This document shows positions 1 through 64,000 of a stretch of 64,000 nucleotides of DNA, piece after piece (the stretch's first letter is position 1; every line of letters begins with the position of its first letter). The translations under genes and the position numbers were made by a program. The DNA lies in assembly GCA_965261595.1 (NCBI GenBank), contig CBDHDG010000007.1:1248001-1312000 (forward strand), in the 5' to 3' direction. Below the pieces are notes generated by a model. It was not told where the DNA came from and ran no database searches. It saw only the letters and a program-made list of their open reading frames with translations. The stretch is from a bacterium. GTDB taxonomy: Bacteria > UBA8248 > JACPRG01 > G963555815.

Positions 1-15
1 GCTCAATTAGGTTAG

Positions 16-1017
16 TCACCGAACGTCAAGACCTATGTGGTCCATCGCGTAATCGGTCAAGATGTCTTCCAAATCCTCTGCAAAAATAAACTTCACATCA
101 TCCTGGCCTCTGACACCCACGAGGTCACGATTCTCATCCTTCTCTGCTTTGGTAAATATTACTACTTTCTCGATCAGCTTTAGACCGGAAGGATCATCCC
201 AATAACTTGCCTTCTTTATCTGCTCTATTACGTCCTCGGAAACTGTGCCCTTATAGTCCTTGACCTGAACGGCGATGGCATATCCCTGGTCCGGGCTGAC
301 GCCTGGGACCTCAATGAGGATATCCGTACCATGCTCCTCCTCTTTACGGCCACCGACCTTCTCGACATGAGAGTGTGGATACCGACTTTGTAGAACTTCC
401 ACAAGAACCTCTTCCCATTGTTTGTCGCTGAATTCGGTATTGAGTCTCTCATAAACTATCTTTCCAAACTCTTCACGTTTGAAAACTTTATGAAAAGCGT
501 ACTCGATAGCACCCGTCAGTCTGTCCTTGTCCAGGATGTCATGGTCAAGCTCTTCTTGTTTGGCATCACATATCTTTCCAATATCTTCACGGTGATGATC
601 GATGTTCCAAAATCGTCCTTGGTTCCTCAATGTTGATCGAATGTTACCCGTGACGTGCTCGCTGTCTCTACGAAAGCTCTTGAGGAATTCCGCCGGAAAG
701 ATGTGTCCATAGTCTCCCTCATCCTTTGGGATCTCGAACCTGTATCCCTTGTTCCAATCTTCCGTCGCTCGGACAATGGATACCTTGTCCCAAGCCGGCA
801 GTCTGGGCACGAGAAGGATGTCTCCTTTATTCACTTCCTCGAACATCCTGCAATTCCTGGAAGCCCCCTCATCGACCATTTGGTGTCGAAGATCTTGTCC
901 CTCGTCGTATCCCCACCCTTGACGCAGGCGACCCTGCTCCAGTTCCCTCCAGAAGAAGTCGATTTGGTTCGTGTCGATTCTGTAACCCCAGTAACGGGGC
1001 GCGGTCGCCCTTGTCAT
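16..1017 (-). CDS. Mrr-like (type IV-like) restriction endonuclease with N-terminal PUA/EVE-like domain
   Basis: C-terminal W-E-E...GTDILIE...AVQVK (D..QxK) Mrr_cat-like motif; N-terminal RQGWG...GDILLVP...YRF...HIFPAEF resembles the N-domain of COG4127-type proteins. Confidence 0.7.
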   Translation of the reverse strand: MTRATAPRYWGYRIDTNQIDFFWRELEQGRLRQGWGYDEGQDLRHQMVDEGASRNCRMFEEVNKGDILLVPRLPAWDKVSIVRATEDWNKGYRFEIPKDEGDYGHIFPAEFLKSFRRDSEHVTGNIRSTLRNQGRFWNIDHHREDIGKICDAKQEELDHDILDKDRLTGAIEYAFHKVFKREEFGKIVYERLNTEFSDKQWEEVLVEVLQSRYPHSHVEKVGGRKEEEHGTDILIEVPGVSPDQGYAIAVQVKDYKGTVSEDVIEQIKKASYWDDPSGLKLIEKVVIFTKAEKDENRDLVGVRGQDDVKFIFAEDLEDILTDYAMDHIGLDVR

Positions 1018-1276
1018 GATTGTCTTCCTTTTCTGATTCCCGCTGTCGCGGGAATGGCAGACTAAAGCTGCGGCGGGTAGCCCGGCGGATCCTTAACCCC
1101 GGAATGGCCACGCCCATAGCCATCCTCTCCCTCATCCGCTGAAATGCGCTCGGGTCTATCTGGACCGCCGGGCCGGAAGCGGGCCGGAAGCCGGCGCCAT
1201 GCGTGGCGAACTCTCATGGCTGATGTGACTGCGCTCTCCCCCCTGAGGCGGCCTGAGGAATGTCGTCGCGGCGGGT

Positions 1277-2488
1277 TCAGTGTGTTGATGGCGGGAGTTT
1301 CACGCGGCCCGTCGTTGGACCGGCATCCACCGCTGTGCTCGCCAGGGCACTCAGAAATTCATCAATACCGACGTCTTCAAGTCGTTTGGCTATGAATTCA
1401 ACAGAACCCCCTTTCTCCCAATCGTCCCATTTTTTTTGTATGGCACCGCGCGCGTTCATGATGAGTTCATTACGATTCGGGTGAATGATTACGAAGCGTC
1501 GCCCGCGCTCTGTGTAATACCACTCGATTATCTCCGAGTTGATACCCTTGTCTCCGAAGCTATAGCCGCACACGACCAATTGATCAACTTCGCGGATTGT
1601 CGACCGAAAGCGATAGTGAAGCTCGCGAAACATCCCTTGGCTGTACTCGGAGAGCTTGTTGAACGTGCCGATCAGCAGCAATGGTCGACCGTCGAGCGCT
1701 GTCTGGAAAGTGCCGTCATCCGTTTTCGTGTGATAGCGGTCGCCATCAAGGGGAATGCCGATTCTGTCATCGTACCAGGATTCGGAATCGTTGGGACGAA
1801 GGCGAAACCAGTCTACAGAGCCGTGCAGCTTTAGAAATGGGATCCTCCCGTTCGAAGAGAGATCGCCGTTCCAATACCGAACACCGGCTTCCTCATCAGA
1901 GAACCCATCGGCAAGCGATATGCCTTGATTCTTAAGAAAGGTCTCAACGTGAGTGTCGTGACAAAGCGTCGAAATGCTGGTGACAGTGCCGGATTTGCAG
2001 GCACGCGCGATAATCTCCAAGTTGTTCGTGGACGAAGGCTTGTGGCAGAGACGCCTCCAGACGACATCGGCAACGTAGTTGCGTGTTTCATCGAGTAGCT
2101 CGATGTAGGGGTTCATGCCTGTTTCGGTTCCGATCAACGTTGACATGTCCGCCCTTAGCTCATTTGCGAACGCGCGAACGGCCGGGTTCTCCATTTCACC
2201 CAGTTCTTCTGCCCAAGCTTGGCCGGCCAGGTAGAACAAGTCTTCATAGTTGGGCCGCCTCTCGGCATTTGCCGAGTAGTATCGTTCCGCTTCTGCATGA
2301 ATCCGTCGCGCCATGTGATTGGCGAGCCGGGTTTTCTCGTCCGGCGGATTGGCACCGTCAGTGAAGTAGCTAGCGTCGGTGTGTCTCCAGACTCCGTCAC
2401 CGGACAAAACCAGGTCGGTCAGACATCGGGTAGACGGAAATCCGGCTGGCAACGACGAACCAGCCCCCAACAAGATCGCGGTTTTCAT
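1277..2488 (-). CDS. SIR2-family (SIR2_2-like) protein
   Basis: Motifs LLGAGSS..GFP, TLCHD, FLKLHGSVDW, VCGYSFGD. Confidence 0.85.
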   Translation of the reverse strand: MKTAILLGAGSSLPAGFPSTRCLTDLVLSGDGVWRHTDASYFTDGANPPDEKTRLANHMARRIHAEAERYYSANAERRPNYEDLFYLAGQAWAEELGEMENPAVRAFANELRADMSTLIGTETGMNPYIELLDETRNYVADVVWRRLCHKPSSTNNLEIIARACKSGTVTSISTLCHDTHVETFLKNQGISLADGFSDEEAGVRYWNGDLSSNGRIPFLKLHGSVDWFRLRPNDSESWYDDRIGIPLDGDRYHTKTDDGTFQTALDGRPLLLIGTFNKLSEYSQGMFRELHYRFRSTIREVDQLVVCGYSFGDKGINSEIIEWYYTERGRRFVIIHPNRNELIMNARGAIQKKWDDWEKGGSVEFIAKRLEDVGIDEFLSALASTAVDAGPTTGRVKLPPSTH

Positions 2489-2737
2489 GCGTGGGATCTC
2501 GGTCTTGCCGCTTGGCTAGCAATCGCGGGCTGGTCGACCTTGATGAGCGATTCCGCCGGAATACCCAGCCCCTGGTGCAGCCGCCAGATCATCTTCAGGC
2601 TTAACGGGCGCTTGCGGTTGAGCACCTCGTAAACTCGGCTGCGGCTGCCGATGTAGGGCACCAGATCCTTCGCCGCCAGCCCGTTCTGCTCCATGTGGTA
2701 GCGAATCGCCGAGACCGGATCCGGCAGGTCAAGGGGA
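2485..2737 (-). pseudogene. higA: HigA-like HTH antitoxin, 5'-truncated
   Basis: PLDLPDPVSAIRYHMEQNGL..KDLVPYIGSRSRVYEVLNRKRPLSLKMIWRLHQGLGIPAESLI is a typical HigA C-terminal HTH; N-terminus missing next to an IS1380 end. Confidence 0.8.
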
Positions 2738-2776
2738 GTAGTACTTAGCCAATCTAGTGGACACCATGCTTATCTA

Positions 2777-3212
2777 CCGGAATTTCCCATATCAAATCTG
2801 GACAGGCCTGTACCGACCCCTCGTTGCTGTTTAAGTCAATTAGACCCCTCTCTCCCGGACCTGTCCATCCCATTTCAGGTGCCTGAAACCCTAATCGGAG
2901 CGTTATCCACCATTGAAAATCATGCCACCCCTCCGGGTAGGCGAGCCTTCCCAGCAGGTCATCTGGAAGGGACAGAACATTCACCATTTTGTCCTCGGGT
3001 GGACTGCGCTGAGAGCGGTTAAACAGGTACGGGCCGCAATCGGTTGATCCGGTCCAGGATGAGAGCGAACACCTCCCTGGATACGGCTACCTCGGCCAAC
3101 TGAAAGATGATGTGCCGGGCATGGCGCACAATCCGGCCGCCCATTTTGATGCGCTTGACCTGGAGGCTTCGCAGCGACCAGTGCTTGAGCCCCCTGGGCA
3201 AGGCTAGCCTGG
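2777..3212 (-). mobile_element. IS1380-family remnant (terminal IR + transposase C-terminus)
   Basis: IR CCGGAATTTCCCATAT at 2777; RLALPRGLKHWSLRSLQVK matches other copies in the window. Confidence 0.85.
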
Positions 3213-3232
3213 ATATCTCACAAAAAAGAAGA

Positions 3233-3907
3233 GCCAAGCCGGCCTTTTTCGGGTAAACTCTTTTTGGTCAATGGGTTGTCCGAACAAAGGAGGCCGACTT
3301 GACTCGTACACAGTGTGTCCCAGAACGGATGGAGTTTCAACGCTTGGGTTGCCGGGAGGTGACGGCCGCTGCCGACGGCGGGGCGATCACCTCTGATGCG
3401 GGCGCTCTCCTGCTGCGCGAGGCCGAGCGGAGCGTGAATCTCATCGCCGGCCTGGCCGCCTGCTTTGAGGACGGCCGGGACCCGAGGCGGGTGGAGCATG
3501 AGTTGGGGGCATTGGTGCGGCAGCGGGTGTACGCGCTGGCGCTTGGCTATGAGGACGTCAACGACCACGAGCGTCTGCGTTTTGACCCCATGCTCCAAAT
3601 CCTTTCCGGCAAGCTTGCACCCACGCGGCGCAAGGGGGGTCCGGCCCTTGCGGGCAAGAGCACGCTGAACCGCCTGGAGCGTCTTGCGGCTGAGGGCGAT
3701 GAGCGCTACCACAAGATCGCCTACCGGACCGAGGGGATCGACCGACTGTTGATGGAGGGCTTCCTTCGGTCGCAGAAGCGGGCGCCGAGCCGGATCGTTT
3801 TGGACATCGACGCCACCGACGACCCGGTGCACGGCTGTCAGGAGGGGCGGTTCTTCCACGGCTATCACGGTCATTACTGCTACCTTCCGCTTTACATCTT
3901 CTGCGGT
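3233..3907 (+). mobile_element. IS1380-family transposase 5' fragment (second subtype)
   Basis: DGGAITSDAGALLL, GYEDVND, VLDIDATDDPVHGxQEGRFFHGYxGHYCYLPLYIFCG; truncated at ~3907. Confidence 0.85.
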
Positions 3908-3915
3908 GCCGGGAG

Positions 3916-4356
3916 ATGGAGGTGGTTCCCTCGACCGGGTCGGCCGGGGATTGCTTCGACAACGCCATGGCCGAGAGCTTCTTTGCCACGCTGGAGTGCG
4001 AGCTCATCGACCGGCGCTCGTTCCGTACCCAGGCTGAAGCGCGCCTGGCGATCTTCCAATTCATCGAAGGCTGGTACAACCCACGCCGTCGTCATTCAGC
4101 CCTGGGTTACCTCAACCCCAACGACTACGAACGGGCGGAGGCGGAGGCTATGCCGTGGGCGGCGGCGCGCAACGCTTATAGTCCGGCTCGAGCCGGCCCC
4201 GGTGCTTCCCGGAACAGCGAGCCAAAGGTCAAGACATACCCCCCGGGGGGACCCTATCTATCGGATAGGGAGAAGACTTTACGTCCACCGGCTGTCGCCC
4301 ACCTCAGGGCTGGGGACGACAGCCCTAAACTGTCCACTGAAACGGGGTAACTCCAG
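3916..4356 (+). mobile_element. IS3-family 3' fragment with right IR
   Basis: CFDNAMAESFFATLECE..FIEGWYNPRRRHSALGYL; ends CTGTCCACTGAAACGGGGTAACTCCA. Confidence 0.85.
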
Positions 4357-4514
4357 TGGACGGGACGTGCTCCAGATGCCCAAACAAGACCCGGCCCGGC
4401 CTTCGAATGTGTGCAAAATGCGCCGAACACAATTACAATCTTGTGAAGGCCCGGCTGAAGTAGGTCAGTTGTGAAACGGTAAGGGGATGGAACAGGAAAG
4501 AAAGCTGAACGAAA

Positions 4515-5114
4515 ATGAGCGCCAAGGACGCAAGAGAAAAGCGAGGCTCCGTAGGCCGGCCGACGAAACTGACGCCGGAGGTTTCCGACCGTATCGTTGA
4601 GGCCATGTCTCTCGGACTTTCGTACAAGGATGCTGCACGAGCCGGAGGCGTTTCGGAACAAACACTTATCGAATGGCGGGCCCGTGGGGAGCTTGAGCCG
4701 GAATCCCCATATGCCGAATTACTTGAGCGGATCGAGGGGGCCGTACAGGAAACCGGCGTTGAATACCTGAATGCGATCAAGCGGTCGATCCTGGAATCGA
4801 CCACGATCACGAAAACGCACGTCCGCACCCTTGAAGACGGGTCCAAGATGGAGGAGATCACCAAAGAAGAGCGCCCCCCGGGTATCAAGGGCGCAATGTG
4901 GTGGCTTGAGCGCCGCTTTCCTGATCCCTTTGCCCGAAGGATTGCACATGGCGGAAAGGTTGGAATCGAGACACCCCCGAAGCGGAAGGTCACCATCAAG
5001 CTTGTGAGCCCGGACGGGACGACCGAGGCGTTTGAGCAAACGGGCGGGGAATCTACAAAGAGCAACGTGTCGCCGAATCGTCTGACATCTACAGACGGCA
5101 GGAGGATCTCTTAA
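4515..5114 (+). CDS. phage terminase small subunit-like HTH protein
   Basis: GRPTKLTPE..AARAGGVSEQTLIEW N-terminal HTH and AMWWLERRFP motif. Confidence 0.6.
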   Translation: MSAKDAREKRGSVGRPTKLTPEVSDRIVEAMSLGLSYKDAARAGGVSEQTLIEWRARGELEPESPYAELLERIEGAVQETGVEYLNAIKRSILESTTITKTHVRTLEDGSKMEEITKEERPPGIKGAMWWLERRFPDPFARRIAHGGKVGIETPPKRKVTIKLVSPDGTTEAFEQTGGESTKSNVSPNRLTSTDGRRIS

Positions 5115-5205
5115 GTGCGGATAAGGCCCTGTTGGGGGCGCAGGATGAATTTAGCCTACCTCTCCCCGCCATTTCAAGGTGCGCGCGGCCGGCGCCCGCC
5201 GCGTC

Positions 5206-6168
5206 CTATTCTACCCCCAACGCCTTCATCATCCGCCGGTATTCGATAGACGCTGTGTCCGGGCCTTTCACGTGGAGCTCTTCGGATAGGTCCAGCGGCA
5301 GCTCCTCCGGCCGCTGGTTCTCGACGATGACGCGGTCCTGTTCGGCCACCAGGTCTTCCACGTCCTCGATCCGCGCGCCGTCTGATGGGCCGGGCTCGTA
5401 GTTCCGGCCTATCAGCGTAAATCGCGTGCACTCGCGCGCCGAATGCGGGGTGCATGCGAAATACAGACGCTCCGCCCGCCCATCCGCCTCGACCCGCCCG
5501 ATGTGACATGCGAAAGGCCGGGTGACCCAGTAGTAGCGTTGATAGGAAGCGCTGTGGAGTCCATCGGGCTCGTTCCCAATCGTGAAACGGATGGTCTCGT
5601 CGTCCCGCTCGGTCGTTACGTCGGGCGTCCGGGGGTTCGCCCGATCTCCCAGGATTCCCTCGTGCACCCAAGGGAAATGAGAGAAATCGAGGAAATTCTC
5701 GATGGTCCGGGCCGCGCTGCACTTCCAGGGCCTTTTGTCATGGACGACCAGGCGGAAGCCCGGGTCCTCGATCGGCGAGAAATCCGGAATGGGCGCGCGG
5801 GGTTTGTCCGACAGGCACACCCACACGATTCCGTATTTTTCTTGGGCGAGATAGGTTGTCAGGCAGGCCTTTTTGGGGATGGGATGCTCCGGCGGAATCG
5901 AGGGGATCCGGACGCACTTTCCGTTCACCCCGTAGGCCCAGCCATGGTAGGCGCAGATGATGCTGTCGCCCTCCACCCACCCCAGGGAGAGGGGCGTCCC
6001 CCGGTGAATGCAAAGGTCGTGAAACGCCGCCAAGCGGTCTCCGACCCGGCAGACGGCGATCGGCTCGTCCAGGAGCCTGACGGCCAAGGGCTTGTCGCAC
6101 ACCTCTTCGAAAAACGCCGCCGGGTGCCAGTAATCGCGCAGCGCCGGCCAGAGATCACTCTCGATCAT
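5206..6168 (-). CDS. Rieske non-heme iron oxygenase alpha subunit (VanA-like demethylase family)
   Basis: CxH(x16)CxxH Rieske motif (CIHRG..CAYHGW); ENFLDFSHFPWVH mononuclear Fe motif; start uncertain (6168 or 6222). Confidence 0.9.
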   Translation of the reverse strand: MIESDLWPALRDYWHPAAFFEEVCDKPLAVRLLDEPIAVCRVGDRLAAFHDLCIHRGTPLSLGWVEGDSIICAYHGWAYGVNGKCVRIPSIPPEHPIPKKACLTTYLAQEKYGIVWVCLSDKPRAPIPDFSPIEDPGFRLVVHDKRPWKCSAARTIENFLDFSHFPWVHEGILGDRANPRTPDVTTERDDETIRFTIGNEPDGLHSASYQRYYWVTRPFACHIGRVEADGRAERLYFACTPHSARECTRFTLIGRNYEPGPSDGARIEDVEDLVAEQDRVIVENQRPEELPLDLSEELHVKGPDTASIEYRRMMKALGVE

Positions 6169-6231
6169 TCCGCTGATTCCTTTTACGAAATTGCACCGCA
6201 CCGTTTCCCTGGTCAGAGCCAATGAGTTGAA

Positions 6232-6947
6232 CCGGAATTTCCCATATCAACTTGCTTGGGTGGTTTCCGGTCCCCTTTCCCGATGAAAACCAGTTGATCC
6301 CCTTCCGATGGGTTTGTCAAGAGCCTTCCAACCCTCCGCAACAAGGTGCTGACGGCCATCGACTGCCCCAAAAGGCGGACCCTCGCCCTTCGGTCCCCTT
6401 TGTTCGCGGTTCAACCCGTTAACCAATCACCTCATGCTGCCGGGAACCCTCTGCACAAGGTTAGACCGGCACCGGCCGTAATCGGTTGATTCGGTCCAGG
6501 ATGATGGCGAACTCTTCCCTGGATACCGCTACTTCGGCCAATTGAAAGATGATCTGCCGGGCGTGCCGCACAATCCTCCCGCCTATTTTGATGAGCTTGA
6601 CCTGGAGGCTTCGCAGCGACCAGTGCTTGAGCCCCCTGGGCAAGGCTAGCCTGCGCAGGAAATTGCCCAGGTTGTACGCCAGGACGAAGAGAAGGAGCCG
6701 CACCTGGTTGCACACGAACCGGTGACAGGAAAGGCGTGTCCAGTTCAGGGCGTACTTGCCTTCCTTGATCCATTGCTCGGCTGTGCCTCGCTGGTTGTAG
6801 AAGTGCACGACCCCCTCGGGTCGAGCCGTCAGGTTCGTGACAATGAATCCGACGCGAGGGAAGAGTTCGCCTGAGTGCCATTCCACCTTCGCCACGACCC
6901 GCCGGGAACGGTCCCAGCTTCCAGCCTGATACCGGAAGTCGTAATAG
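6232..6947 (-). mobile_element. IS1380-family 3' fragment
   Basis: Essentially identical to 8311-9026, including the IR. Confidence 0.9.
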
Positions 6948-7167
6948 TCGGGAAACGGCCGGGTCCCAGTTCCGAATCTCCGGCGCGCCGTGCATTCCGG
7001 GGTGGAACCCCCAGGCACCACATACCATGTAGCCGATAAGGGACTTTCCGCCCTTCTCTGCCGTACGGCTACCTGTGTTTCGCCTCTTTCCTCGACCCCA
7101 CCTGCGAAACTACACCAGCGGGCGGTACCAAGCGGGTAGAACATGCCCTACCGGGAGGCATTCGCCC

Positions 7168-8169
7168 TTAGGGGAGGAATTGGTTCGTGTAATATCGGTC
7201 TGTTGATAGAGGTTTCTTCAGTCCCGCGTACTTCGTCAAAAGCTCGATGGTGGCTTTCCAGTCTTTCTCCGACATCCAGCCGATTGGCTTCCCTTTCGAA
7301 TTTTTCGTATGCAGCAACAGCAGATAGTTGTCCAAGGTTTCTCGGGCGACCTTCTCGTCCGACACGGTCACAGGGGACATTCGCTTGAGTGCGGCCACGG
7401 CCTCATCCCGGTTGTCCATCGTATACTGAAAGCTTTTTGTGTAAGCGCGCACGAGGCCTCTCACTGTATCCGGCTTCTCTCGCAGGAAAGCGGAACTGGC
7501 TGTGATCCCTTCGCCGAGGGTGTTGACGCCCAATGAGGCGAAACTCAGGTAATTCACCTTCGCCCCCTTGGAGCGAAGCTTGGGTACATTATCCGGGAAA
7601 TATAGCAAAATGGCGTCCATTTCCTTTCTCAGAAAGGCCGTAGCCAGGGTCGCAAAGGTGGCATTGACGTAGGATATCTTGGATGTGTCAATACCGGTAC
7701 GCCCGACAACGGCCGCGAACATGGCCGTATTGGAGGAAGCCGGTACCCGGCCAACCCGCTTCCCCTCGAGATCCTTGGCAGAGCGGATGTTCTTATCCTC
7801 GTGCGCGACGATGCTCATAGGGCTTGACTGGTAGTAGATGTAGATGACCCGTGCATCGAGACCCTGGGAGATGAATTGCGCGGCCGTGCCGCTATCGGCT
7901 TGGACAACGGGTAACTTGCCGGCGTTCAAAAGCTGCAGATTGTCTCGGGAGCCCCGCCCAGCCTCCATCGTAGCGTCCAGTCCCTCGGCCTTGAAGAAAC
8001 CCTTTTCGATACCGAGAGCCATTGGGGCGTCAGATGCGTTCACGACCCAGGTGTCCTTCAAGACGATTTTCTCGCTGGCCGCCTCCTGCGGCGGAAGGCA
8101 GAACAAAGAGACGAGAAGTACGGATGCGATCACCATCCACAGGGGGTTTCTCTTCTGATAACGAGTCAT
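7168..8169 (-). CDS. ABC transporter substrate-binding protein (NMT1/THI5-SsuA-like)
   Basis: Signal peptide; LGIEKGFFKAEGLD, DLEGKRVG, YYTNQFLP; RBS AGAGG upstream of 8169. Confidence 0.85.
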   Translation of the reverse strand: MTRYQKRNPLWMVIASVLLVSLFCLPPQEAASEKIVLKDTWVVNASDAPMALGIEKGFFKAEGLDATMEAGRGSRDNLQLLNAGKLPVVQADSGTAAQFISQGLDARVIYIYYQSSPMSIVAHEDKNIRSAKDLEGKRVGRVPASSNTAMFAAVVGRTGIDTSKISYVNATFATLATAFLRKEMDAILLYFPDNVPKLRSKGAKVNYLSFASLGVNTLGEGITASSAFLREKPDTVRGLVRAYTKSFQYTMDNRDEAVAALKRMSPVTVSDEKVARETLDNYLLLLHTKNSKGKPIGWMSEKDWKATIELLTKYAGLKKPLSTDRYYTNQFLP

Positions 8170-8310
8170 GGCGGATCCTCTGTTGTTAAGGAGACTCAAC
8201 TGCCCTATTTTCTTTGACAGCATAGGTCGGGAACATCGCCACGGTTCGACTTTTTCCATGTCAACCGCTGGGGCACTTCCCATTTCTTGACTTATGACGA
8301 TCCATTGAAA

Positions 8311-9978
8311 CCGGAATTTCCCATATCAACTTGCTTGGGTGGTTTCCGGTCCCCTTTCCCGATGAAAACCAGTTGATCCCCTTCCGATGGGTTTGTCAAG
8401 AGCCTTCCAACCCTCCGCAACAAGGTGCTGACGGCCATCGACTGCCCCAAAAGGCGGACCCTCGCCCTTCGGTCCCCTTTGTTCGCGGTTCAACCCGTTA
8501 ACCAATCACCTCATGCTGCCGGGAACCCTCTGCACAAGGTTAGACCGGCACCGGCCGTAATCGGTTGATTCGGTCCAGGATGATGGCGAACTCTTCCCTG
8601 GATACCGCTACTTCGGCCAATTGAAAGATGATCTGCCGGGCGTGCCGCACAATCCTCCCGCCCATTTTGATGAGCTTGACCTGGAGGCTTCGCAGCGACC
8701 AGTGCTTGAGCCCCCTGGGCAAGGCTAGCCTGCGCAGGAAATTGCCCAGGTTGTACGCCAGGACGAAGAGAAGGAGCCGCACCTGGTTGCACACGAACCG
8801 GTGACAGGAAAGGCGTGTCCAGTTCAGGGCGTACTTGCCTTCCTTGATCCATTGCTCGGCTGTGCCTCGCTGGTTGTAGAAGTGCACGACCCCCTCGGGT
8901 CGAGCCGTCAGGTTCGTGACAATGAATCCGACGCGAGGGAAGAGTTCGCCTGAGTGCCATTCCACCTTCGCCACGACCCGCCGGGAACGGTCCCAGCTTC
9001 CAGCCTGATACCGGAAGTCGTAATAGAAGATGATGGGTCTCTTGGGCGGGCGACCGACCGGGCGGGTGAGGAGGAAGTCGATCTCTCGCTGCACCACGTC
9101 GTTGGCGGGAAGGCGGATGGCGTAAAGGAAGCTGTGCGCTTCCAGGCACTCATAGACCTCCGGGCGCGCAAAGGCGGCATCGGCTCGGAAGTAACGGCGA
9201 ACACCCGCCCGCTCATACCGGGCCGCGATGGGCGAAAGCAACTCGCGCCAGCCATCGGCGCTGTGCACGTTGCCGGGGCGCAACATCGCCCCTTCGCAGT
9301 CCCCGAACTGGTTAAAGCAAAAAAGAGGGTGATAACAGGTGCAACGAAAGTGGCCGTTGTAGGCCGTACCTTCCTGCTCCCCATGGACGGGGCTTTCCGA
9401 GCTGTCCATGTCCAGGATGATTCGCTGATGGGGTGAGTGTGCCATGGCCCGGTCCACCCACTCCCGGTTCAGCTCGCTCCGGCCCCTTGAGATTCTCCTC
9501 CCTGGTGAGAACCTCGGTCTCGAACCGGCTCAGGGTGTTGGCGCCCGCCGCCTGCTTCTCAAGCGCTCGGCGGCCGACCACGGCTTGCATCGCGGGGTCC
9601 TGGGCCAACCGCTCGGCATCGTTGGTGTCTTCATACCCTGCCAAGCGGCTATAGACCGACTGGCGCAATAGCGGCGCCAACTCATGCTGGATGTTCCGGC
9701 CATGACGGATCTCTTGCAATTGCACTGGCGCTCTCACCGTCAAACCCAGCGCATCATCCAGCTCCCGGCAGGCCAGCAATCCCGCATCCGAAGTGATTCT
9801 GGTTCCGTGAAACTCAAGCCTCAGCCGACGGTCAAAACGGATCTTCAAAGCCCCCTTCTTCGCTTCACCCATTGGGTCCCCTCGCAAGATGATGGCAGGG
9901 AGAGGCCAACACCTTGATCTTACACGAGAAAACGGCATTCGGTCCGACAAAACTTATGATCCATATGGGAAATGCGGG
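8311..9978 (-). mobile_element. IS1380-family element, transposase frameshifted (~9480)
   Basis: Imperfect IRs CCGGAATTTCCCATAT / CCCGCATTTCCCATAT; ITSDAGLL, LDMDSSESPVHG, RADAAF, RGTAEQWIKEGK. Confidence 0.95.
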
Positions 9979-10307
9979 CTTATGCCCTGCGGAAACATCG
10001 GCAAGGGTTAACCTGTCAGGTTGAAAATTGCGACCGATCTCCGGTTTCAAATAATTTGTGCCGGGGGCATTACTTGCGGAAGAGGCGAGGGTATGAACTG
10101 CGTCCGATCCTTCCCGCCCATCGGAAATGGACCCCGGAAGAGGATCGGAAACTGCTTGATTTGATCCGGCATACCCCTGGCGGCGTGGGCCATGGTCCGT
10201 ATGGCGAGACGGCGGGGCTGGCCGATCATCTTTGTCGAACGAGTAACGGATTGCGCGCAAGGCTTGTCGTATTGAGACGACGGAAGAAAGAGGCGCTTGG
10301 CCTTTGA
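9979..10307 (+). pseudogene. phage-like Cys/His zinc-finger protein, probably 5'-truncated
   Basis: CQVENC(x9)CRGHY motif followed by WTPEEDRKLLDL; abuts the IS1380 end. Confidence 0.45.
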
Positions 10308-10386
10308 ACCCCCCTCTCCGTGGTGACCTATTGGTGACTCTCCATTTTATGATTCCCGCCAAATCCATGTAACTTATTGAAAAAAG

Positions 10387-10432
10387 GGAGCAGACTGGCG
10401 GATTTGAACCGCCGACCTACTGATTCTGAATC
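10387..10432 (-). other. tRNA 3'-half remnant (att-like site)
   Basis: Minus strand GATTCAGAATCAGTAGGTCGGCGG-TTCAAAT-CCGCC-AGTCTGCTCC: anticodon 3' side, short variable loop, perfect T-arm; no D-arm or 5' half. Confidence 0.6.
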
Positions 10433-10539
10433 CGGATGCCCCTTCGGGAACAGGAGGGCCCTATATTTTCCGGATTGTTCTGTGAGCTCAAGCTTAAGCT
10501 GATTTTTCCGCCGGCTCCTTCGGGAGAATTCGTTCCGGG

Positions 10540-11943
10540 TCCCCCGCTCTAGGGTTTTGTTGGACACTCGATTGATCCATGATTCATGGAGAAAGGGGTG
10601 TCGCGATGAACGAACAAAAGCAAGAGGGGGCTTTGGCGGAGGGCGCCCGCAGGGCGAACGGAGCCAAGGCCCCAGGGCATCGCAGTGAGCGGGGTCGGTT
10701 CTCCTGCCAGCGCAAGCGGGAGGCGGTCCTGCGTCTTTTGCGGGGCGAGAGCCTGGAGACGCTCTGCCGCGAGTTGGGCACGACAGCGGCTCGGCTTTCC
10801 GCCTGGCGCGAGGCGTTCCTTCGCGCGGGCGAGGCGGCGCTCAAAGCCCGCCCGGCGGATGAGCGGGACGAGGAGAACGCCCGGCTCAAGGCCAAGGTGG
10901 GCGAACTCACGATGGAGGGCGAGGTCCTGCGGGAGAAGATCGACCGCCTGGAGGCCGGCCGCCCTTTAGCCGGCAGGAGGTGGAGGCGATGAGTCAGGCC
11001 CGCTTCACCTCCACGGGCAGAGCCTACGGCCTGAAGCGGGTGTGCGCCCTTTGGGGCTTGGCGCGCTCCACGGTCTACGCGCAACGGCGGCGAGAGGCGG
11101 TCCCCGTTCATGAACGCCCCACGCCCAATAAGCGCGGCCCTGTGGGCCCGTGCACCGATGCGGAACTCCTCGGCCACATCCGGCAGGTCCTGGAGGACTC
11201 TCCCTTCCATGGCGAGGGCTACCGCAAGGTGTGGGCGAGGCTGCGCTTCGCGGGCATCCGCACCAGCAAGGAGCGGGTGCGTCGCCTGATGCGGGAGGCG
11301 GGGCTTCAGGCCCCCCACCGGGTGGGCAAACCCCGAGGTCCCAAGGCCCACAACGGGACCATCCGCACCGAGCGGCCCGACCGAATGTGGGGCACGGACA
11401 TGACGACGACGGTGACCACCGAGGAGGGGATGGCCTCGGTGTTCGTGGCGGTGGATCACTGCTCGGTGGACTGCGTGGGGATCCATGCGGCCAAGAGCGG
11501 CAACCGCTTCGAGGCCCTGGAGCCGATCCGGCAGGGGGTCGCCGAGCGCTTCGCCGGCTTGGAGGCGGACGTCGCCGAGGGGCTTAAAGTTCGTCACGAC
11601 CACGGCCCCGCCTATCTGTCCGATGACTTTCAGCGGGAGATCGCCTACCTGGGCATGACCAGTTCGCCCAGCTTCGTGCGGGCGCCCGAGGGAAATGGCT
11701 ACTGTGAGTGGTTTATCCGCATCTTGAAGGAGAATCTCCTGTGGGTGCGCTCTTTCGCCACCGTAGAGGAACTGCGGTGGGCGCTGCTTGAGTTCAAAAA
11801 CCTGTACAACCATCATTGGATTCTCGAGGGCTACGGCTACCGAACGCCGGCCCAGGCAAGGCAGGAAAAACTCGCTCAAGTTGCGGAGGCCGCATGAGGT
11901 CGAATACCCTCACCCGAGTGTCCAATAACCCAGGGGCGGTCCA
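10540..11943 (+). mobile_element. IS3-like element copy 1 (orfA ~10606-10992, orfB 10989-11897)
   Basis: HTH orfA plus DDE orfB (WGTDMT, RHDHG, GNGYCE); IRs; TSD CGGG. Confidence 0.95.
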
Positions 11944-12015
11944 CGGGTTCGTTCGGACACTTTACAGCGAAAGAGAGAGCACCGCGCTGGGAGAATCCAA
12001 TAGCGGTGCGCCTTC

Positions 12016-13011
12016 CTATAGGTCCATCGAGCGCCCCAGTCCCTGGGCGGAGGCCCGCTCGAAAACAAAGTGCGCGAGAGCGATGTCCTGTGTGATCATC
12101 CCCTGGGGAACCGCGAGAATGATTTCCTCCTCCCGCTCGCGGCCCGCGGACTTCCCTGAAACAACGTCCCCAAGCTCCGCATGAAGGCCGGATTCCATAA
12201 AAGCGCCGCTCTTCAGACCCGCCGCCAGGTCGCCCCAGAGCTTGCACTTCTCCCAGTCATCCGGAATCACCTTATCGATTCGTTTGAACACCTCGGGGTC
12301 AAGCTCCTGATGGGTCCCCATGGAAAGGACGAGGGATCCTGCCTCCAGGAGACGAGCGGGCACAAGGGGCGCGTCGGCGGTGGTGGCGGTCACAACGACG
12401 TCGGCCCCGTCGAGGGCTTCATCGACCGTGTCCACCGGATGCGCCTGAATCCCCAGCTCCCGCCCCATCCGGGTGGAAAAGGCCTCCCTGCTTTCCGGGC
12501 GGCGGGACGTTACAAAGACCTCCGCGATCGGCAGGATTTCACAGAGCGCCATGAGAACCGTGCGCGCCATCAGTCCGGCCCCGACCATCCCCACCCGGCG
12601 GCTGTCCGGGCGTGCCAGGAATTTCGCCGCCACCCCGGCCTCGGCCCCGGTCCGCAGGAACCAGCTCCACGTCTCGTCAATCATGGCAATGGGTCTGCAC
12701 GTCTCCAAATCGATCAGAAGGATGTAGCGAAAAGACTCCGGCAGACCCCGGCCGGGGTTATCCGAATTCGCCGCCGCACAGCGAAAGCCCATGACCGATT
12801 ACTTCTTGAGTCCGCACATTTTCGAAAAGAAGTAGTGATGTCCCTCCGTCCTCGGAAGCCATAGCTGCATCATGCGGCCCTGAGGATAGAGGGCGTTTTC
12901 CTCCGTCGTCGTCACCACGAAGTCCTCCTCCACCAGGCGGAGGGCCGTTGGCATATCCAACAGTTTTTCGGCACCGGCGTTCGGAATGTACAGAAGCTTG
13001 AAATCGGCCAT
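12016..13011 (-). pseudogene. ornithine cyclodeaminase/mu-crystallin family, in-frame TAA at 12799-12801
   Basis: LRTGA..GMVGAGLMA, ADVVVTAT, GMITQD; the 70-aa and 258-aa ORFs are in the same frame separated by a single TAA. Confidence 0.85.
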
Positions 13012-13062
13012 CCGGAAACTCCTCTAGCGCGAGCGGCGCCTCATCAAACGTTTCTCCGCGGA

Positions 13063-13917
13063 TCAGAGGGGGGGCTCCACTTCCTGATGCAAGGTGATGG
13101 GCAGGTGGCGGAAGCGCTCCACGATCTCCACCGTATTCCGGACGATGACCTCGTGCACCTTCCGCCCCTTTTCCGCCGTGGCGGTGGTGGGGTCTCCTTC
13201 GACCCCCGAGGGTCTGTCTTTCGGCTCCAATTCTCCCGTCCGGAGCGATACCCCCTGTCGAAATTCCCGCCAGGTGTTCTTGATGGAAACGCGATTTCCT
13301 TCCAGCTCCGGATCCAGCATCAGGAAGGAAAAGGAATACTTGTCCTGTTGAGACCCCATGGATTTTTCGGCGTGCTCCATCTCCACAAGCTCAGGCGCAT
13401 AGTGGAGCATGGCGGAGGTCTCGATCTCGCAGGCATGACCGATTCCGCCCGGGGGAGACTCGCTCAATTCCTTCACTTCCAGAAAGGCGACCAGCGCGAG
13501 GTCCACGGTACAGATGAACGCCCCGGTGCGGTTCCGAAGCCGCGTGGCGACGATCTCCGCCGGGGGCAGGTTGAAGATGCGGTGTCCATTCAGAATGAAG
13601 ATCTTCCGGAAGCCTTGGAAAATCAAACTCTGGCAGACGTCTTCGATCACGGCGGCGAGAGTCTCGGGACGAAGGGTGAGGGTCCCCGGAAAGGCCATGT
13701 GGTGGGGGGTCCAACCGTAAGGAAGTGGAGGGGCCGCAAGGACCCCGGTCCGCTCCGCCACGGCCCGGGCCACTTCCGTTGCCTCCACCGTGTCGGTCTT
13801 CAACGGCAGGTGCCGGCCGTGCTGCTCGGTGCTTCCGAGGGGGAGCAATATGGTATCGTTGTTTTCGAGGTAGGCCTCGACTTCGGGCCACCGCAGATCA
13901 TGGAGCCAGACTTTCAT
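13063..13917 (-). CDS. creatininase family amidohydrolase
   Basis: PLGSTEQHGRHLPLxTD, NGHxxN, GHACEIETS, GDPTTATAEKG. Confidence 0.9.
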   Translation of the reverse strand: MKVWLHDLRWPEVEAYLENNDTILLPLGSTEQHGRHLPLKTDTVEATEVARAVAERTGVLAAPPLPYGWTPHHMAFPGTLTLRPETLAAVIEDVCQSLIFQGFRKIFILNGHRIFNLPPAEIVATRLRNRTGAFICTVDLALVAFLEVKELSESPPGGIGHACEIETSAMLHYAPELVEMEHAEKSMGSQQDKYSFSFLMLDPELEGNRVSIKNTWREFRQGVSLRTGELEPKDRPSGVEGDPTTATAEKGRKVHEVIVRNTVEIVERFRHLPITLHQEVEPPL

Positions 13918-13949
13918 AGAGGCTTCCTCCCAAGATCAAGAGAAGGGAA

Positions 13950-15152
13950 ATGCCAAGGCCAAAACCTTCCCGCCGGGGCCGGGAGATCGAATGCACTCCG
14001 ATCATCGACCTGGAAAATCGACGCATGAAACTTGTGCGCGAGGGGAAAGACATCGTGAATTTCGCCGGTGGAGAGTTCGACCTTCCCACCCCCGACGCCA
14101 TCATCGAAGAGGGCGTGAAGGCGCTTCGTGAGGGTTTTACCCGCTACACGGAAGACGCCGGCCTGCCCGAGCTTCGAGAGGCGTTGTGTCAAAAATTCGC
14201 CCATGAAAACAGGATTCACTATACAACGGATGAGGTGCTGATTACGCCGGGCTCGAAGTTCGCACTCTATACGGCCTTGCAGGTCCTTTGCGAGCCCAGC
14301 GATGAAATCCTTATCCCGGCCCCTTTTTGGCCGACGTACAAAGAGCAGATTCTCCTCGCGAGAGGTCGTCCGCGGGTCATTTCCCTGTCCCGAGAGAACC
14401 ATTTCAAGCTTACGCCTGAGGCCCTGTTGGGAAGCCTGACAGAGAAGGCCCGGGTTCTTATTCTGAATAATCCGGTCAACCCCACCGGCGCCGTATACAC
14501 GCGTGCGGAGCTTGAAGCCCTGGCGGAAATCATCGTGCGCGAGGGCCTGTTCGTCATCGTGGATGAAATTTATGAACACCTCGTCTTTGAGGTGCCCGGG
14601 CATGTCTCCCTCGCGTCACTCGGCGAGGATATCCACTCCCAGACCATTACGGTGGGGGGATGGTCGAAGAATTTCTCAATGACGGGCTGGCGCATCGGCT
14701 TTGCCGCGGGGCCTCGCGATGTGGTTTCCGCGATGAAGGGGATCCAGAGTCAAGTGACCTCCTGCGCAAACGCCGCTGCGCAGAAGGCCGCGGTCATTGC
14801 CCTTTCGGGCGGGCCCGTGCGCGAACTCAAAGAAACCCTTCGTGTCCGAAGGGATGCCTTGCTGGACGGCCTGGAAAACCTCCCGGGGCTTTCCCCTCTT
14901 TTTCCATCAGCGGGGTTTTACATTTTCGTCGAGGTCTCCCCGGAGCTTGGCTTCGAGCGGAAGGGCAAGGGGAAAGCACCCGTCGATTCGGCTTCACTTG
15001 CGAATGCGCTCTTGGAAGAGGCTTCGGTGTCGTTATTGCCAGGTTCCATTTTCGAGGCGGAAGGATACCTCCGGCTCACATTCGCCCCGACTCCGTTGTC
15101 TCGAATCGAAGAAGGCGTGAACCGTCTTCGGACCTTTTTCGCATCGAAGTAA
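13950..15152 (+). CDS. PLP-dependent aminotransferase class I/II (aspartate aminotransferase-like)
   Basis: NNPVNPTG, DEIYE, SKNFSMTGWRIG. Confidence 0.92.
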   Translation: MPRPKPSRRGREIECTPIIDLENRRMKLVREGKDIVNFAGGEFDLPTPDAIIEEGVKALREGFTRYTEDAGLPELREALCQKFAHENRIHYTTDEVLITPGSKFALYTALQVLCEPSDEILIPAPFWPTYKEQILLARGRPRVISLSRENHFKLTPEALLGSLTEKARVLILNNPVNPTGAVYTRAELEALAEIIVREGLFVIVDEIYEHLVFEVPGHVSLASLGEDIHSQTITVGGWSKNFSMTGWRIGFAAGPRDVVSAMKGIQSQVTSCANAAAQKAAVIALSGGPVRELKETLRVRRDALLDGLENLPGLSPLFPSAGFYIFVEVSPELGFERKGKGKAPVDSASLANALLEEASVSLLPGSIFEAEGYLRLTFAPTPLSRIEEGVNRLRTFFASK

Positions 15153-15630
15153 ACCCTGGACCGCGCGACGGGAAACGTTCGTCCAATCACCGCATTCAGG
15201 GTTGACCTGTCTTCCCGAAACCGGTCCAGGCGGTGGACTTGCCTGTTTTTTCCCAGTTTCCGTGGGAATCTCACGATCTTTCTCGCTTGAAATCGTGGTT
15301 TCCGATATCTCACGGGATAACCTTCTCTTTTCCGGCAAGCACTCCTTGCGATCCGCTGGCCGGTGGCCAAAATTAGTGATAGATTTGTGAATCCGGTGAG
15401 TGTCAATGTAACATCTGACTCTCCTGAAACTCGCTATGGGAAAATGAAAGCCTGGATGGGTCGTGGCTTTGTTGTTCCGCGCGGTCGCCCGCGAACTGTG
15501 GGTCCGCTGTTTGCGAATTCTCAGTGCGGAGAGTTAGGTTGCCGGCGACTGATGCCGCCGCCAAGAACGGCCATGGAAACTCGCGAAGTCTCGGGGTTCC
15601 ACAAAGATTCGTCTCAAGTGAGTGATCACC

Positions 15631-15722
15631 GGAGAGGTGACCGAGCGGTTGAAGGTGCACGACTGGAAATCGTGTAGGCGGGTAAAACTGCCTCGAGGGT
15701 TCGAATCCCTCCCTCTCCGCCA
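15631..15722 (+). tRNA. tRNA-Ser(GGA)
   Basis: GGAGAGG acceptor stem, CACGA-CT-GGA-AA-TCGTG anticodon arm, long variable arm, GTTCGAATC, encoded CCA. Confidence 0.97.
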
Positions 15723-15733
15723 GAAAACCCAAT

Positions 15734-16008
15734 GGGTCGTGCTAGGCGGGGCGTTAGCGGTGCCCTGTCGCCCGAAATCCGCTACATGCGGGGCTGAATC
15801 CCCCATGGCGGCCGAATCGTTCGGGTGGATGATCCCGGGTGGAAGGCGTCGAAGGCCGGGTCTTGTGCGACGGGTTGCCTGCGAACCCCGTCAGATCCGG
15901 AAGGAAGCAGCGGTAAGCAATGCGTTCCGTGCGCCGCGAGGTTGCCTGGCCTGAGCCGACCACCCTGGACGCCTCCGGACGGGACGGTCAATGTGGGGTG
16001 CACGACCC
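15734..16008 (+). ncRNA. ffs: large (Alu-domain) bacterial SRP RNA
   Basis: Helix-8 motif GTCAGATCCGGAAGGAAGCAGC; terminal stem GGGTCGTGC/GCACGACCC; complementary Alu loops TAGCGG/CCGCTA; directly upstream of dnaX. Confidence 0.93.
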
Positions 16009-16127
16009 TTGACCCCGCGGTGGGCCGGTCCTGCCTCCCGGCCGGCGTTGATGTAGCCGGATCCGGGAGTCGGCCGGGACTCCCCCCCGCTCCCTGAACC
16101 CGCTCCCCGGAAAAGGCGTTCCGCTCC

Positions 16128-18065
16128 GTGGCCTACCAGGTGACCGCCAGAAAGTACCGGCCCCAGACCTTCGAGGGGCTCACCGGCCAGGATCACGTCC
16201 GGCGGACGTTGCAGAACGCCCTTCGCAAAAACCGCATCGCGCACGCGTACATCTTCTCGGGCCCCCGCGGCGTGGGGAAAACGACCGTCGCCCGGCTGCT
16301 CGCCAAGGCGGTCAACTGCGAAGTCCGCGCCGCGGCCGAGGCGGAGGGCAAGCCCCTCCCGGTCGAGCCCTGCGACCAGTGCTCTTCCTGCCTGGAGATC
16401 ATCCAGGACCGCCATCCCGACGTATTGGAGATCGACGGGGCCTCCAACACCGGCGTGGACCACATCCGGGATCTGCGGGAGAAGGTGCGGTACGCGCCCG
16501 CCCGGGGCGGGCGCAAGGTCTATGTGATTGATGAAGTCCATATGCTTTCCAAGGGCGCGTTCAACGCCCTGTTGAAGACCCTGGAGGAGCCCCCGGAGGG
16601 CGTCATCTTCATCTTCTCCACGACGGAGCCCGAAAGAATTCCGGCCACCATCAGCTCCCGCTGCCAGTGCTTCGACTTCCACCGCCTGCCCCCCGTCGTC
16701 ATCATCGAGCAGCTCGCCCGGATTGCGGAAGGCGAGCGGATCGACATCGAACAGAACGCCCTCCACCTGATCGCGCGCACCGCCGACGGCAGCATGCGGG
16801 ACGCCCAAAGCCTGTTCGATCAGGTTGTCGCGTACACGGGGGGGGGGGAGGGAGGAGGGGGGGAAGAGCGGGGCCGGACGCTGACGGAGGAGAAGGTCTC
16901 CGACGCCCTCGGTCTCGTTTCCGGATCGATCGTCCGGAAGGTCGCCGACGCGATCGCGCGCGACGAGACCCAGGGGCTGCTCGAAGCGGTGCGGGACATT
17001 TTCCGTGAAGGTCAGGACCTGAAGCAGTTTTGCATTTCCCTCATGAGTTTTTTCCGCGATCTTCTCGTGGCGGAGATGGTCTCGGCGGGGGGAGGGGGGG
17101 GAGACCATCCGGACCCGTCCGCGTTGCTGGACCTGACGCCCGAGGAAGCGGGGGAGTTGACGGCCTTGGCGAAGACCTTCGGCCGGGAAAGGCTGCACCG
17201 GTGCTTCCGGATAGCGATGGACCTCGAGCGCGACGTCCGCCTGGCCGCGAGTCCCCAGCCGGTTCTGGAGATGTCTCTGCTTCGCATGGCCGGCCTCAGG
17301 CCCTCGGTCTCCCTCGAAGCGGTCATGAAAAAGCTCGGCGAGGTCGAGGCCGCCCTCGGGGGAGAGAGGGGAGGGGGGGGGGAGTCGGGTGAGGAACGGC
17401 GCGCAACGGCCGAAACGGAGGAGAAATCCGAGACCGCTTCCCGCGTGGAAGCCGGGACCGCCCCCGGCGTGGAAGAAGATGCGGCCGCCTTAGAGGACGC
17501 CGCTCCTCTCCCTCCGCCCGGCGGTTCTGCCGGCGCCAGTTCTGCCGGCGGTAGTTCGACCGGCGGCGGGACGCCCGACGCCGTTTCGCCTGAAGCCGGC
17601 CCGCCTCCGGCGCCCGACGGGGGGGGGGAGGACCAGCGGGGGCTTTGGCAAAGGCTCCTGCACGAGGTGGGGCAATCCAAAAAGGCGGTCTTGCATTATC
17701 TGGAAGGCGGAAACCTGGTCTCGACAGACCGGGGCGAGGTGAAGATCGGGGTCATTCGACACAACCTCCTGCGCGCGCAAACCAATCAGGTTGTCATCAT
17801 GGAGGCCGTCCGGCGGATTTGGGGCGAGGGGAACAAGGTTGTGCTGGTCCCGGTCGCGGAGGCCGAGGACGCCGGCCCGGCTGGCGGATCCCCCGATAAC
17901 GGTGTTCGCGCGGCCGGTCCCGCGGAGTCGGGAACCGATCCGCTCAAGCTCATGGGAGACATCTTTCGGGACGCGGATGAAATCTTCGGCGACACCGGGG
18001 ACGGGTCCGAAGGCGGCGGCGAGCCCCCAGGCGGCGCGCCCCCCGACGCGTCCCGCGCCGACTAG
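16128..18065 (+). CDS. dnaX: DNA polymerase III subunit gamma/tau
   Basis: [18 protein letters not shown], zinc Cys cluster, [21 protein letters not shown]. Confidence 0.97.
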
Positions 18066-18135
18066 CGCTTCCCCCCCCCTCCACCTCCACTTTCCGGCGG
18101 GAGAGGCTTCGAAAACGCGAGGAGATGACCGGAAC

Positions 18136-18459
18136 ATGGCCCGTCAATTCGGAAACATGGGAAACATGATGAAACAGGCCCAGAAGCTCCAGGCCGACAT
18201 GGAGCGGCTTCAGGAGGAGCTGGGCAGCCAATCCGTAGAGGGCACGGCCGGAGGCGGTATGGTCAAGGCCGTCGTCACCGGAAAGCAGGAGGTCGTCTCC
18301 ATCGCGATCGAAAAGGAGGTCGTGGACCCGGAGGACGTGGAGATGCTCCAGGATCTCGTCACTGCCGCCGTGAACGAGGCCCTGCGCAAGTCCAGAGACA
18401 TGATGACCGAGCAGATGTCGAAGCTGACGGGAGGGATGAATATTCCGGGGCTGACGTAG
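18136..18459 (+). CDS. ybaB: YbaB/EbfC nucleoid-associated protein
   Basis: [36 protein letters not shown]; synteny with dnaX and recR. Confidence 0.95.
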
Positions 18460-18507
18460 TGTCGTATCTCGGAGGTGACTTCACGAATTCCGTACCTCCT
18501 CAAAGAA

Positions 18508-18729
18508 GGGTGCCACTGGCGGCTTGTCCGCCAGTGCCGCATCATTTTGCGGGAAATCCAAAGGGCATCCCGTTACCTGAATCTTATTGAAAATAGTCCT
18601 GAGACGAGATACCAGGACTGCTTCAGGAGAGTGCTTTGCGCTACGATGGGGTCGCGCCATTTATGCCTCGGAAGGGGGCGATGGTTCTGACAGAAGGAGG
18701 CACTGGCAGGCCAGCTGCCAGTGGCGCCC
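18508..18729. repeat. inverted pair of REP-like palindromes
   Basis: 18508-18537 reverse complement GCACTGGCGGACAAGCCGCCAGTGGCACCC matches 18700-18729 GCACTGGCAGGCCAGCTGCCAGTGGCGCCC. Confidence 0.7.
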
Positions 18730-18915
18730 GTTCTTAAAAACAATGACTGTTATTCCGGTGAGCCGGCCCCGAGCCTTGCGTGAGAGGGCAGCGAGGAATC
18801 CGCTTAACGGATTGGTCCGCGGGCGCCCAGGTGTCCATACAGGAATAGCGGGTGGGTGTGATGACCTGCCCATTTCTTTCGCGGCGTCGAAGGCGGCGAC
18901 TGAAAGGTTCTCCCC

Positions 18916-19512
18916 TTGGATCCATTCCCCGCTATCCGGTCTTTGGTGAACGAGCTTCGGAAGCTTCCCGGCATTGGGCCGAAGAGCGCGCAGCGGATGG
19001 CCTTCCATCTCCTCAAGCGCGACCGCGCGGAGGTCGAGGCCCTGGCGTCGGCCCTCCGGGAGATGAAAGAGAAGGTCCGGTTCTGCACCCGGTGCCACGG
19101 GATCGCCGAGGGGGAGCTTTGCGCGTATTGCGCGGACCCCGAAAGGGATGCGTCCCTGATCTGCGTCGTCGAGGAGCCGGCGGACGTATTCGCCGTCGAG
19201 AAGACCGGTGAGTTTCACGGCCGGTATCACGTCCTGATGGGTGCGCTTTCTCCCCTGGACGGCATCGGCCCCGAGGAGTTGACCATCGCCTCCCTGGAGC
19301 GGCGGGTCGAGGCCGAGGGGATCAAAGAGACCATCATCGCGACCAACCCCAACATGGAGGGCGACGCGACGGCCATGTACCTGTCGAAGCGTCTTGCGCC
19401 CAAGGGCGTCCGGGTTTCCCGAATCGCGCGCGGAATTCCTGTGGGCGCTTCTCTGGAATTCGCCGACGAGGTGACGCTCTCGCGCTCGCTGGAGGGGAGA
19501 CGGGAGATTTGA
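18916..19512 (+). CDS. recR: recombination mediator RecR
   Basis: LPGIGPKSAQR HhH, C4 zinc finger, TOPRIM (VVEEPAD, ATNPNMEGDATA); TTG start. Confidence 0.97.
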   Translation: MDPFPAIRSLVNELRKLPGIGPKSAQRMAFHLLKRDRAEVEALASALREMKEKVRFCTRCHGIAEGELCAYCADPERDASLICVVEEPADVFAVEKTGEFHGRYHVLMGALSPLDGIGPEELTIASLERRVEAEGIKETIIATNPNMEGDATAMYLSKRLAPKGVRVSRIARGIPVGASLEFADEVTLSRSLEGRREI

Positions 19513-19698
19513 TCCCGATACAACTCTGTTGCCGCGCGAAATGTTTCACAGGGCGCCGGGAGGGTTTCCGGTGCGAACGGGCCTCGCGGACCGAGCCGGG
19601 GCGCGTTTTTCAAAAAACCCCCCGTCCCCCTCCACCCCCCTCCGCGTCTTATGGGATAAAATCCCGGTTACGGCCTCTGAATTGAAAAGGGATCCGGC

Positions 19699-21045
19699 AT
19701 GAAACCCGACCTCGTCGTCAAGAACGCGAAGATCGTCAACTCCCTGGGGACGTACGAGGGCCACGTTCTGATCCGGGACGGGAAGGTCCTGGCCGTCACG
19801 TCCGACCTCGACGGCGAGGCCGATTCGGTCATCGACGCCGGGGGACGCTACGTCCTGCCCGGCATGGTGGACGACCATGTCCACATGATGGACCCGGGCC
19901 ACACCGAGCGGGAGGACTTCACGACCGGGACGAAGGCGTCCGCGCGCGGAGGCGCGACGACCGTCATCGAGCACCACCGGACCCTCCCGCCGGTATTCAC
20001 GGCCGACTTGCTGCGCGAGAAGAGCGCATACCTCAAGGACAAGTCCGTCGTCGATTTCGCCCAGCTCGGCGGCCTGGCCCCGGACAACCTGGATCAGCTC
20101 CGGCCCATGTGGGAGGCCGGGGCGCTCGGCTTCAAGGGGTTTCTGGTCGAGCTCCACGGCGCGCCCATGCTGAGCGAGGGCGTGCTCCTCGACATCATGC
20201 GGGAGGTCGGCTCGTTCGGCGGGACGTGCCTCTACCATTGCGAGAGCGACTCCATCTGCCGCCTGGAGGAGGAGAAGATCGAGCGGGACGGGCGGACCGA
20301 CTACCGCTCGATGCTGGCCTGGAGGTCGATGGAGGCCGAGTACATGGCCTCGATGGACCTCATCAACCTGGCCGAGTTGACCGGCTGCCAATCCACCATC
20401 GCCCACGTGAGCCAGCCCCGCATCCTAGAGGCCGTTCAGGCGGCCCGGCGGCGCGGCGTCCCCGTGTACGCCGAATCCTGTCCGCATTATTTTTACCTGA
20501 CCGAGGAGGAAGGCGAGAAGCGCGGGCCGTGGGCCAAGTTCACGCCGCCGCCGCGCCCCGAAGCCGTCCGGGACGGCATGCGCGAGGCCCTGGGCAAGGG
20601 ATGGGTGGACATCATCGCCACCGACCACTGCCCGCACGTGAAGTCCGATAAGGAGAAGGGACTGGACAACATCCACAAGGCGCCCTTCGGCATCCCGGGG
20701 ATCGATACGACCTCCCGCCTGATGCTGAACGCCGTGAACGAAGGGTGGCTTACGCTGGAGCGCTTGGTGCGGCTGATGTGCGAGCAGCCGGCGAAGCTCT
20801 ACAACATCTTCCCGAAAAAGGGGACCCTCCAGCCGGGCTCGGACGCGGATCTGCTGATCGTCGATTTGGACCGGAAGGAGAAGCTCACGAACGATGGGGT
20901 CGTGAGCAAGTGCGGCTGGACGACGTTCGACGGGATGGAGACGACCGGCGCGCCCACCCTGACGATGGTCCGCGGAAATGTGGTGATGAAGGACGGCCAA
21001 GTCATGGGCGAGGCCGGAATCGGCGTGGAAGTGACGCGGGTCTGA
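19699..21045 (+). CDS. allantoinase/dihydroorotase-like cyclic amidohydrolase
   Basis: PGMVDDHVH, GFKGF, HCE, AHVS, ATDHCPH, GSDADL. Confidence 0.9.
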   Translation: MKPDLVVKNAKIVNSLGTYEGHVLIRDGKVLAVTSDLDGEADSVIDAGGRYVLPGMVDDHVHMMDPGHTEREDFTTGTKASARGGATTVIEHHRTLPPVFTADLLREKSAYLKDKSVVDFAQLGGLAPDNLDQLRPMWEAGALGFKGFLVELHGAPMLSEGVLLDIMREVGSFGGTCLYHCESDSICRLEEEKIERDGRTDYRSMLAWRSMEAEYMASMDLINLAELTGCQSTIAHVSQPRILEAVQAARRRGVPVYAESCPHYFYLTEEEGEKRGPWAKFTPPPRPEAVRDGMREALGKGWVDIIATDHCPHVKSDKEKGLDNIHKAPFGIPGIDTTSRLMLNAVNEGWLTLERLVRLMCEQPAKLYNIFPKKGTLQPGSDADLLIVDLDRKEKLTNDGVVSKCGWTTFDGMETTGAPTLTMVRGNVVMKDGQVMGEAGIGVEVTRV

Positions 21046-21049
21046 AAAC

Positions 21050-21355
21050 CCTGGGGGGCTTCTTGTAAGACGCCCCCCAGGTCCCCTTAGAACTTTCTGC
21101 GGCCGGGGCTTCGGCCCGGCCTTGTCTGGGTTGGGTGTAGGCTTGGCTGAGGTGGTTGAGTTCGGCCTTCCGACGGCTTTCATTTTGGCCGGATGCTCGT
21201 CTGCCGCTGGCAGCCGCAGCATCCGGCCAGGGCGCCAGTTTCTTGCGAAAGAGGGCGGCCCAGAGGGCCGCCCTCTTTCGCCAAATGAAAGTTTTTCAGG
21301 GGTTCCCAACCCCTGGGAGGGGTCCAGGGGGCGGTTTTTCAAAAAAGCCCCCTGG
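21050..21355. repeat. GC-stem palindromic repeats (also 19598-19624); possible terminators
   Basis: CCTGGGGGGC-N12-GCCCCCCAGG at 21050; CCAGGGGGCGG-TTTTTCAAAAAA-GCCCCCTGG at 21324; related GGGGCGCG-TTTTTCAAAAAA-CCCCCC at 19598. Confidence 0.55.
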
Positions 21356-21366
21356 GACTTTGGGTT

Positions 21367-21942
21367 TTACTGCCTTCTCCCGTTCCAGCCGAGCTTCCAG
21401 TTTTTCAGGTCGTTGGTCGTGTTCCAGCGGCCTTGAAAGCTGCGGCCGTCTTCCGAGAGCTCGAACAGGAACTCGCCCACCTCGTCCGGAGACGACCAGG
21501 TCCCCTTCAACACGTTTCCTTCCAGTGTGCCATCGATGACATAGCTCGGGTCCAGTCGGTGCAAGCCCCGGACGCGCCGGCCCGTTTGGACAAGGCGCAT
21601 TGTGTAGACGGGTTTCTCCCCCTGCCGCCAGTTGATCCACTTCCCGCTCACGTTGAGGGTGACGGCCTTGGCCCTGGGCGGGGCGGGGGTTCGGGACTCC
21701 GGCCGGCCGGGAAATTTCCCCCGCAACGGCGATGGCGTTTTCGGGAGGAGGATGTTCAGGACGCGCCACCACTCCTGGTCGAGGAGAATCGTCTGCCGCG
21801 TTCCGTCGCGGTACTCGATGACGAGCTTTCGGGCCTCATCGGGCGCGCGTGATCCGTCCTGGGCGCCGGCGTTGAGCGTGAGCGCCATCAGGCAGAGCAT
21901 CCCGGCGGACGCCGAAGCGAGTGTTTTCAAGGCCGTGTTCAC
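21367..21942 (-). CDS. secreted hypothetical protein
   Basis: GTG start just after the upstream gene, signal-like segment, C-terminal beta-rich domain (VSGKW..IDGTLEGNVLKGTW..FQGRW). Confidence 0.6.
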   Translation of the reverse strand: MNTALKTLASASAGMLCLMALTLNAGAQDGSRAPDEARKLVIEYRDGTRQTILLDQEWWRVLNILLPKTPSPLRGKFPGRPESRTPAPPRAKAVTLNVSGKWINWRQGEKPVYTMRLVQTGRRVRGLHRLDPSYVIDGTLEGNVLKGTWSSPDEVGEFLFELSEDGRSFQGRWNTTNDLKNWKLGWNGRRQ

Positions 21943-21952
21943 GGGAAATTCA

Positions 21953-22792
21953 TCACTGGACGGTGTATCCCCACCACTGGAGGGCGAAGGCGGCGGCGCT
22001 GATGAAGGCGGCGTAGATCCCGGGCCCCCGTCTTCCCATGCCGGCCGCGATGATGCCGGCCGCGACACCGGCTGGGCCGAACCAGGGGAAATAGTGGTCC
22101 GAAGCGAAGCACAACAGTCCCAGGCCGAGCGCGGTCTTGACGACGATCGCGGACCCGCGGGACTTCTCGTCTTTCGCTCTGGTGATGGGCTCGACAAAGA
22201 TCCAGAGCGAGAGCGCGAGGGCGATGGACCCTTTGATCGTCCCTGTGCCGGGCAGAAAGATCGGCCACCCCGTCAGACCGGTGGCAAGGATGGCTATCGC
22301 CACGGCCACCGCCGCAACGCCCAGCCAGACGACCTGTTTTTTCAGGCGCTCAGGATCGCCGGACAGCGAGCGGAAGGGGCCTGTTTTGATCACGTCATCC
22401 CGCGGCTTTTCGGGCGGGCCCCGCCGATCGGGTTCGGCGGATTCCGGACCCGGGTCAGCGCCGCCTTCCACCGATCCCGCTGAAGCGGGGGGGGGGGATT
22501 CTTCCATTCCCGGGGCAATCACCGGGGTTCTGAGCGCCCGCCATCTGCCGATGGCGAGCCAGAGGCCGTACAGGTCGACGAACGTCAGAACCGCGATGAA
22601 GGCGGAGAACGACAGGTTGAACGCGAGGGGCCGGTCCGTCGCCCGAAGGCTGAAGTAGCCCACCAACACCATCCACAGAAGCCAGCCGACAATGGTGAGA
22701 TAGAGTTGAAGGGCTTGCGCCATCGTCATCCCGGGACGCTTTTGGATGGGCGGTCTCATTTTGGACAGGGCGCCGAGGTCTTTGGAGTTCAT
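21953..22792 (-). CDS. integral membrane hypothetical protein
   Basis: About 6 hydrophobic segments; overlaps the rhodanese stop (ATGA). Confidence 0.7.
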   Translation of the reverse strand: MNSKDLGALSKMRPPIQKRPGMTMAQALQLYLTIVGWLLWMVLVGYFSLRATDRPLAFNLSFSAFIAVLTFVDLYGLWLAIGRWRALRTPVIAPGMEESPPPASAGSVEGGADPGPESAEPDRRGPPEKPRDDVIKTGPFRSLSGDPERLKKQVVWLGVAAVAVAIAILATGLTGWPIFLPGTGTIKGSIALALSLWIFVEPITRAKDEKSRGSAIVVKTALGLGLLCFASDHYFPWFGPAGVAAGIIAAGMGRRGPGIYAAFISAAAFALQWWGYTVQ

Positions 22793-23130
22793 GCGTTCCC
22801 AAATTTTTCAGGAGGCGTGGGGGGGGGGGGAGGGGGGGGCCAAGCCGTCAGGCCGCCCGCCAGGCTGCGCACGTTTTCAAAATCCCGCCCGCGGAGAAAT
22901 TCGGCCACTGAGGCGCTCCGCTGTCCCCGGGCGCAGCAGACGACAATCTCCGCCTCCGGGTCGAGCTCGTGCGTGCGTCCGGGGAGGTCCCCCATGGGGA
23001 TGTGCACGGCGCCCGGCGGGCCGGGCGAGCGGACCGATTCCTCGGTTTCGCGGACGTCCAGCAGAAGGATTTCCTCGCCGGCGTCGAGCTTCGCCCGCAG
23101 GTCCTCCGCGCTGATCTCGACCGGCGCCAT
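22789..23130 (-). CDS. rhodanese-like sulfurtransferase
   Basis: LLDVRE, GAVHIP, CARGQRS active loop, SLAGGLTAW. Confidence 0.9.
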   Translation of the reverse strand: MAPVEISAEDLRAKLDAGEEILLLDVRETEESVRSPGPPGAVHIPMGDLPGRTHELDPEAEIVVCCARGQRSASVAEFLRGRDFENVRSLAGGLTAWPPPPPPPTPPEKFGNA

Positions 23131-23133
23131 TTG

Positions 23134-24036
23134 TCAATCCGCCTTCAATTGGGGCCAGAGGGCCTTTGCCACGCAATCGATGGGACGGACCGACCGGGCC
23201 TTCGGCAGGTCGCCCGACATTCCGTCCAGGATGACTTGGACGCCCTCCAGGGAGGGGACCGGCGGGTCCGGGATGTGCTCCGCCCAGAAGGCGTACGTGG
23301 CCTCCAGGTTCTCTTCGCCGCCCATGCTGGGCAGGTTCTCGCGCAGGACGCGCCGGGCCAGGTCCGGGTCGGATTTGAACCGCCGGACACCCACGGTGTA
23401 CGCGCGGAGGAATCGGCCGGCCAGCTCCGTTTTCTCCGCCGCGAACGATTTCAGCGCAAAGCCGACGCCGCCCTGATAGGTCATGCCCCGGCCGTCCCAG
23501 ATGAGGTGATGGCCCGCTTTGACGGCCCGGTCGCTGAAAGGCAGCGGCAGGATGGCCGCCTCCACCTCGCCCGCGAGGAGGCCCTCGCAGGCGGCCTGGA
23601 AGCCGTCCCAGTAGGGGACCCGCTCGGGGTCTCCGGCTTCACCTGTCAGGCCCCACTCGGCGAAGAGGAGGTCGAGGGTGAAGTCCGCGTTCCCCTTGAG
23701 GCTGAACCCGCCGATCCTGCGGCCCTTGAGGTCCCGGGGAGACTCGATGCCCGGTTGGGCGACGATGCTCAGGTGGTTGAAGCCGTTCAGGTTGAGGACG
23801 ATCTCGGCGTCCTTGCCCTCGACGGCGGCCCGGACGACGGGGTATCCGCCGAACAATCCCACGTCCACCTCGCCGTCCACGACGACCGCCAGTGTGCGCA
23901 CGGCGGGCGGCTCGAACGTGATCACCGTGTCGAGGCCCTCTTCCCGGAAGAGCCCGGCTTCCCGGCAGAGCCAGGGGATGCACTGGTTCGCCGAAAGCGC
24001 GCCCAGACCGATTCGGATCGTTTCAAGGTTTGCCAT
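23134..24036 (-). CDS. ABC transporter substrate-binding protein (NMT1/SsuA-like)
   Basis: EAGLFREEGLD, DLKGRRIG, RFLRAY; no clear signal peptide. Confidence 0.8.
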   Translation of the reverse strand: MANLETIRIGLGALSANQCIPWLCREAGLFREEGLDTVITFEPPAVRTLAVVVDGEVDVGLFGGYPVVRAAVEGKDAEIVLNLNGFNHLSIVAQPGIESPRDLKGRRIGGFSLKGNADFTLDLLFAEWGLTGEAGDPERVPYWDGFQAACEGLLAGEVEAAILPLPFSDRAVKAGHHLIWDGRGMTYQGGVGFALKSFAAEKTELAGRFLRAYTVGVRRFKSDPDLARRVLRENLPSMGGEENLEATYAFWAEHIPDPPVPSLEGVQVILDGMSGDLPKARSVRPIDCVAKALWPQLKAD

Positions 24037-24277
24037 CCGTCGTTCCCGGAGACCGCCGAAATCCCTTTGCCCGCGAATGTGTAAGCGTATCAGGAGAAGG
24101 TTTCAAAGCAAAGACGGTTATGGATGAGGGAGGGCGCGACAATTCCCTAAGGACGCTCTAGGGGACAGGCTTCAGGTGGCCGATTGGAAGCTAGGGGATC
24201 TGTCCGCCGTCTTCTCTGTGGGGGCCGTCGATTACAAGCTCTGTAGTCAATGGATACGCTGCTAAAATTCAGTCTGC

Positions 24278-26653
24278 CTAGTGTCGCGTCCCGGAAATAC
24301 ATTTACAAAGTCGTCCGAGTTTCTCGAAGATCGAATCGGCCGTGGCGACCCACCTAAACGGAGTTCCCCCGCTCTAGGGTTTTGTTGGACACTCGATTGA
24401 TCCATGATTCATGGAGAAAGGGGTGTCGTGATGAACGAACAAAAGCAAGAGGGGGCTTTGGCGGAGGGCGCCCGTAGGGCGAACGGAGCCAAGGCCCCAG
24501 GGCATCGCAGTGAGCGGGGTCGGTTCTCCTGCCAGCGCAAGCGGGAGGCGGTCCTGCGTCTTTTGCGGGGCGAGAGCCTGGAGACGCTCTGCCGCGAGTT
24601 GGGCACGACAGCGGCTCGGCTTTCCGCCTGGCGCGAGGCGTTCCTTCGCGGGGGCGAGGCGGCGCTCAAAGCCCGCCCGGCGGATGAGCGGGACGAGGAG
24701 AACGCCCGGCTCAAGGCCAAGGTGGGCGAACTCACGATGGAGGGCGAGGTCCTGCGGGAGAAGATCGACCGCCTGGAGGCCGGCCGCCCTTTAGCCGGCA
24801 GGAGGTGGAGGCGATGAGTCAGGCCCGCTTCACCTCCACGGGCAGAGCCTACGGCCTGAAGCGGGTGTGCGCCCTTTGGGGCTTGGCGCGCTCCACGGTC
24901 TACGCGCAACGGCGGCGAGAGGCGGTCCCCGTTCATGAACGCCCCACGCCCAATAAGCGCGGCCCTGTGGGCCCGTGCACCGATGCGGAACTCCTCGGCC
25001 ACATCCGGCAGGTCCTGGAGGACTCTCCCTTCCATGGCGAGGGCTACCGCAAGGTGTGGGCGAGGCTGCGCTTCGCGGGCATCCGCACCAGCAAGGAGCG
25101 GGTGCGTCGCCTGATGCGGGAGGCGGGGCTTCAGGCCCCTCACCGGGTGGGCAAACCCCGAGGTCCCAAGGCCCACAACGGGACCATCCGCACCGAGCGG
25201 CCCGACCGAATGTGGGGCACGGACATGACGACGACGGTGACCACCGAGGAGGGGATGGCCTCGGTGTTCGTGGCGGTGGATCACTGCTCGGTGGACTGCG
25301 TGGGGATCCATGCGGCCAAGAGCGGCAACCGCTTCGAGGCCCTGGAGCCGATCCGGCAGGGGGTCGCCGAGCGCTTCGCCGGCTTGGAGGCGGACGTCGC
25401 CGAGGGGCTTAAAGTTCGTCACGACCACGGCCCCGCCTATCTGTCCGATGACTTTCAGCGGGAGATCGCCTACCTGGGCATGACCAGTTCGCCCAGCTTC
25501 GTGCGGGCGCCCGAGGGAAATGGCTACTGTGAGTGGTTCATCCGCATCTTGAAGGAGAATCTCCTGTGGGTGCGCTCTTTCGCCACCGTAGAGGAACTGC
25601 GGTGGGCGCTGCTTGAGTTCAAGAACCTGTACAACCATCATTGGATTCTCGAGGGCTACGGCTACCGAACGCCGGCCCAGGCAAGGCAGGAAAAACTCGC
25701 TCAAGTTGCGGAGGCCGCATGAGGTCGAATACCCTCACCCGAGTGTCCAATAACCCAGGGGCGGTCCAGAGTGGCTTTCGCATTGTACTGTTGGACAAAC
25801 GCTTCAATGTTGTCAACCAAGTCCTTCACACTCCGAAACGTCCCGCGGCGGATGACCCGTTGGGTGATGAGGTCAAACCAAATCTCCACCTGATTCAGCC
25901 ACGAGGCGTAGGTGGGCGTGTAGTGCACATGATAGCGCGGGCGCGCCGCCAGCCACGCTCGCACCTTGGCGTGCTTGTGCGTGGCGTAGTTGTCCACAAT
26001 GAGGTGGAGCGCTAAATCCGCAGGGACGTTGGCGTCGATGTGGCGCAGGAACGCAAGGAATTCCTGGTGACGATGACGGCGTTTGCATTGCCCGAGCACC
26101 TCTCCGGTGGCGATGTCCAGCGCCACGAACAGCGTCGTGATGCCGTTGCGAACATAGTCGTGCGTCACGCCCTCGACATAGCCCAGACCCAGGGGCAAAA
26201 GGGGCTGGGTGCGGTCCAGGGCCTGGATCTGGCTTTTTTCGTCCACGCACAAGACCAGCGCCTTGTCGGGCGGATTGAGGTAGAGCCTCACGATGTCGCG
26301 GACCTTCTCGACAAAGAAGGGGTCGGTGGAGAGCTTGAAATGCTTTTGGCGATGGGGCTGAAGGGCGAAGGCCCGCCAGATGCGATTGACCGTGGATTTG
26401 GAAAGGCCAGTCGCCTCGGCCAGGGTGCGGCAGCTCCAATGGGTGCCGTCGGGCGGCTTGGTCTTCAGGGTCTTTCGGTCCGCCTCGGCGACCCGTTCAT
26501 CGGAGATCGAGCGCGGGCGGCCAGGAGCACAATCCGCGCCCGCCTCACCAGGCCGTGAGGGAAGGGGCGGGAGGCGCCCAGGGCCTGAAGTTGTTCGCGC
26601 TGTCCGTCCGTCAGGTCCACCGGGGGCATGGGTCGTCCGAGTCGCATGGGCAT
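24278..26653 (-). mobile_element. IS630-family transposase pseudogene interrupted by IS3-like copy 2
   Basis: THWSCR, VDEKSQIQAL, IVDNYATH, SWLNQVE; C-terminus TPFRWVATADSIFEK..GTRH* resumes at 24364-24278. Confidence 0.9.
24365..25768 (+). mobile_element. IS3-like element copy 2
   Basis: Near-identical to copy 1; TSD GAGT. Confidence 0.95.
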
Positions 26654-26693
26654 CCTCCTTTCGAGGGGAAGATACCAGATTGGGCCGTATACT

Positions 26694-27617
26694 TAAATAA
26701 CTTATGGGAATTATAAAGGTTTTGACACTAATTGAGTGAGATGTTGGACCACCAGGGGAAAGAGATCCTGGTGTCGGTGATTGTAACGGAATTCCATCTC
26801 CTTCAGGTAGAGGGGGAACCGCTCTTTGGACACCCCATGATGTTTGATGAGCCTCTCCTTGGCGTAGGCCCAAAAGCCTTCCAGGCCGTTGATGTGCACT
26901 TTGCCCCGACTGAAGCGCCGATCATGATCCACCCGCAAGTGGCGATAGCCGCAGAACATCAGGGCGTCATAGACCCGGTAGCGGTCGGTGTAGACCACGC
27001 TGCCCCGACGGACCAACTTCACGGTGGAGGCCAAAAGGGTCTGGGCCTTGACGTTGCCGACCGCCTCCACCTTCACCCGGCCGCCCCGCTCCAATATGCC
27101 GAAAACAGGGACTTTACCCGCTGCGCCTCGGCCTCTCTTGCCCTTGCGCTTGCCCCCGAAGTAGGCCTCGTCCGCCTCCACCTCCCCTCGAAGAAGCTCC
27201 TGTCCCCCCGGCGTGCCGGCCACAAGACTGCGCCTGAGCGTCGTCACGGCCCGCAGCGCTGTCGGATAGCTCACGGCGAGTTGCTGGGCCATCTTGCGGG
27301 CCGAGACCTCCAGCTCAAAGAGCTTCACCACCCAAAGCCACTGCCGGGCCGAGAGGCGAAGTTGGCCCAGCCAGCGGCCCGTGAACGGCCCGAAGGTGTA
27401 CCGACACCCAGCGCAGCGAAAGCGCCCCCGCGTGCCCAAAACGTAGCGTTTTCGACCCTCACAACGAGGGCAGATTTTACGCCCGTTTTTCTGACACGCC
27501 ATGAGCAGATGGCGTCTCGCTGTAGCTTCCGATTTTACAAGGACTTCAAAGCTCTTCAGGTCCACGACACCAGCCTAATCCGGTGTCATATCTTTTACAA
27601 TCGCCTAACTTATTTAA
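26694..27617 (-). mobile_element. IS1595-family element (transposase 26711-27565)
   Basis: Zn ribbon CPRC..CAGC, EVEADEAYFGG, VYTD, HINGLEGFW, YLKEMEFRYN; imperfect IR TAAATAA(C/G)TTA at both ends. Confidence 0.9.
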
Positions 27618-30600
27618 CCCGCATTTCCCATATGGATGATAATTTTTAACGCCCCGAAGGCCGTTTTCTCGTGTAAAATCAAGGTGTTGGCCTCTCCCTG
27701 CCATCATCTTGCGAGGGGACCCAATGGGTGAAGCGAAAAAGAGGCCGTTGAGGCTCCAATTCGACGGTCGGCTCAGGCTGGAGTTTCACGGAGCAAAGGT
27801 TACGAGTGACGCCGGTTTGCTTGCCTATCGTGAACTGGATGAGGTGTTGGGGCTGACGAAGGCGGCCGAGGGGTTTCTGTCCGATTCACGGACGGGCGGG
27901 AACACCCGGCACAGCCTCACCGCTTTGGTGCGCCAGTCGGTCTACAGCCGCCTGGCAGGATATAAAGACACCAATGATGCCGAGCGGCTCTGTGTCGATC
28001 CCGCCATGCGTCAGGTGGTTGGGGGGCGAGCGAAGTATCACACCGCTGCCTCCACCAGCCAGATGAGCCGATTCGAGACGCAGACCCTCACCCGGCCCCT
28101 TAACCCCTCAAGGCGCTGAGCGGTCTGCCCGGTGTGTTGGTGGATCGTGTCCGCAAACGCAAGCCGATTCGCAAGCTGATCCTGGACATGGACAGTTCGG
28201 TCAGCCCGACCCACGGTGAGCAGGAAAGCTCTTCTGGACCGCCCCTGGGTTATTGGACACTCGGGTGAGGGTATTCGACCTCATGCGGCCTCCGCAACTT
28301 GAGCGAGTTTTTCCTGCCTTGCCTGGGCCGGCGTTCGGTAGCCGTAGCCCTCGAGAATCCAATGATGGTTGTACAGGTTCTTGAACTCAAGCAGCGCCCA
28401 CCGCAGTTCCTCTACGGTGGCGAAAGAGCGCACCCACAGGAGATTCTCCTTCAAGGTGCGGATGAACCACTCACAGTAGCCATTTCCCTCGGGCGCCCGC
28501 ACGAAGCTGGGCGAACTGGTCATGCCCCCAGGTAGGCGATCTCCCGCTGAAAGTCATCGGACAGATAGGCGGGGCCGTGGTCGTGACGAACTTTAAGCCC
28601 CTCGGCGACGTCCGCCTCCAAGCCGGCGAAGCGCTCGGCGACCCCCTGCCGGATCGGCTCCAGGGCCTCGAAGCGGTTGCCGCTCTTGGCCGCATGGATC
28701 CCCACGCAGTCCACCGAGCAGTGATCCACCGCCACGAACACCGAGGCCATCCCCTCCTCGGTGGTCACCGTCGCCGTCATGTCCGTACCCCACATTCGGT
28801 CGGGCCGCTCGGTGCGGATGGTCCCGTTGTGGGCCTTGGGACCTCGGGGTTTGCCCACCCGGTGGGGGGCCTGAAGCCCCGCCTCCCGCATCAGGCGACG
28901 CATCCGCTCCTTGCTGGTGCGGCTGCCCGCGAAGCGCAGCCTCGCCCACACCTTGCGGTAGCCCTCGCCATGGAAGGGAGAGTCCTCCAGGACCTGCCGG
29001 ATGTGGCCGAGGAGTTCCGCATCGGTGCACGGGCCCACAGGGCCGCGCTTATTGGGCGTGGGGCGTTCATGAACGGGGACCGCCTCTCGCCGCCGTTGCG
29101 CGTAGACCGTGGAGCGCGCCAAGCCCCAAAGGGCGCACACCCGCTTCAGGCCGTAGGCTCTGCCCGTGGAGGTGAAGCGGGCCTGACTCATCGCCTCCAC
29201 CTCCTGCCGGCTAAAGGGCGGCCGGCCTCCAGGCGGTCGATCTTCTCCCGCAGGACCTCGCCCTCCATCGTGAGTTCGCCCACCTTGGCCTTGAGCCGGG
29301 CGTTCTCCTCGTCCCGCTCATCCGCCGGGCGGGCTTTGAGCGCCGCCTCGCCCCCGCGAAGGAACGCCTCGCGCCAGGCGGAAAGCCGAGCCGCTGTCGT
29401 GCCCAACTCGCGGCAGAGCGTCTCCAGGCTCTCGCCCCGCAAAAGACGCAGGACCGCCTCCCGCTTGCGCTGGCAGGAGAACCGACCCCGCTCACTGCGA
29501 TGCCCTGGGGCCTTGGCTCCGTTCGCCCTGCGGGCGCCCTCCGCCAAAGCCCCCTCTTGCTTTTGTTCGTTCATCGCGACACCCCTTTCTCCATGAATCA
29601 TGGATCAATCGAGTGTCCAACAAAACCCTAGAGCGGGGGACTTCCTACAACGGCCACTTCGGCTGCACCTGCTATCACCCACTGTTTTGCTTCAACCAGT
29701 TTGGCGATCTGGAGCGGGCGCTGTTGCGCAACGGCAAGGTCCACAGCGCTGATGACTGGTGGTCTGTATTGGAGCCGGTGGTAGCTCGCTACCGGGATGC
29801 GAAGGTCTGTCGGTTTTTTCGAGGCGACGCGGCATTTGCCAAGCCGGAGGTGTACCGATACCTTGAGGCGGAGGGCTACTCCTATGCGATTCGGCTTCCG
29901 GCCAACGCCATCTTGTACAGGGACATCGAATGCCTTCTGACCCGGCCGGTTGGCCGACCGCCCAAAAGGCCCATTATCTTCTACCACAGCGTCTCCTATC
30001 AGGCGGCTAGTTGGGAGAAGCCTCGCCGGGTGGTGGTGGCGGTCGAGTGGCACCAGGGCGAGTTGTTTCCAAGAGTCAGCTTCATCGTGACCAACCTGCA
30101 CTGGCGGGAAGAGAACGTCGTGAGGTTCTACAACCAGCGTGGGACGGCGGAGCAGTGGATCAAGGAGGGCAAGTACGCCCTGAACTGGACGCGCCTGTCC
30201 TGCCACGGCTTTGAAGAGAACCAGGTCCGCTTGCAACTATTTGCCTTGGCGTACAACCTGGCAAACTTCCTGCGGCGGCTGGCGTTGCCCAGAGCGGTGA
30301 AGCACTGGTCGCTGACGACGTTACGCGAGAAGCTGATTAAGATTGGGGCCAAGGTGGTCACCCACGCCCGGCACACCACCTTCCAGATGGCCGAGGTGGC
30401 CGTGCCGCGTCAACTGTTCAGGGCAATCCTTGAACGAATTCGACGGTTGTGGTTACCGCCTCCCGTACCAGATACCGGATGACGGAGCAGATGGCCCGGA
30501 AGCTTAGTGACGTGGTGGAGACGGGGGATCAGTCTGTGCCGAACTCCCCTGAGTGTGCCGGTAGAGCTGGGTTTTCAAGGGATTGCGGCTTTAGGACGGC

Positions 30601-30722
30601 CGTTGCCCCTCGATTGAGCAGAGGGTTCTGCAAAGAGACCCTGAATCTGTAGTAAAATGGGGTACTTTGATGACACAGGAGGACCGCAGGATGGCTAAGA
30701 GTGGTCATCTGGGAAATCCCGG
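27618..30722 (+). mobile_element. IS1380-family element (diverged), frameshifted and interrupted by IS3-like copy 3
   Basis: IRs CCCGCATTTCCCA / TGGGAAATCCCGG; 5-bp TSD TTTAA (27613-27617, 30723-30727). Confidence 0.92.
28235..29640 (-). mobile_element. IS3-like element copy 3 (orfB frameshifted, +2 nt)
   Basis: 1406 bp versus 1404; extra CC at ~28525; TSD CTTC. Confidence 0.95.
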
Positions 30723-30744
30723 TTTAAATCAAGACAACTCTTGT

Positions 30745-31331
30745 ATTGACCACCCGTTGCTCTTTAACTCAATTAGAGCCCTCTTTACCGGGGCTGTCAA
30801 CACCATTTCGGGCGCCTGAAACCCTGATCGGAGCGGTATCCGCCATTGGAAAACCATGTCAGCGCCGGCGTGTAAACGGGCTTGACCACCAGGTTTGGAG
30901 TCTTCGTCATTTTGCCCTTGTGTGGACTCCGCTTAGGGTCGCTAGACAGGCACCGGGCATCATCGCTTGATTCTCTCCAAGATAAGGGCAAATGTCTTCC
31001 TGGATACACCGACCTCGGCCAACTGGAAGGTGATGTGGCGGGCGTACCGCACGAGCCGGCCGCCCATTTTGAGGAGCTTAAGCTGAAGGCCGCGTAACGA
31101 CCAGTGCTTGATCCCTCTCGGCAGGCCAGCAATCCCGCATCCGAAGTCATTCTGGTTCCGTGAAACTCAAGCCTCAGCCGACGCTCAAAACGGACCTTCA
31201 ACGCCCACTTTTTCGCTTCACCCATTGGATTACCCCGCGAGAGGATGGCTCGGGGAGGCTCATGCATTGATTTTACTCCAGAAAATGTCCTCCGGTCCGA
31301 CAAAAGTTATGATCCATATGGGATATCTGGG
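30745..31331 (-). mobile_element. internally deleted IS1380-family remnant
   Basis: [17 protein letters not shown] joined directly to C-terminal remnant; end CCATATGGGATATCTGGG. Confidence 0.75.
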
Positions 31332-31339
31332 TTTAAAGG

Positions 31340-34073
31340 ACGATACACTAGTTGCAATTGTCATATTTGCATCTGTCAGGGCAGTGAATTTTGCACAATC
31401 CTCCTGGACTAAGATTCTGGGTTTAAGGAAAAGGTTTCACTCTGTTGAATTTCGGCTAAACGCAGTTGAGCATTGGATTGGGGGCCGGATCTCGGAACAA
31501 CAATTGTCGCGTGGCTCAGCAATTTTCTCGCGGCCTCAGATATCCTCGCCTTTCGATGGCCGCGGAACTTGGCAGATGATCGGAGGACAAGGCATCAATG
31601 GAAGTTAAGAGAAGGACAAATACGAACGGTCAAGATCTTTCGAAGTATTCAAAGGGCGCCTTTTTGTTGGGCTCGAACAGCCTAAAGGCGAGGTTTGGGC
31701 GTGGGACGGGAAGGCCTGGGAGAAGGTTTGCGGCGATGGAATCGCGGGTTCGTGGTCCGAAAGCTTGGGTGTTCCCGTGCTGAAGGCGTCCAATGGTCGT
31801 CTTTACGCGGGTGTCTATTATGACCGCCAACTTCGCGGCGAGGTGTGGGCATATGACGGTGCGAAATGGGAGGCGGTTGGTCAGCCTAGATCAATAAAAG
31901 GTCAGCTGGAAAAAGGGTTTTGCAGTCCGTATTCCATGACCGTCATGGATGACTCTCTAATTATCGGATTCACAAGCCGAAAGCAGGCTTGCCTTTTCAG
32001 CTTTAATGGAAAAAGGTGGCTCGACCTCGCGGGAAAATGGATCGAGGATTACGTGGGCGTTTACGAGATCTGGCGGCATGGCGGTGGACCGCCCCTGGGT
32101 TATTGGACACTCGGGTGAGGGTATTCGACCTCATGCGGCCTCCGCAACTTGAGCGAGTTTTTCCTGCCTTGCCTGGGCCGGCGTTCGGTAGCCGTAGCCC
32201 TCGAGAATCCAATGATGGTTGTACAGGTTTTTGAACTCAAGCAGCGCCCACCGCAGTTCCTCTACGGTGGCGAAAGAGCGCACCCACAGGAGATTCTCCT
32301 TCAAGATGCGGATAAACCACTCACAGTAGCCATTTCCCTCGGGCGCCCGCACGAAGCTGGGCGAACTGGTCATGCCCAGGTAGGCGATCTCCCGCTGAAA
32401 GTCATCGGACAGATAGGCGGGGCCGTGGTCGTGACGAACTTTAAGCCCCTCGGCGACGTCCGCCTCCAAGCCGGCGAAGCGCTCGGCGACCCCCTGCCGG
32501 ATCGGCTCCAGGGCCTCGAAGCGGTTGCCGCTCTTGGCCGCATGGATCCCCACGCAGTCCACCGAGCAGTGATCCACCGCCACGAACACCGAGGCCATCC
32601 CCTCCTCGGTGGTCACCGTCGTCGTCATGTCCGTGCCCCACATTCGGTCGGGCCGCTCGGTGCGGATGGTCCCGTTGTGGGCCTTGGGACCTCGGGGTTT
32701 GCCCACCCGGTGAGGGGCCTGAAGCCCCGCCTCCCGCATCAGGCGACGCACCCGCTCCTTGCTGGTGCGGATGCCCGCGAAGCGCAGCCTCGCCCACACC
32801 TTGCGGTAGCCCTCGCCATGGAAGGGAGAGTCCTCCAGGACCTGCCGGATGTGGCCGAGGAGTTCCGCATCGGTGCACGGGCCCACAGGGCCGCGCTTAT
32901 TGGGCGTGGGGCGTTCATGAACGGGGACCGCCTCTCGCCGCCGTTGCGCGTAGACCGTGGAGCGCGCCAAGCCCCAAAGGGCGCACACCCGCTTCAGGCC
33001 GTAGGCTCTGCCCGTGGAGGTGAAGCGGGCCTGACTCATCGCCTCCACCTCCTGCCGGCTAAAGGGCGGCCGGCCTCCAGGCGGTCGATCTTCTCCCGCA
33101 GGACCTCGCCCTCCATCGTGAGTTCGCCCACCTTGGCCTTGAGCCGGGCGTTCTCCTCGTCCCGCTCATCCGCCGGGCGGGCTTTGAGCGCCGCCTCGCC
33201 CCCGCGAAGGAACGCCTCGCGCCAGGCGGAAAGCCGAGCCGCTGTCGTGCCCAACTCGCGGCAGAGCGTCTCCAGGCTCTCGCCCCGCAAAAGACGCAGG
33301 ACCGCCTCCCGCTTGCGCTGGCAGGAGAACCGACCCCGCTCACTGCGATGCCCTGGGGCCTTGGCTCCGTTCGCCCTACGGGCGCCCTCCGCCAAAGCCC
33401 CCTCTTGCTTTTGTTCGTTCATCGCGACACCCCTTTCTCCATGAATCATGGATCAATCGAGTGTCCAACAAAACCCTAGAGCGGGGGAGCGGTTTCCTAT
33501 TTGTTGGGATGTATAAGAATCGATTGGGCAATGGCCATGTATACCGTTATGATGGAAAATCATGGGAGAAAGTCGGTGGAGATGGAATCCGTGGTAGCTG
33601 GATTAATAAAGACATGTATCTAGTGGAGGCATTTGCCAGTTACCAGGGACGTCTGATTGCGTCATTGACCCGTTACCCAGCTGTGCCGGGAAGCTTCTCG
33701 TCTGTTTGGGCATTTGATGGGGACAATTGGAAGCCAATCGAGTTGGCCGATGAACAAAAATCTTTGCAAAGAATCCATAACTATAATCGCCATATTAGTC
33801 TACAAAGAGCATTTGTATATTGGCGTTGGGGGTTATCCTGATGCTGATGGCAAAGCAGGGGTTTGGGAGCTATCCAATGGCGATGTTTGGTTGCAGGTTG
33901 GTGGCAATGGAATATTTGGATCATGGACCCCGAAAAGACCGATGATTACACAGCCTGGGGGCGGGATGGAGTACGTTTACCGAATGATCGAATATGATGG
34001 GACACTTGTCGCCGGTTTCGGCGACAGCCCGGGTATGGCGAAGGTTTGGCAATATCGTCCAGCATCCGATTAA
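31340..34073 (+). pseudogene. beta-propeller-like repeat protein disrupted by TAA, IS insertion and frameshift
   Basis: Repeats W/Y-x-Y/F-DG-xx-W-xx-VGG-x-GI-x-GSW; frame rejoins across IS copy 4 once the GCGG TSD is removed. Confidence 0.75.
32085..33488 (-). mobile_element. IS3-like element copy 4
   Basis: Near-identical to copy 1; TSD GCGG. Confidence 0.95.
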
Positions 34074-34213
34074 TCCCATGTTTCACGGAGCAAATATTTT
34101 ACCCCCCCGCTATCGAAATTAGGACACTACCGGAAAATCGCTCGGCTTGACTTGGCCGAATTCCCCCAACTATTCTCGTTTCACCGATTTGCGCGGATCA
34201 ACGGGAGTCCGCG

Positions 34214-35608
34214 ATGGACGAGCCGATGGAGCTTTTTGAATCCCAGGAACCGTACGAATTAGGGAAAACCGGCGAAGAAGACCGGCCGGATGCCGAGACC
34301 TCCCGGCCTCTCGCCGACCGGGTGCGTCCGGAGCGGCTCGAGGAGTTCGTCGGCCAGGAGGAAATCCTCGGGGAAGGCCGGGTCCTGCGGCGGATCATCG
34401 AGGCCGACGAGCCGACCTCCATCCTTCTCTGGGGACCCCCGGGATGCGGCAAGACCACCCTCGCCCGGGTCATCGCGAACCGCACGGGCGCACACTTCAT
34501 CCCCTTCAGCGCCGTCCTGGGCGGGGTGAAAGAGCTTCGGGAGATCATCGAAATCGCCCGGAAGGTCCGCCGCGCCCAGAACCGCCGGACCGTTTTGTTC
34601 GTCGATGAGATCCATCGCTTCAACAAGGCCCAGCAGGACGCCTTCCTCCCCCATGTGGAGTCGGGGCTGATCACCCTCATCGGGGCCACGACGGAGAATC
34701 CCTCCTTCGAGATCATCTCGGCCCTCCTCTCCCGGTGCCGGGTATTCGTCCTGGAGACCTTGACCCACGACCAGATCCGGACCCTTCTGGCTCGCGCGCT
34801 CGAAGCCCAAGAGGGTCTCGCCCCGCTGCGCGTAGAGGTGGACGGGGAGGCCCTCGAGCATCTGGCCAGGATGTCCAACGGAGACGCCCGCATCGCCCTG
34901 AACGCCCTGGAGATGGCCGTGCTGGCCGCCGAGCCGGACGGCGGGGGACGACGGAGGGTCTCCCTGGAGGATGCCGAGGGCGCCCTTCAACGCCGGGCCC
35001 TGCTCTACGACCGGGCCGGCGAGGAGCACTTCAACGTCATCTCGGCCCTGCACAAGAGCCTCCGGGGAAGCGACCCCGACGCGGCTCTTTACTGGCTGGC
35101 CCGGATGATCGATGCGGGGGAGGACCCCATGTACATTGCCCGGAGGATGGTCCGCTTCGCCTCGGAAGACATCGGAATGGCCGACCCAGGCGCCCTCGCG
35201 CAGGCCCTCGCCGCAAAGGACGCTTTCCACTTCATCGGTCCGCCCGAAGGTTATCTGGCCCTGGCCCAGGCGGCCGTCTACCTGGCCACCGCCCCCAAGA
35301 GCAACGCCCTCTACCGGGCCTACGGGGCGGCGACGCGCGACGTTCAAGAGACGATGAACGAGCCGGTCCCCCTCCACATCCGCAACGCGCCGACCCGCTT
35401 GATGTCCGAGCTGGGATACGGAAAGGGATACCGGTACGCCCACGACGAGGAGGACGCCTTCGCGCCGGAGCAGACGCATCTACCCGATAATCTCGCGGAC
35501 CGGACGTACTACCGCCCCACGGACCGGGGTTTCGAGAAGACCGTGGGGGAGCGCCTGGCGAGCTGGCGGGCGCTGGTCCGCCGGGCCCGAGAGAAAGAGA
35601 ACCCCTGA
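34214..35608 (+). CDS. rarA: replication-associated recombination protein A (AAA+ ATPase)
   Basis: PLADRVRP, WGPPGCGKTT, VDEIHRFNKAQQD, GATTENP, ISALHKSLRGSD, ASEDIGMAD. Confidence 0.96.
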   Translation: MDEPMELFESQEPYELGKTGEEDRPDAETSRPLADRVRPERLEEFVGQEEILGEGRVLRRIIEADEPTSILLWGPPGCGKTTLARVIANRTGAHFIPFSAVLGGVKELREIIEIARKVRRAQNRRTVLFVDEIHRFNKAQQDAFLPHVESGLITLIGATTENPSFEIISALLSRCRVFVLETLTHDQIRTLLARALEAQEGLAPLRVEVDGEALEHLARMSNGDARIALNALEMAVLAAEPDGGGRRRVSLEDAEGALQRRALLYDRAGEEHFNVISALHKSLRGSDPDAALYWLARMIDAGEDPMYIARRMVRFASEDIGMADPGALAQALAAKDAFHFIGPPEGYLALAQAAVYLATAPKSNALYRAYGAATRDVQETMNEPVPLHIRNAPTRLMSELGYGKGYRYAHDEEDAFAPEQTHLPDNLADRTYYRPTDRGFEKTVGERLASWRALVRRAREKENP

Positions 35609-35726
35609 CGCCTGTTCCTCGGAAACCATTGGACGCAAGGAAAGGCGGGGCAGGGAGGTCCGAGAGGGAATCCACCCATTCGCGAAAGTGGTGTGGCGCG
35701 GGGACGGGAATTGTCTCGGAGGCCCT

Positions 35727-36143
35727 CTATCCCACGACCTGGACGATTACCCGCCGGTCCCTGGGCCGGTTGTCGCAATCGAGGAGGACGATCTGCTGCC
35801 AGGTTCCCAGGAGGAGGCGACCCTGGACGAAGGGGACGGAGAGCGCGGGGCCCAGGAGGGCGGCCCGGACGTGGGAGAAACCGTTTCCGTCCCCCCACCG
35901 CGCGTCATGCTCATAAGGGATGTCACGGGGGGCGATGCGCTCGAGGGCGGCCTTCAGGTCCACGACGGCGCCGGCCTCGAATTCAATCGTCGTCACGCCC
36001 GCTGTCGACCCCGGGACGAAGACCGTCGCGGTTCCGGCCTCGATTCCGGATTCCGCGACGCACCCGGCGACCCGCTCCGTGATGTCGTGGGCGTCCCCGA
36101 AACCCCGGGTGGACAGCGAGAATTCAATCGCGCGCGCGGTCAT
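35727..36143 (-). CDS. yjbQ: YjbQ/UPF0047 family protein
   Basis: GSTAGVTTIE, YEHD..GDGNGFSH, LGTWQQI. Confidence 0.9.
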   Translation of the reverse strand: MTARAIEFSLSTRGFGDAHDITERVAGCVAESGIEAGTATVFVPGSTAGVTTIEFEAGAVVDLKAALERIAPRDIPYEHDARWGDGNGFSHVRAALLGPALSVPFVQGRLLLGTWQQIVLLDCDNRPRDRRVIVQVVG

Positions 36144-37600
36144 GGCCTTCCCCGGTGATCGCTCGACTCCGATCGCGCGCCCTCCCGGTCGATCTTCAGG
36201 GTCAAAGGCGTGCAGCCGATCCCCCGATCCTTGTAAGGGGTGGCCATGGCCTGGGCGATCCGGAGCGGGTCCGCTTTCCCCGCGATGGACAGGGCGATGA
36301 CCGTGGGCCCGGCCCCGCTCAAGGCGACCCCGGCCGCCCCGGCCTTTCGCGCGGCGGAGAAGGCGTCGTCGATCGGACCCATGAGGTGGGCGCGATGGGG
36401 CTGGTGCAGCCGGTCCTGCATGGCCAGCGGCAAGAGGGCGCCGTTTCCCTCGGCGAGGGCGACCATCAGAAGCGCGGTCCGCTGGACGTTGAAAACCGCT
36501 TGGTCGTGGGGCAGGGATTCGGGGAGGGCGTCGCGGGCCTTGGGGGTGGAGACCTCGAAATTCGGGACCGCCAGCGAGATCTGAATCTTATCCGACAGGG
36601 CCGCGCGCACGGCGAGAAGATCGCTTCCCGCGCCCGCCGCCACTGTGAGCCCGCCCAGGAGGGAGGGGGCGGCGTTGTCGGCGTGGCCCTCCAGGGCCTC
36701 GGCCCGCTTCAGCACCTCCGCCGGCTCGACGGAGAGGCCGCACCAGGTCCGGGCCGCCAGCAGCCCTCCGACCCGGGCGGCCGCGCTGCTTCCCAGGCCC
36801 CTCGCCAGGGGGATGGTGTTTTCGAGCGTCAGCCGAAGCGGGGGCCGCTCGATCTTCGCGTCCTGAAAGACGGATTCAACGGCCTGAAAGACGATGTTCG
36901 TCGCGTCCGCCGGAAGGGCCGATTCGCCCTCGCCCGAGATCCGGACTTCGTCCCGTTCGGATTCCTCGAGGCTCACGCGGTTATAGAGCTGGAGGGCGAG
37001 CCCGAGGGTGTCGTACCCGGGGCCCAGATTGGCCGCCGAGGCCGGGACGACGACCCGGACCCGGCGGGCGGGGGCGGATCGTCCGCGCTCCGCCGGAGGC
37101 GTCCGGGGTCCGGGAGAAACAGGCGCGGGGCCCGCCGCGGAGAAGGTCTCGTCATAGAACGCCTGAACGGCCTGGGTGATGGTGGCGTAGCTGCTTCGAT
37201 AGTGAAAGGCGGACCCCCCGAGCGGATCGGCGATCGTATCGTCACCCGCCCCGATGACGCGGCGCGCCAGGAACTCAACCTTGCCCGCGGCTTCGGGAGC
37301 GTGGGATTGGATGAAATCGAGGTGCTCGGGCGCCATGACGATGATGCGGTCGGCCTGTTTCAACAACTCGGGGGTCAGGGGCCTCGCCCGGTGAGATTCG
37401 AGATTCAGCCCGATGTGCGCGGCGGTCTGGATTCCCTCCTCGGGCGTCCGGTTTCCCCGCATGGCATGGGTCCCCGCCGAAGAGACGGTGACGCCCGGCG
37501 GTCCCCCCTGCTGGATGAGACTCCTCAGGTAGACCTCCGCCATCGGGCTTCGGCAAATGTTTCCCGTACAGACGAACAGGACGTTTTTGGGTTCCGTCAT
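36140..37600 (-). CDS. thrB: fusion: low-molecular-weight protein phosphatase + homoserine kinase
   Basis: N-terminal VLFVCTGNICRSPMAE..ADP; C-terminal PASAANLGPGYD, IPLARGLGSSAAA, EGHADN, DRLHQP, SGAGPT. Confidence 0.9.
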   Translation of the reverse strand: MTEPKNVLFVCTGNICRSPMAEVYLRSLIQQGGPPGVTVSSAGTHAMRGNRTPEEGIQTAAHIGLNLESHRARPLTPELLKQADRIIVMAPEHLDFIQSHAPEAAGKVEFLARRVIGAGDDTIADPLGGSAFHYRSSYATITQAVQAFYDETFSAAGPAPVSPGPRTPPAERGRSAPARRVRVVVPASAANLGPGYDTLGLALQLYNRVSLEESERDEVRISGEGESALPADATNIVFQAVESVFQDAKIERPPLRLTLENTIPLARGLGSSAAARVGGLLAARTWCGLSVEPAEVLKRAEALEGHADNAAPSLLGGLTVAAGAGSDLLAVRAALSDKIQISLAVPNFEVSTPKARDALPESLPHDQAVFNVQRTALLMVALAEGNGALLPLAMQDRLHQPHRAHLMGPIDDAFSAARKAGAAGVALSGAGPTVIALSIAGKADPLRIAQAMATPYKDRGIGCTPLTLKIDREGARSESSDHRGRP

Positions 37601-37673
37601 GGGTTCCGGCGTTGTTTGGCGTGCGGCGGGTCAAGGTTCCGGAGAGCCTGATGAGACGCGGCCGAATCTTTCT

Positions 37674-38522
37674 TTACGGTCTGGACAGCGTGAGCCCCAG
37701 GCGGTCCTCACCCCGGTGGATAGAGAGCCGGACGGCTTCGTTTCGGGATCGGGCCGAGCGCATCAGGTGCAGGAAATTCTTCAACCCCCGCACCGAGAGG
37801 TCGTTGGCCTGAAGAACAACGTCCCCGCGCTTTAGACCGTCCCGCGCTCCCCGGCTTTCGAGCCTCACATGGGTGATCAGGATGGAGCCGATCCTGGCCC
37901 CGCGAAAGTGGGGAAGCAGCTCGCCTGTGATTTCCTGAACCGATAGGCCGTACCCCGGCACCACGGATGTCATCGAGCCGTCCTCGGGCTGGATGTGTCC
38001 GGCGCGGGCCAGCACCCCGGTGGACACGAAAATGGGGGCGTCCGTCCTCAACGCCAGGGCCACCGCGTCGCTCGGCCGGCTGTCCACGCGAAGAATTTTG
38101 TCGTCCGCCCGCAGGGTCATGGCGGCGATAAATGTATTTTCCCGGAGCTCGGTGATCGTGATCCGGAGCACCCTTGCTTTCAGATCCTGGAGAAGGTTCC
38201 GCAGCAGGTCATGCGTCATGGGCCGCGGGGCGCTCACATGACGAAGCGCCATGAGGATGGCTTTCGCCTCCGAGGCGCCGATCCAAAGGGGGAGGATTTT
38301 TCGGCCGGTCTTGACGTCTTCCAGAACCAGAACGGGCGTCCGGCGTCGGGGATCGGAAATCACGCCCCGGACCTTCATCCGCTCCACGGCCGGCCCGGCC
38401 CCGTCGGCGGAAAGCGCGAGGAAGAGCGGGATCGCGCAAACGGCCGCGGCCACCGGCCCGATGGCACTCATCCGGCCGGTGGTCCCCTTCGTTCCCATCC
38501 GTTGAGGCCGTCCGCTCCGCAT
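37674..38522 (-). CDS. bifunctional nuclease-like (DUF151) domain + C-terminal PDZ domain
   Basis: LPLWIGASEA..PRPMTHDL..DSRPSDAVALALR; GLSVQEIT..GLKRGDVVLQAND; start uncertain (38471-38522). Confidence 0.8.
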   Translation of the reverse strand: MRSGRPQRMGTKGTTGRMSAIGPVAAAVCAIPLFLALSADGAGPAVERMKVRGVISDPRRRTPVLVLEDVKTGRKILPLWIGASEAKAILMALRHVSAPRPMTHDLLRNLLQDLKARVLRITITELRENTFIAAMTLRADDKILRVDSRPSDAVALALRTDAPIFVSTGVLARAGHIQPEDGSMTSVVPGYGLSVQEITGELLPHFRGARIGSILITHVRLESRGARDGLKRGDVVLQANDLSVRGLKNFLHLMRSARSRNEAVRLSIHRGEDRLGLTLSRP

Positions 38523-38529
38523 GGTCCGC

Positions 38530-40473
38530 TTATTCCGTCTCCGGCGGCGGTCCCGGATCAGATTCGAGCACATCGCCCATGTGATGGACCTGATAGCCGC
38601 CCAATGAGAGGACCTTCTCACGATACGCCGCATGTTTCAGGATATCAAACAGGGGGCCCAGGAGGGTGGATTCCAGCGAGGCCCGAGGCGCCACCAAGTC
38701 ATACCGCTCCCAGCCGATGGGGAGGAAATCCAGGTCCAGAACGCGGGCGGCCGACAGGACGCCCAGCCCCGCGTCGGCCGCTCCGCTCGAGACCGCGGCC
38801 GCGACCGCCATGTGGGTGGTCACGACGCGGTCGTAGCCCTGGATGGCGTCCGGGTCGATTCCCGTCTTTTCCAGCCGGTGGTCCAGCAGGATTCTTGTGC
38901 CCGCGCCGCGCTGCCGGTTGACGAACCGGATGTTTTCCCGGGCCAGGTCGGCGAGGCCCGCGATGCCCAGTGGGTTTCCCCGGGGGACCAAAAGCCCCTG
39001 TTGCCGGTAGACCAGGTTCACCAGGGCCATCTCGCCGGGAGGGAAGTGCTCGGCGACAGAGGGGAAATTGTACGCGCCCGAATCCGGGTCCAGCAGGTGG
39101 CAGCCCGCCAAGTGAGCCTCCCCCCCTTTCAGGGCCAGAAGGCCGTCGAGGCTGCCCATGGGCGCCTTGGACAGATAGACGCCGGGAACGCGCTCGGCCA
39201 GGGCGACCCCGAGAAGGTCCAAAGCCAGGTCGTGGCTTCCCGCCAGAAGGATGTTTCGGCCGATGTCCTCCGCGCCCCGGAAAAGCTCGACCTCGACCTC
39301 CGTCCCCTTACCGAGGCCTTCGACGTTTCGGGGGATGCGGACGACGCCGTCGGCCTCCGCCATTGAGGTGGTTAAGGACGAGGCTCGGGGGAGGGGCAGG
39401 GCGATGGTCCGGCCGTTGACGGTCCCGACCTTGACGCGGACGTGCTCGATCAGACCCAGCCGGGACGGCAGCTTTCGGCCGATCTCGGCCCGGACGCGCG
39501 GGCCCGACGGCGGGGCGACGCCCATCAGCCGGCCGAGCAACGGCCGGACGAACTCGTTGAAGATGACCACGCCCGAGACCGGGAATCCGGGACAGCCGAT
39601 CAGCGGTTTCCCGTCGGCGTGCGCAAAGATGGCCGGCTGTCCCGGCGCGAGGGCGACGCCGTGTTGGATCACCTCGCCGACGGTCTCGAAGACATGGACG
39701 GTGTAGTCCTCCTCCCCGGCGGAGGAGCCGGCGTTGACGACGACGACGTCGTTTTCGGCCAGGGCCGCGCGCACCGCTTCAAGCAGTGCGTCCGGGTCGT
39801 CCGGAACGATGGGGTGGGGGACCCACTCGGCGCCCCACTCCCGGACGAACGCGCCCAGCAACCGGGAGTTGAACTCGATGATGTCACCCGGCTTGAGCGC
39901 CTGCCCGGGCTGAACGAGCTCGGTGCCGGTCGGGAGGATCACCACCCGCGGTTTTCGACGGACGGAGATTTCCGTGAGGCCGCCCGCCAGGAGGGCGCCG
40001 ATGTCATAGGGGCGGATCCGGTGTCCGGGAGGCAGGATGAGCTGGGAGGCCACCAGGTCCTCGCCCAGGGTCCGGACGTGCTGCCAGGGACGGACAGCGG
40101 AGAGGATCTCGATGCGGTCTCCGTCCAGCGGTTGGACGTTCTCGATGATGACGACTGAATCGGTCCCTTCCGGGAGGGGACCGCCCGTATCCACATAGGC
40201 GACCTGGGGGCCGAGCCGCAGCTCGAGCGGATGGCTCTCGCTCGCGCCGACGGTGGCGGCCGCCTCGACGGCCACGCCGTCCATGGCGGCCCCGTGATAA
40301 TGGGGCGAGGAGACTTCGGCCAGGATGGGTTCCCCGGTGACCCGCCCGAGGGCGTCCTGGATGGTAACCCGCTCGGCGGGAATGGGATCGGGGACGCGGA
40401 CGGCTTCCAGAAACGCGGGGAGAACCTCCTCCAGCGGTTTACGGTCCAGGTACATCTTCCGCTTGGTTTTCAT
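38530..40473 (-). CDS. moeA: MoeA fused to periplasmic-binding-protein-like domain
   Basis: AAMDG, PTGTEL, PGFPVS; C-terminal GSHD, GSLDGL, FVNRQRGAGTR. Confidence 0.92.
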   Translation of the reverse strand: MKTKRKMYLDRKPLEEVLPAFLEAVRVPDPIPAERVTIQDALGRVTGEPILAEVSSPHYHGAAMDGVAVEAAATVGASESHPLELRLGPQVAYVDTGGPLPEGTDSVVIIENVQPLDGDRIEILSAVRPWQHVRTLGEDLVASQLILPPGHRIRPYDIGALLAGGLTEISVRRKPRVVILPTGTELVQPGQALKPGDIIEFNSRLLGAFVREWGAEWVPHPIVPDDPDALLEAVRAALAENDVVVVNAGSSAGEEDYTVHVFETVGEVIQHGVALAPGQPAIFAHADGKPLIGCPGFPVSGVVIFNEFVRPLLGRLMGVAPPSGPRVRAEIGRKLPSRLGLIEHVRVKVGTVNGRTIALPLPRASSLTTSMAEADGVVRIPRNVEGLGKGTEVEVELFRGAEDIGRNILLAGSHDLALDLLGVALAERVPGVYLSKAPMGSLDGLLALKGGEAHLAGCHLLDPDSGAYNFPSVAEHFPPGEMALVNLVYRQQGLLVPRGNPLGIAGLADLARENIRFVNRQRGAGTRILLDHRLEKTGIDPDAIQGYDRVVTTHMAVAAAVSSGAADAGLGVLSAARVLDLDFLPIGWERYDLVAPRASLESTLLGPLFDILKHAAYREKVLSLGGYQVHHMGDVLESDPGPPPETE

Positions 40474-40584
40474 CCTTCTATTTCCCTTGCAAGGTCAAGC
40501 TTGTTCCGGCGTCCGAACGTCTCCGTCCGGCGACCAGCCTTCAGCGGGCGGATTTTCCGGACCGGTTTTGTTCGGGGGGGATGG

Positions 40585-41811
40585 TCAAAAGGAGTGTACG
40601 CGGACGCGCTCTCCCTGGACGAGTCCCTCGGAATCCACCCCGACGATGATGAATCCGTCGGCTTTCACCATGGTGGAGATCATGCTCGAGCTCCCCAGCA
40701 CCGGGTACGCGAGGAGGCCGTCCTCGGTCCGGTCCAATCGGACGCGGATGTAATCTTCCCGGCCCGACGCGGAAGGGAGGTTGCGGGACAGCGCCGCCTC
40801 CGTCCAGATCGCCTCGGCATCGGACCGTCTTCCCTGCAGCCGGTGCAGAAGCGGTTTCAGGAAAACCTGAAAGACCATCATGTTGGAGACGGGATGTCCC
40901 GGAACGCCGATAACGGCCTTCGGCCCGATGCGGCCCACGATGAGCGGCTTGCCGGGTTTGATGGACACCCCGTGGATGAGAACCCCGGGCTCGCCGAGGG
41001 AGTCGATGATCTCGACGCTGTGGTCCCGCTGCCCCATCGAGCTGCCGCCCGACATCAGGACGACGTCATGGTCGCGGTGGGCCTTGCGCACGGTGGCTTC
41101 GAGGGCCGCGGGGTCGTCGCCGACGATTCCGAGAGAAACCGGGACGCCGCCCGCCGCGGCGGTCAGGGCGCTGAGGGTGAACCGGTTGATGTCGCGGATT
41201 TGGCCCGGCTTCGGCGTCTCGGCGGGGTCGACCACCTCGTCTCCGGTGGCGAGGATTGCGACCCGGGGCTTTTTCCGGACCGGGACGCTCGTGATCCCCA
41301 GGCCGCACAGCGCGCCCAGCTCCTGGGGGCGGAGCACGTCCCCGGCGGACAGGATCTTCTCGCCTTGCCGGATGTCCTGTCCGACGCGGACGACGTTTTC
41401 CCAGGGGGCCGCTCCGCGGGCGAGCTGAACGGTCCGGGCGTCGGCGAAAGAGGAGTATTCGTCCATCACGACGGCGTCGGCGCCTTGCGGAATCATCCCG
41501 CCTGTGGGGATCTTGGCCGCCTGGCCGCGCTCGATCGCGAACCCGGGCGCTTCCCCCATGCGGACTTCGCCGATGAATTCGAACTGGATTGCCGAGGAGT
41601 CGCTTGCGCCCGTGGTGTCGGAGGCGCGGACGGCGAAGCCGTCCATGGTCGCCCGCTCGAAGTCCGGCAGGTCCACGGGAGAGCGGACCTCCTCGGCCAG
41701 CACCCGGCCCAGGGCGTCGGCCGTGGGGACGCCCTCCGATGAGAGGGGCTCGAACTGTTCGATGACGGCCAATACCTCGGCCGGCGCGGCCACTTTGAAA
41801 AAGTCTTTCAT
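40585..41811 (-). CDS. moeA: molybdopterin molybdenumtransferase MoeA
   Basis: RATMDGFAV, TGGMIPQGADAV, TGDEV, SGGSSMGQRD, KPGKP, PGHPVS; RBS before 41811. Confidence 0.93.
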   Translation of the reverse strand: MKDFFKVAAPAEVLAVIEQFEPLSSEGVPTADALGRVLAEEVRSPVDLPDFERATMDGFAVRASDTTGASDSSAIQFEFIGEVRMGEAPGFAIERGQAAKIPTGGMIPQGADAVVMDEYSSFADARTVQLARGAAPWENVVRVGQDIRQGEKILSAGDVLRPQELGALCGLGITSVPVRKKPRVAILATGDEVVDPAETPKPGQIRDINRFTLSALTAAAGGVPVSLGIVGDDPAALEATVRKAHRDHDVVLMSGGSSMGQRDHSVEIIDSLGEPGVLIHGVSIKPGKPLIVGRIGPKAVIGVPGHPVSNMMVFQVFLKPLLHRLQGRRSDAEAIWTEAALSRNLPSASGREDYIRVRLDRTEDGLLAYPVLGSSSMISTMVKADGFIIVGVDSEGLVQGERVRVHSF

Positions 41812-41902
41812 GGAGGTTCCACAGGAAACGCCCGCGGCAGGCCTTGGCTCGGGCCGTGCGGGAGTGAGCGAAAGGGTCGAGTCCCTGTTCCCGAGGCGCT
41901 GG

Positions 41903-42115
41903 CTAAGTTTTCTTCGGCTCCCCCGCCTTTTCGGGGGACGACTCTTCAAGCCGGTCGGTGTCCGGGGCATCTTCCTCTTTCCCCAGCATGCCCGACTTGA
42001 AGCTTTTGATTCCCTTTCCGAGTCCGGATCCAATCTCCGGCAGCTTTCGGGCGCCGAAGACCACGAGGATGATGATCAGAACGATCATCAACTCGGTCAT
42101 GCCGATGCCAAACAT
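41903..42115 (-). CDS. tatA: twin-arginine translocase TatA/E
   Basis: [37 protein letters not shown]. Confidence 0.95.
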
Positions 42116-42176
42116 GGTTTTTAACTCCCGGTCATGAATCGAATCACAGGCCGATTCAATTCTGGGCTTTGGCCGA

Positions 42177-43346
42177 TTACAAATATACTTCCTGTGCGGC
42201 CGCCATTCCCGCGCCCGGCTGTGTCGGACGAAGGCCCGCTTCCGTCAACAAGGTTTCCAGGACCGAAAGCAGGTACAAGACGTTGCTGCGATTCGAGGCG
42301 TAGCCCATCATGCCGATTCGCCACGTATCCCCCTTCAGGGGTCCGAGGCCCCCGCCGATCTCGATATTGAACTCATTCAACAGCCGGCCCCGGAACCCGG
42401 CGTCATCGACGCCCTCGGGAACCCGAACCGTGGTGAGGGATGGCAGGCGGCGACCCGCCTCGGCGTGCAGAACCAGACCCAGCGCCTCCAGGCCGGCGCA
42501 CAGCGCGGAGCCGTTCAACGCATGCCGCGCCCAGCGCGCCTCAAGCCCTTCCTCCTTGACGATTCGAAGGGCCTCTTGCATCGCGTACACCATGGACATC
42601 GGGCCGGTGTGGTGATAGACGTGCGCCTCCCCCCAGTATTCCTTGATGAGCGACAGGTCCAGGTAGTAGGAGGCGGGCGGCGTCTTCCGCTCGGCGACCA
42701 CGCCCAAGGCCCGGTCGCTGATGGTGACCGGCGCCAAGCCGGGAGGCACGCCGAGACACTTCTGGGATCCGCTGTAGCAGATATCGATTCCCCAATCGTC
42801 CACGGCCAGCTCCACCCCGCCGACCGAGGTCACTGCGTCCACCAGGAGCAGGATTCCGTGTTCCCGGCAGAGCGCGCCGATCTCCTGGAGGGGTTGGAGG
42901 GCGCCGGTGGAGGTTTCGGCGTGGACGATGGCCAGGAACTTTGCGTCCGGGTTGGCTTTGAGGGCCTCCCCGATGGTTTCTGGGTCGAACGCCTTGCCCC
43001 ATTCCTGGTCCAACCGGACAATCTCGGCCCCGTAGCGCTCGGCCATCTCGCACATCCGGGTCCCGAAGAAGCCGAGGACCGCGATGATGACCTTGTCGCC
43101 CGGTTCGATGAGCGTGCCGAAGCAGGCGTCCATGCCGGAGAACCCGGTTCCTTGAACGGGGAAGGTCGCTGTGTTCTTTGTCTGGAGCGTATCCCTCAAG
43201 TTCTGGGCCACCTCGTTCATGATGTTCAGGTAGGCCGGGTCCAGATATCCGATCATGGGCTGGTTCATCGCGCGGAGCACGCGCGGATCGGCCATGCTGG
43301 GACCGGGGCCCAGCAGGATTCTTTCGGGGATGGCTGCGGGCGTCAT
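42177..43346 (-). CDS. alanine-glyoxylate/serine-pyruvate aminotransferase (class V)
   Basis: [36 protein letters not shown]. Confidence 0.92.
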
Positions 43347-43442
43347 CGAACCTCTCCTTGCGTCTATTCTTTCCGGTTGCATTTTTCCGTGGATGACTTT
43401 CCCTATTTATGATAGCTCAGCGGCGCGTCCGGGGCAAAGCGT

Positions 43443-44675
43443 TCACGGCGCTGGCCCAAGGAATTTTTTCGCCACGGCGTCGGCCAACAGCCTTCCGGAA
43501 TCGGACAGCCGAATGCGGCTCCCATCCTGAATGAGTCGGCCGTCGTCCACCATCTCCCTGAGGGGGCCGGCGAAATCCTCCAGGGGCCGCGACCCGGTTC
43601 GATCCCCCAGGGCGGCCAGGTCGATTCCCTCCCTGATCCGCAACCCGAGCATGACCGCTTCTCCGGCCGCCCGCCGGGGGGGCAAGCGCTCGGTTTCTTC
43701 CACAGCGTGTCCTTGTTTGAGGACCGAAGCCCGATAATCCTCCGGCAGCCGGACGTTTCGGGACCGCACCCCATTGAGGTAGGAATGGGCGCCCGCCCCG
43801 AGACCGAGGCATTCGCCGCCGGTCCAATCATGGATGTTGTGTCGGCACCGAATTCCCGGCCGGGCGTAGTTGGAGATTTCATAATGCTCATATCCCGCCG
43901 CTTCGAGCTTTTCTTCAGCCCGGAGATGCATTTCGTTCAGCCGGTCTTCGTCCAAGGTGAAGTCCAGGCGTCCGGCGAGGGGGGTTCCGGGCTCCAGGGT
44001 CAGCTCATACGCCGATACATGCGGGGAGGAAAATTCCAAAGCCCCTTCGAGGGATTCTTCCCAGTCCCGAAGGGCCTGGCCCGGCAGGCCGTAGATGAGG
44101 TCGATCGAATAATTTTCAAACCCGGCTTCGCGGACGCAATCGACCGCCCGCCGGGCCGTATGGGCATCGTGCAGCCGCCCGAGAAAGCGAAGCTCCGTGT
44201 TTCGCAGGGATTGAACCCCCAGGCTCAGACGGTTGATTCCCGCTTTCCGGAACGCGCGCAAGCCCTTGGTGGAAACCGTCCCGGGGTTTGCTTCCAGGGT
44301 GATTTCCGTGCTCTGGGACACCGGCAGAAGATTTCCGATCAGGGCGATCATCTCCTCGATCATCTCGGGCGGAGTCAGGGAAGGGGTCCCGCCGCCGAAG
44401 AAGATGGAACCCGCGCTCAAAGGCCGAGCGCCCATCCTTTCGTGGATTTGGCCGAGTCGTCCTTTGAGCTCGGTCTTGAGGGCTGTCTGGTAGTCATCGA
44501 AAAGGCCGGACGGATCTCGGCCGACGGCGTATGCGTTGAAGTCGCAATAGTGACAACGGCTTGGGCAATAGGGCCAATGGATGTAGAGAGATAAGCGGGT
44601 CAATGGCTGAGCTTCAAGGCGCGAGGGGATGTATGGATCGGGCTCATTCCGCGATCGGCGCATCGAATCCGGCAA
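43443..44675 (-). CDS. hemW: radical SAM heme chaperone HemW (HemN-like)
   Basis: LYIHWPYC..CHYCDF, GGGTPS, EANP, RLSLGVQS, YEISNY, RHN..W; start uncertain. Confidence 0.9.
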   Translation of the reverse strand: MPDSMRRSRNEPDPYIPSRLEAQPLTRLSLYIHWPYCPSRCHYCDFNAYAVGRDPSGLFDDYQTALKTELKGRLGQIHERMGARPLSAGSIFFGGGTPSLTPPEMIEEMIALIGNLLPVSQSTEITLEANPGTVSTKGLRAFRKAGINRLSLGVQSLRNTELRFLGRLHDAHTARRAVDCVREAGFENYSIDLIYGLPGQALRDWEESLEGALEFSSPHVSAYELTLEPGTPLAGRLDFTLDEDRLNEMHLRAEEKLEAAGYEHYEISNYARPGIRCRHNIHDWTGGECLGLGAGAHSYLNGVRSRNVRLPEDYRASVLKQGHAVEETERLPPRRAAGEAVMLGLRIREGIDLAALGDRTGSRPLEDFAGPLREMVDDGRLIQDGSRIRLSDSGRLLADAVAKKFLGPAP

Positions 44676-44917
44676 GAGGTCATTTTTCCGTGTAAGATAG
44701 GGGCCGGGTCAAGGGGTGTCAAACGGCCCGGAAAAGGTCCGGCGCATGGCCGAGATCCGGTGAGTCGATTGTTTGCGTCCGATTTTATTTTCTTTGCATT
44801 GCCTTTACGTGAATGATACATTGACTCTCGGGTGAGTTTCAGTAACCAATGAGCAGCGAATTTCTGCGGATTGGATGGTGGCTGGATATTTAAAATTCTG
44901 AGTGAGGAGACAGCCGC

Positions 44918-45454
44918 ATGTGGTCGAAATCTTCCAGCCGAGAGAAGGCGCCTGAGCAGTCCACGGAGCCGATTGTGACTGTCAGTGAAGCGACCCCTTC
45001 TCCCATTGAGCCTGTGTCCCGGCAGACCGACCTCCAGGTGAAGATTGGCAAAACCATCGTGGTTCGAGGAGAGTTGAGCGGCGGTGAAGACCTGACCATT
45101 GAAGGCCGGGTCGAGGGGAAAATCACCCTGGAAGGACATCATCTCACGGTTGGCGAGACCGGAAACATCGCGGCCGATGTCGTTGCCAACACGGTGACGA
45201 TTATCGGCCGGATGGAAGGGAATCTCTACGCGAAAGAAAGGGCCGAGCTTTCCGAATCGGGCACATTGACCGGCGATATCCGCTCACCTCGCGTGATCAT
45301 CGCCGATGGCGCAAAGTTCAAGGGCTCCGTGGACATGTCCAGCGGAGACGGTTCTTCTTCCGGACTCTCTCTATCGGCTTCCTCGAAGCGCAAGAACGGG
45401 GAGACTCCTCAGAATCGCGAGAGGGAAGATGTCACCGCGCAGAAAGGGTCTTGA
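44918..45454 (+). CDS. bactofilin (polymer-forming cytoskeletal protein)
   Basis: IGKTIVVRGEL..DLTIEGRVEGKI..GDIRSPRVIIADGAKFKGSVDM. Confidence 0.92.
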   Translation: MWSKSSSREKAPEQSTEPIVTVSEATPSPIEPVSRQTDLQVKIGKTIVVRGELSGGEDLTIEGRVEGKITLEGHHLTVGETGNIAADVVANTVTIIGRMEGNLYAKERAELSESGTLTGDIRSPRVIIADGAKFKGSVDMSSGDGSSSGLSLSASSKRKNGETPQNREREDVTAQKGS

Positions 45455-45564
45455 AGAGGCCGCGGCTGATTCCCCTCCCAATCGTAAAATTCACCTCTAC
45501 GGGAAGTCCTGCCTTGCACCGAATGGGGGATGTCTCCACCCAAAGGTCTGGAGGAGGTTGAGGG

Positions 45565-46329
45565 TTGTCTTTGGGACGCCGCAAGAACGCCCACGGCTGG
45601 AACGATAAGGTCACCAACGAACTCTTCCTCTGGAAAAAGTTGGTCGACGAGGAAGATCCGAAAAACGGTGACTTGTCCGGCTCGGAGGATGAAGAGACAG
45701 GATTCTGGACCTCCAAGGTGATCGGTCCCTTCCTGGAATCGCTCGACCGCCTGGACCGCCCCTCGATTCTCGATCTTGGGCCGGTCACGAACTGCAATGT
45801 CTCCTTCTATGGAGAAATGGGTTGGAAGCTGTACGCCTACGACCTTCTACAGGAATACCGGGAAGCGGTCGAAGAGATCATGGCCGAAGACTCCGAAGAT
45901 GGGCAGGCGGAGACCGACCGGCCGAATCCGATTGAAGATATCCTTCAGCAATTGAACTATGAGCCGGGTTCGTTAAGCGGGATCCTTTGTTGGGATGTCT
46001 TGGACAGGCTCCCCTTGATCTGGACCCGGGAGCTGGTTCGGCGGATCTCATTGGCCCTGGATGAGGGGGGGATGATCCTCTCCATGTTCGGGATGAAAGG
46101 CCTGACCGAGGTTGCCGAGAATCACCGCGGGTTCATGATTCGGGACCAGAACCACCTTGAGCCCATCCCGGACAAGGGAAGAAAACTGGAGCGGTACAAC
46201 TATGGAAATGGCGAGATCATGAGCCTGTTCTCGGGTTTCAAGGTCCTGAAATTCTATGTGATGAAAAACAACGTCCGTGAGATCCTCGTTCAGAAGCAGC
46301 CCCAAGCCAGCCTGAAAGTTTCCGTTTAG
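45565..46329 (+). CDS. class I SAM methyltransferase-like protein
   Basis: ILDLGP, GILCWDVLD, LDEGG; start uncertain. Confidence 0.6.
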   Translation: MSLGRRKNAHGWNDKVTNELFLWKKLVDEEDPKNGDLSGSEDEETGFWTSKVIGPFLESLDRLDRPSILDLGPVTNCNVSFYGEMGWKLYAYDLLQEYREAVEEIMAEDSEDGQAETDRPNPIEDILQQLNYEPGSLSGILCWDVLDRLPLIWTRELVRRISLALDEGGMILSMFGMKGLTEVAENHRGFMIRDQNHLEPIPDKGRKLERYNYGNGEIMSLFSGFKVLKFYVMKNNVREILVQKQPQASLKVSV

Positions 46330-46491
46330 CCCGTCTGTCTCGCCACCCATTGATTTTTTCGTCTTATGCATCACGGGGGGGGGCGTCCCGATGTGAGGGG
46401 GAGGGGTGATTTCGGCGGGCTCGCCGTTCCGGCGCACCCGTCGGGCCGGCCGGACCTCGCCTTCTCTGGGCCGAGCCCGAAGGCAGGGCCG

Positions 46492-47181
46492 CTACGAGAT
46501 CCCCGCGAACGCCCGGCAAGGCGCGCCCGTCCCGTGCTTGATCTTGATGGGAACCGCGAAGAACCAAAAATCCTTCCCGATCAGCTCCCCGACGTTTCTG
46601 AGCATCTCGACCATATACACCCGGTTGCTGCCGCAGATTTTCATATGGACGGGCCGGTCCTCGGGTGTGATCTCGGGGGCTTCGACACTGACCAGGTCCA
46701 CGCCGATCAGCCGCAAGCCCCGCTCCAGCACCCAGTCCGCCGCGCCGGCGTCCAGATAGGGCCGCGGGACGGCCTTCTCCGGGTCGTCGAACTTCTCTCC
46801 CCAACCCGTATAGACCAGAATCGCGTCCCCCGGTCTCACCCGGAAGCCCGCCTTCATGCAGCCGGCCTCCAGGTCCTCCCCTGTGATCGCTTCCCACTCC
46901 CCCTTGTGCGACATGTCCACCGCGTGTCCCGGCAGGATGAGCTCCTCGATGGGGATTTCCGCGATCTTCTTCCCCTTGGGGTTGAAGTGGTAGGGTGCGT
47001 CCAGGTGGGTGCCCAGGTGTTCTGTGGCGAAGAAGCAATGACCCTCCAGCGAGACCCGGCCGCCGAACTTTTTCGCCGTCTCCTCGTGGGAGTACCACTT
47101 CCAGAACGTTGTCTTGGGACTGCCGTAGCACGTCATGCCGTCGAAGATCTCGTTGGACAGGTCGACAATTTCCTTGAACAT
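46492..47181 (-). CDS. cyclase family metal-dependent hydrolase (kynurenine formamidase-like)
   Basis: IVDLS, EHLGTHLDAPYH, LVYTGW, IGVD, GTGAPCRAFA. Confidence 0.92.
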   Translation of the reverse strand: MFKEIVDLSNEIFDGMTCYGSPKTTFWKWYSHEETAKKFGGRVSLEGHCFFATEHLGTHLDAPYHFNPKGKKIAEIPIEELILPGHAVDMSHKGEWEAITGEDLEAGCMKAGFRVRPGDAILVYTGWGEKFDDPEKAVPRPYLDAGAADWVLERGLRLIGVDLVSVEAPEITPEDRPVHMKICGSNRVYMVEMLRNVGELIGKDFWFFAVPIKIKHGTGAPCRAFAGIS

Positions 47182-47439
47182 CGGAACCCTCCGGTTGGGT
47201 TGGAAAACGGGGGCGGACACAGGGCGTCCGGTTTTCTCGCAAGAGCGCCAAGCCGATCGACTCATACTTGGCGCGCGCCAATGACGTTTTTATCAGCACG
47301 GGCGCCTTCATCCGCAACCTGGCCGGCGCGCAAGCGCCCCCCCCGGCAATTCGTTGCGAACTTTGGTAAGATTTCCCGGCGGTCTGAGCCGCGCGGCTCC
47401 AAGCATAGATCAACCCGCATCTTCGAGGGAACTTGACCC

Positions 47440-48483
47440 ATGAGAGCGATGGTGCTTCACGAACTTGGCGGGCCGGTTATCCTGGAGGAGCGCGAGCCGC
47501 GTCCGCCGGGACTTGGCGAAGTGTTGGTCAAGATGAAGGCGACGGGCGTGGGCCTCACCGTGGCCATCATGAAGGCCACGGCGGAGCTCGTCACCGAGCT
47601 TCCCCGCATCCCCGGCCACGAGATTGCCGGCGACGTCGTCGAAGTCGGCGAGGGCGTCACGAATGTTCAGCCCGGTGACCGGGTGACGTGTCATTTCTAC
47701 CTGACGTGCGGAAACTGCAAATTTTGCCGGAGAGGGAAAGAGACCCTTTGCGAGAACTGGGAGGGGTACGTCGGCATGGCGTGCGACGGGGGCTACGCGG
47801 AGTACGCGACCCTGCGGGCCCGCAATCTCATCAAGATCCCCGAAGGCGTGTCTTATCGGGACGGCTGCCTCGCCGCGGACGCCATTTGCACGCCGTATCA
47901 CAACTGCCGGGAAGAGGCGCAAATCGGCCCGGGGGACAACGTCCTCATCATCGGCGCGGCCGGGGGCGTGGGCGTTCACGCCGTCCAGATGGCCAAGCTC
48001 ATGGGCGGGCGCGTCATCGCGGCCGACATCAACGAAGAGAAGCTTGAATTCGCCAAGCGACACGGGGCCGACGAAATCATTCTCTCCGGGCGGCAGTCCA
48101 TCCCGGAGGAGGTTCTCCGGCTCACGGACGGACAGGGGGCCGATTCCGCCATCGACTATGTCTCCAACCGGGTCACGTTGGAGGCCTGCATGGCGAGCCT
48201 CGGCAAAATGGGCCGCCTCGTCATCGTCGGCGCCAACCCGAAGCACGTCTTCGGCAAATCCCCCGACTTCACCGTAAACCCGGGGGCCGTCCTGGAGAAG
48301 ATGCTGGAGATCCATGGCTCCCGCTATGCCAACCTGTCGGAGATCGAAGCCACCCTGGAGATCGTCCGGCGGGGCGGGATCCAACCCGTCATCACGGACG
48401 TCGTCGCCCTGGAAGAGATCGAGGCCATCCACGAGAAACTTCTCAACCGGGAGATCTCCGGCCGGGTGGTGGCGGAGTTTTGA
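47440..48483 (+). CDS. zinc-dependent alcohol dehydrogenase (MDR family)
   Basis: GHE, CGNCKFC..C, GAAGGVG; the usual GxCxxD catalytic Cys appears replaced (GVGLTV). Confidence 0.88.
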   Translation: MRAMVLHELGGPVILEEREPRPPGLGEVLVKMKATGVGLTVAIMKATAELVTELPRIPGHEIAGDVVEVGEGVTNVQPGDRVTCHFYLTCGNCKFCRRGKETLCENWEGYVGMACDGGYAEYATLRARNLIKIPEGVSYRDGCLAADAICTPYHNCREEAQIGPGDNVLIIGAAGGVGVHAVQMAKLMGGRVIAADINEEKLEFAKRHGADEIILSGRQSIPEEVLRLTDGQGADSAIDYVSNRVTLEACMASLGKMGRLVIVGANPKHVFGKSPDFTVNPGAVLEKMLEIHGSRYANLSEIEATLEIVRRGGIQPVITDVVALEEIEAIHEKLLNREISGRVVAEF

Positions 48484-48534
48484 CAGGCCGCCGGGCGGCG
48501 TCTCCCGGGGGAATACCCAAGGAAGGAAATCAAC

Positions 48535-50094
48535 GTGGCCGTAGCCTTCCGCGTCCAAGCGGGCGCGTATCAGGATTCCGTCAAGCTCATGCGGATCTCC
48601 GCCGCCGGAAGCGAGCGCTTCGGCGTGGAGGTCGCCGTCGCCGTCATGGCGACCGAGACCAACCTGGAGAATCTCGCGGGCGCCGGGTTTGACCCGGCCG
48701 TTGCAGCGGACGCCTCTCCCACCGACCTGATCCTGGCCGCGCGCGCGGACGCCGCCGAGGCCGCCGAGGCGGCCCTCGACGCGATGGAGGCGATGCTTTT
48801 ATCGGCGATCGCCTCGGCCGGGGAGGACGACGCGCGCCCCCGGACGCTGCGCTCGGCCCTCGACCGGCGGCCCGACGCCAATCTCGTCCTGATTTCCGTT
48901 CCCGGACCTTACGTGCGTCGGGAGGCCGAGGCGGCGTTGACCGCCGGCCTCCATTGCATGGTTTTCAGCGATAACGTATCCGTCGAGGACGAAGTCCGCC
49001 TGAAGCGCCTCGCGGAGGAGAAAGGCCTTCTCCTCATGGGGCCCGACTGCGGAACGGCCATCATCGGCGGCAAGGCCCTTGCGTTCGCCAACGTCGTCTC
49101 GGCCGGTCCGGTGGGGATTGTCGGCGCCTCGGGGACGGGGATTCAGGCCGTATCGGTCCTCATCGACCGGCTCGGCTCCGGCGTCAGCCACGCCATCGGG
49201 ACCGGGGGCCGCGACCTCTCCCGGTCCGTCGGCGGCCGGACGATGCTGAGGGGGATCCGGATGCTCGCGGAAGATGAGGCGACGAAGGTCCTGCTCCTGG
49301 TCTCCAAGCCTCCGGACCCCGAGGTCATGAAGCGGGTTCTCCAGGCGGCGTCGGAAACCGGAAAACCGGCTGTGGGGATCTTTCTGGGGGGGGACGCGGC
49401 CGCGGACGCGGCCGCCGGGACCGGGGTTCATGTGGCGGGGGACCTTGAAGAAGCGGCCCGGGCGGCCGTCGCCCTCGCTAGCGGAGAGCGCCCTCCATCG
49501 GCCGGGGCGGAAGCGGCCGCGGAGTGGACGCCCTGGATCGAAGAGGAGCGCCGTCGGCTCGCCCCCGGTCAACGGTTCATCCGCGGACTTTTTTCCGGAG
49601 GGACCCTCTGCGACGAAGCGATGCTCATTCTCGGGGAGCGCCTGGAGCGAATCCACTCCAACATCGCCCTGGAAGAATCCCTTCGATTGGCCAACCCGAA
49701 CCGAAGCGTCGGACACACGGTGGTTGACCTCGGGGAGGATTTTTTTACGCGGGGGCGCCCGCATCCGATGATTGACCCGGGGATGCGGAACGAGCGGATC
49801 CTCCGCGAGGCCGAGGATCCGGAAACGGCTGTTCTGCTGTTGGACGTTGTGCTCGGCCACGGGGCGCATGACGACTCGGGAGGCTCCGCGGCGGCCGCCG
49901 TCCGGGAGGCCGTGAAAGTCGCGGCGAAGGCGGGGCGGGCGCTTGCGGTGGCGGCGTTCGTGTGCGGAACGGAAGGCGACCCTCAGACCCTCTCCGTTCA
50001 GGAGGCCGCGCTGCGGGATGCGGGTGTCAGGGTGTTCCCGACCAATGCCCAGGCAGCCCGATTTTCCGCCGCCCTGGCGGGGATGATCGCGTAA
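48535..50094 (+). CDS. fdrA: acyl-CoA synthetase FdrA-like
   Basis: YQDSVKLM, ISVPG, FSDNV, MGPDCGT, GTGGRDL, GLFSGGTL, DLGEDFFTRGRPHPMID. Confidence 0.92.
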   Translation: MAVAFRVQAGAYQDSVKLMRISAAGSERFGVEVAVAVMATETNLENLAGAGFDPAVAADASPTDLILAARADAAEAAEAALDAMEAMLLSAIASAGEDDARPRTLRSALDRRPDANLVLISVPGPYVRREAEAALTAGLHCMVFSDNVSVEDEVRLKRLAEEKGLLLMGPDCGTAIIGGKALAFANVVSAGPVGIVGASGTGIQAVSVLIDRLGSGVSHAIGTGGRDLSRSVGGRTMLRGIRMLAEDEATKVLLLVSKPPDPEVMKRVLQAASETGKPAVGIFLGGDAAADAAAGTGVHVAGDLEEAARAAVALASGERPPSAGAEAAAEWTPWIEEERRRLAPGQRFIRGLFSGGTLCDEAMLILGERLERIHSNIALEESLRLANPNRSVGHTVVDLGEDFFTRGRPHPMIDPGMRNERILREAEDPETAVLLLDVVLGHGAHDDSGGSAAAAVREAVKVAAKAGRALAVAAFVCGTEGDPQTLSVQEAALRDAGVRVFPTNAQAARFSAALAGMIA

Positions 50095-50347
50095 CCCGAA
50101 TTCCCTTCAAACATTCCAAGCGCCGGTTTGGCAGGGGGCGCGTCCTTCGTGCTTCGCTCACGGCGCGCTTTGAAATCTCTCTCCCCCCCCTCCTCCCCCC
50201 CCACCCCCCCGCCCGCGGGAGTGGGTCTCAGCGGCCCTTCCCGCGGAGGGCGCGGGTTGGGGACCTCATTGAAATCTTTTGTCGGGCGAAAGACGCGCTG
50301 CCGTTTTGTCGAGAGCCGTTTGCGCGCCGGCCGGAAATCCGTGCGCT

Positions 50348-51277
50348 CTACTTGGCCTCCCGCTTCCGCAACGCGGCGATTTGTTTTCGCAACGCGGCGA
50401 TCTCCGCGCTCATCGTGTCGTTGCGATTTTCCAGCTTTCCGATTTCTCGCTTGGCGTCGTCCAGGGCGGCGGCGGCCTTCGTGGCGGCAGCGGCGCGTGC
50501 GCCGAGCTCGGCGGTTTTCGCGCTCAACGCCTCTCCGACGGCCGCGTTGTTTTTGCGCAGCCCGGCGATCGTTTCATTCAGCCCCGCGATGGTTGAACCG
50601 AGCGCGGTCTTTTCCGACCGCAGCTCGGCGGCTTCCCGGTTGACCTTGGCCAGTCCCGTTCGGGACATCGCCAGGGAGTTGTCGGAGCTCCGCAAGAAGG
50701 TCTGAAGCAACTCCACGATTGATTTCTGTGCGGACTCGCGTTCGGCGGCATGACGGTTCGCTTTCGCCAGCTCCGACTCGCGGATTTTCAGCCAGGAGGA
50801 TGTTTTCTTCATCTCGGCGCCGGACTCGGAGAGCTTGGCTCCGGCCTCGGAGAGCTCTTTCCGGCTGGCTTCCAGGGCTCCGGCCAGGCTGCGGTTCTCG
50901 GTCTCACGCGAGTCCAGACGCTCCCGGAGGGTTTTCAGCTGATCTCCGCCGGTTTTCAGTTCATCGCCCCGCGTTTTCAGCAGGGCCTCCCGCGTTTCGA
51001 GCTGTCCCTTCCATTGCGAAAGCTGAGTCGTTTGCTCCTTGATTCGGCTCGCCTGTTTGAGGAGCCGATCCGCCTGGGCCTTCAGTTTTCCTCTCAGGGT
51101 TATCAGCGCGTCCGCCTGCCCTTTTGATTTGGCGGCCTCCGTATTCAGCTTCGCCTCCAAACCCGACACCTGCTTCTCGTAATCGCCCGAGCGTGACGCG
51201 GACCGGGATCCGACAACCGCCAAGGAAATCGCCAGGACTCCGGCCACCGCCCAAGCGACTTTGACGTGTGCACTCAC
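50348..51277 (-). CDS. membrane-anchored coiled-coil protein
   Basis: N-terminal hydrophobic segment then long heptad-rich helix; AGGAGG upstream of GTG. Confidence 0.65.
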   Translation of the reverse strand: MSAHVKVAWAVAGVLAISLAVVGSRSASRSGDYEKQVSGLEAKLNTEAAKSKGQADALITLRGKLKAQADRLLKQASRIKEQTTQLSQWKGQLETREALLKTRGDELKTGGDQLKTLRERLDSRETENRSLAGALEASRKELSEAGAKLSESGAEMKKTSSWLKIRESELAKANRHAAERESAQKSIVELLQTFLRSSDNSLAMSRTGLAKVNREAAELRSEKTALGSTIAGLNETIAGLRKNNAAVGEALSAKTAELGARAAAATKAAAALDDAKREIGKLENRNDTMSAEIAALRKQIAALRKREAK

Positions 51278-51339
51278 CGCATGCCCTCCTATCTGCAGTT
51301 TTTTTTCCAGAAGATTCGTCGTCCCCTATTCTCCGGCAG

Positions 51340-52290
51340 AGGGAACAGTCACGTCAAGAAGCTTCTGGGTGAGGTGATGTACCGTTTTGTGTGTAGAAAG
51401 TGTTTTCGGGCAAAAAGAGAGGGTGTACTCTTCCTGGGAGCAAGAAACCCATTTTGGAGGAGCACACCCAATGCAACCGAAGTTGCTTTTTGGGGATAAG
51501 GATTTGGGCCGGGCATTTCAAGAGCTGAATGAGACGTGGGAGGTGGAGTTGCCCATCGAGGCGAGCCTGAAAGGGTTTTTGGAGGGCCTGATGGCCGAGG
51601 AGCGGGCCGTCTACCTGGCGGCCGGGTTCCGGGAGCGCACGCCCAAGCGGCGCGACTGGGCCAACGGCCACTACGTCCGGGACCTGGGGACCGAGGGGGG
51701 GCTGATCCGCGCCCTGCGTGTGCCCCGGGTTCGCGGCGGCGGCTTTCAGAGCCGGGCGTTCGCGCTACCGGCGCCGCCGGGCGGTGGTGGACCGCACGCT
51801 TCGCGATTGCTTCCTGGCCGGGGTGTCCACCCGCCGGGTGGGGGCGTGCGTGAAGGGGTTGTTGGGTGAAGCGGTGAGCGCCTCCACCGTCTCGCGGGTG
51901 TGCACGGCGCTCAGCCGAGACGTTGCGGCGTTCCACGACCGCCCTTTGAGCGACCACTACCGTTGTGTGTTCCTGGATGGCCTGGCTTTCAAGGTGCGCG
52001 GGGCGTCGAGAAGCCGGCGCAAGGTCCTTTTGTGCGCGATGGGCGTCACACTCGCGGGCCGGCGGGAGATCATCGACTTCCGTCTGGCCGACTCGGAGAG
52101 CGAGGCCACGTGGACGAAGTTCCTCGACGACCTCTACCACCGGGGGCTTTTGGGTCACTCCCTTCGCCTCATCATCACCGACGGCAACCCGGGGCTGTTG
52201 GCGGCGCTGGAGGTGGTCTACCCCTTCACGCCCCATCAGCGGTGCTGGTTTCACAAGATGTAAAACGTGGTTAAAATATCTCACCTCGCC
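51340..52290 (+). mobile_element. IS256-family transposase pseudogene (frameshift, stop, truncated)
   Basis: NGHYVRDL..LRVPR, GVSTRR, VFLDG, ESEATW, ITDGNPGL, QRCWFHK. Confidence 0.85.
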
Positions 52291-52484
52291 AATGGTGCGA
52301 CCGAGAACGCTGTGCTGAGATAAAGTGCTGTAAACATTGAATTTATTTTTCATTATCCCGTCTCTTGCTCCTTGCATTCCCGCCACGCTTGTGCTCAAAT
52401 ACGCACCGATTTGATGCAGCGTGTGTTCTATTTGATTACGGAATTGCATACCGAATCACCATAGAACAAAGGCAAGGAGCGACC

Positions 52485-53669
52485 ATGCCCAGAAGGAGCG
52501 AGCTCAGGATCACCAAACGCACCGTGGATGCACTCACCGTCGATGCCAAGGATGGCGTCTTCTGGGACCGGGACCTGGCGGGCTTCGGGGTGCGGGTCCA
52601 TGCCACGGGCCGCAAGGTCTACGTAGTGCAGTCCCGGGGGCCGGCCGGACCGAAGCGAGTGACCCTCGGACGGCATGGGGACATGTCGACCGAGGAGGCG
52701 AGGAAGCGGGCGGCCGTGGTCATCGACCGCATCAAGCGGGGGGAGGACCCCGTGCCCGCGCCGCCCGAGCCGGAGCTCACGTTGGCCGAACTGTCCGAAC
52801 GGTTCCTGCGCACCCATGTCAAGGTGCATTGCAAGCCGAGCACCGTTGCAACGTACCGGTGCGTGCTCGACAAGCACATTCTTCCCACCCTGGGCGCGAT
52901 GTCAATCAACGAGGTAGGACGAAGGGAGATTTCCGCGCTGCATCACCGGCTTCGTGACACGCCTGCAATGGCCAACCGGACGGTCAAGGTTCTGTCGAGA
53001 ATGTTCTCGTTGGCGGAAGCCTGGGAAAGACTGCCGCCCGGCCGGAACCCGTGCCGGTCGGTGCGCCGCTACAAGGAGAGGTCGTGCGAGCGGTTTCTGA
53101 CGCCGGAGGAGTTCCGGCGGCTGGGCCGTGTGTTGAGGGACGCGGAAACGGACGGCTCGGTGTGGCCGCCGGCGATTGCGGCGCTCCGGCTGCTGCTGCT
53201 GACCGGATGCCGGAAGAGCGAGATCCTGACGTTGCGCTGGGACGACGTGGACCGCACGGCGGGCGAGTTGAGGCTCAGGGACGCCAAGTCGGGTCCGCGC
53301 ATGGCGCCCCTAACCGGGCACGTGCTGAGAGTGCTTAACGGCATTCCCCGTATCGAAGGCACTCCCTGGGTGCTTGTCGGACAAAGGCCGGGGACCGGTC
53401 TGACGAACCTCGACCACTACTGGCAACTCATCCGGGCGCAGGCCGGCTTGGATGACGTCCGGATTCACGACATCCGGCACAGCTATGCATCGAGGGCCCT
53501 GGCGCTGGGCGAGAGCCTGCCCACGATCGGCAAGCTGCTCGGTCACAGTCAAGTATCAACGACAGCACGTTATGCGCACTTGATGCGGGATGCGGAGAAG
53601 GAAGCCGCGACCCGGGTGGGCGACAGCATCGGCGCCCACATCGGGCCGCGGAGCACCGAGGCGGCATGA
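52485..53669 (+). CDS. tyrosine integrase with arm-binding domain (paralog 1)
   Basis: FWD..LAGFGVRV..GRHG; catalytic R(TGCR), K, HDIR, H, Y(TARY); RBS AAGGAG. Confidence 0.93.
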   Translation: MPRRSELRITKRTVDALTVDAKDGVFWDRDLAGFGVRVHATGRKVYVVQSRGPAGPKRVTLGRHGDMSTEEARKRAAVVIDRIKRGEDPVPAPPEPELTLAELSERFLRTHVKVHCKPSTVATYRCVLDKHILPTLGAMSINEVGRREISALHHRLRDTPAMANRTVKVLSRMFSLAEAWERLPPGRNPCRSVRRYKERSCERFLTPEEFRRLGRVLRDAETDGSVWPPAIAALRLLLLTGCRKSEILTLRWDDVDRTAGELRLRDAKSGPRMAPLTGHVLRVLNGIPRIEGTPWVLVGQRPGTGLTNLDHYWQLIRAQAGLDDVRIHDIRHSYASRALALGESLPTIGKLLGHSQVSTTARYAHLMRDAEKEAATRVGDSIGAHIGPRSTEAA

Positions 53670-53680
53670 GGCTGGATGAC

Positions 53681-54883
53681 ATGGCGAAGCTGGAATACAA
53701 GACGCTCTCGAACCGCACGGTCGAGAAACTGAAGGTAGAAAAAGACACGGTGTTCTGGGATCACGAGCTCACCGGCTTCGGGATGCGGGTCTATCCCGCG
53801 GGCGGCAAGGTCTATGTCGCCCAGGCCCGGGGACCGGGGGGACCGAAGCGGGTCACGGTGGGCCGGCACGGGGTGCTCGGCGCGGAGCAGGCACGTCAGC
53901 GGGCGGCCCTGATCATCGCCCGGGTCAAGGCCGGCGAGGAGCCGGTGCCCGAGCCCATGGCGGTGAAGCTGTCCGGTGGGCCGACAGTGGGCCAGCTTGC
54001 GAGGCGGTTTCTCGAAGAGCACGTGGCGGTGCGCTACAAGCCGAGCACCATGAAGTCGACCCGCACGGTGGTGAATCGTCATATCGTGCCCGCCCTCGGT
54101 CAGCTACCGCTGGAGGCGGTCAGCCGCGCACGGGTCATGGAGCTGCATGACGAACTCTACGAGACCCCTGCGATGGCGAACATGGTGGTCCGCACCCTGT
54201 CGCTGATGTACAGGCTGGCCGAGAGCTGGGGGCTCGTTCCGGAGGGATGCAACCCCTGCCGGCTGGCGGTCAGGTTTCCCGAGCGCAAGCGGGAAAGGTT
54301 TCTGACCGATGGAGAGTTCACCCGCCTGGGAAAGGTACTGGATGAGGTTGAGACCCGGGGCGGCGCGTCGGCATCCGCGGTGATCGCTCTCCGTCTGCTT
54401 ATGCTGACCGGATGCCGGAAGAACGAGATCCTGACCCTTCGGTGGGAGGACGTGACGCTGGATCAGAACGAATTGAGACTGCCCGACGCCAAGACGGGCG
54501 CACGGGTGGTTCCATTGTCGCCCTCGGCGGTGAGGCTTCTTTCCGGTCTGCCGCGAGAACCGGGCAACCCGTGTGTCATTCCCGGGCGGAAGCCGGGCAC
54601 GCATATGAGCAACGTGGATCAGGCCTGGCAGGTCATCCGGGCGAGGGCTGGCCTGGAGGACGTCCGGATCCATGACCTGCGTCACAGCTTTGCGTCCAGG
54701 GCCCTGGCGCTGGGGGAGAGCTTGCCGATGATCGGAAAGCTGTTAGGCCACAGCCAGGTCGAGACCACGGCGCGCTATGCCCATCTGGCGCGGGATTCGG
54801 TGCAGGAGGCCGCAGCCCGTATCGCCGACAGTATCGCGACCGACATTCTGGGCGAAGGCTGGAGGCCGGCTTCCGGTTCATGA
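53681..54883 (+). CDS. tyrosine integrase with arm-binding domain (paralog 2)
   Basis: Same architecture with all catalytic residues present; alternative start 53666 overlaps the paralog 1 stop. Confidence 0.93.
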   Translation: MAKLEYKTLSNRTVEKLKVEKDTVFWDHELTGFGMRVYPAGGKVYVAQARGPGGPKRVTVGRHGVLGAEQARQRAALIIARVKAGEEPVPEPMAVKLSGGPTVGQLARRFLEEHVAVRYKPSTMKSTRTVVNRHIVPALGQLPLEAVSRARVMELHDELYETPAMANMVVRTLSLMYRLAESWGLVPEGCNPCRLAVRFPERKRERFLTDGEFTRLGKVLDEVETRGGASASAVIALRLLMLTGCRKNEILTLRWEDVTLDQNELRLPDAKTGARVVPLSPSAVRLLSGLPREPGNPCVIPGRKPGTHMSNVDQAWQVIRARAGLEDVRIHDLRHSFASRALALGESLPMIGKLLGHSQVETTARYAHLARDSVQEAAARIADSIATDILGEGWRPASGS

Positions 54884-55067
54884 TCTTTGCCACACTTATG
54901 CAGTTCTAGAGAATTTCCACGCTCTCAAATATCGTTTATCTATTTGTTTTTCCATGTTGTTTCCGTGTTCGCTGCAACTCGCCTGATTATGTCCTACTGG
55001 GCTGGGTGATCGTTTCGCAACCGGATTTGATCAATATGCAGGCATGACATGTCTGCGCTTGTCGGTT

Positions 55068-55731
55068 ATCGCTCCCGGGACCCTGATTCCGACATCCCCG
55101 CACCGCGGCCCGTCGCACGGCTCCATTCACGCAAAACGATCCGCTCGAGCTCCTCCACGCTCCGAACTCCTCAGACCGTCCTCACGACGGCCCTCGTCCC
55201 GATCGGCTTGGCGTACCCAGTTGCGAATCGCCGAAGCGGAGCACTCAAATTCGCGAGCCAGCTCCCCGGGCGTGCGCCCCGCGCGGACCCGCTCGACCAT
55301 CTGGCGCCGTTACGCCGGCGCGTAAGGGGAATGAGTCTTTGTCATCTGAACACGTCCTGCGCACAGTACGAAAGTGTCCACCGAAATGGGTCAAGTCCAA
55401 TCGCTCCCGGGATCCTGATTCCGACATCCCCGCACCGCGGCCCGTCGTACGGCTCCATTCACGCAAAACGATCCGCCCGAGCTCCTCCACGCTCCGAACT
55501 CCTTAGACCGTCCTCACGACGGCCTTCGTCCCGATCCGCGTGACGCACCCAGTTGCGAATCGCCGAAGCGGAACACTCGAACTCCCGGGCCAGCTCCCCG
55601 GGCGTACGGCCCGAGCGAACCAGCTCAACCATCTGGCGCCGGTATTCCGGCGCGTAGGGTGAATGAGTTTTCGGCATCTGAACACCTCCTCCGTACAGTC
55701 TGAAGGTGTCCACAAAAACGGGTCAATTCCA
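55068..55731 (-). repeat. tandem 2 x 332-bp IS3 left-end/orfA fragments
   Basis: Units 55068-55399 and 55400-55731; each has IR TGGA(A/C)TTGACCC..TGGACAC and PYAP..RRQMVE orfA start. Confidence 0.85.
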
Positions 55732-55779
55732 TTCACTAGATTTCATATCTGACTCTCAACGACATCGAGCATCGCAGGA

Positions 55780-56094
55780 CGAAGGTGGCCAGCCTCAGAG
55801 GAACGGGTTCGTGGAGCGGCTGCACAGAACCCTGCTCGACGAGCACTTCTGGATCATGGGAAGGAAGAAGTTCTACGAAAGCATCGGAGAGATGCAGAAC
55901 GACTTGACGCCTAACTGATCACCTAAAACACCGAACGCCCCATCAGGGCCACGGTATGCAGTGAAGGACACCCACCGAGGTCTTCGTCCGCTGCCTGCCA
56001 AAATCCAAGAGATCGAAGGAGGAAAATGGAAAAAAACGCCTGAACTGATCGCGAACAGGAACTGCAACTGTCACGCAAATACCCTATCTGTACA
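55780..56094 (+). mobile_element. IS481-like transposase 3' remnant
   Basis: PQRNGFVERLHRTLLDEHF; ends ..CTGTACA. Confidence 0.65.
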
Positions 56095-56161
56095 CCCTAG
56101 TTAACAAGATCCCCAGTACAACCGGATCGACTTGGTCCACATTCCAACAACAAACACCCTG

Positions 56162-58921
56162 CTAATTCTTCTTCTGTTTTCGCTTTTTGGTTTGCCTTCG
56201 ACGCTTCCGGAGATGTTTTGGATCCTGTAGATTCCGCAGCCTCGCCTCTAACTGTTCTTGCACCCGTTTCTCTCGTGTTCTCCATGCTTTCTCTTTCTCC
56301 GACTCCAGCTTCTTTACCTGCTCTTCCGCTTCACCGGCACGGCGCATGGCCAAAGCTTCCCGTCGCTCCGACTGCCTCGCCCGATGCCACCCCATCTGCG
56401 CAGAAAAGAACGGTTTATCAAGATCCGGAGTTTGTTCAAAGATCTCATCTACATTCCTGGCAAAAGTATCCTCTAGATCCGCAACATAGTTATTCCGCTC
56501 CATTTGGAACGACGTCTTGGCCGCGTTAATACTAGGACCAAAGAAATGTTCATAACGTTTTTTGTCAATAAAGGAGATTCCAGCATAAAAGTATTCATGA
56601 AGCATACACTGTTGCAACAAGTCAGCGCTAATCTGCTTAGGCGACAAAGCAGACAGATATCTGTATATCGCCTCAGGAGACCAAGTCGTGACGGTCTGTT
56701 CCTGCGACACTCGCTCAATGATACGGCTTTGTGAAATAAAGTAAAATTGCTCGGCATTCTCAAGACCATCCACGGAATACTTTCTGGACCTTAAGTTACG
56801 TAAGAGGACCAATATCTCAGCTTCAGACTCGACTTGAAGTGGGGAGCGATATGTTCCACTTTTCTCCCGTGCCTTCTGAACCTCCGTTTTATAATATTCA
56901 ATATCTCCCAAATCAGCCTGATCAAAGCCAGTAAGTTCTGAAATCCTGACTACCTGCACACCTTTTTTGGTAATGTTATCTTCGAAAGCAACCCGATCGA
57001 TATCTCCCGAAGGAAAGAGCAACTTAACATAGTCACTAAATGTACCAATGTCCCCGTCTGCACTAAGCCTTATATATCCGTCCAAAAATAGATTCTGCTT
57101 GTAGCTTCCTCTCACCGTAGCGGCGCGCAAGAAGTCGAGAGAATCGGTGGGATATCTCTCTACGAAACGTAAAGCCCATTTAAAGTGGTCCCAAGCCTCT
57201 CGAAGTAAGTTCGATGTTGTACAGAGTAACGCCTCTTCATGAGCAAAGGAGCTAAAGAGGTCAACAGCATAGTCGTGATTGTGGCACGCCGTAGCGACAA
57301 GAGGAAGTATTATGCTAGAGTCACAGAGCCACAGTGTCTTCCGAAATATATCTCTTCTCACCTCTCCGCACTTTGGGTCTAGTCCAAGTAGATGATAAAG
57401 GAAGTAGCCCTGAGAAACGGATGCAAGATAATTCCTTTGCGGTGGATTTGGTTCAACAATAAACTGATATACCGCTTCAACAAATGCGGATTGAAGCCTC
57501 AGGTCCTCGATTTTGACGGCTTTGTCCGAGACGTATCCAAACACGTCCGATAGCTCGTCTGGACGTGCCGTTTGCCCCGAATAAATGTTGTTGGCGATCA
57601 CCAACCCACGTTTGGAGAAGTTCTCTACTAAAACCTCTTCCGCGAATCTCTGACACTCAGCGATCTGCGATTCGTCTACCTCCTTATAAAAACCTTTTAG
57701 TGTAAGCTGGAACTGGCCGTAGGCTTGATCCTTCTCCGACTCTCTGATCGCATGATATTCCTGAACCTTCTCACGTCCGGCCTCGGTAATATGGATTTGA
57801 TCCGCAGTGGCCTTCAGCAAACCCTGGGCCCGGAGACTTTTTATTGTCTCTTCGATCGCCTCACCATATTGCGTCGGTGGTTCCGTGATATTTTCCAATA
57901 CAAAAGAGGACGATATCGCGTCTAAAGCCAACCGGCCCGAATCAACCGCGTTCAACTGCGACAATATTAACGGTGAGAGGTAGTCTCCAGGCTGGACACC
58001 TTGTAGTCGTCTATAAAGAGAAAGTGCAATAGCAGCCTCGACTTCCTTGTCCGATGTTACCTTTCTTGCGCGACTCTCTACTCGACGATCTCTGGACACA
58101 ATAAAGTGGTCCATCGTCCTTAACATTTGAATTAGTTTTGAGTGACGTCCATCAGAGTTAGAATATTGGACGAGTACAATGTTGTACTGCTCTAATAGTT
58201 CCTTCTCATCTGCTTCTGTGAAATCTGCAGCGATCAGATAAATTGGGTGGCAAGGATCGCCAGAACGTTTTGCCATATTCAATATTGTATCAATGTCAGG
58301 ATCAGACAAACTGTGGCCTACTATGAGTACATCGAACATGGCGAATATACTGCAAAGTCGATCGCGAAAATACCCTGCCGAACCGTCCGTCTGAAGTCGT
58401 TTGTAATCGGCTGAGGTAAGGATAACCTCTTCTGGATGGTCCAAGTCGGAATGAAGCTTCTGGATTATGTGGCTGACTCCATCTCGCCATAAGATGAAAT
58501 CCTGAGGACGATTCCTAATAACCTCGAAATGTTCATTTAAATTGGAGAGATATTCATTGATCTCGTTATCGTAATTAGTGGTAAGATAACATGCGAAAGG
58601 CCACTTGCTGAGTAGATCGTAAAGATAGCCGTGTGTCTTATTCGGAGGAATTAGCAGCGGTTTGAGGAAAGTTATAAGGGCGTTACGGTCGTCTCCAAGA
58701 TCACGCTCCACTTGACGAAAGAACTGGGGATACTCTTTTTTGTGGAGGTATTTCTCGTATGACTGGAAGTCGGAGACGATATCTAGCGCTGTAAGATTCT
58801 CATATGCTAGTTTGGCCAAATTGCCCCATGATGGATAACCTACCTCGCACGATGGGCCAGATCCAACAAGGACTAGGCATCTTCCGTTATTGATTTTCCG
58901 TATGAGCTGCTTATCAAACAT
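56162..58921 (-). CDS. 919-aa SIR2-domain protein with wHTH-like and PIN-like regions
   Basis: LVGSGPS..GYPSW, TTNYD, KLHS, VGHSLSDPD; LRAQGLL..ITEAG; LWLCDSSIILPL; charged coiled-coil tail; low GC. Confidence 0.85.
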   Translation of the reverse strand: MFDKQLIRKINNGRCLVLVGSGPSCEVGYPSWGNLAKLAYENLTALDIVSDFQSYEKYLHKKEYPQFFRQVERDLGDDRNALITFLKPLLIPPNKTHGYLYDLLSKWPFACYLTTNYDNEINEYLSNLNEHFEVIRNRPQDFILWRDGVSHIIQKLHSDLDHPEEVILTSADYKRLQTDGSAGYFRDRLCSIFAMFDVLIVGHSLSDPDIDTILNMAKRSGDPCHPIYLIAADFTEADEKELLEQYNIVLVQYSNSDGRHSKLIQMLRTMDHFIVSRDRRVESRARKVTSDKEVEAAIALSLYRRLQGVQPGDYLSPLILSQLNAVDSGRLALDAISSSFVLENITEPPTQYGEAIEETIKSLRAQGLLKATADQIHITEAGREKVQEYHAIRESEKDQAYGQFQLTLKGFYKEVDESQIAECQRFAEEVLVENFSKRGLVIANNIYSGQTARPDELSDVFGYVSDKAVKIEDLRLQSAFVEAVYQFIVEPNPPQRNYLASVSQGYFLYHLLGLDPKCGEVRRDIFRKTLWLCDSSIILPLVATACHNHDYAVDLFSSFAHEEALLCTTSNLLREAWDHFKWALRFVERYPTDSLDFLRAATVRGSYKQNLFLDGYIRLSADGDIGTFSDYVKLLFPSGDIDRVAFEDNITKKGVQVVRISELTGFDQADLGDIEYYKTEVQKAREKSGTYRSPLQVESEAEILVLLRNLRSRKYSVDGLENAEQFYFISQSRIIERVSQEQTVTTWSPEAIYRYLSALSPKQISADLLQQCMLHEYFYAGISFIDKKRYEHFFGPSINAAKTSFQMERNNYVADLEDTFARNVDEIFEQTPDLDKPFFSAQMGWHRARQSERREALAMRRAGEAEEQVKKLESEKEKAWRTREKRVQEQLEARLRNLQDPKHLRKRRRQTKKRKQKKN

Positions 58922-58929
58922 TGCTCACC

Positions 58930-60187
58930 TGACTTGCCCCCACCAACGAGACCACCTGCTACGTTAGACTTGGGATCCTTTGAAGTCCACTCCGGGGGAC
59001 CGGCGCCAGGGCTTGGGATCTTGGGAATCTGGCCTTTGGCGCAGGCGGCCGGTAGGCCAAGACGCTGTGAGGCCGTCGCTGGTTGTACGCCCGCCTCCAC
59101 CTCTCCACCAGCACCTGGGCCTCTTTCAGAGTCTCGAAGCTCTCCACGCCCAGGAGCTCATCCCTCAGCTTCCCATTGAAACTCTCCACATTTCCATTCT
59201 CCCAGGGGCTGCCCGGCTCAATGGACAACGTCCTCACGCCAACCGCCTTGAGCCAGTCCCTGACCACCCTGGCCGTGAACTCCGATCCGTTATCTGACCG
59301 GAGGTATTCAGGGACGCCCCGGCCCACAAACAGCTCTGCCAACCGCTCCAGCACATCCTGGTGATTCATCTTCCTTTGGACATCAATGGATAAGCATTCA
59401 AAGGCTGTACTCATCCAAAATGGTCAGCAGCCGGAAAGCCCTCCCTGCTTGGGTGCGCTCATGCATGAAGTCATAGCTCCAGACATGGTTCCGATGAGTC
59501 GGTCTCAGGCGCACGCAGGACCCGTCATGGAGCCACAGTCTCCTTCGTTTCGGCTGTCTGGACGGGACCTTCAGCCCCTCCTGTCTCCAGAGCCTTTCCA
59601 CTCCCTTGGGGTTCACCTTCCACCCCTCTAAAGCAAAGCATCGACGTAATCCTCCGGTAGCCGTACGCGCTGGCCAACTCCACCATCCAGATCACCAGTT
59701 GTGCCTCTTCCTTGGGAATCTGTCGGACTCTTCGTTGGGTCGACCTAGCCTGTCCCAGCACTCGGCAGGCCCGACGCTCACAGACTCGCTCAGGTCCGAA
59801 TCGCTCTCTAACCCATACCAGGACTCGTCTCCTTTTCGCCGGGCCTGGAAGTTTCCCAAGGAGACTTCCCTCAGAATATGATTGTCCAGCGACAGGTCCG
59901 CCACCAGCTTCTTCAGCCGGGCATTCTCCTTCTCCAGGGACTTCAGACGCTTGGCCTGGTCCATCCTCAGACCCCCGTACGCCTTCCTCCACCGGTAGTC
60001 TGCTCGGTCACCCCGATCTGCTTACACACCTGGCCTACCGTCCTCCCTTGGAACTGGGGCACCTCCGCCTCGCGCAGCTTGATGACGAGCTGTTCCGCTG
60101 TAAACCGCTTCCTGGCCAGCCTTCCCCTCCTTCTCGATTCCAGGAATACTCTTTTATAAACTGGACTCGCTTGAAGGGGGCAGGTCA
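58930..60187 (-). mobile_element. IS3-family element, degenerate
   Basis: TG..CA ends; KRLKSLEKENARLKKLVADLSLD, WSYDF, RSDNGSEF, PGSPWENG; several frameshifts; no TSD. Confidence 0.88.
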
Positions 60188-60311
60188 TCGATTTCTCAAG
60201 TCTCTGTTTTGCGATCTTCCATGTGTCGTAGAGGGGACTTATCGCTGCCAGGTCGATACCCCTGTCTTCGTCCGAGAGAGGCTCAATCTGCTTCCAATTG
60301 TAATCTGGCAT
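60188..60311 (-). pseudogene. 5' stub of possible Fic-family gene truncated by IS3
   Basis: MPDYNWKQIEPL..YDTWK resembles N-termini of long Fic proteins; RBS GAGGTG; Fic motif itself absent. Confidence 0.4.
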
Positions 60312-60492
60312 TGTTCACCTCACGAACACTAGAGTCTGTCGAAATCTTATGGTGGAACACGATATCATGTGATCCGCCTAGCGGCGGCGGGATGCTACTT
60401 GCCTTCTCATTTAATGCCATATAGCTCACAGTGACCGGAATGATCAATCAGTCCGGACGATCTGGTGAACCCCTACATATCCTTATGTTTAT

Positions 60493-62161
60493 CCGGAATT
60501 TCCCATATCAACTTGCTTGGGTGGTTTCCGGTCCCCTTTCCCGATGAAAACCAGTTGATCCCCTTCCGATGGGTTTGTCAAGAGCCTTCCAACCCTCCGC
60601 AACAAGGTGCTGACGGCCATCGACTGCCCCAAAAGGCGGACCCTCGCCCTTCGGTCCCCTTTGTTCGCGGTTCAACCCGTTAACCAATCACCTCATGCTG
60701 CCGGGAACCCTCTGTACAAGGTTAGACCGGCACCGGCCGTAATCGGTTGATTCGGTCCAGGATGATGGCGAACTCTTCCCTGGACACCGCTACTTCGGCC
60801 AATTGAAAGATGATCTACCGGGCGTGCCGCACAATCCTCCCGCCCATTTTGATGAGCTTGACCTGGAGGCTTCGCAGCGACCAGTGCTTGAGCCCCCTGG
60901 GCAAGGCTAGCCTGCGCAGGAAATTGCCCAGGTTGTACGCCAGGACGAAGAGAAGGAGCCGCACCTGGTTGCACACGAACCGGTGACAGGAAAGGCGTGT
61001 CCAGTTCAGGGCGTACTTGCCTTCCTTGATCCATTGCTCGGCTGTGCCTCGCTGGTTGTAGAAGTGCACGACCCCCTCGGGTCGAGCCGTCAGGTTCGTG
61101 ACAATGAATCCGACGCGAGGGAAGAGTTCGCCTGAGTGCCATTCCACCTTCGCCACGACCCGCCGGGAACGGTCCCAGCTTCCAGCCTGATACCGGAAGT
61201 CGTAATAGAAGATGATGGGTCTCTTGGGCGGGCGACCGACCGGGCGGGTGAGGAGGAAGTCGATCTCTCGCTGCACCACGTCGTTGGCGGGAAGGCGGAT
61301 GGCGTAAAGGAAGCTGTGCGCTTCCAGGCACTCATAGACCTCCGGGCGCGCAAAGGCGGCATCGGCTCGGAAGTAACGGCGAACACCCGCCCGCTCATAC
61401 CGGGCCGCGATGGGCGAAAGCAACTCGCGCCAGCCATCGGCGCTGTGCACGTTGCCGGGGCGCAACATCGCCCCTTCGCAGTCCCCAAACTGGTTAAAGC
61501 AAAAAAGAGGGTGATAACAGGTGCAACGAAAGTGGCCGTTGTAGGCCGTACCTTCCTGCTCCCCATGGACGGGGCTTTCCGAGCTGTCCATGTCCAGGAT
61601 GATTCGCTGATGGGGTGAGTGTGCCATGGCCCGGTCCACCCACTCCCGGTTTAGCTCGCTCAACCCCTTGAGATTCTCCTCCCTGGTGAGAACCTCGGTC
61701 TCGAACCGGCTCAGGGTGTTGGCGCCCGCCGCCTGCTTCTCAAGCGCTCGGCGGTCAACTACGGCTTGCATAGCAGGGTCCTGGGCCAACCGCGCTCGGC
61801 ATCGTTGGTGTCTTCATACCCTGCCAAGCGGCTATAGACCGACTGGCGCAATAGCGGCGCCAACTCATGCTGGATGTTCCGGCCATGACGGATCTCTTGC
61901 AATTGCACTGGCGCTCTCACCGTCAAACCCAGCGCATCATCCAGCTCCCGGCAGGCCAGCAATCCCGCATCCGAAGTGATTCTGGTTCCGTGAAACTCAA
62001 GCCTGAGCCGACGGTCAAAACGGATCTTCAAAGCCCCCTTCTTCGCTTCACCCATTGGGTCCCCTCGCAAGATGATGGCAGGGGGAGGCCAACACCTTGA
62101 TCTTACACGAGAAAACGGCATTCGGTCCGACAAAACTTATGATCCATATGGGAAATGCGGG
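60493..62161 (-). mobile_element. IS1380-family element, second full-length copy (frameshift ~61791, TAG ~60815)
   Basis: Near-identical to 8311-9978, including IRs. Confidence 0.95.
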
Positions 62162-62455
62162 TCTAAATGGCTGCTGGTAGTAATCGCGAGCCACGTAGCA
62201 TTGGCACTTAGCCTTTACCGAGGAATGAAGATTTCCGAGAATATGAAAGCCTTTCGCCATGGTGAGTCAGAATTTTATGACATCTATCGCCGCTTACTTG
62301 ATCGTCCCCATCTCTTTGGAGCCGGCGAGGATGAACAGCTAGACATGTACTTCTCGGAAGTTGAACGAATTAGAAGACTTGTTCGCAGCGCTGAAACGGA
62401 GAGTTTTCCAGATGTGGAAAGTATTAGTCGACAAACTAACATTAATGCTCGATAG
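62162..62455 (+). pseudogene. 3' fragment of membrane protein (SLATT/DUF4231-like?)
   Basis: TM helix WLLVVIASHVALALSLY followed by charged helical region; 5' part cut by IS1380. Confidence 0.4.
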
Positions 62456-62466
62456 CCATCGGTCGT

Positions 62467-63675
62467 CTAACGATTCGGCTCATCTCCTGGATCGCGTTCT
62501 CCATCCAACGGTGTGCGCGTTACGGCAAGCTCTCTCGACCATGATCCTAAATTCGCCTTCGTCAACTGCGTCTTGTCCAGGTTTCGTCCAACAGCCTCCT
62601 GCTCGCTAAGCATATCTACTATGTTTATCGCGTCTGAGCCTGGGACGCCGCCCTCTGGACAGAATGGTAGTGCCACAAACTCTCCCATCTGGTGGAAAAC
62701 CATAACAAAGATCCATTCTTCCTTGTCAGTGGGAAACGGCCCGCCAACAGTACCTGCAAGAACAGTACCTGCAAGAGAAACTCTCGACTCGTCCGTTGCT
62801 TCTCCTACAGTGCCCGCGATCGAGGAGGAACTATTAAATCTCCTTGATACCCAACCGACCAAACAGCCGGACGGGATATTGGCTTCCGGTGCGTTTATTA
62901 CCAACTTATCGATTGGCTCTTCGGCTCCGCTCGTTAGGAAAACAACCTTGTCGTCCCACATGGGAACGATCCAAAATGGAAGATCGTCGGTGCGACACAT
63001 GAATACAACGGGTCTGTCGATTTTTCTATATTCTTCGGATTCAAGACGCATCGTTCCGACGAATCCGCCCCTTAGTATCTTTTCCCCAGGATTCATAATT
63101 TGTTGCCGTACAGGTTGAAGGCCAATGTTCTCAGCGAATTTGAATCCATTCTCACCCAACAGAGAAAATACCATCAGATAAGCGGACTTGATCATGCTGA
63201 CGAATTCGTAGTCGTCTCGTTGCGGAATCCTGAAGTTCATCCCTTTGCTTGCATCCAGGCCATGCTTGGGAGGCAGTGGACCTAACTCAATGGTGCCATT
63301 CCGAAACAAATGCTTGCGAGCCGGGAAGGGCGCGCTTGGATCGTGCGGAATGAATCGTCGCGATCTCTTGTGGCCAAACAAATCAACTACGATGGGAGCT
63401 CCTTTACCCTCCGCCCATTCATTTCTGGCTTTCATGGATAGATATGCGTGCTGGTCGACAAGACTCGCCTTGTTGTTGCATGACTTACATGTCAAGCAGA
63501 TTACGGCCCCGCCAAGAGACTTCGGCGGCGCATGTTCCAACGTCACATTTGTACCCGCCAGCACATCGGACCTGTCAAAGTCAGAAAGACATATGGGACA
63601 TCTGGTATTCCCGGCATTAAACAGCCGTTGACGTAATCGCCGCTCTCGTCCGCGTCCATGGCTCGTTCTTGCCAT
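62467..63675 (-). CDS. HNH endonuclease with long C-terminal extension
   Basis: CPIC..TLEHAPPKSLGG..LTCKSCNN; start 63675 or 63741. Confidence 0.8.
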   Translation of the reverse strand: MARTSHGRGRERRLRQRLFNAGNTRCPICLSDFDRSDVLAGTNVTLEHAPPKSLGGAVICLTCKSCNNKASLVDQHAYLSMKARNEWAEGKGAPIVVDLFGHKRSRRFIPHDPSAPFPARKHLFRNGTIELGPLPPKHGLDASKGMNFRIPQRDDYEFVSMIKSAYLMVFSLLGENGFKFAENIGLQPVRQQIMNPGEKILRGGFVGTMRLESEEYRKIDRPVVFMCRTDDLPFWIVPMWDDKVVFLTSGAEEPIDKLVINAPEANIPSGCLVGWVSRRFNSSSSIAGTVGEATDESRVSLAGTVLAGTVGGPFPTDKEEWIFVMVFHQMGEFVALPFCPEGGVPGSDAINIVDMLSEQEAVGRNLDKTQLTKANLGSWSRELAVTRTPLDGERDPGDEPNR

Positions 63676-64000
63676 CGTCGAAGGTGCTCCTCGACCGCTT
63701 AGGGTTCTTAACCCGGATATCGCCAGGACGGGTGCAGCCATGGGCTTCGTCTACGTCGCCCAGCCCTTGCCATACGGCCTGATTCTGACGTCCATTCCAT
63801 CGCGCTCATGCGGCCATATATACGTCGCCGTTCCCGACTTCTCCATCCCAATGGCCGCTCATGGGTTGTCCCCTGGCAAATCCGGGCTCACCCCATGGTA
63901 TATCGCAAATCACGACAGTTGGCTTTGTTTTGTTACATTTCATGGTTGACTTCTCGCCTCAGTATCTGATATGATTTTCGTCGAAACACAGGTCACTATG

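Follow-up and report, generated by a model that had tools for sequence, protein, structure and literature searches.

Why does a mobile locus carry two full-length tyrosine integrases of the same build, one directly behind the other, when arm-binding site-specific integrases are regarded as acting singly, assisted by small helper proteins? We analyzed a 64,000-nt stretch of a bacterial contig (CBDHDG010000007.1, positions 1,248,001 to 1,312,000), here called the window; coordinates refer to it unless a contig or locus is named. The two genes, int1 and int2, are probably the recombination module of a family of integrative, and probably mobilizable, islands, with products that would act as a heteromer. 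The pair and the sequence behind it comprise the following features:

52485 to 53669, plus strand: int1, the position-1 integrase, 394 aa, intact, falling in the position-1 clade.
53666 to 54883, plus strand: int2, the position-2 integrase, 405 aa, intact, falling in the position-2 clade.
54857 to 54895, plus strand: int2 tail region, hairpin-like, with a short integrase box II-like stretch, AGGRLPVHDLCH, in another frame.
54896 to 55055, plus strand: sequence downstream of int2, conserved with a relative and resembling, by motifs spotted by eye, the left terminus of the int1-targeting element.

The int1 open reading frame as listed extends from 52365 to 53669 (plus strand); the likely start is the ATG at 52485, with AGGAG just upstream, which gives 394 aa. 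The int1 stop and the ATG of int2 (open reading frame 53666 to 54883, plus strand) share 4 nt, and an alternative int2 start lies 5 codons further in (MAKLEYK), at the point where relatives begin. Int1 and Int2 are collinear and 57% identical across 382 aa (BLASTP E value, 3e-155; 5 gapped positions). Both have the P4-type layout of Pfam Arm-DNA-bind_3, Phage_int_SAM_3, and Phage_integrase domains, identifying them as tyrosine recombinases of the phage integrase family (PF00589; E values of 8e-19 for Int1 and 5e-22 for Int2) and, based on Arm-DNA-bind_3 (PF13356; 4.5e-12 and 6e-9) and Phage_int_SAM_3, as arm-type (“complex,” P4-like) integrases. The catalytic residues of Int1 are R243, K268, H328, R331, H332, H354, and Y363, and the same alignment columns are filled in Int2. 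Between the two proteins, identity is 0.85 from box II to the tyrosine and falls to 0.56 in the arm domain, 0.54 across the N-terminal portion of the catalytic domain, and 0.47 in the core-binding domain. An earlier note on this DNA had described two head-to-tail, collinear integrases, with stop and start overlapping or adjacent, that are near-identical around the catalytic boxes, diverged in the arm- and core-binding regions, and complete for R-K-H-R-H-Y, and all of this was confirmed.

Adjacent integrases with no functional coupling could also arise from the chance landing of two islands at a shared site or from a recent duplication in place. Islands commonly accrete in tandem, and this genome does contain fragments of integrases as well as, at C2:38200-39342, a third integrase behind int2. 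We nevertheless regard this explanation as highly improbable, based on a survey of public genomes in which 80 related loci were recovered with an Int1 profile. An Int2-type gene lies directly 3' of the Int1-type gene on the same strand in 77 of them, with order, strand, and spacing preserved (Int2-type HSPs begin 0 to 107 nt past the Int1 end) and no attachment site separating the two; the remaining 3 loci have an int1 truncated at aa 257-280. Extra integrase-like genes past int2 occur only in locus L111 and at the C2 locus. Among 23 loci fetched from relatives G006, G020, and G021, gene 1 was always nearest Int1 and gene 2 nearest Int2. In a tree of 64 integrase rows, from which 5 fragments had been dropped, position 1 (27 rows) forms one side of a branch (UFBoot 88/SH-aLRT 95) and position 2 (27 rows) forms a clade (99/96), and the two are joined as sister clades (99/98). 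The concern that homologs might be mostly singletons was thus not borne out, and positions 1 and 2 separate into clades, as the earlier note had suggested checking.

The sub-clades of position 1 and position 2 mirror each other, the sole exception being L043 (position 2), which indicates that partners can be swapped between sub-families. The full catalytic set is kept in 27/27 position-1 rows and 28/30 position-2-clade rows, the two misses being truncated genes. Purifying selection acts on both genes: in 15 of 16 pairs, dN/dS is 0.19 to 0.37 for int1 and 0.14 to 0.30 for int2, and the remaining pair is near-identical. Within each clade, conservation of the C-terminal tails and core-binding domains is 0.62 to 0.69, versus 0.35 to 0.46 between clades. 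We conclude that int1 and int2 are inherited, diverge, and are selected as one unit. Pairs are present in multiple copies in 8 of 30 relatives searched, with up to 11 in one genome (G020), and the pair-bearing MAGs are labelled Nitrospinota, Alphaproteobacteria, and Gammaproteobacteria.

Within this genome, the island occupies a single, constant site in the transposase gene of an IS256-family element. Three features lie upstream of int1:

51373 to 52253, plus strand: 5' two-thirds of an IS256-family insertion sequence (IS), target DNA outside the integrase element, with its left inverted repeat from 51373.
52254 to 52268, no strand: attL core, CAAGATG-T-AAAACGT; the attR/attB form is CAAGATG-C-AAAACGT.
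52269 to 52484, plus strand: left arm and leader, found in 8 copies at 97.7 to 100% identity and always between the IS fragment and int1.

The interrupted IS retains transposase fragments at 51471 to about 51760 and at 51718-52263, with a frameshift between them, matching positions 26-91 and 95-256 of the 379 in the Pfam Transposase_mut profile. The 8 IS copies have one sharp common left boundary and a different flank each time, and the 3' part with the right inverted repeat is located elsewhere, with matching 8- to 9-bp target duplications. The Transposase_mut match, terminal inverted repeats, and duplication length place the target in the IS256 family. Every one of the 8 target IS copies in the genome is occupied by an island. 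No IS256 fragment was found beside the pairs in G006, G020, and G021, so the IS is the target and not part of the element. A composite transposon was also rejected: no right inverted repeat of the IS occurs near any copy within 7 mismatches, and these repeats sit on the separate 3' halves. We likewise discarded a minus-strand open reading frame at 51349-52449 (366 aa) as a third gene, as it is Arg/Pro/Ala-rich, has no family match, and lies opposite the transposase fragments.

Local alignment gave 15 bp in common between attL and attR. The single variable base is C in 9/9 attR sequences, and among 8 attL sequences it is G in six, T in one (the window), and C in one; most simply, crossover would fall within CAAGATG (52254-52260). 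The core has no obvious dyad symmetry. The search for an empty site, proposed earlier as a way to define att, succeeded: a contig from another sample (run X16) matches the window as far as 52268 and then runs on into the IS 3' half, giving an uninterrupted IS. When paired by their target duplications, attL and attR partners are on different contigs or inverted, so no simple intact element of the window's sub-family was recovered from the genome, and the window copy, whose matching attR is elsewhere in the assembly, could not excise as a simple unit as assembled. Such placement suggests either large-scale rearrangement between copies of the element or misassembly at these repeats. The interval C6:1007766-1060489 was rejected as one island; it is a mosaic of IS and unrelated genes with unlike target duplications at its two ends, and therefore a recombinant.

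All 8 copies of the int unit in this genome have distinct flanks. The pair begins about 120 to 230 bp in from the island's left end and reads inward. The left arm contains the motif TTTGATTACGGA at 52431-52442, the same 12-mer recurs in the right arm, and a third occurrence of TTACGGA is also in the right arm; the putative arm-site motif is thus based on three occurrences. A promoter-like match spans the junction (-35 TTCACA at 52250; -10 TAAAAT ending at 52277), by consensus only. The right end of the window's island copy was not located, and the TrwC gene closest to this copy is 59 kb downstream (C7:1362009).

Islands with defined ends, of 13 to 25 kb, were recovered in G020. The ends of its sub-family A lie at about 5790 and at 19026, 20684, 19889, and 30637, bounded by a short imperfect direct repeat, GGAATTnCYG. 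Cargo of the G020 islands includes an IHF-like gene, TetR, a 966-aa TrwC relaxase, SSB, and a NikA-like gene, with the TrwC gene 3 to 5 kb from the pair in 4/4 sub-family A copies. Besides TrwC, SSB, and the NikA-like gene, the 59 open reading frames of the 13-kb sub-family A island gave zero matches to transfer genes. Based on the defined ends, TrwC relaxase, IHF-like gene, and SSB, the G020 islands are integrative mobilizable elements, sub-family A having an integrase module and relaxase inside defined ends and no mating-pore set. The earlier note had taken the pair to define a distinct mobile element class. The mobile element is supported by the multicopy pairs here and in relatives and by the defined ends in G020; a class of its own is too strong, as these are integrative, probably mobilizable, islands whose unusual feature is a two-integrase module.

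The note had also seen no excisionase, which holds for the window copy: AlpA or HTH_17 (excisionase-type) matches are absent from the window, the nearest lying outside it at C7:1235380 and C7:1382315. There is likewise no excisionase-type gene beside the pair in G020 sub-family A. It does not hold more widely, since an HTH_17 open reading frame follows int2 in 3/11 G020 copies; some members may therefore have a separate directionality factor. In another sub-family, an IHF-like gene follows int2. Co-divergence, intact catalysis, and selection on both genes would fit either a heteromer or separate integrating and excising enzymes. In the latter case, integration (attP x attB) would fall to one integrase and excision (attL x attR) to the other, which would stand in for an excisionase, or each would serve a different attachment site (a dual target or resolution of tandem copies). 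Such a division of labor without a heteromer would accord with the missing excisionase gene in the window copy and sub-family A, with the retention by both proteins of their own arm-binding domains (55% identical between Int1 and Int2 and 77 to 78% conserved inside each clade), and with the different targets of the sub-families, which are the IS256 transposase gene here and a hairpin repeat or GGAATT core in G020. We consider it rather unlikely, as only one pair of junction types was observed per sub-family, the HTH_17 gene accompanies some pairs, and a shared substrate explains co-divergence equally well.

The int1 gene is itself a landing site, marked by one further feature:

53236 to 53242, no strand: GCTGGGA, crossover site of a second integrative element, at the R-W-D codons of the LRWDD motif within int1.

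The site is empty in the window's int1, and its 7 bp recur at 5 left and 2 right junctions in other parts of the genome. One insertion of this second island, a defence-gene island with a single integrase, spans 48.3 kb (C6:1245809-1294117). The other element splits int1 at GCTGGGA in 4 of the 8 IS-linked copies and leaves int2 in place, so loss of int1 is tolerated, at least by resident islands; G006 also has int1 genes cut at aa 257-258. These splits would suit an int2 that serves as a back-up, keeping the island mobile once a second island has destroyed int1. Such redundancy is improbable: the clades are old (57% identity), each has conserved residues and a tail of its own that a spare copy would not need, and genomes and loci without any observed int1 split also retain the pair. 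Targeting is thus layered, with the IS as landing site of the island and the island's integrase gene as landing site of the defence-gene island.

One close parallel is XerC/XerD, in which two active paralogous tyrosine recombinases form a heterotetramer on an asymmetric site. Int1 and Int2 are similarly paralogous and catalytically intact, and by this analogy a heterotetramer is our working model for them. The Xer proteins differ in having no arm-binding domain and in being encoded by chromosomal housekeeping genes that are usually unlinked; Int1 and Int2 scored 60.5 to 61.7 bits, against NCBIfam equivalog cutoffs of 330 to 335 bits, and are thus neither XerC nor XerD. P4-type integrase islands and integrative mobilizable elements share the domain architecture, the ∼200-bp leader between att core and integrase, ∼200-bp arms, a relaxase without mating apparatus, and IHF involvement. 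Known P4-type islands have a single integrase of this kind, insert mostly at tRNA genes, and use an AlpA-type excisionase, whereas int1-int2 is an obligate pair directed to short repeats or an IS transposase gene, with no AlpA nearby.

Tn554 (TnpA, TnpB, TnpC) and related actinobacterial pairs also encode two adjacent tyrosine recombinases, both described as required, and insert site specifically (PMC3414803, PMC10214605). By description, these recombinases are dissimilar and of the “simple” type and are joined by a third protein, TnpC, whereas int1 and int2 encode collinear arm-domain paralogs; the sequence after int2 varies among closely related copies, so there is no conserved third gene. 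RIT, GInts, and strand-biased circularizing elements (SEs) are described as needing a multigene operon of tyrosine recombinase-like proteins at one end for movement (PMC10214605, PMC8138268). These have three or four genes (ritA, ritB, and ritC in RIT; four in GInts and SEs), including a noncatalytic member and a small accessory protein. The int1-int2 module has just two genes, in 77/80 loci, both with a full catalytic set and both with Arm-DNA-bind_3. The bipartite module (BIM) of Cupriavidus is likewise a two-gene module and pairs a tyrosine recombinase with a conserved protein of unknown function (PMC3414803); as the second gene is not a recombinase, BIM is not a twin-integrase module. In a literature search outside subscription journals, we found no description of paired arm-type integrases (PMC8138268, PMC3414803, PMC10214605, PMC3318190, PMC5704250).

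These observations suggest a two-enzyme mode of DNA cutting and pasting not described for arm-type integrases. As we picture the preferred heteromer, Int1 and Int2 would assemble in the manner of XerC/XerD, each bound to its own half of an asymmetric core and each catalyzing one pair of strand exchanges, and their arm-binding domains would occupy the repeated TTTGATTACGGA-like sites in two attP arms of roughly 200 bp. Integration and excision would both require both integrases, and some members may bring their own IHF-like or HTH_17 protein. Weighing against this picture are the L043 partner mismatch, the persistence of int2 beside split int1 genes, the dispersed attL and attR partners in this genome, and an arm-site motif with three occurrences. 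More tentatively, and leaning slightly against so broad a claim, we propose that an obligate arm-type pair forms a heterotetrameric recombinase, combining XerC/XerD-like assembly with lambda/P4-like arm binding, that drives multicopy mobilizable islands spread between phyla; each sub-family would have been retargeted to a different short site, including a transposase coding sequence, and the islands would be parasitized by others through the LRWDD coding motif. If true, a conserved, co-evolving arm-type pair would be a new way of building a recombination complex. Dividing half-site recognition between two proteins could explain how the islands change target sites, and pairs with orthogonal half-site specificity would be of interest to genome engineers.

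Predictions of an Int1-Int2 complex, run without controls, returned scores of 0.29 and 0.22, where the mark was 0.32, and weigh neither for nor against binding. A megablast search of a plasmid collection with window positions 52300-55000 gave zero matches. RNA-library contigs of run X15 span int1 and int2; such contigs alone do not demonstrate transcription. The single tRNA gene in the window is tRNA-Ser at 15631. Finally, the int2 tail region (54857 to 54895) is kept in several sub-families and extends into an integrase C-terminal fragment in C2, L046, L090, L092, and L106, and window positions 54742-55399 are 97.6% identical to L032:8436-9093 in G006, where the int genes are only 87.6% identical.

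The two tandem integrase genes int1 and int2 form a real two-integrase module, the defining feature of a family of probably mobilizable islands that is both widespread and multicopy. Both open reading frames lie where the earlier note had placed them:

52365..53669, plus strand, int1 (ORF call)
53666..54883, plus strand, int2 (ORF call; 405 aa)

The most probable int1 start is the ATG at 52485, just preceded by AGGAG, giving a protein of 394 aa. The int2 ATG overlaps the int1 stop by four bases, and an alternative int2 start five codons in agrees with the start in relatives. Int1 and Int2 are collinear and 57% identical over 382 residues, and the three Pfam domains found in both (Arm-DNA-bind_3, Phage_int_SAM_3, and Phage_integrase) mark them as P4-type integrases. 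The catalytic set described earlier is intact in both proteins (R, K, HxxRH, H, and Y), and the reported near-identity around the catalytic boxes was borne out, with identity peaking between box II and the tyrosine (0.85) and lower in the arm domain (0.56), core-binding domain (0.47), and C-terminal tail (0.38). Neither protein reached the curated NCBIfam equivalog cut-offs, and the closest solved structures were Xer-type recombinases (E 1e-10 or weaker).

A profile built from seven position-1 proteins (products of the first gene of a pair) was searched against one genome per species, yielding 137 relatives, from which the best 80 loci were retained. At 77 of these best 80, the Int1-type gene was followed, 0 to 107 nt later and without a change of strand, by an Int2-type gene; at the remaining three, int1 was cut at residue 257 to 280. 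MAG labels at related loci among the 137 relatives included Nitrospinota, Alphaproteobacteria, Gammaproteobacteria, Thiotrichales, Defluviicoccus, and others. The pair was present in 8 of 30 relatives of the window's genome, usually in multiple copies, and the relative G020 carries 11 pairs.

In a maximum-likelihood tree of 64 proteins (five truncated rows excluded), a single branch (UFBoot 88, SH-aLRT 95) set all 27 position-1 proteins apart, and their sister group (99/96) comprised the 25 position-2 proteins together with a lone gene and a third-position gene; jointly, these groups formed one clade (99/98). Positions 1 and 2 thus occupy separate clades, the pattern that the earlier note had proposed to look for. 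Sub-clades were mirrored across the two halves of the tree, with the exception of locus L043, whose second gene was placed in another sub-family. For 15 of 16 pairs, dN/dS (Nei-Gojobori) ranged from 0.19 to 0.37 for int1 and from 0.14 to 0.30 for int2, the sixteenth pair being too alike for a meaningful ratio. The full catalytic set was retained in 27/27 position-1 rows and 28/30 rows of the position-2 clade, both misses being truncated genes. Given this pair conservation, the sister clades, the dN/dS values, and the catalytic completeness, the homologs are not mostly singletons, as a chance insertion or duplication would have left them, and a chance tandem is much less likely. The two genes are a conserved unit, co-diverge, and are both under selection.

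A second, distant set of tandem arm-type integrase pairs (37 to 41% identity) likewise had first and second genes in separate clades. Locus L111, labelled Defluviicoccus sp., carries four consecutive integrase-like genes; after a main-type pair come two that are more distant (39% and 35% identity). The distant tandem pairs, in the window's own genome (G000, contigs C1 to C7) and a relative (G006), are as follows:

G000 C6:1788873-1791102
G000 C5:166796-169041
G000 C1:209921-211421
G006 C1:1885226-1887476

Within G000, the repeated unit extends from 51373 to about 54871-54895. Its first part (51373-52253) lies outside the integrase element and comes from an IS256-family element, of which it spans the 5′ two-thirds. 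The left inverted repeat lies at 51373, and the transposase is present as frameshifted fragments that match Transposase_mut positions 26-256 of 379. Such 5′ parts occur eight times; their left flanks all differ, and in every case a shared 222-bp leader and then int1 come next. Elsewhere in the genome are nine 3′ parts, which comprise profile positions 259-377 and the right inverted repeat, each preceded by a shared 212-bp “right arm.” Target duplications of 8 to 9 bp match seven of the eight 5′ parts to a 3′ part, and therefore the IS copies were formerly whole and every one was split at one point, between codons HKM and QNV in each copy. At all eight IS sites, and at a ninth in a contig from run X16 of another sample, GTCAA stands 15 to 16 nt outside the left inverted repeat, which suggests that the IS256-family element has a marked preference in its choice of target:

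51353-51372, plus the corresponding flanks of the seven other IS copies, IS left-flank GTCAA region

The sequence CAAGATG-N-AAAACGT is common to attL (52254-52268) and attR, the left and right junctions of the integrated element. Its variable base is C in 9/9 attR copies, and in the eight attL copies it is G in six, T in one (the window), and C in one, a pattern most simply explained if crossover occurs within CAAGATG. A 678-nt record from run X16 agrees with window positions 51770 to 52268 and then proceeds as the IS 3′ half; it is an uninterrupted IS, i.e., the empty site, and provides independent support from another sample. A record from run X15 agrees with the element rightward of 52262, and its sequence left of that point differs from the window. 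The target of the pair-bearing islands is site-specific. The 12-mer TTTGATTACGGA is common to both arms, and a third TTACGGA lies in the right arm near the core; these repeats are candidate arm-type sites. A promoter-like match (by consensus) spans attL at 52250-52277, with the -35 hexamer in IS-derived DNA and the -10 hexamer in the element; if real, integrase expression would hinge on the integration state.

Across sub-families, the AAAAY motif is kept in the leader-side half-site and the other half varies (read by eye). We infer that Int1 and Int2 would both join in one reaction, as a mixed tetramer with each protein on one half of the asymmetric core. In favor of this most likely arrangement, int1 and int2 are tightly coupled, their trees are mirrored, their core-binding domains and C-terminal tails are clade-specific, and the core is without evident dyad symmetry. 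Its main rival is a split of labor, in which one protein would integrate and the other excise, or each would serve a site of its own. The module is more than a curiosity, and the heteromer idea is directly testable.

In G020, the pair resides on islands with defined ends, with int1-int2 on the inner side of attL. Four sub-family A copies (92 to 96% alike) share sequence that begins ∼215 bp before int1 and stops sharply at a right end 13 to 25 kb away, with an imperfect direct repeat, GGAATTnCYG, at the junctions. Past int1-int2, one 13-kb island of this kind encodes an IHF-alpha-like protein (105 bits, below the cut-off of 111), a TetR regulator, a 966-aa TrwC relaxase-helicase, SSB, DUF4326, a YAcAr protein, and a NikA-like protein whose gene extends into the right end; no mating-pore genes were matched among 59 scanned ORFs. 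A TrwC gene lies 3 to 5 kb from the pair in all four sub-family A copies and ∼10 kb off in two sub-family B copies. The five sub-family B copies (93 to 95% alike) have only ∼2.55 kb in common (leader, int1, and int2), with the left junction at a hairpin-type repeat. The sub-family A islands are integrative mobilizable elements. An HTH_17 ORF occurs 140 to 230 bp past int2 in 3/11 G020 copies.

Mobile elements with multiple tyrosine recombinases are known, including Tn554 (TnpA, TnpB, and TnpC), RIT recombinase trios, GInts (GinA-D), and SEs (IntA, Tfp, IntB, and Srap), and BIM modules combine one recombinase with an unrelated protein (PMC10214605, PMC3414803, PMC8138268). As described in these papers, none is a collinear arm-type paralog pair, unlike int1-int2. 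We found no published description of paired arm-type integrases in a search that left most subscription journals outside and hence is no proof. Integrative mobilizable islands with tyrosine integrases are an already known kind; the two-integrase module is what would set the present family apart.

In the assembly, both genes of the window copy are intact and no attR lies in cis; its attL is matched by attR at C6:1060133 or C7:524561. The attL/attR halves in G000, paired by target duplications, are on different contigs or mutually inverted, reflecting either recombination between element copies or assembly errors at repeats, for example:

C3:53999 with C6:1747184
C7:399911 with inverted C7:460634

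Among the eight IS-linked copies, four have an int1 that stops at 53242, as does one copy that is more diverged, and two int1 right halves start at 53236. The 7 bp common to these junctions, GCTGGGA (53236-53242), lie within codons of the conserved LRWDD motif and are the attachment site of a second integrative element. Its loci in G000 are as follows:

C6:1245809-1294117 (48.3 kb)
C2:36318
C5:51505
C4:627360
C7:403188

The 48.3-kb insertion carries at its right end one arm-type integrase (415 aa, 30 to 32% identical to Int1 and Int2), along with an HTH_37 protein, SSB, a Toprim/DUF7146 protein, a YAcAr protein, and defense-type genes (AAA_15/AAA_21, Mrr_cat, a 1211-aa HEPN_Swt1-SNF2 protein, and AAA_13). 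The ends of the second element read atttatRgat... and ...attgatRaat. G006 has the same pattern: some int1 genes are truncated at aa 257-258, and an integrase gene with 31% identity adjoins an int1 3′ half. Such interrupted copies are what a role of the pair as redundancy against an int1-targeting island would draw on, a reading much less likely than the mixed tetramer.

The int2 end overlaps, in another reading frame, a box II-like integrase stretch, AGGRLPVHDLCH, which in several genomes runs on directly past the int2 stop as a C-terminal integrase fragment (aa ∼335-405). It may be a tandem-element relic, another element's landing site, or a terminator hairpin:

54857-54895, C2:37949-38158, and loci L046, L090, L092, and L106, box II-like stretch or integrase fragment

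Two further features lie downstream of the pair:

56162-58921, minus strand, 919-aa SIR2_2-domain protein in a low-GC (45 to 48%) stretch
55056-55402 and 55400-55737, 250- to 350-nt repeat unit in two tandem copies

The SIR2_2 protein, with transposase fragments (rve_3 and DDE_Tnp_1_4) and an HNH_5 protein on its flanks, resembles defense-type cargo. The repeat unit occurs ∼25 times in the genome, and its minus strand, read by eye, resembles an IS3-family element at the 5′ end.
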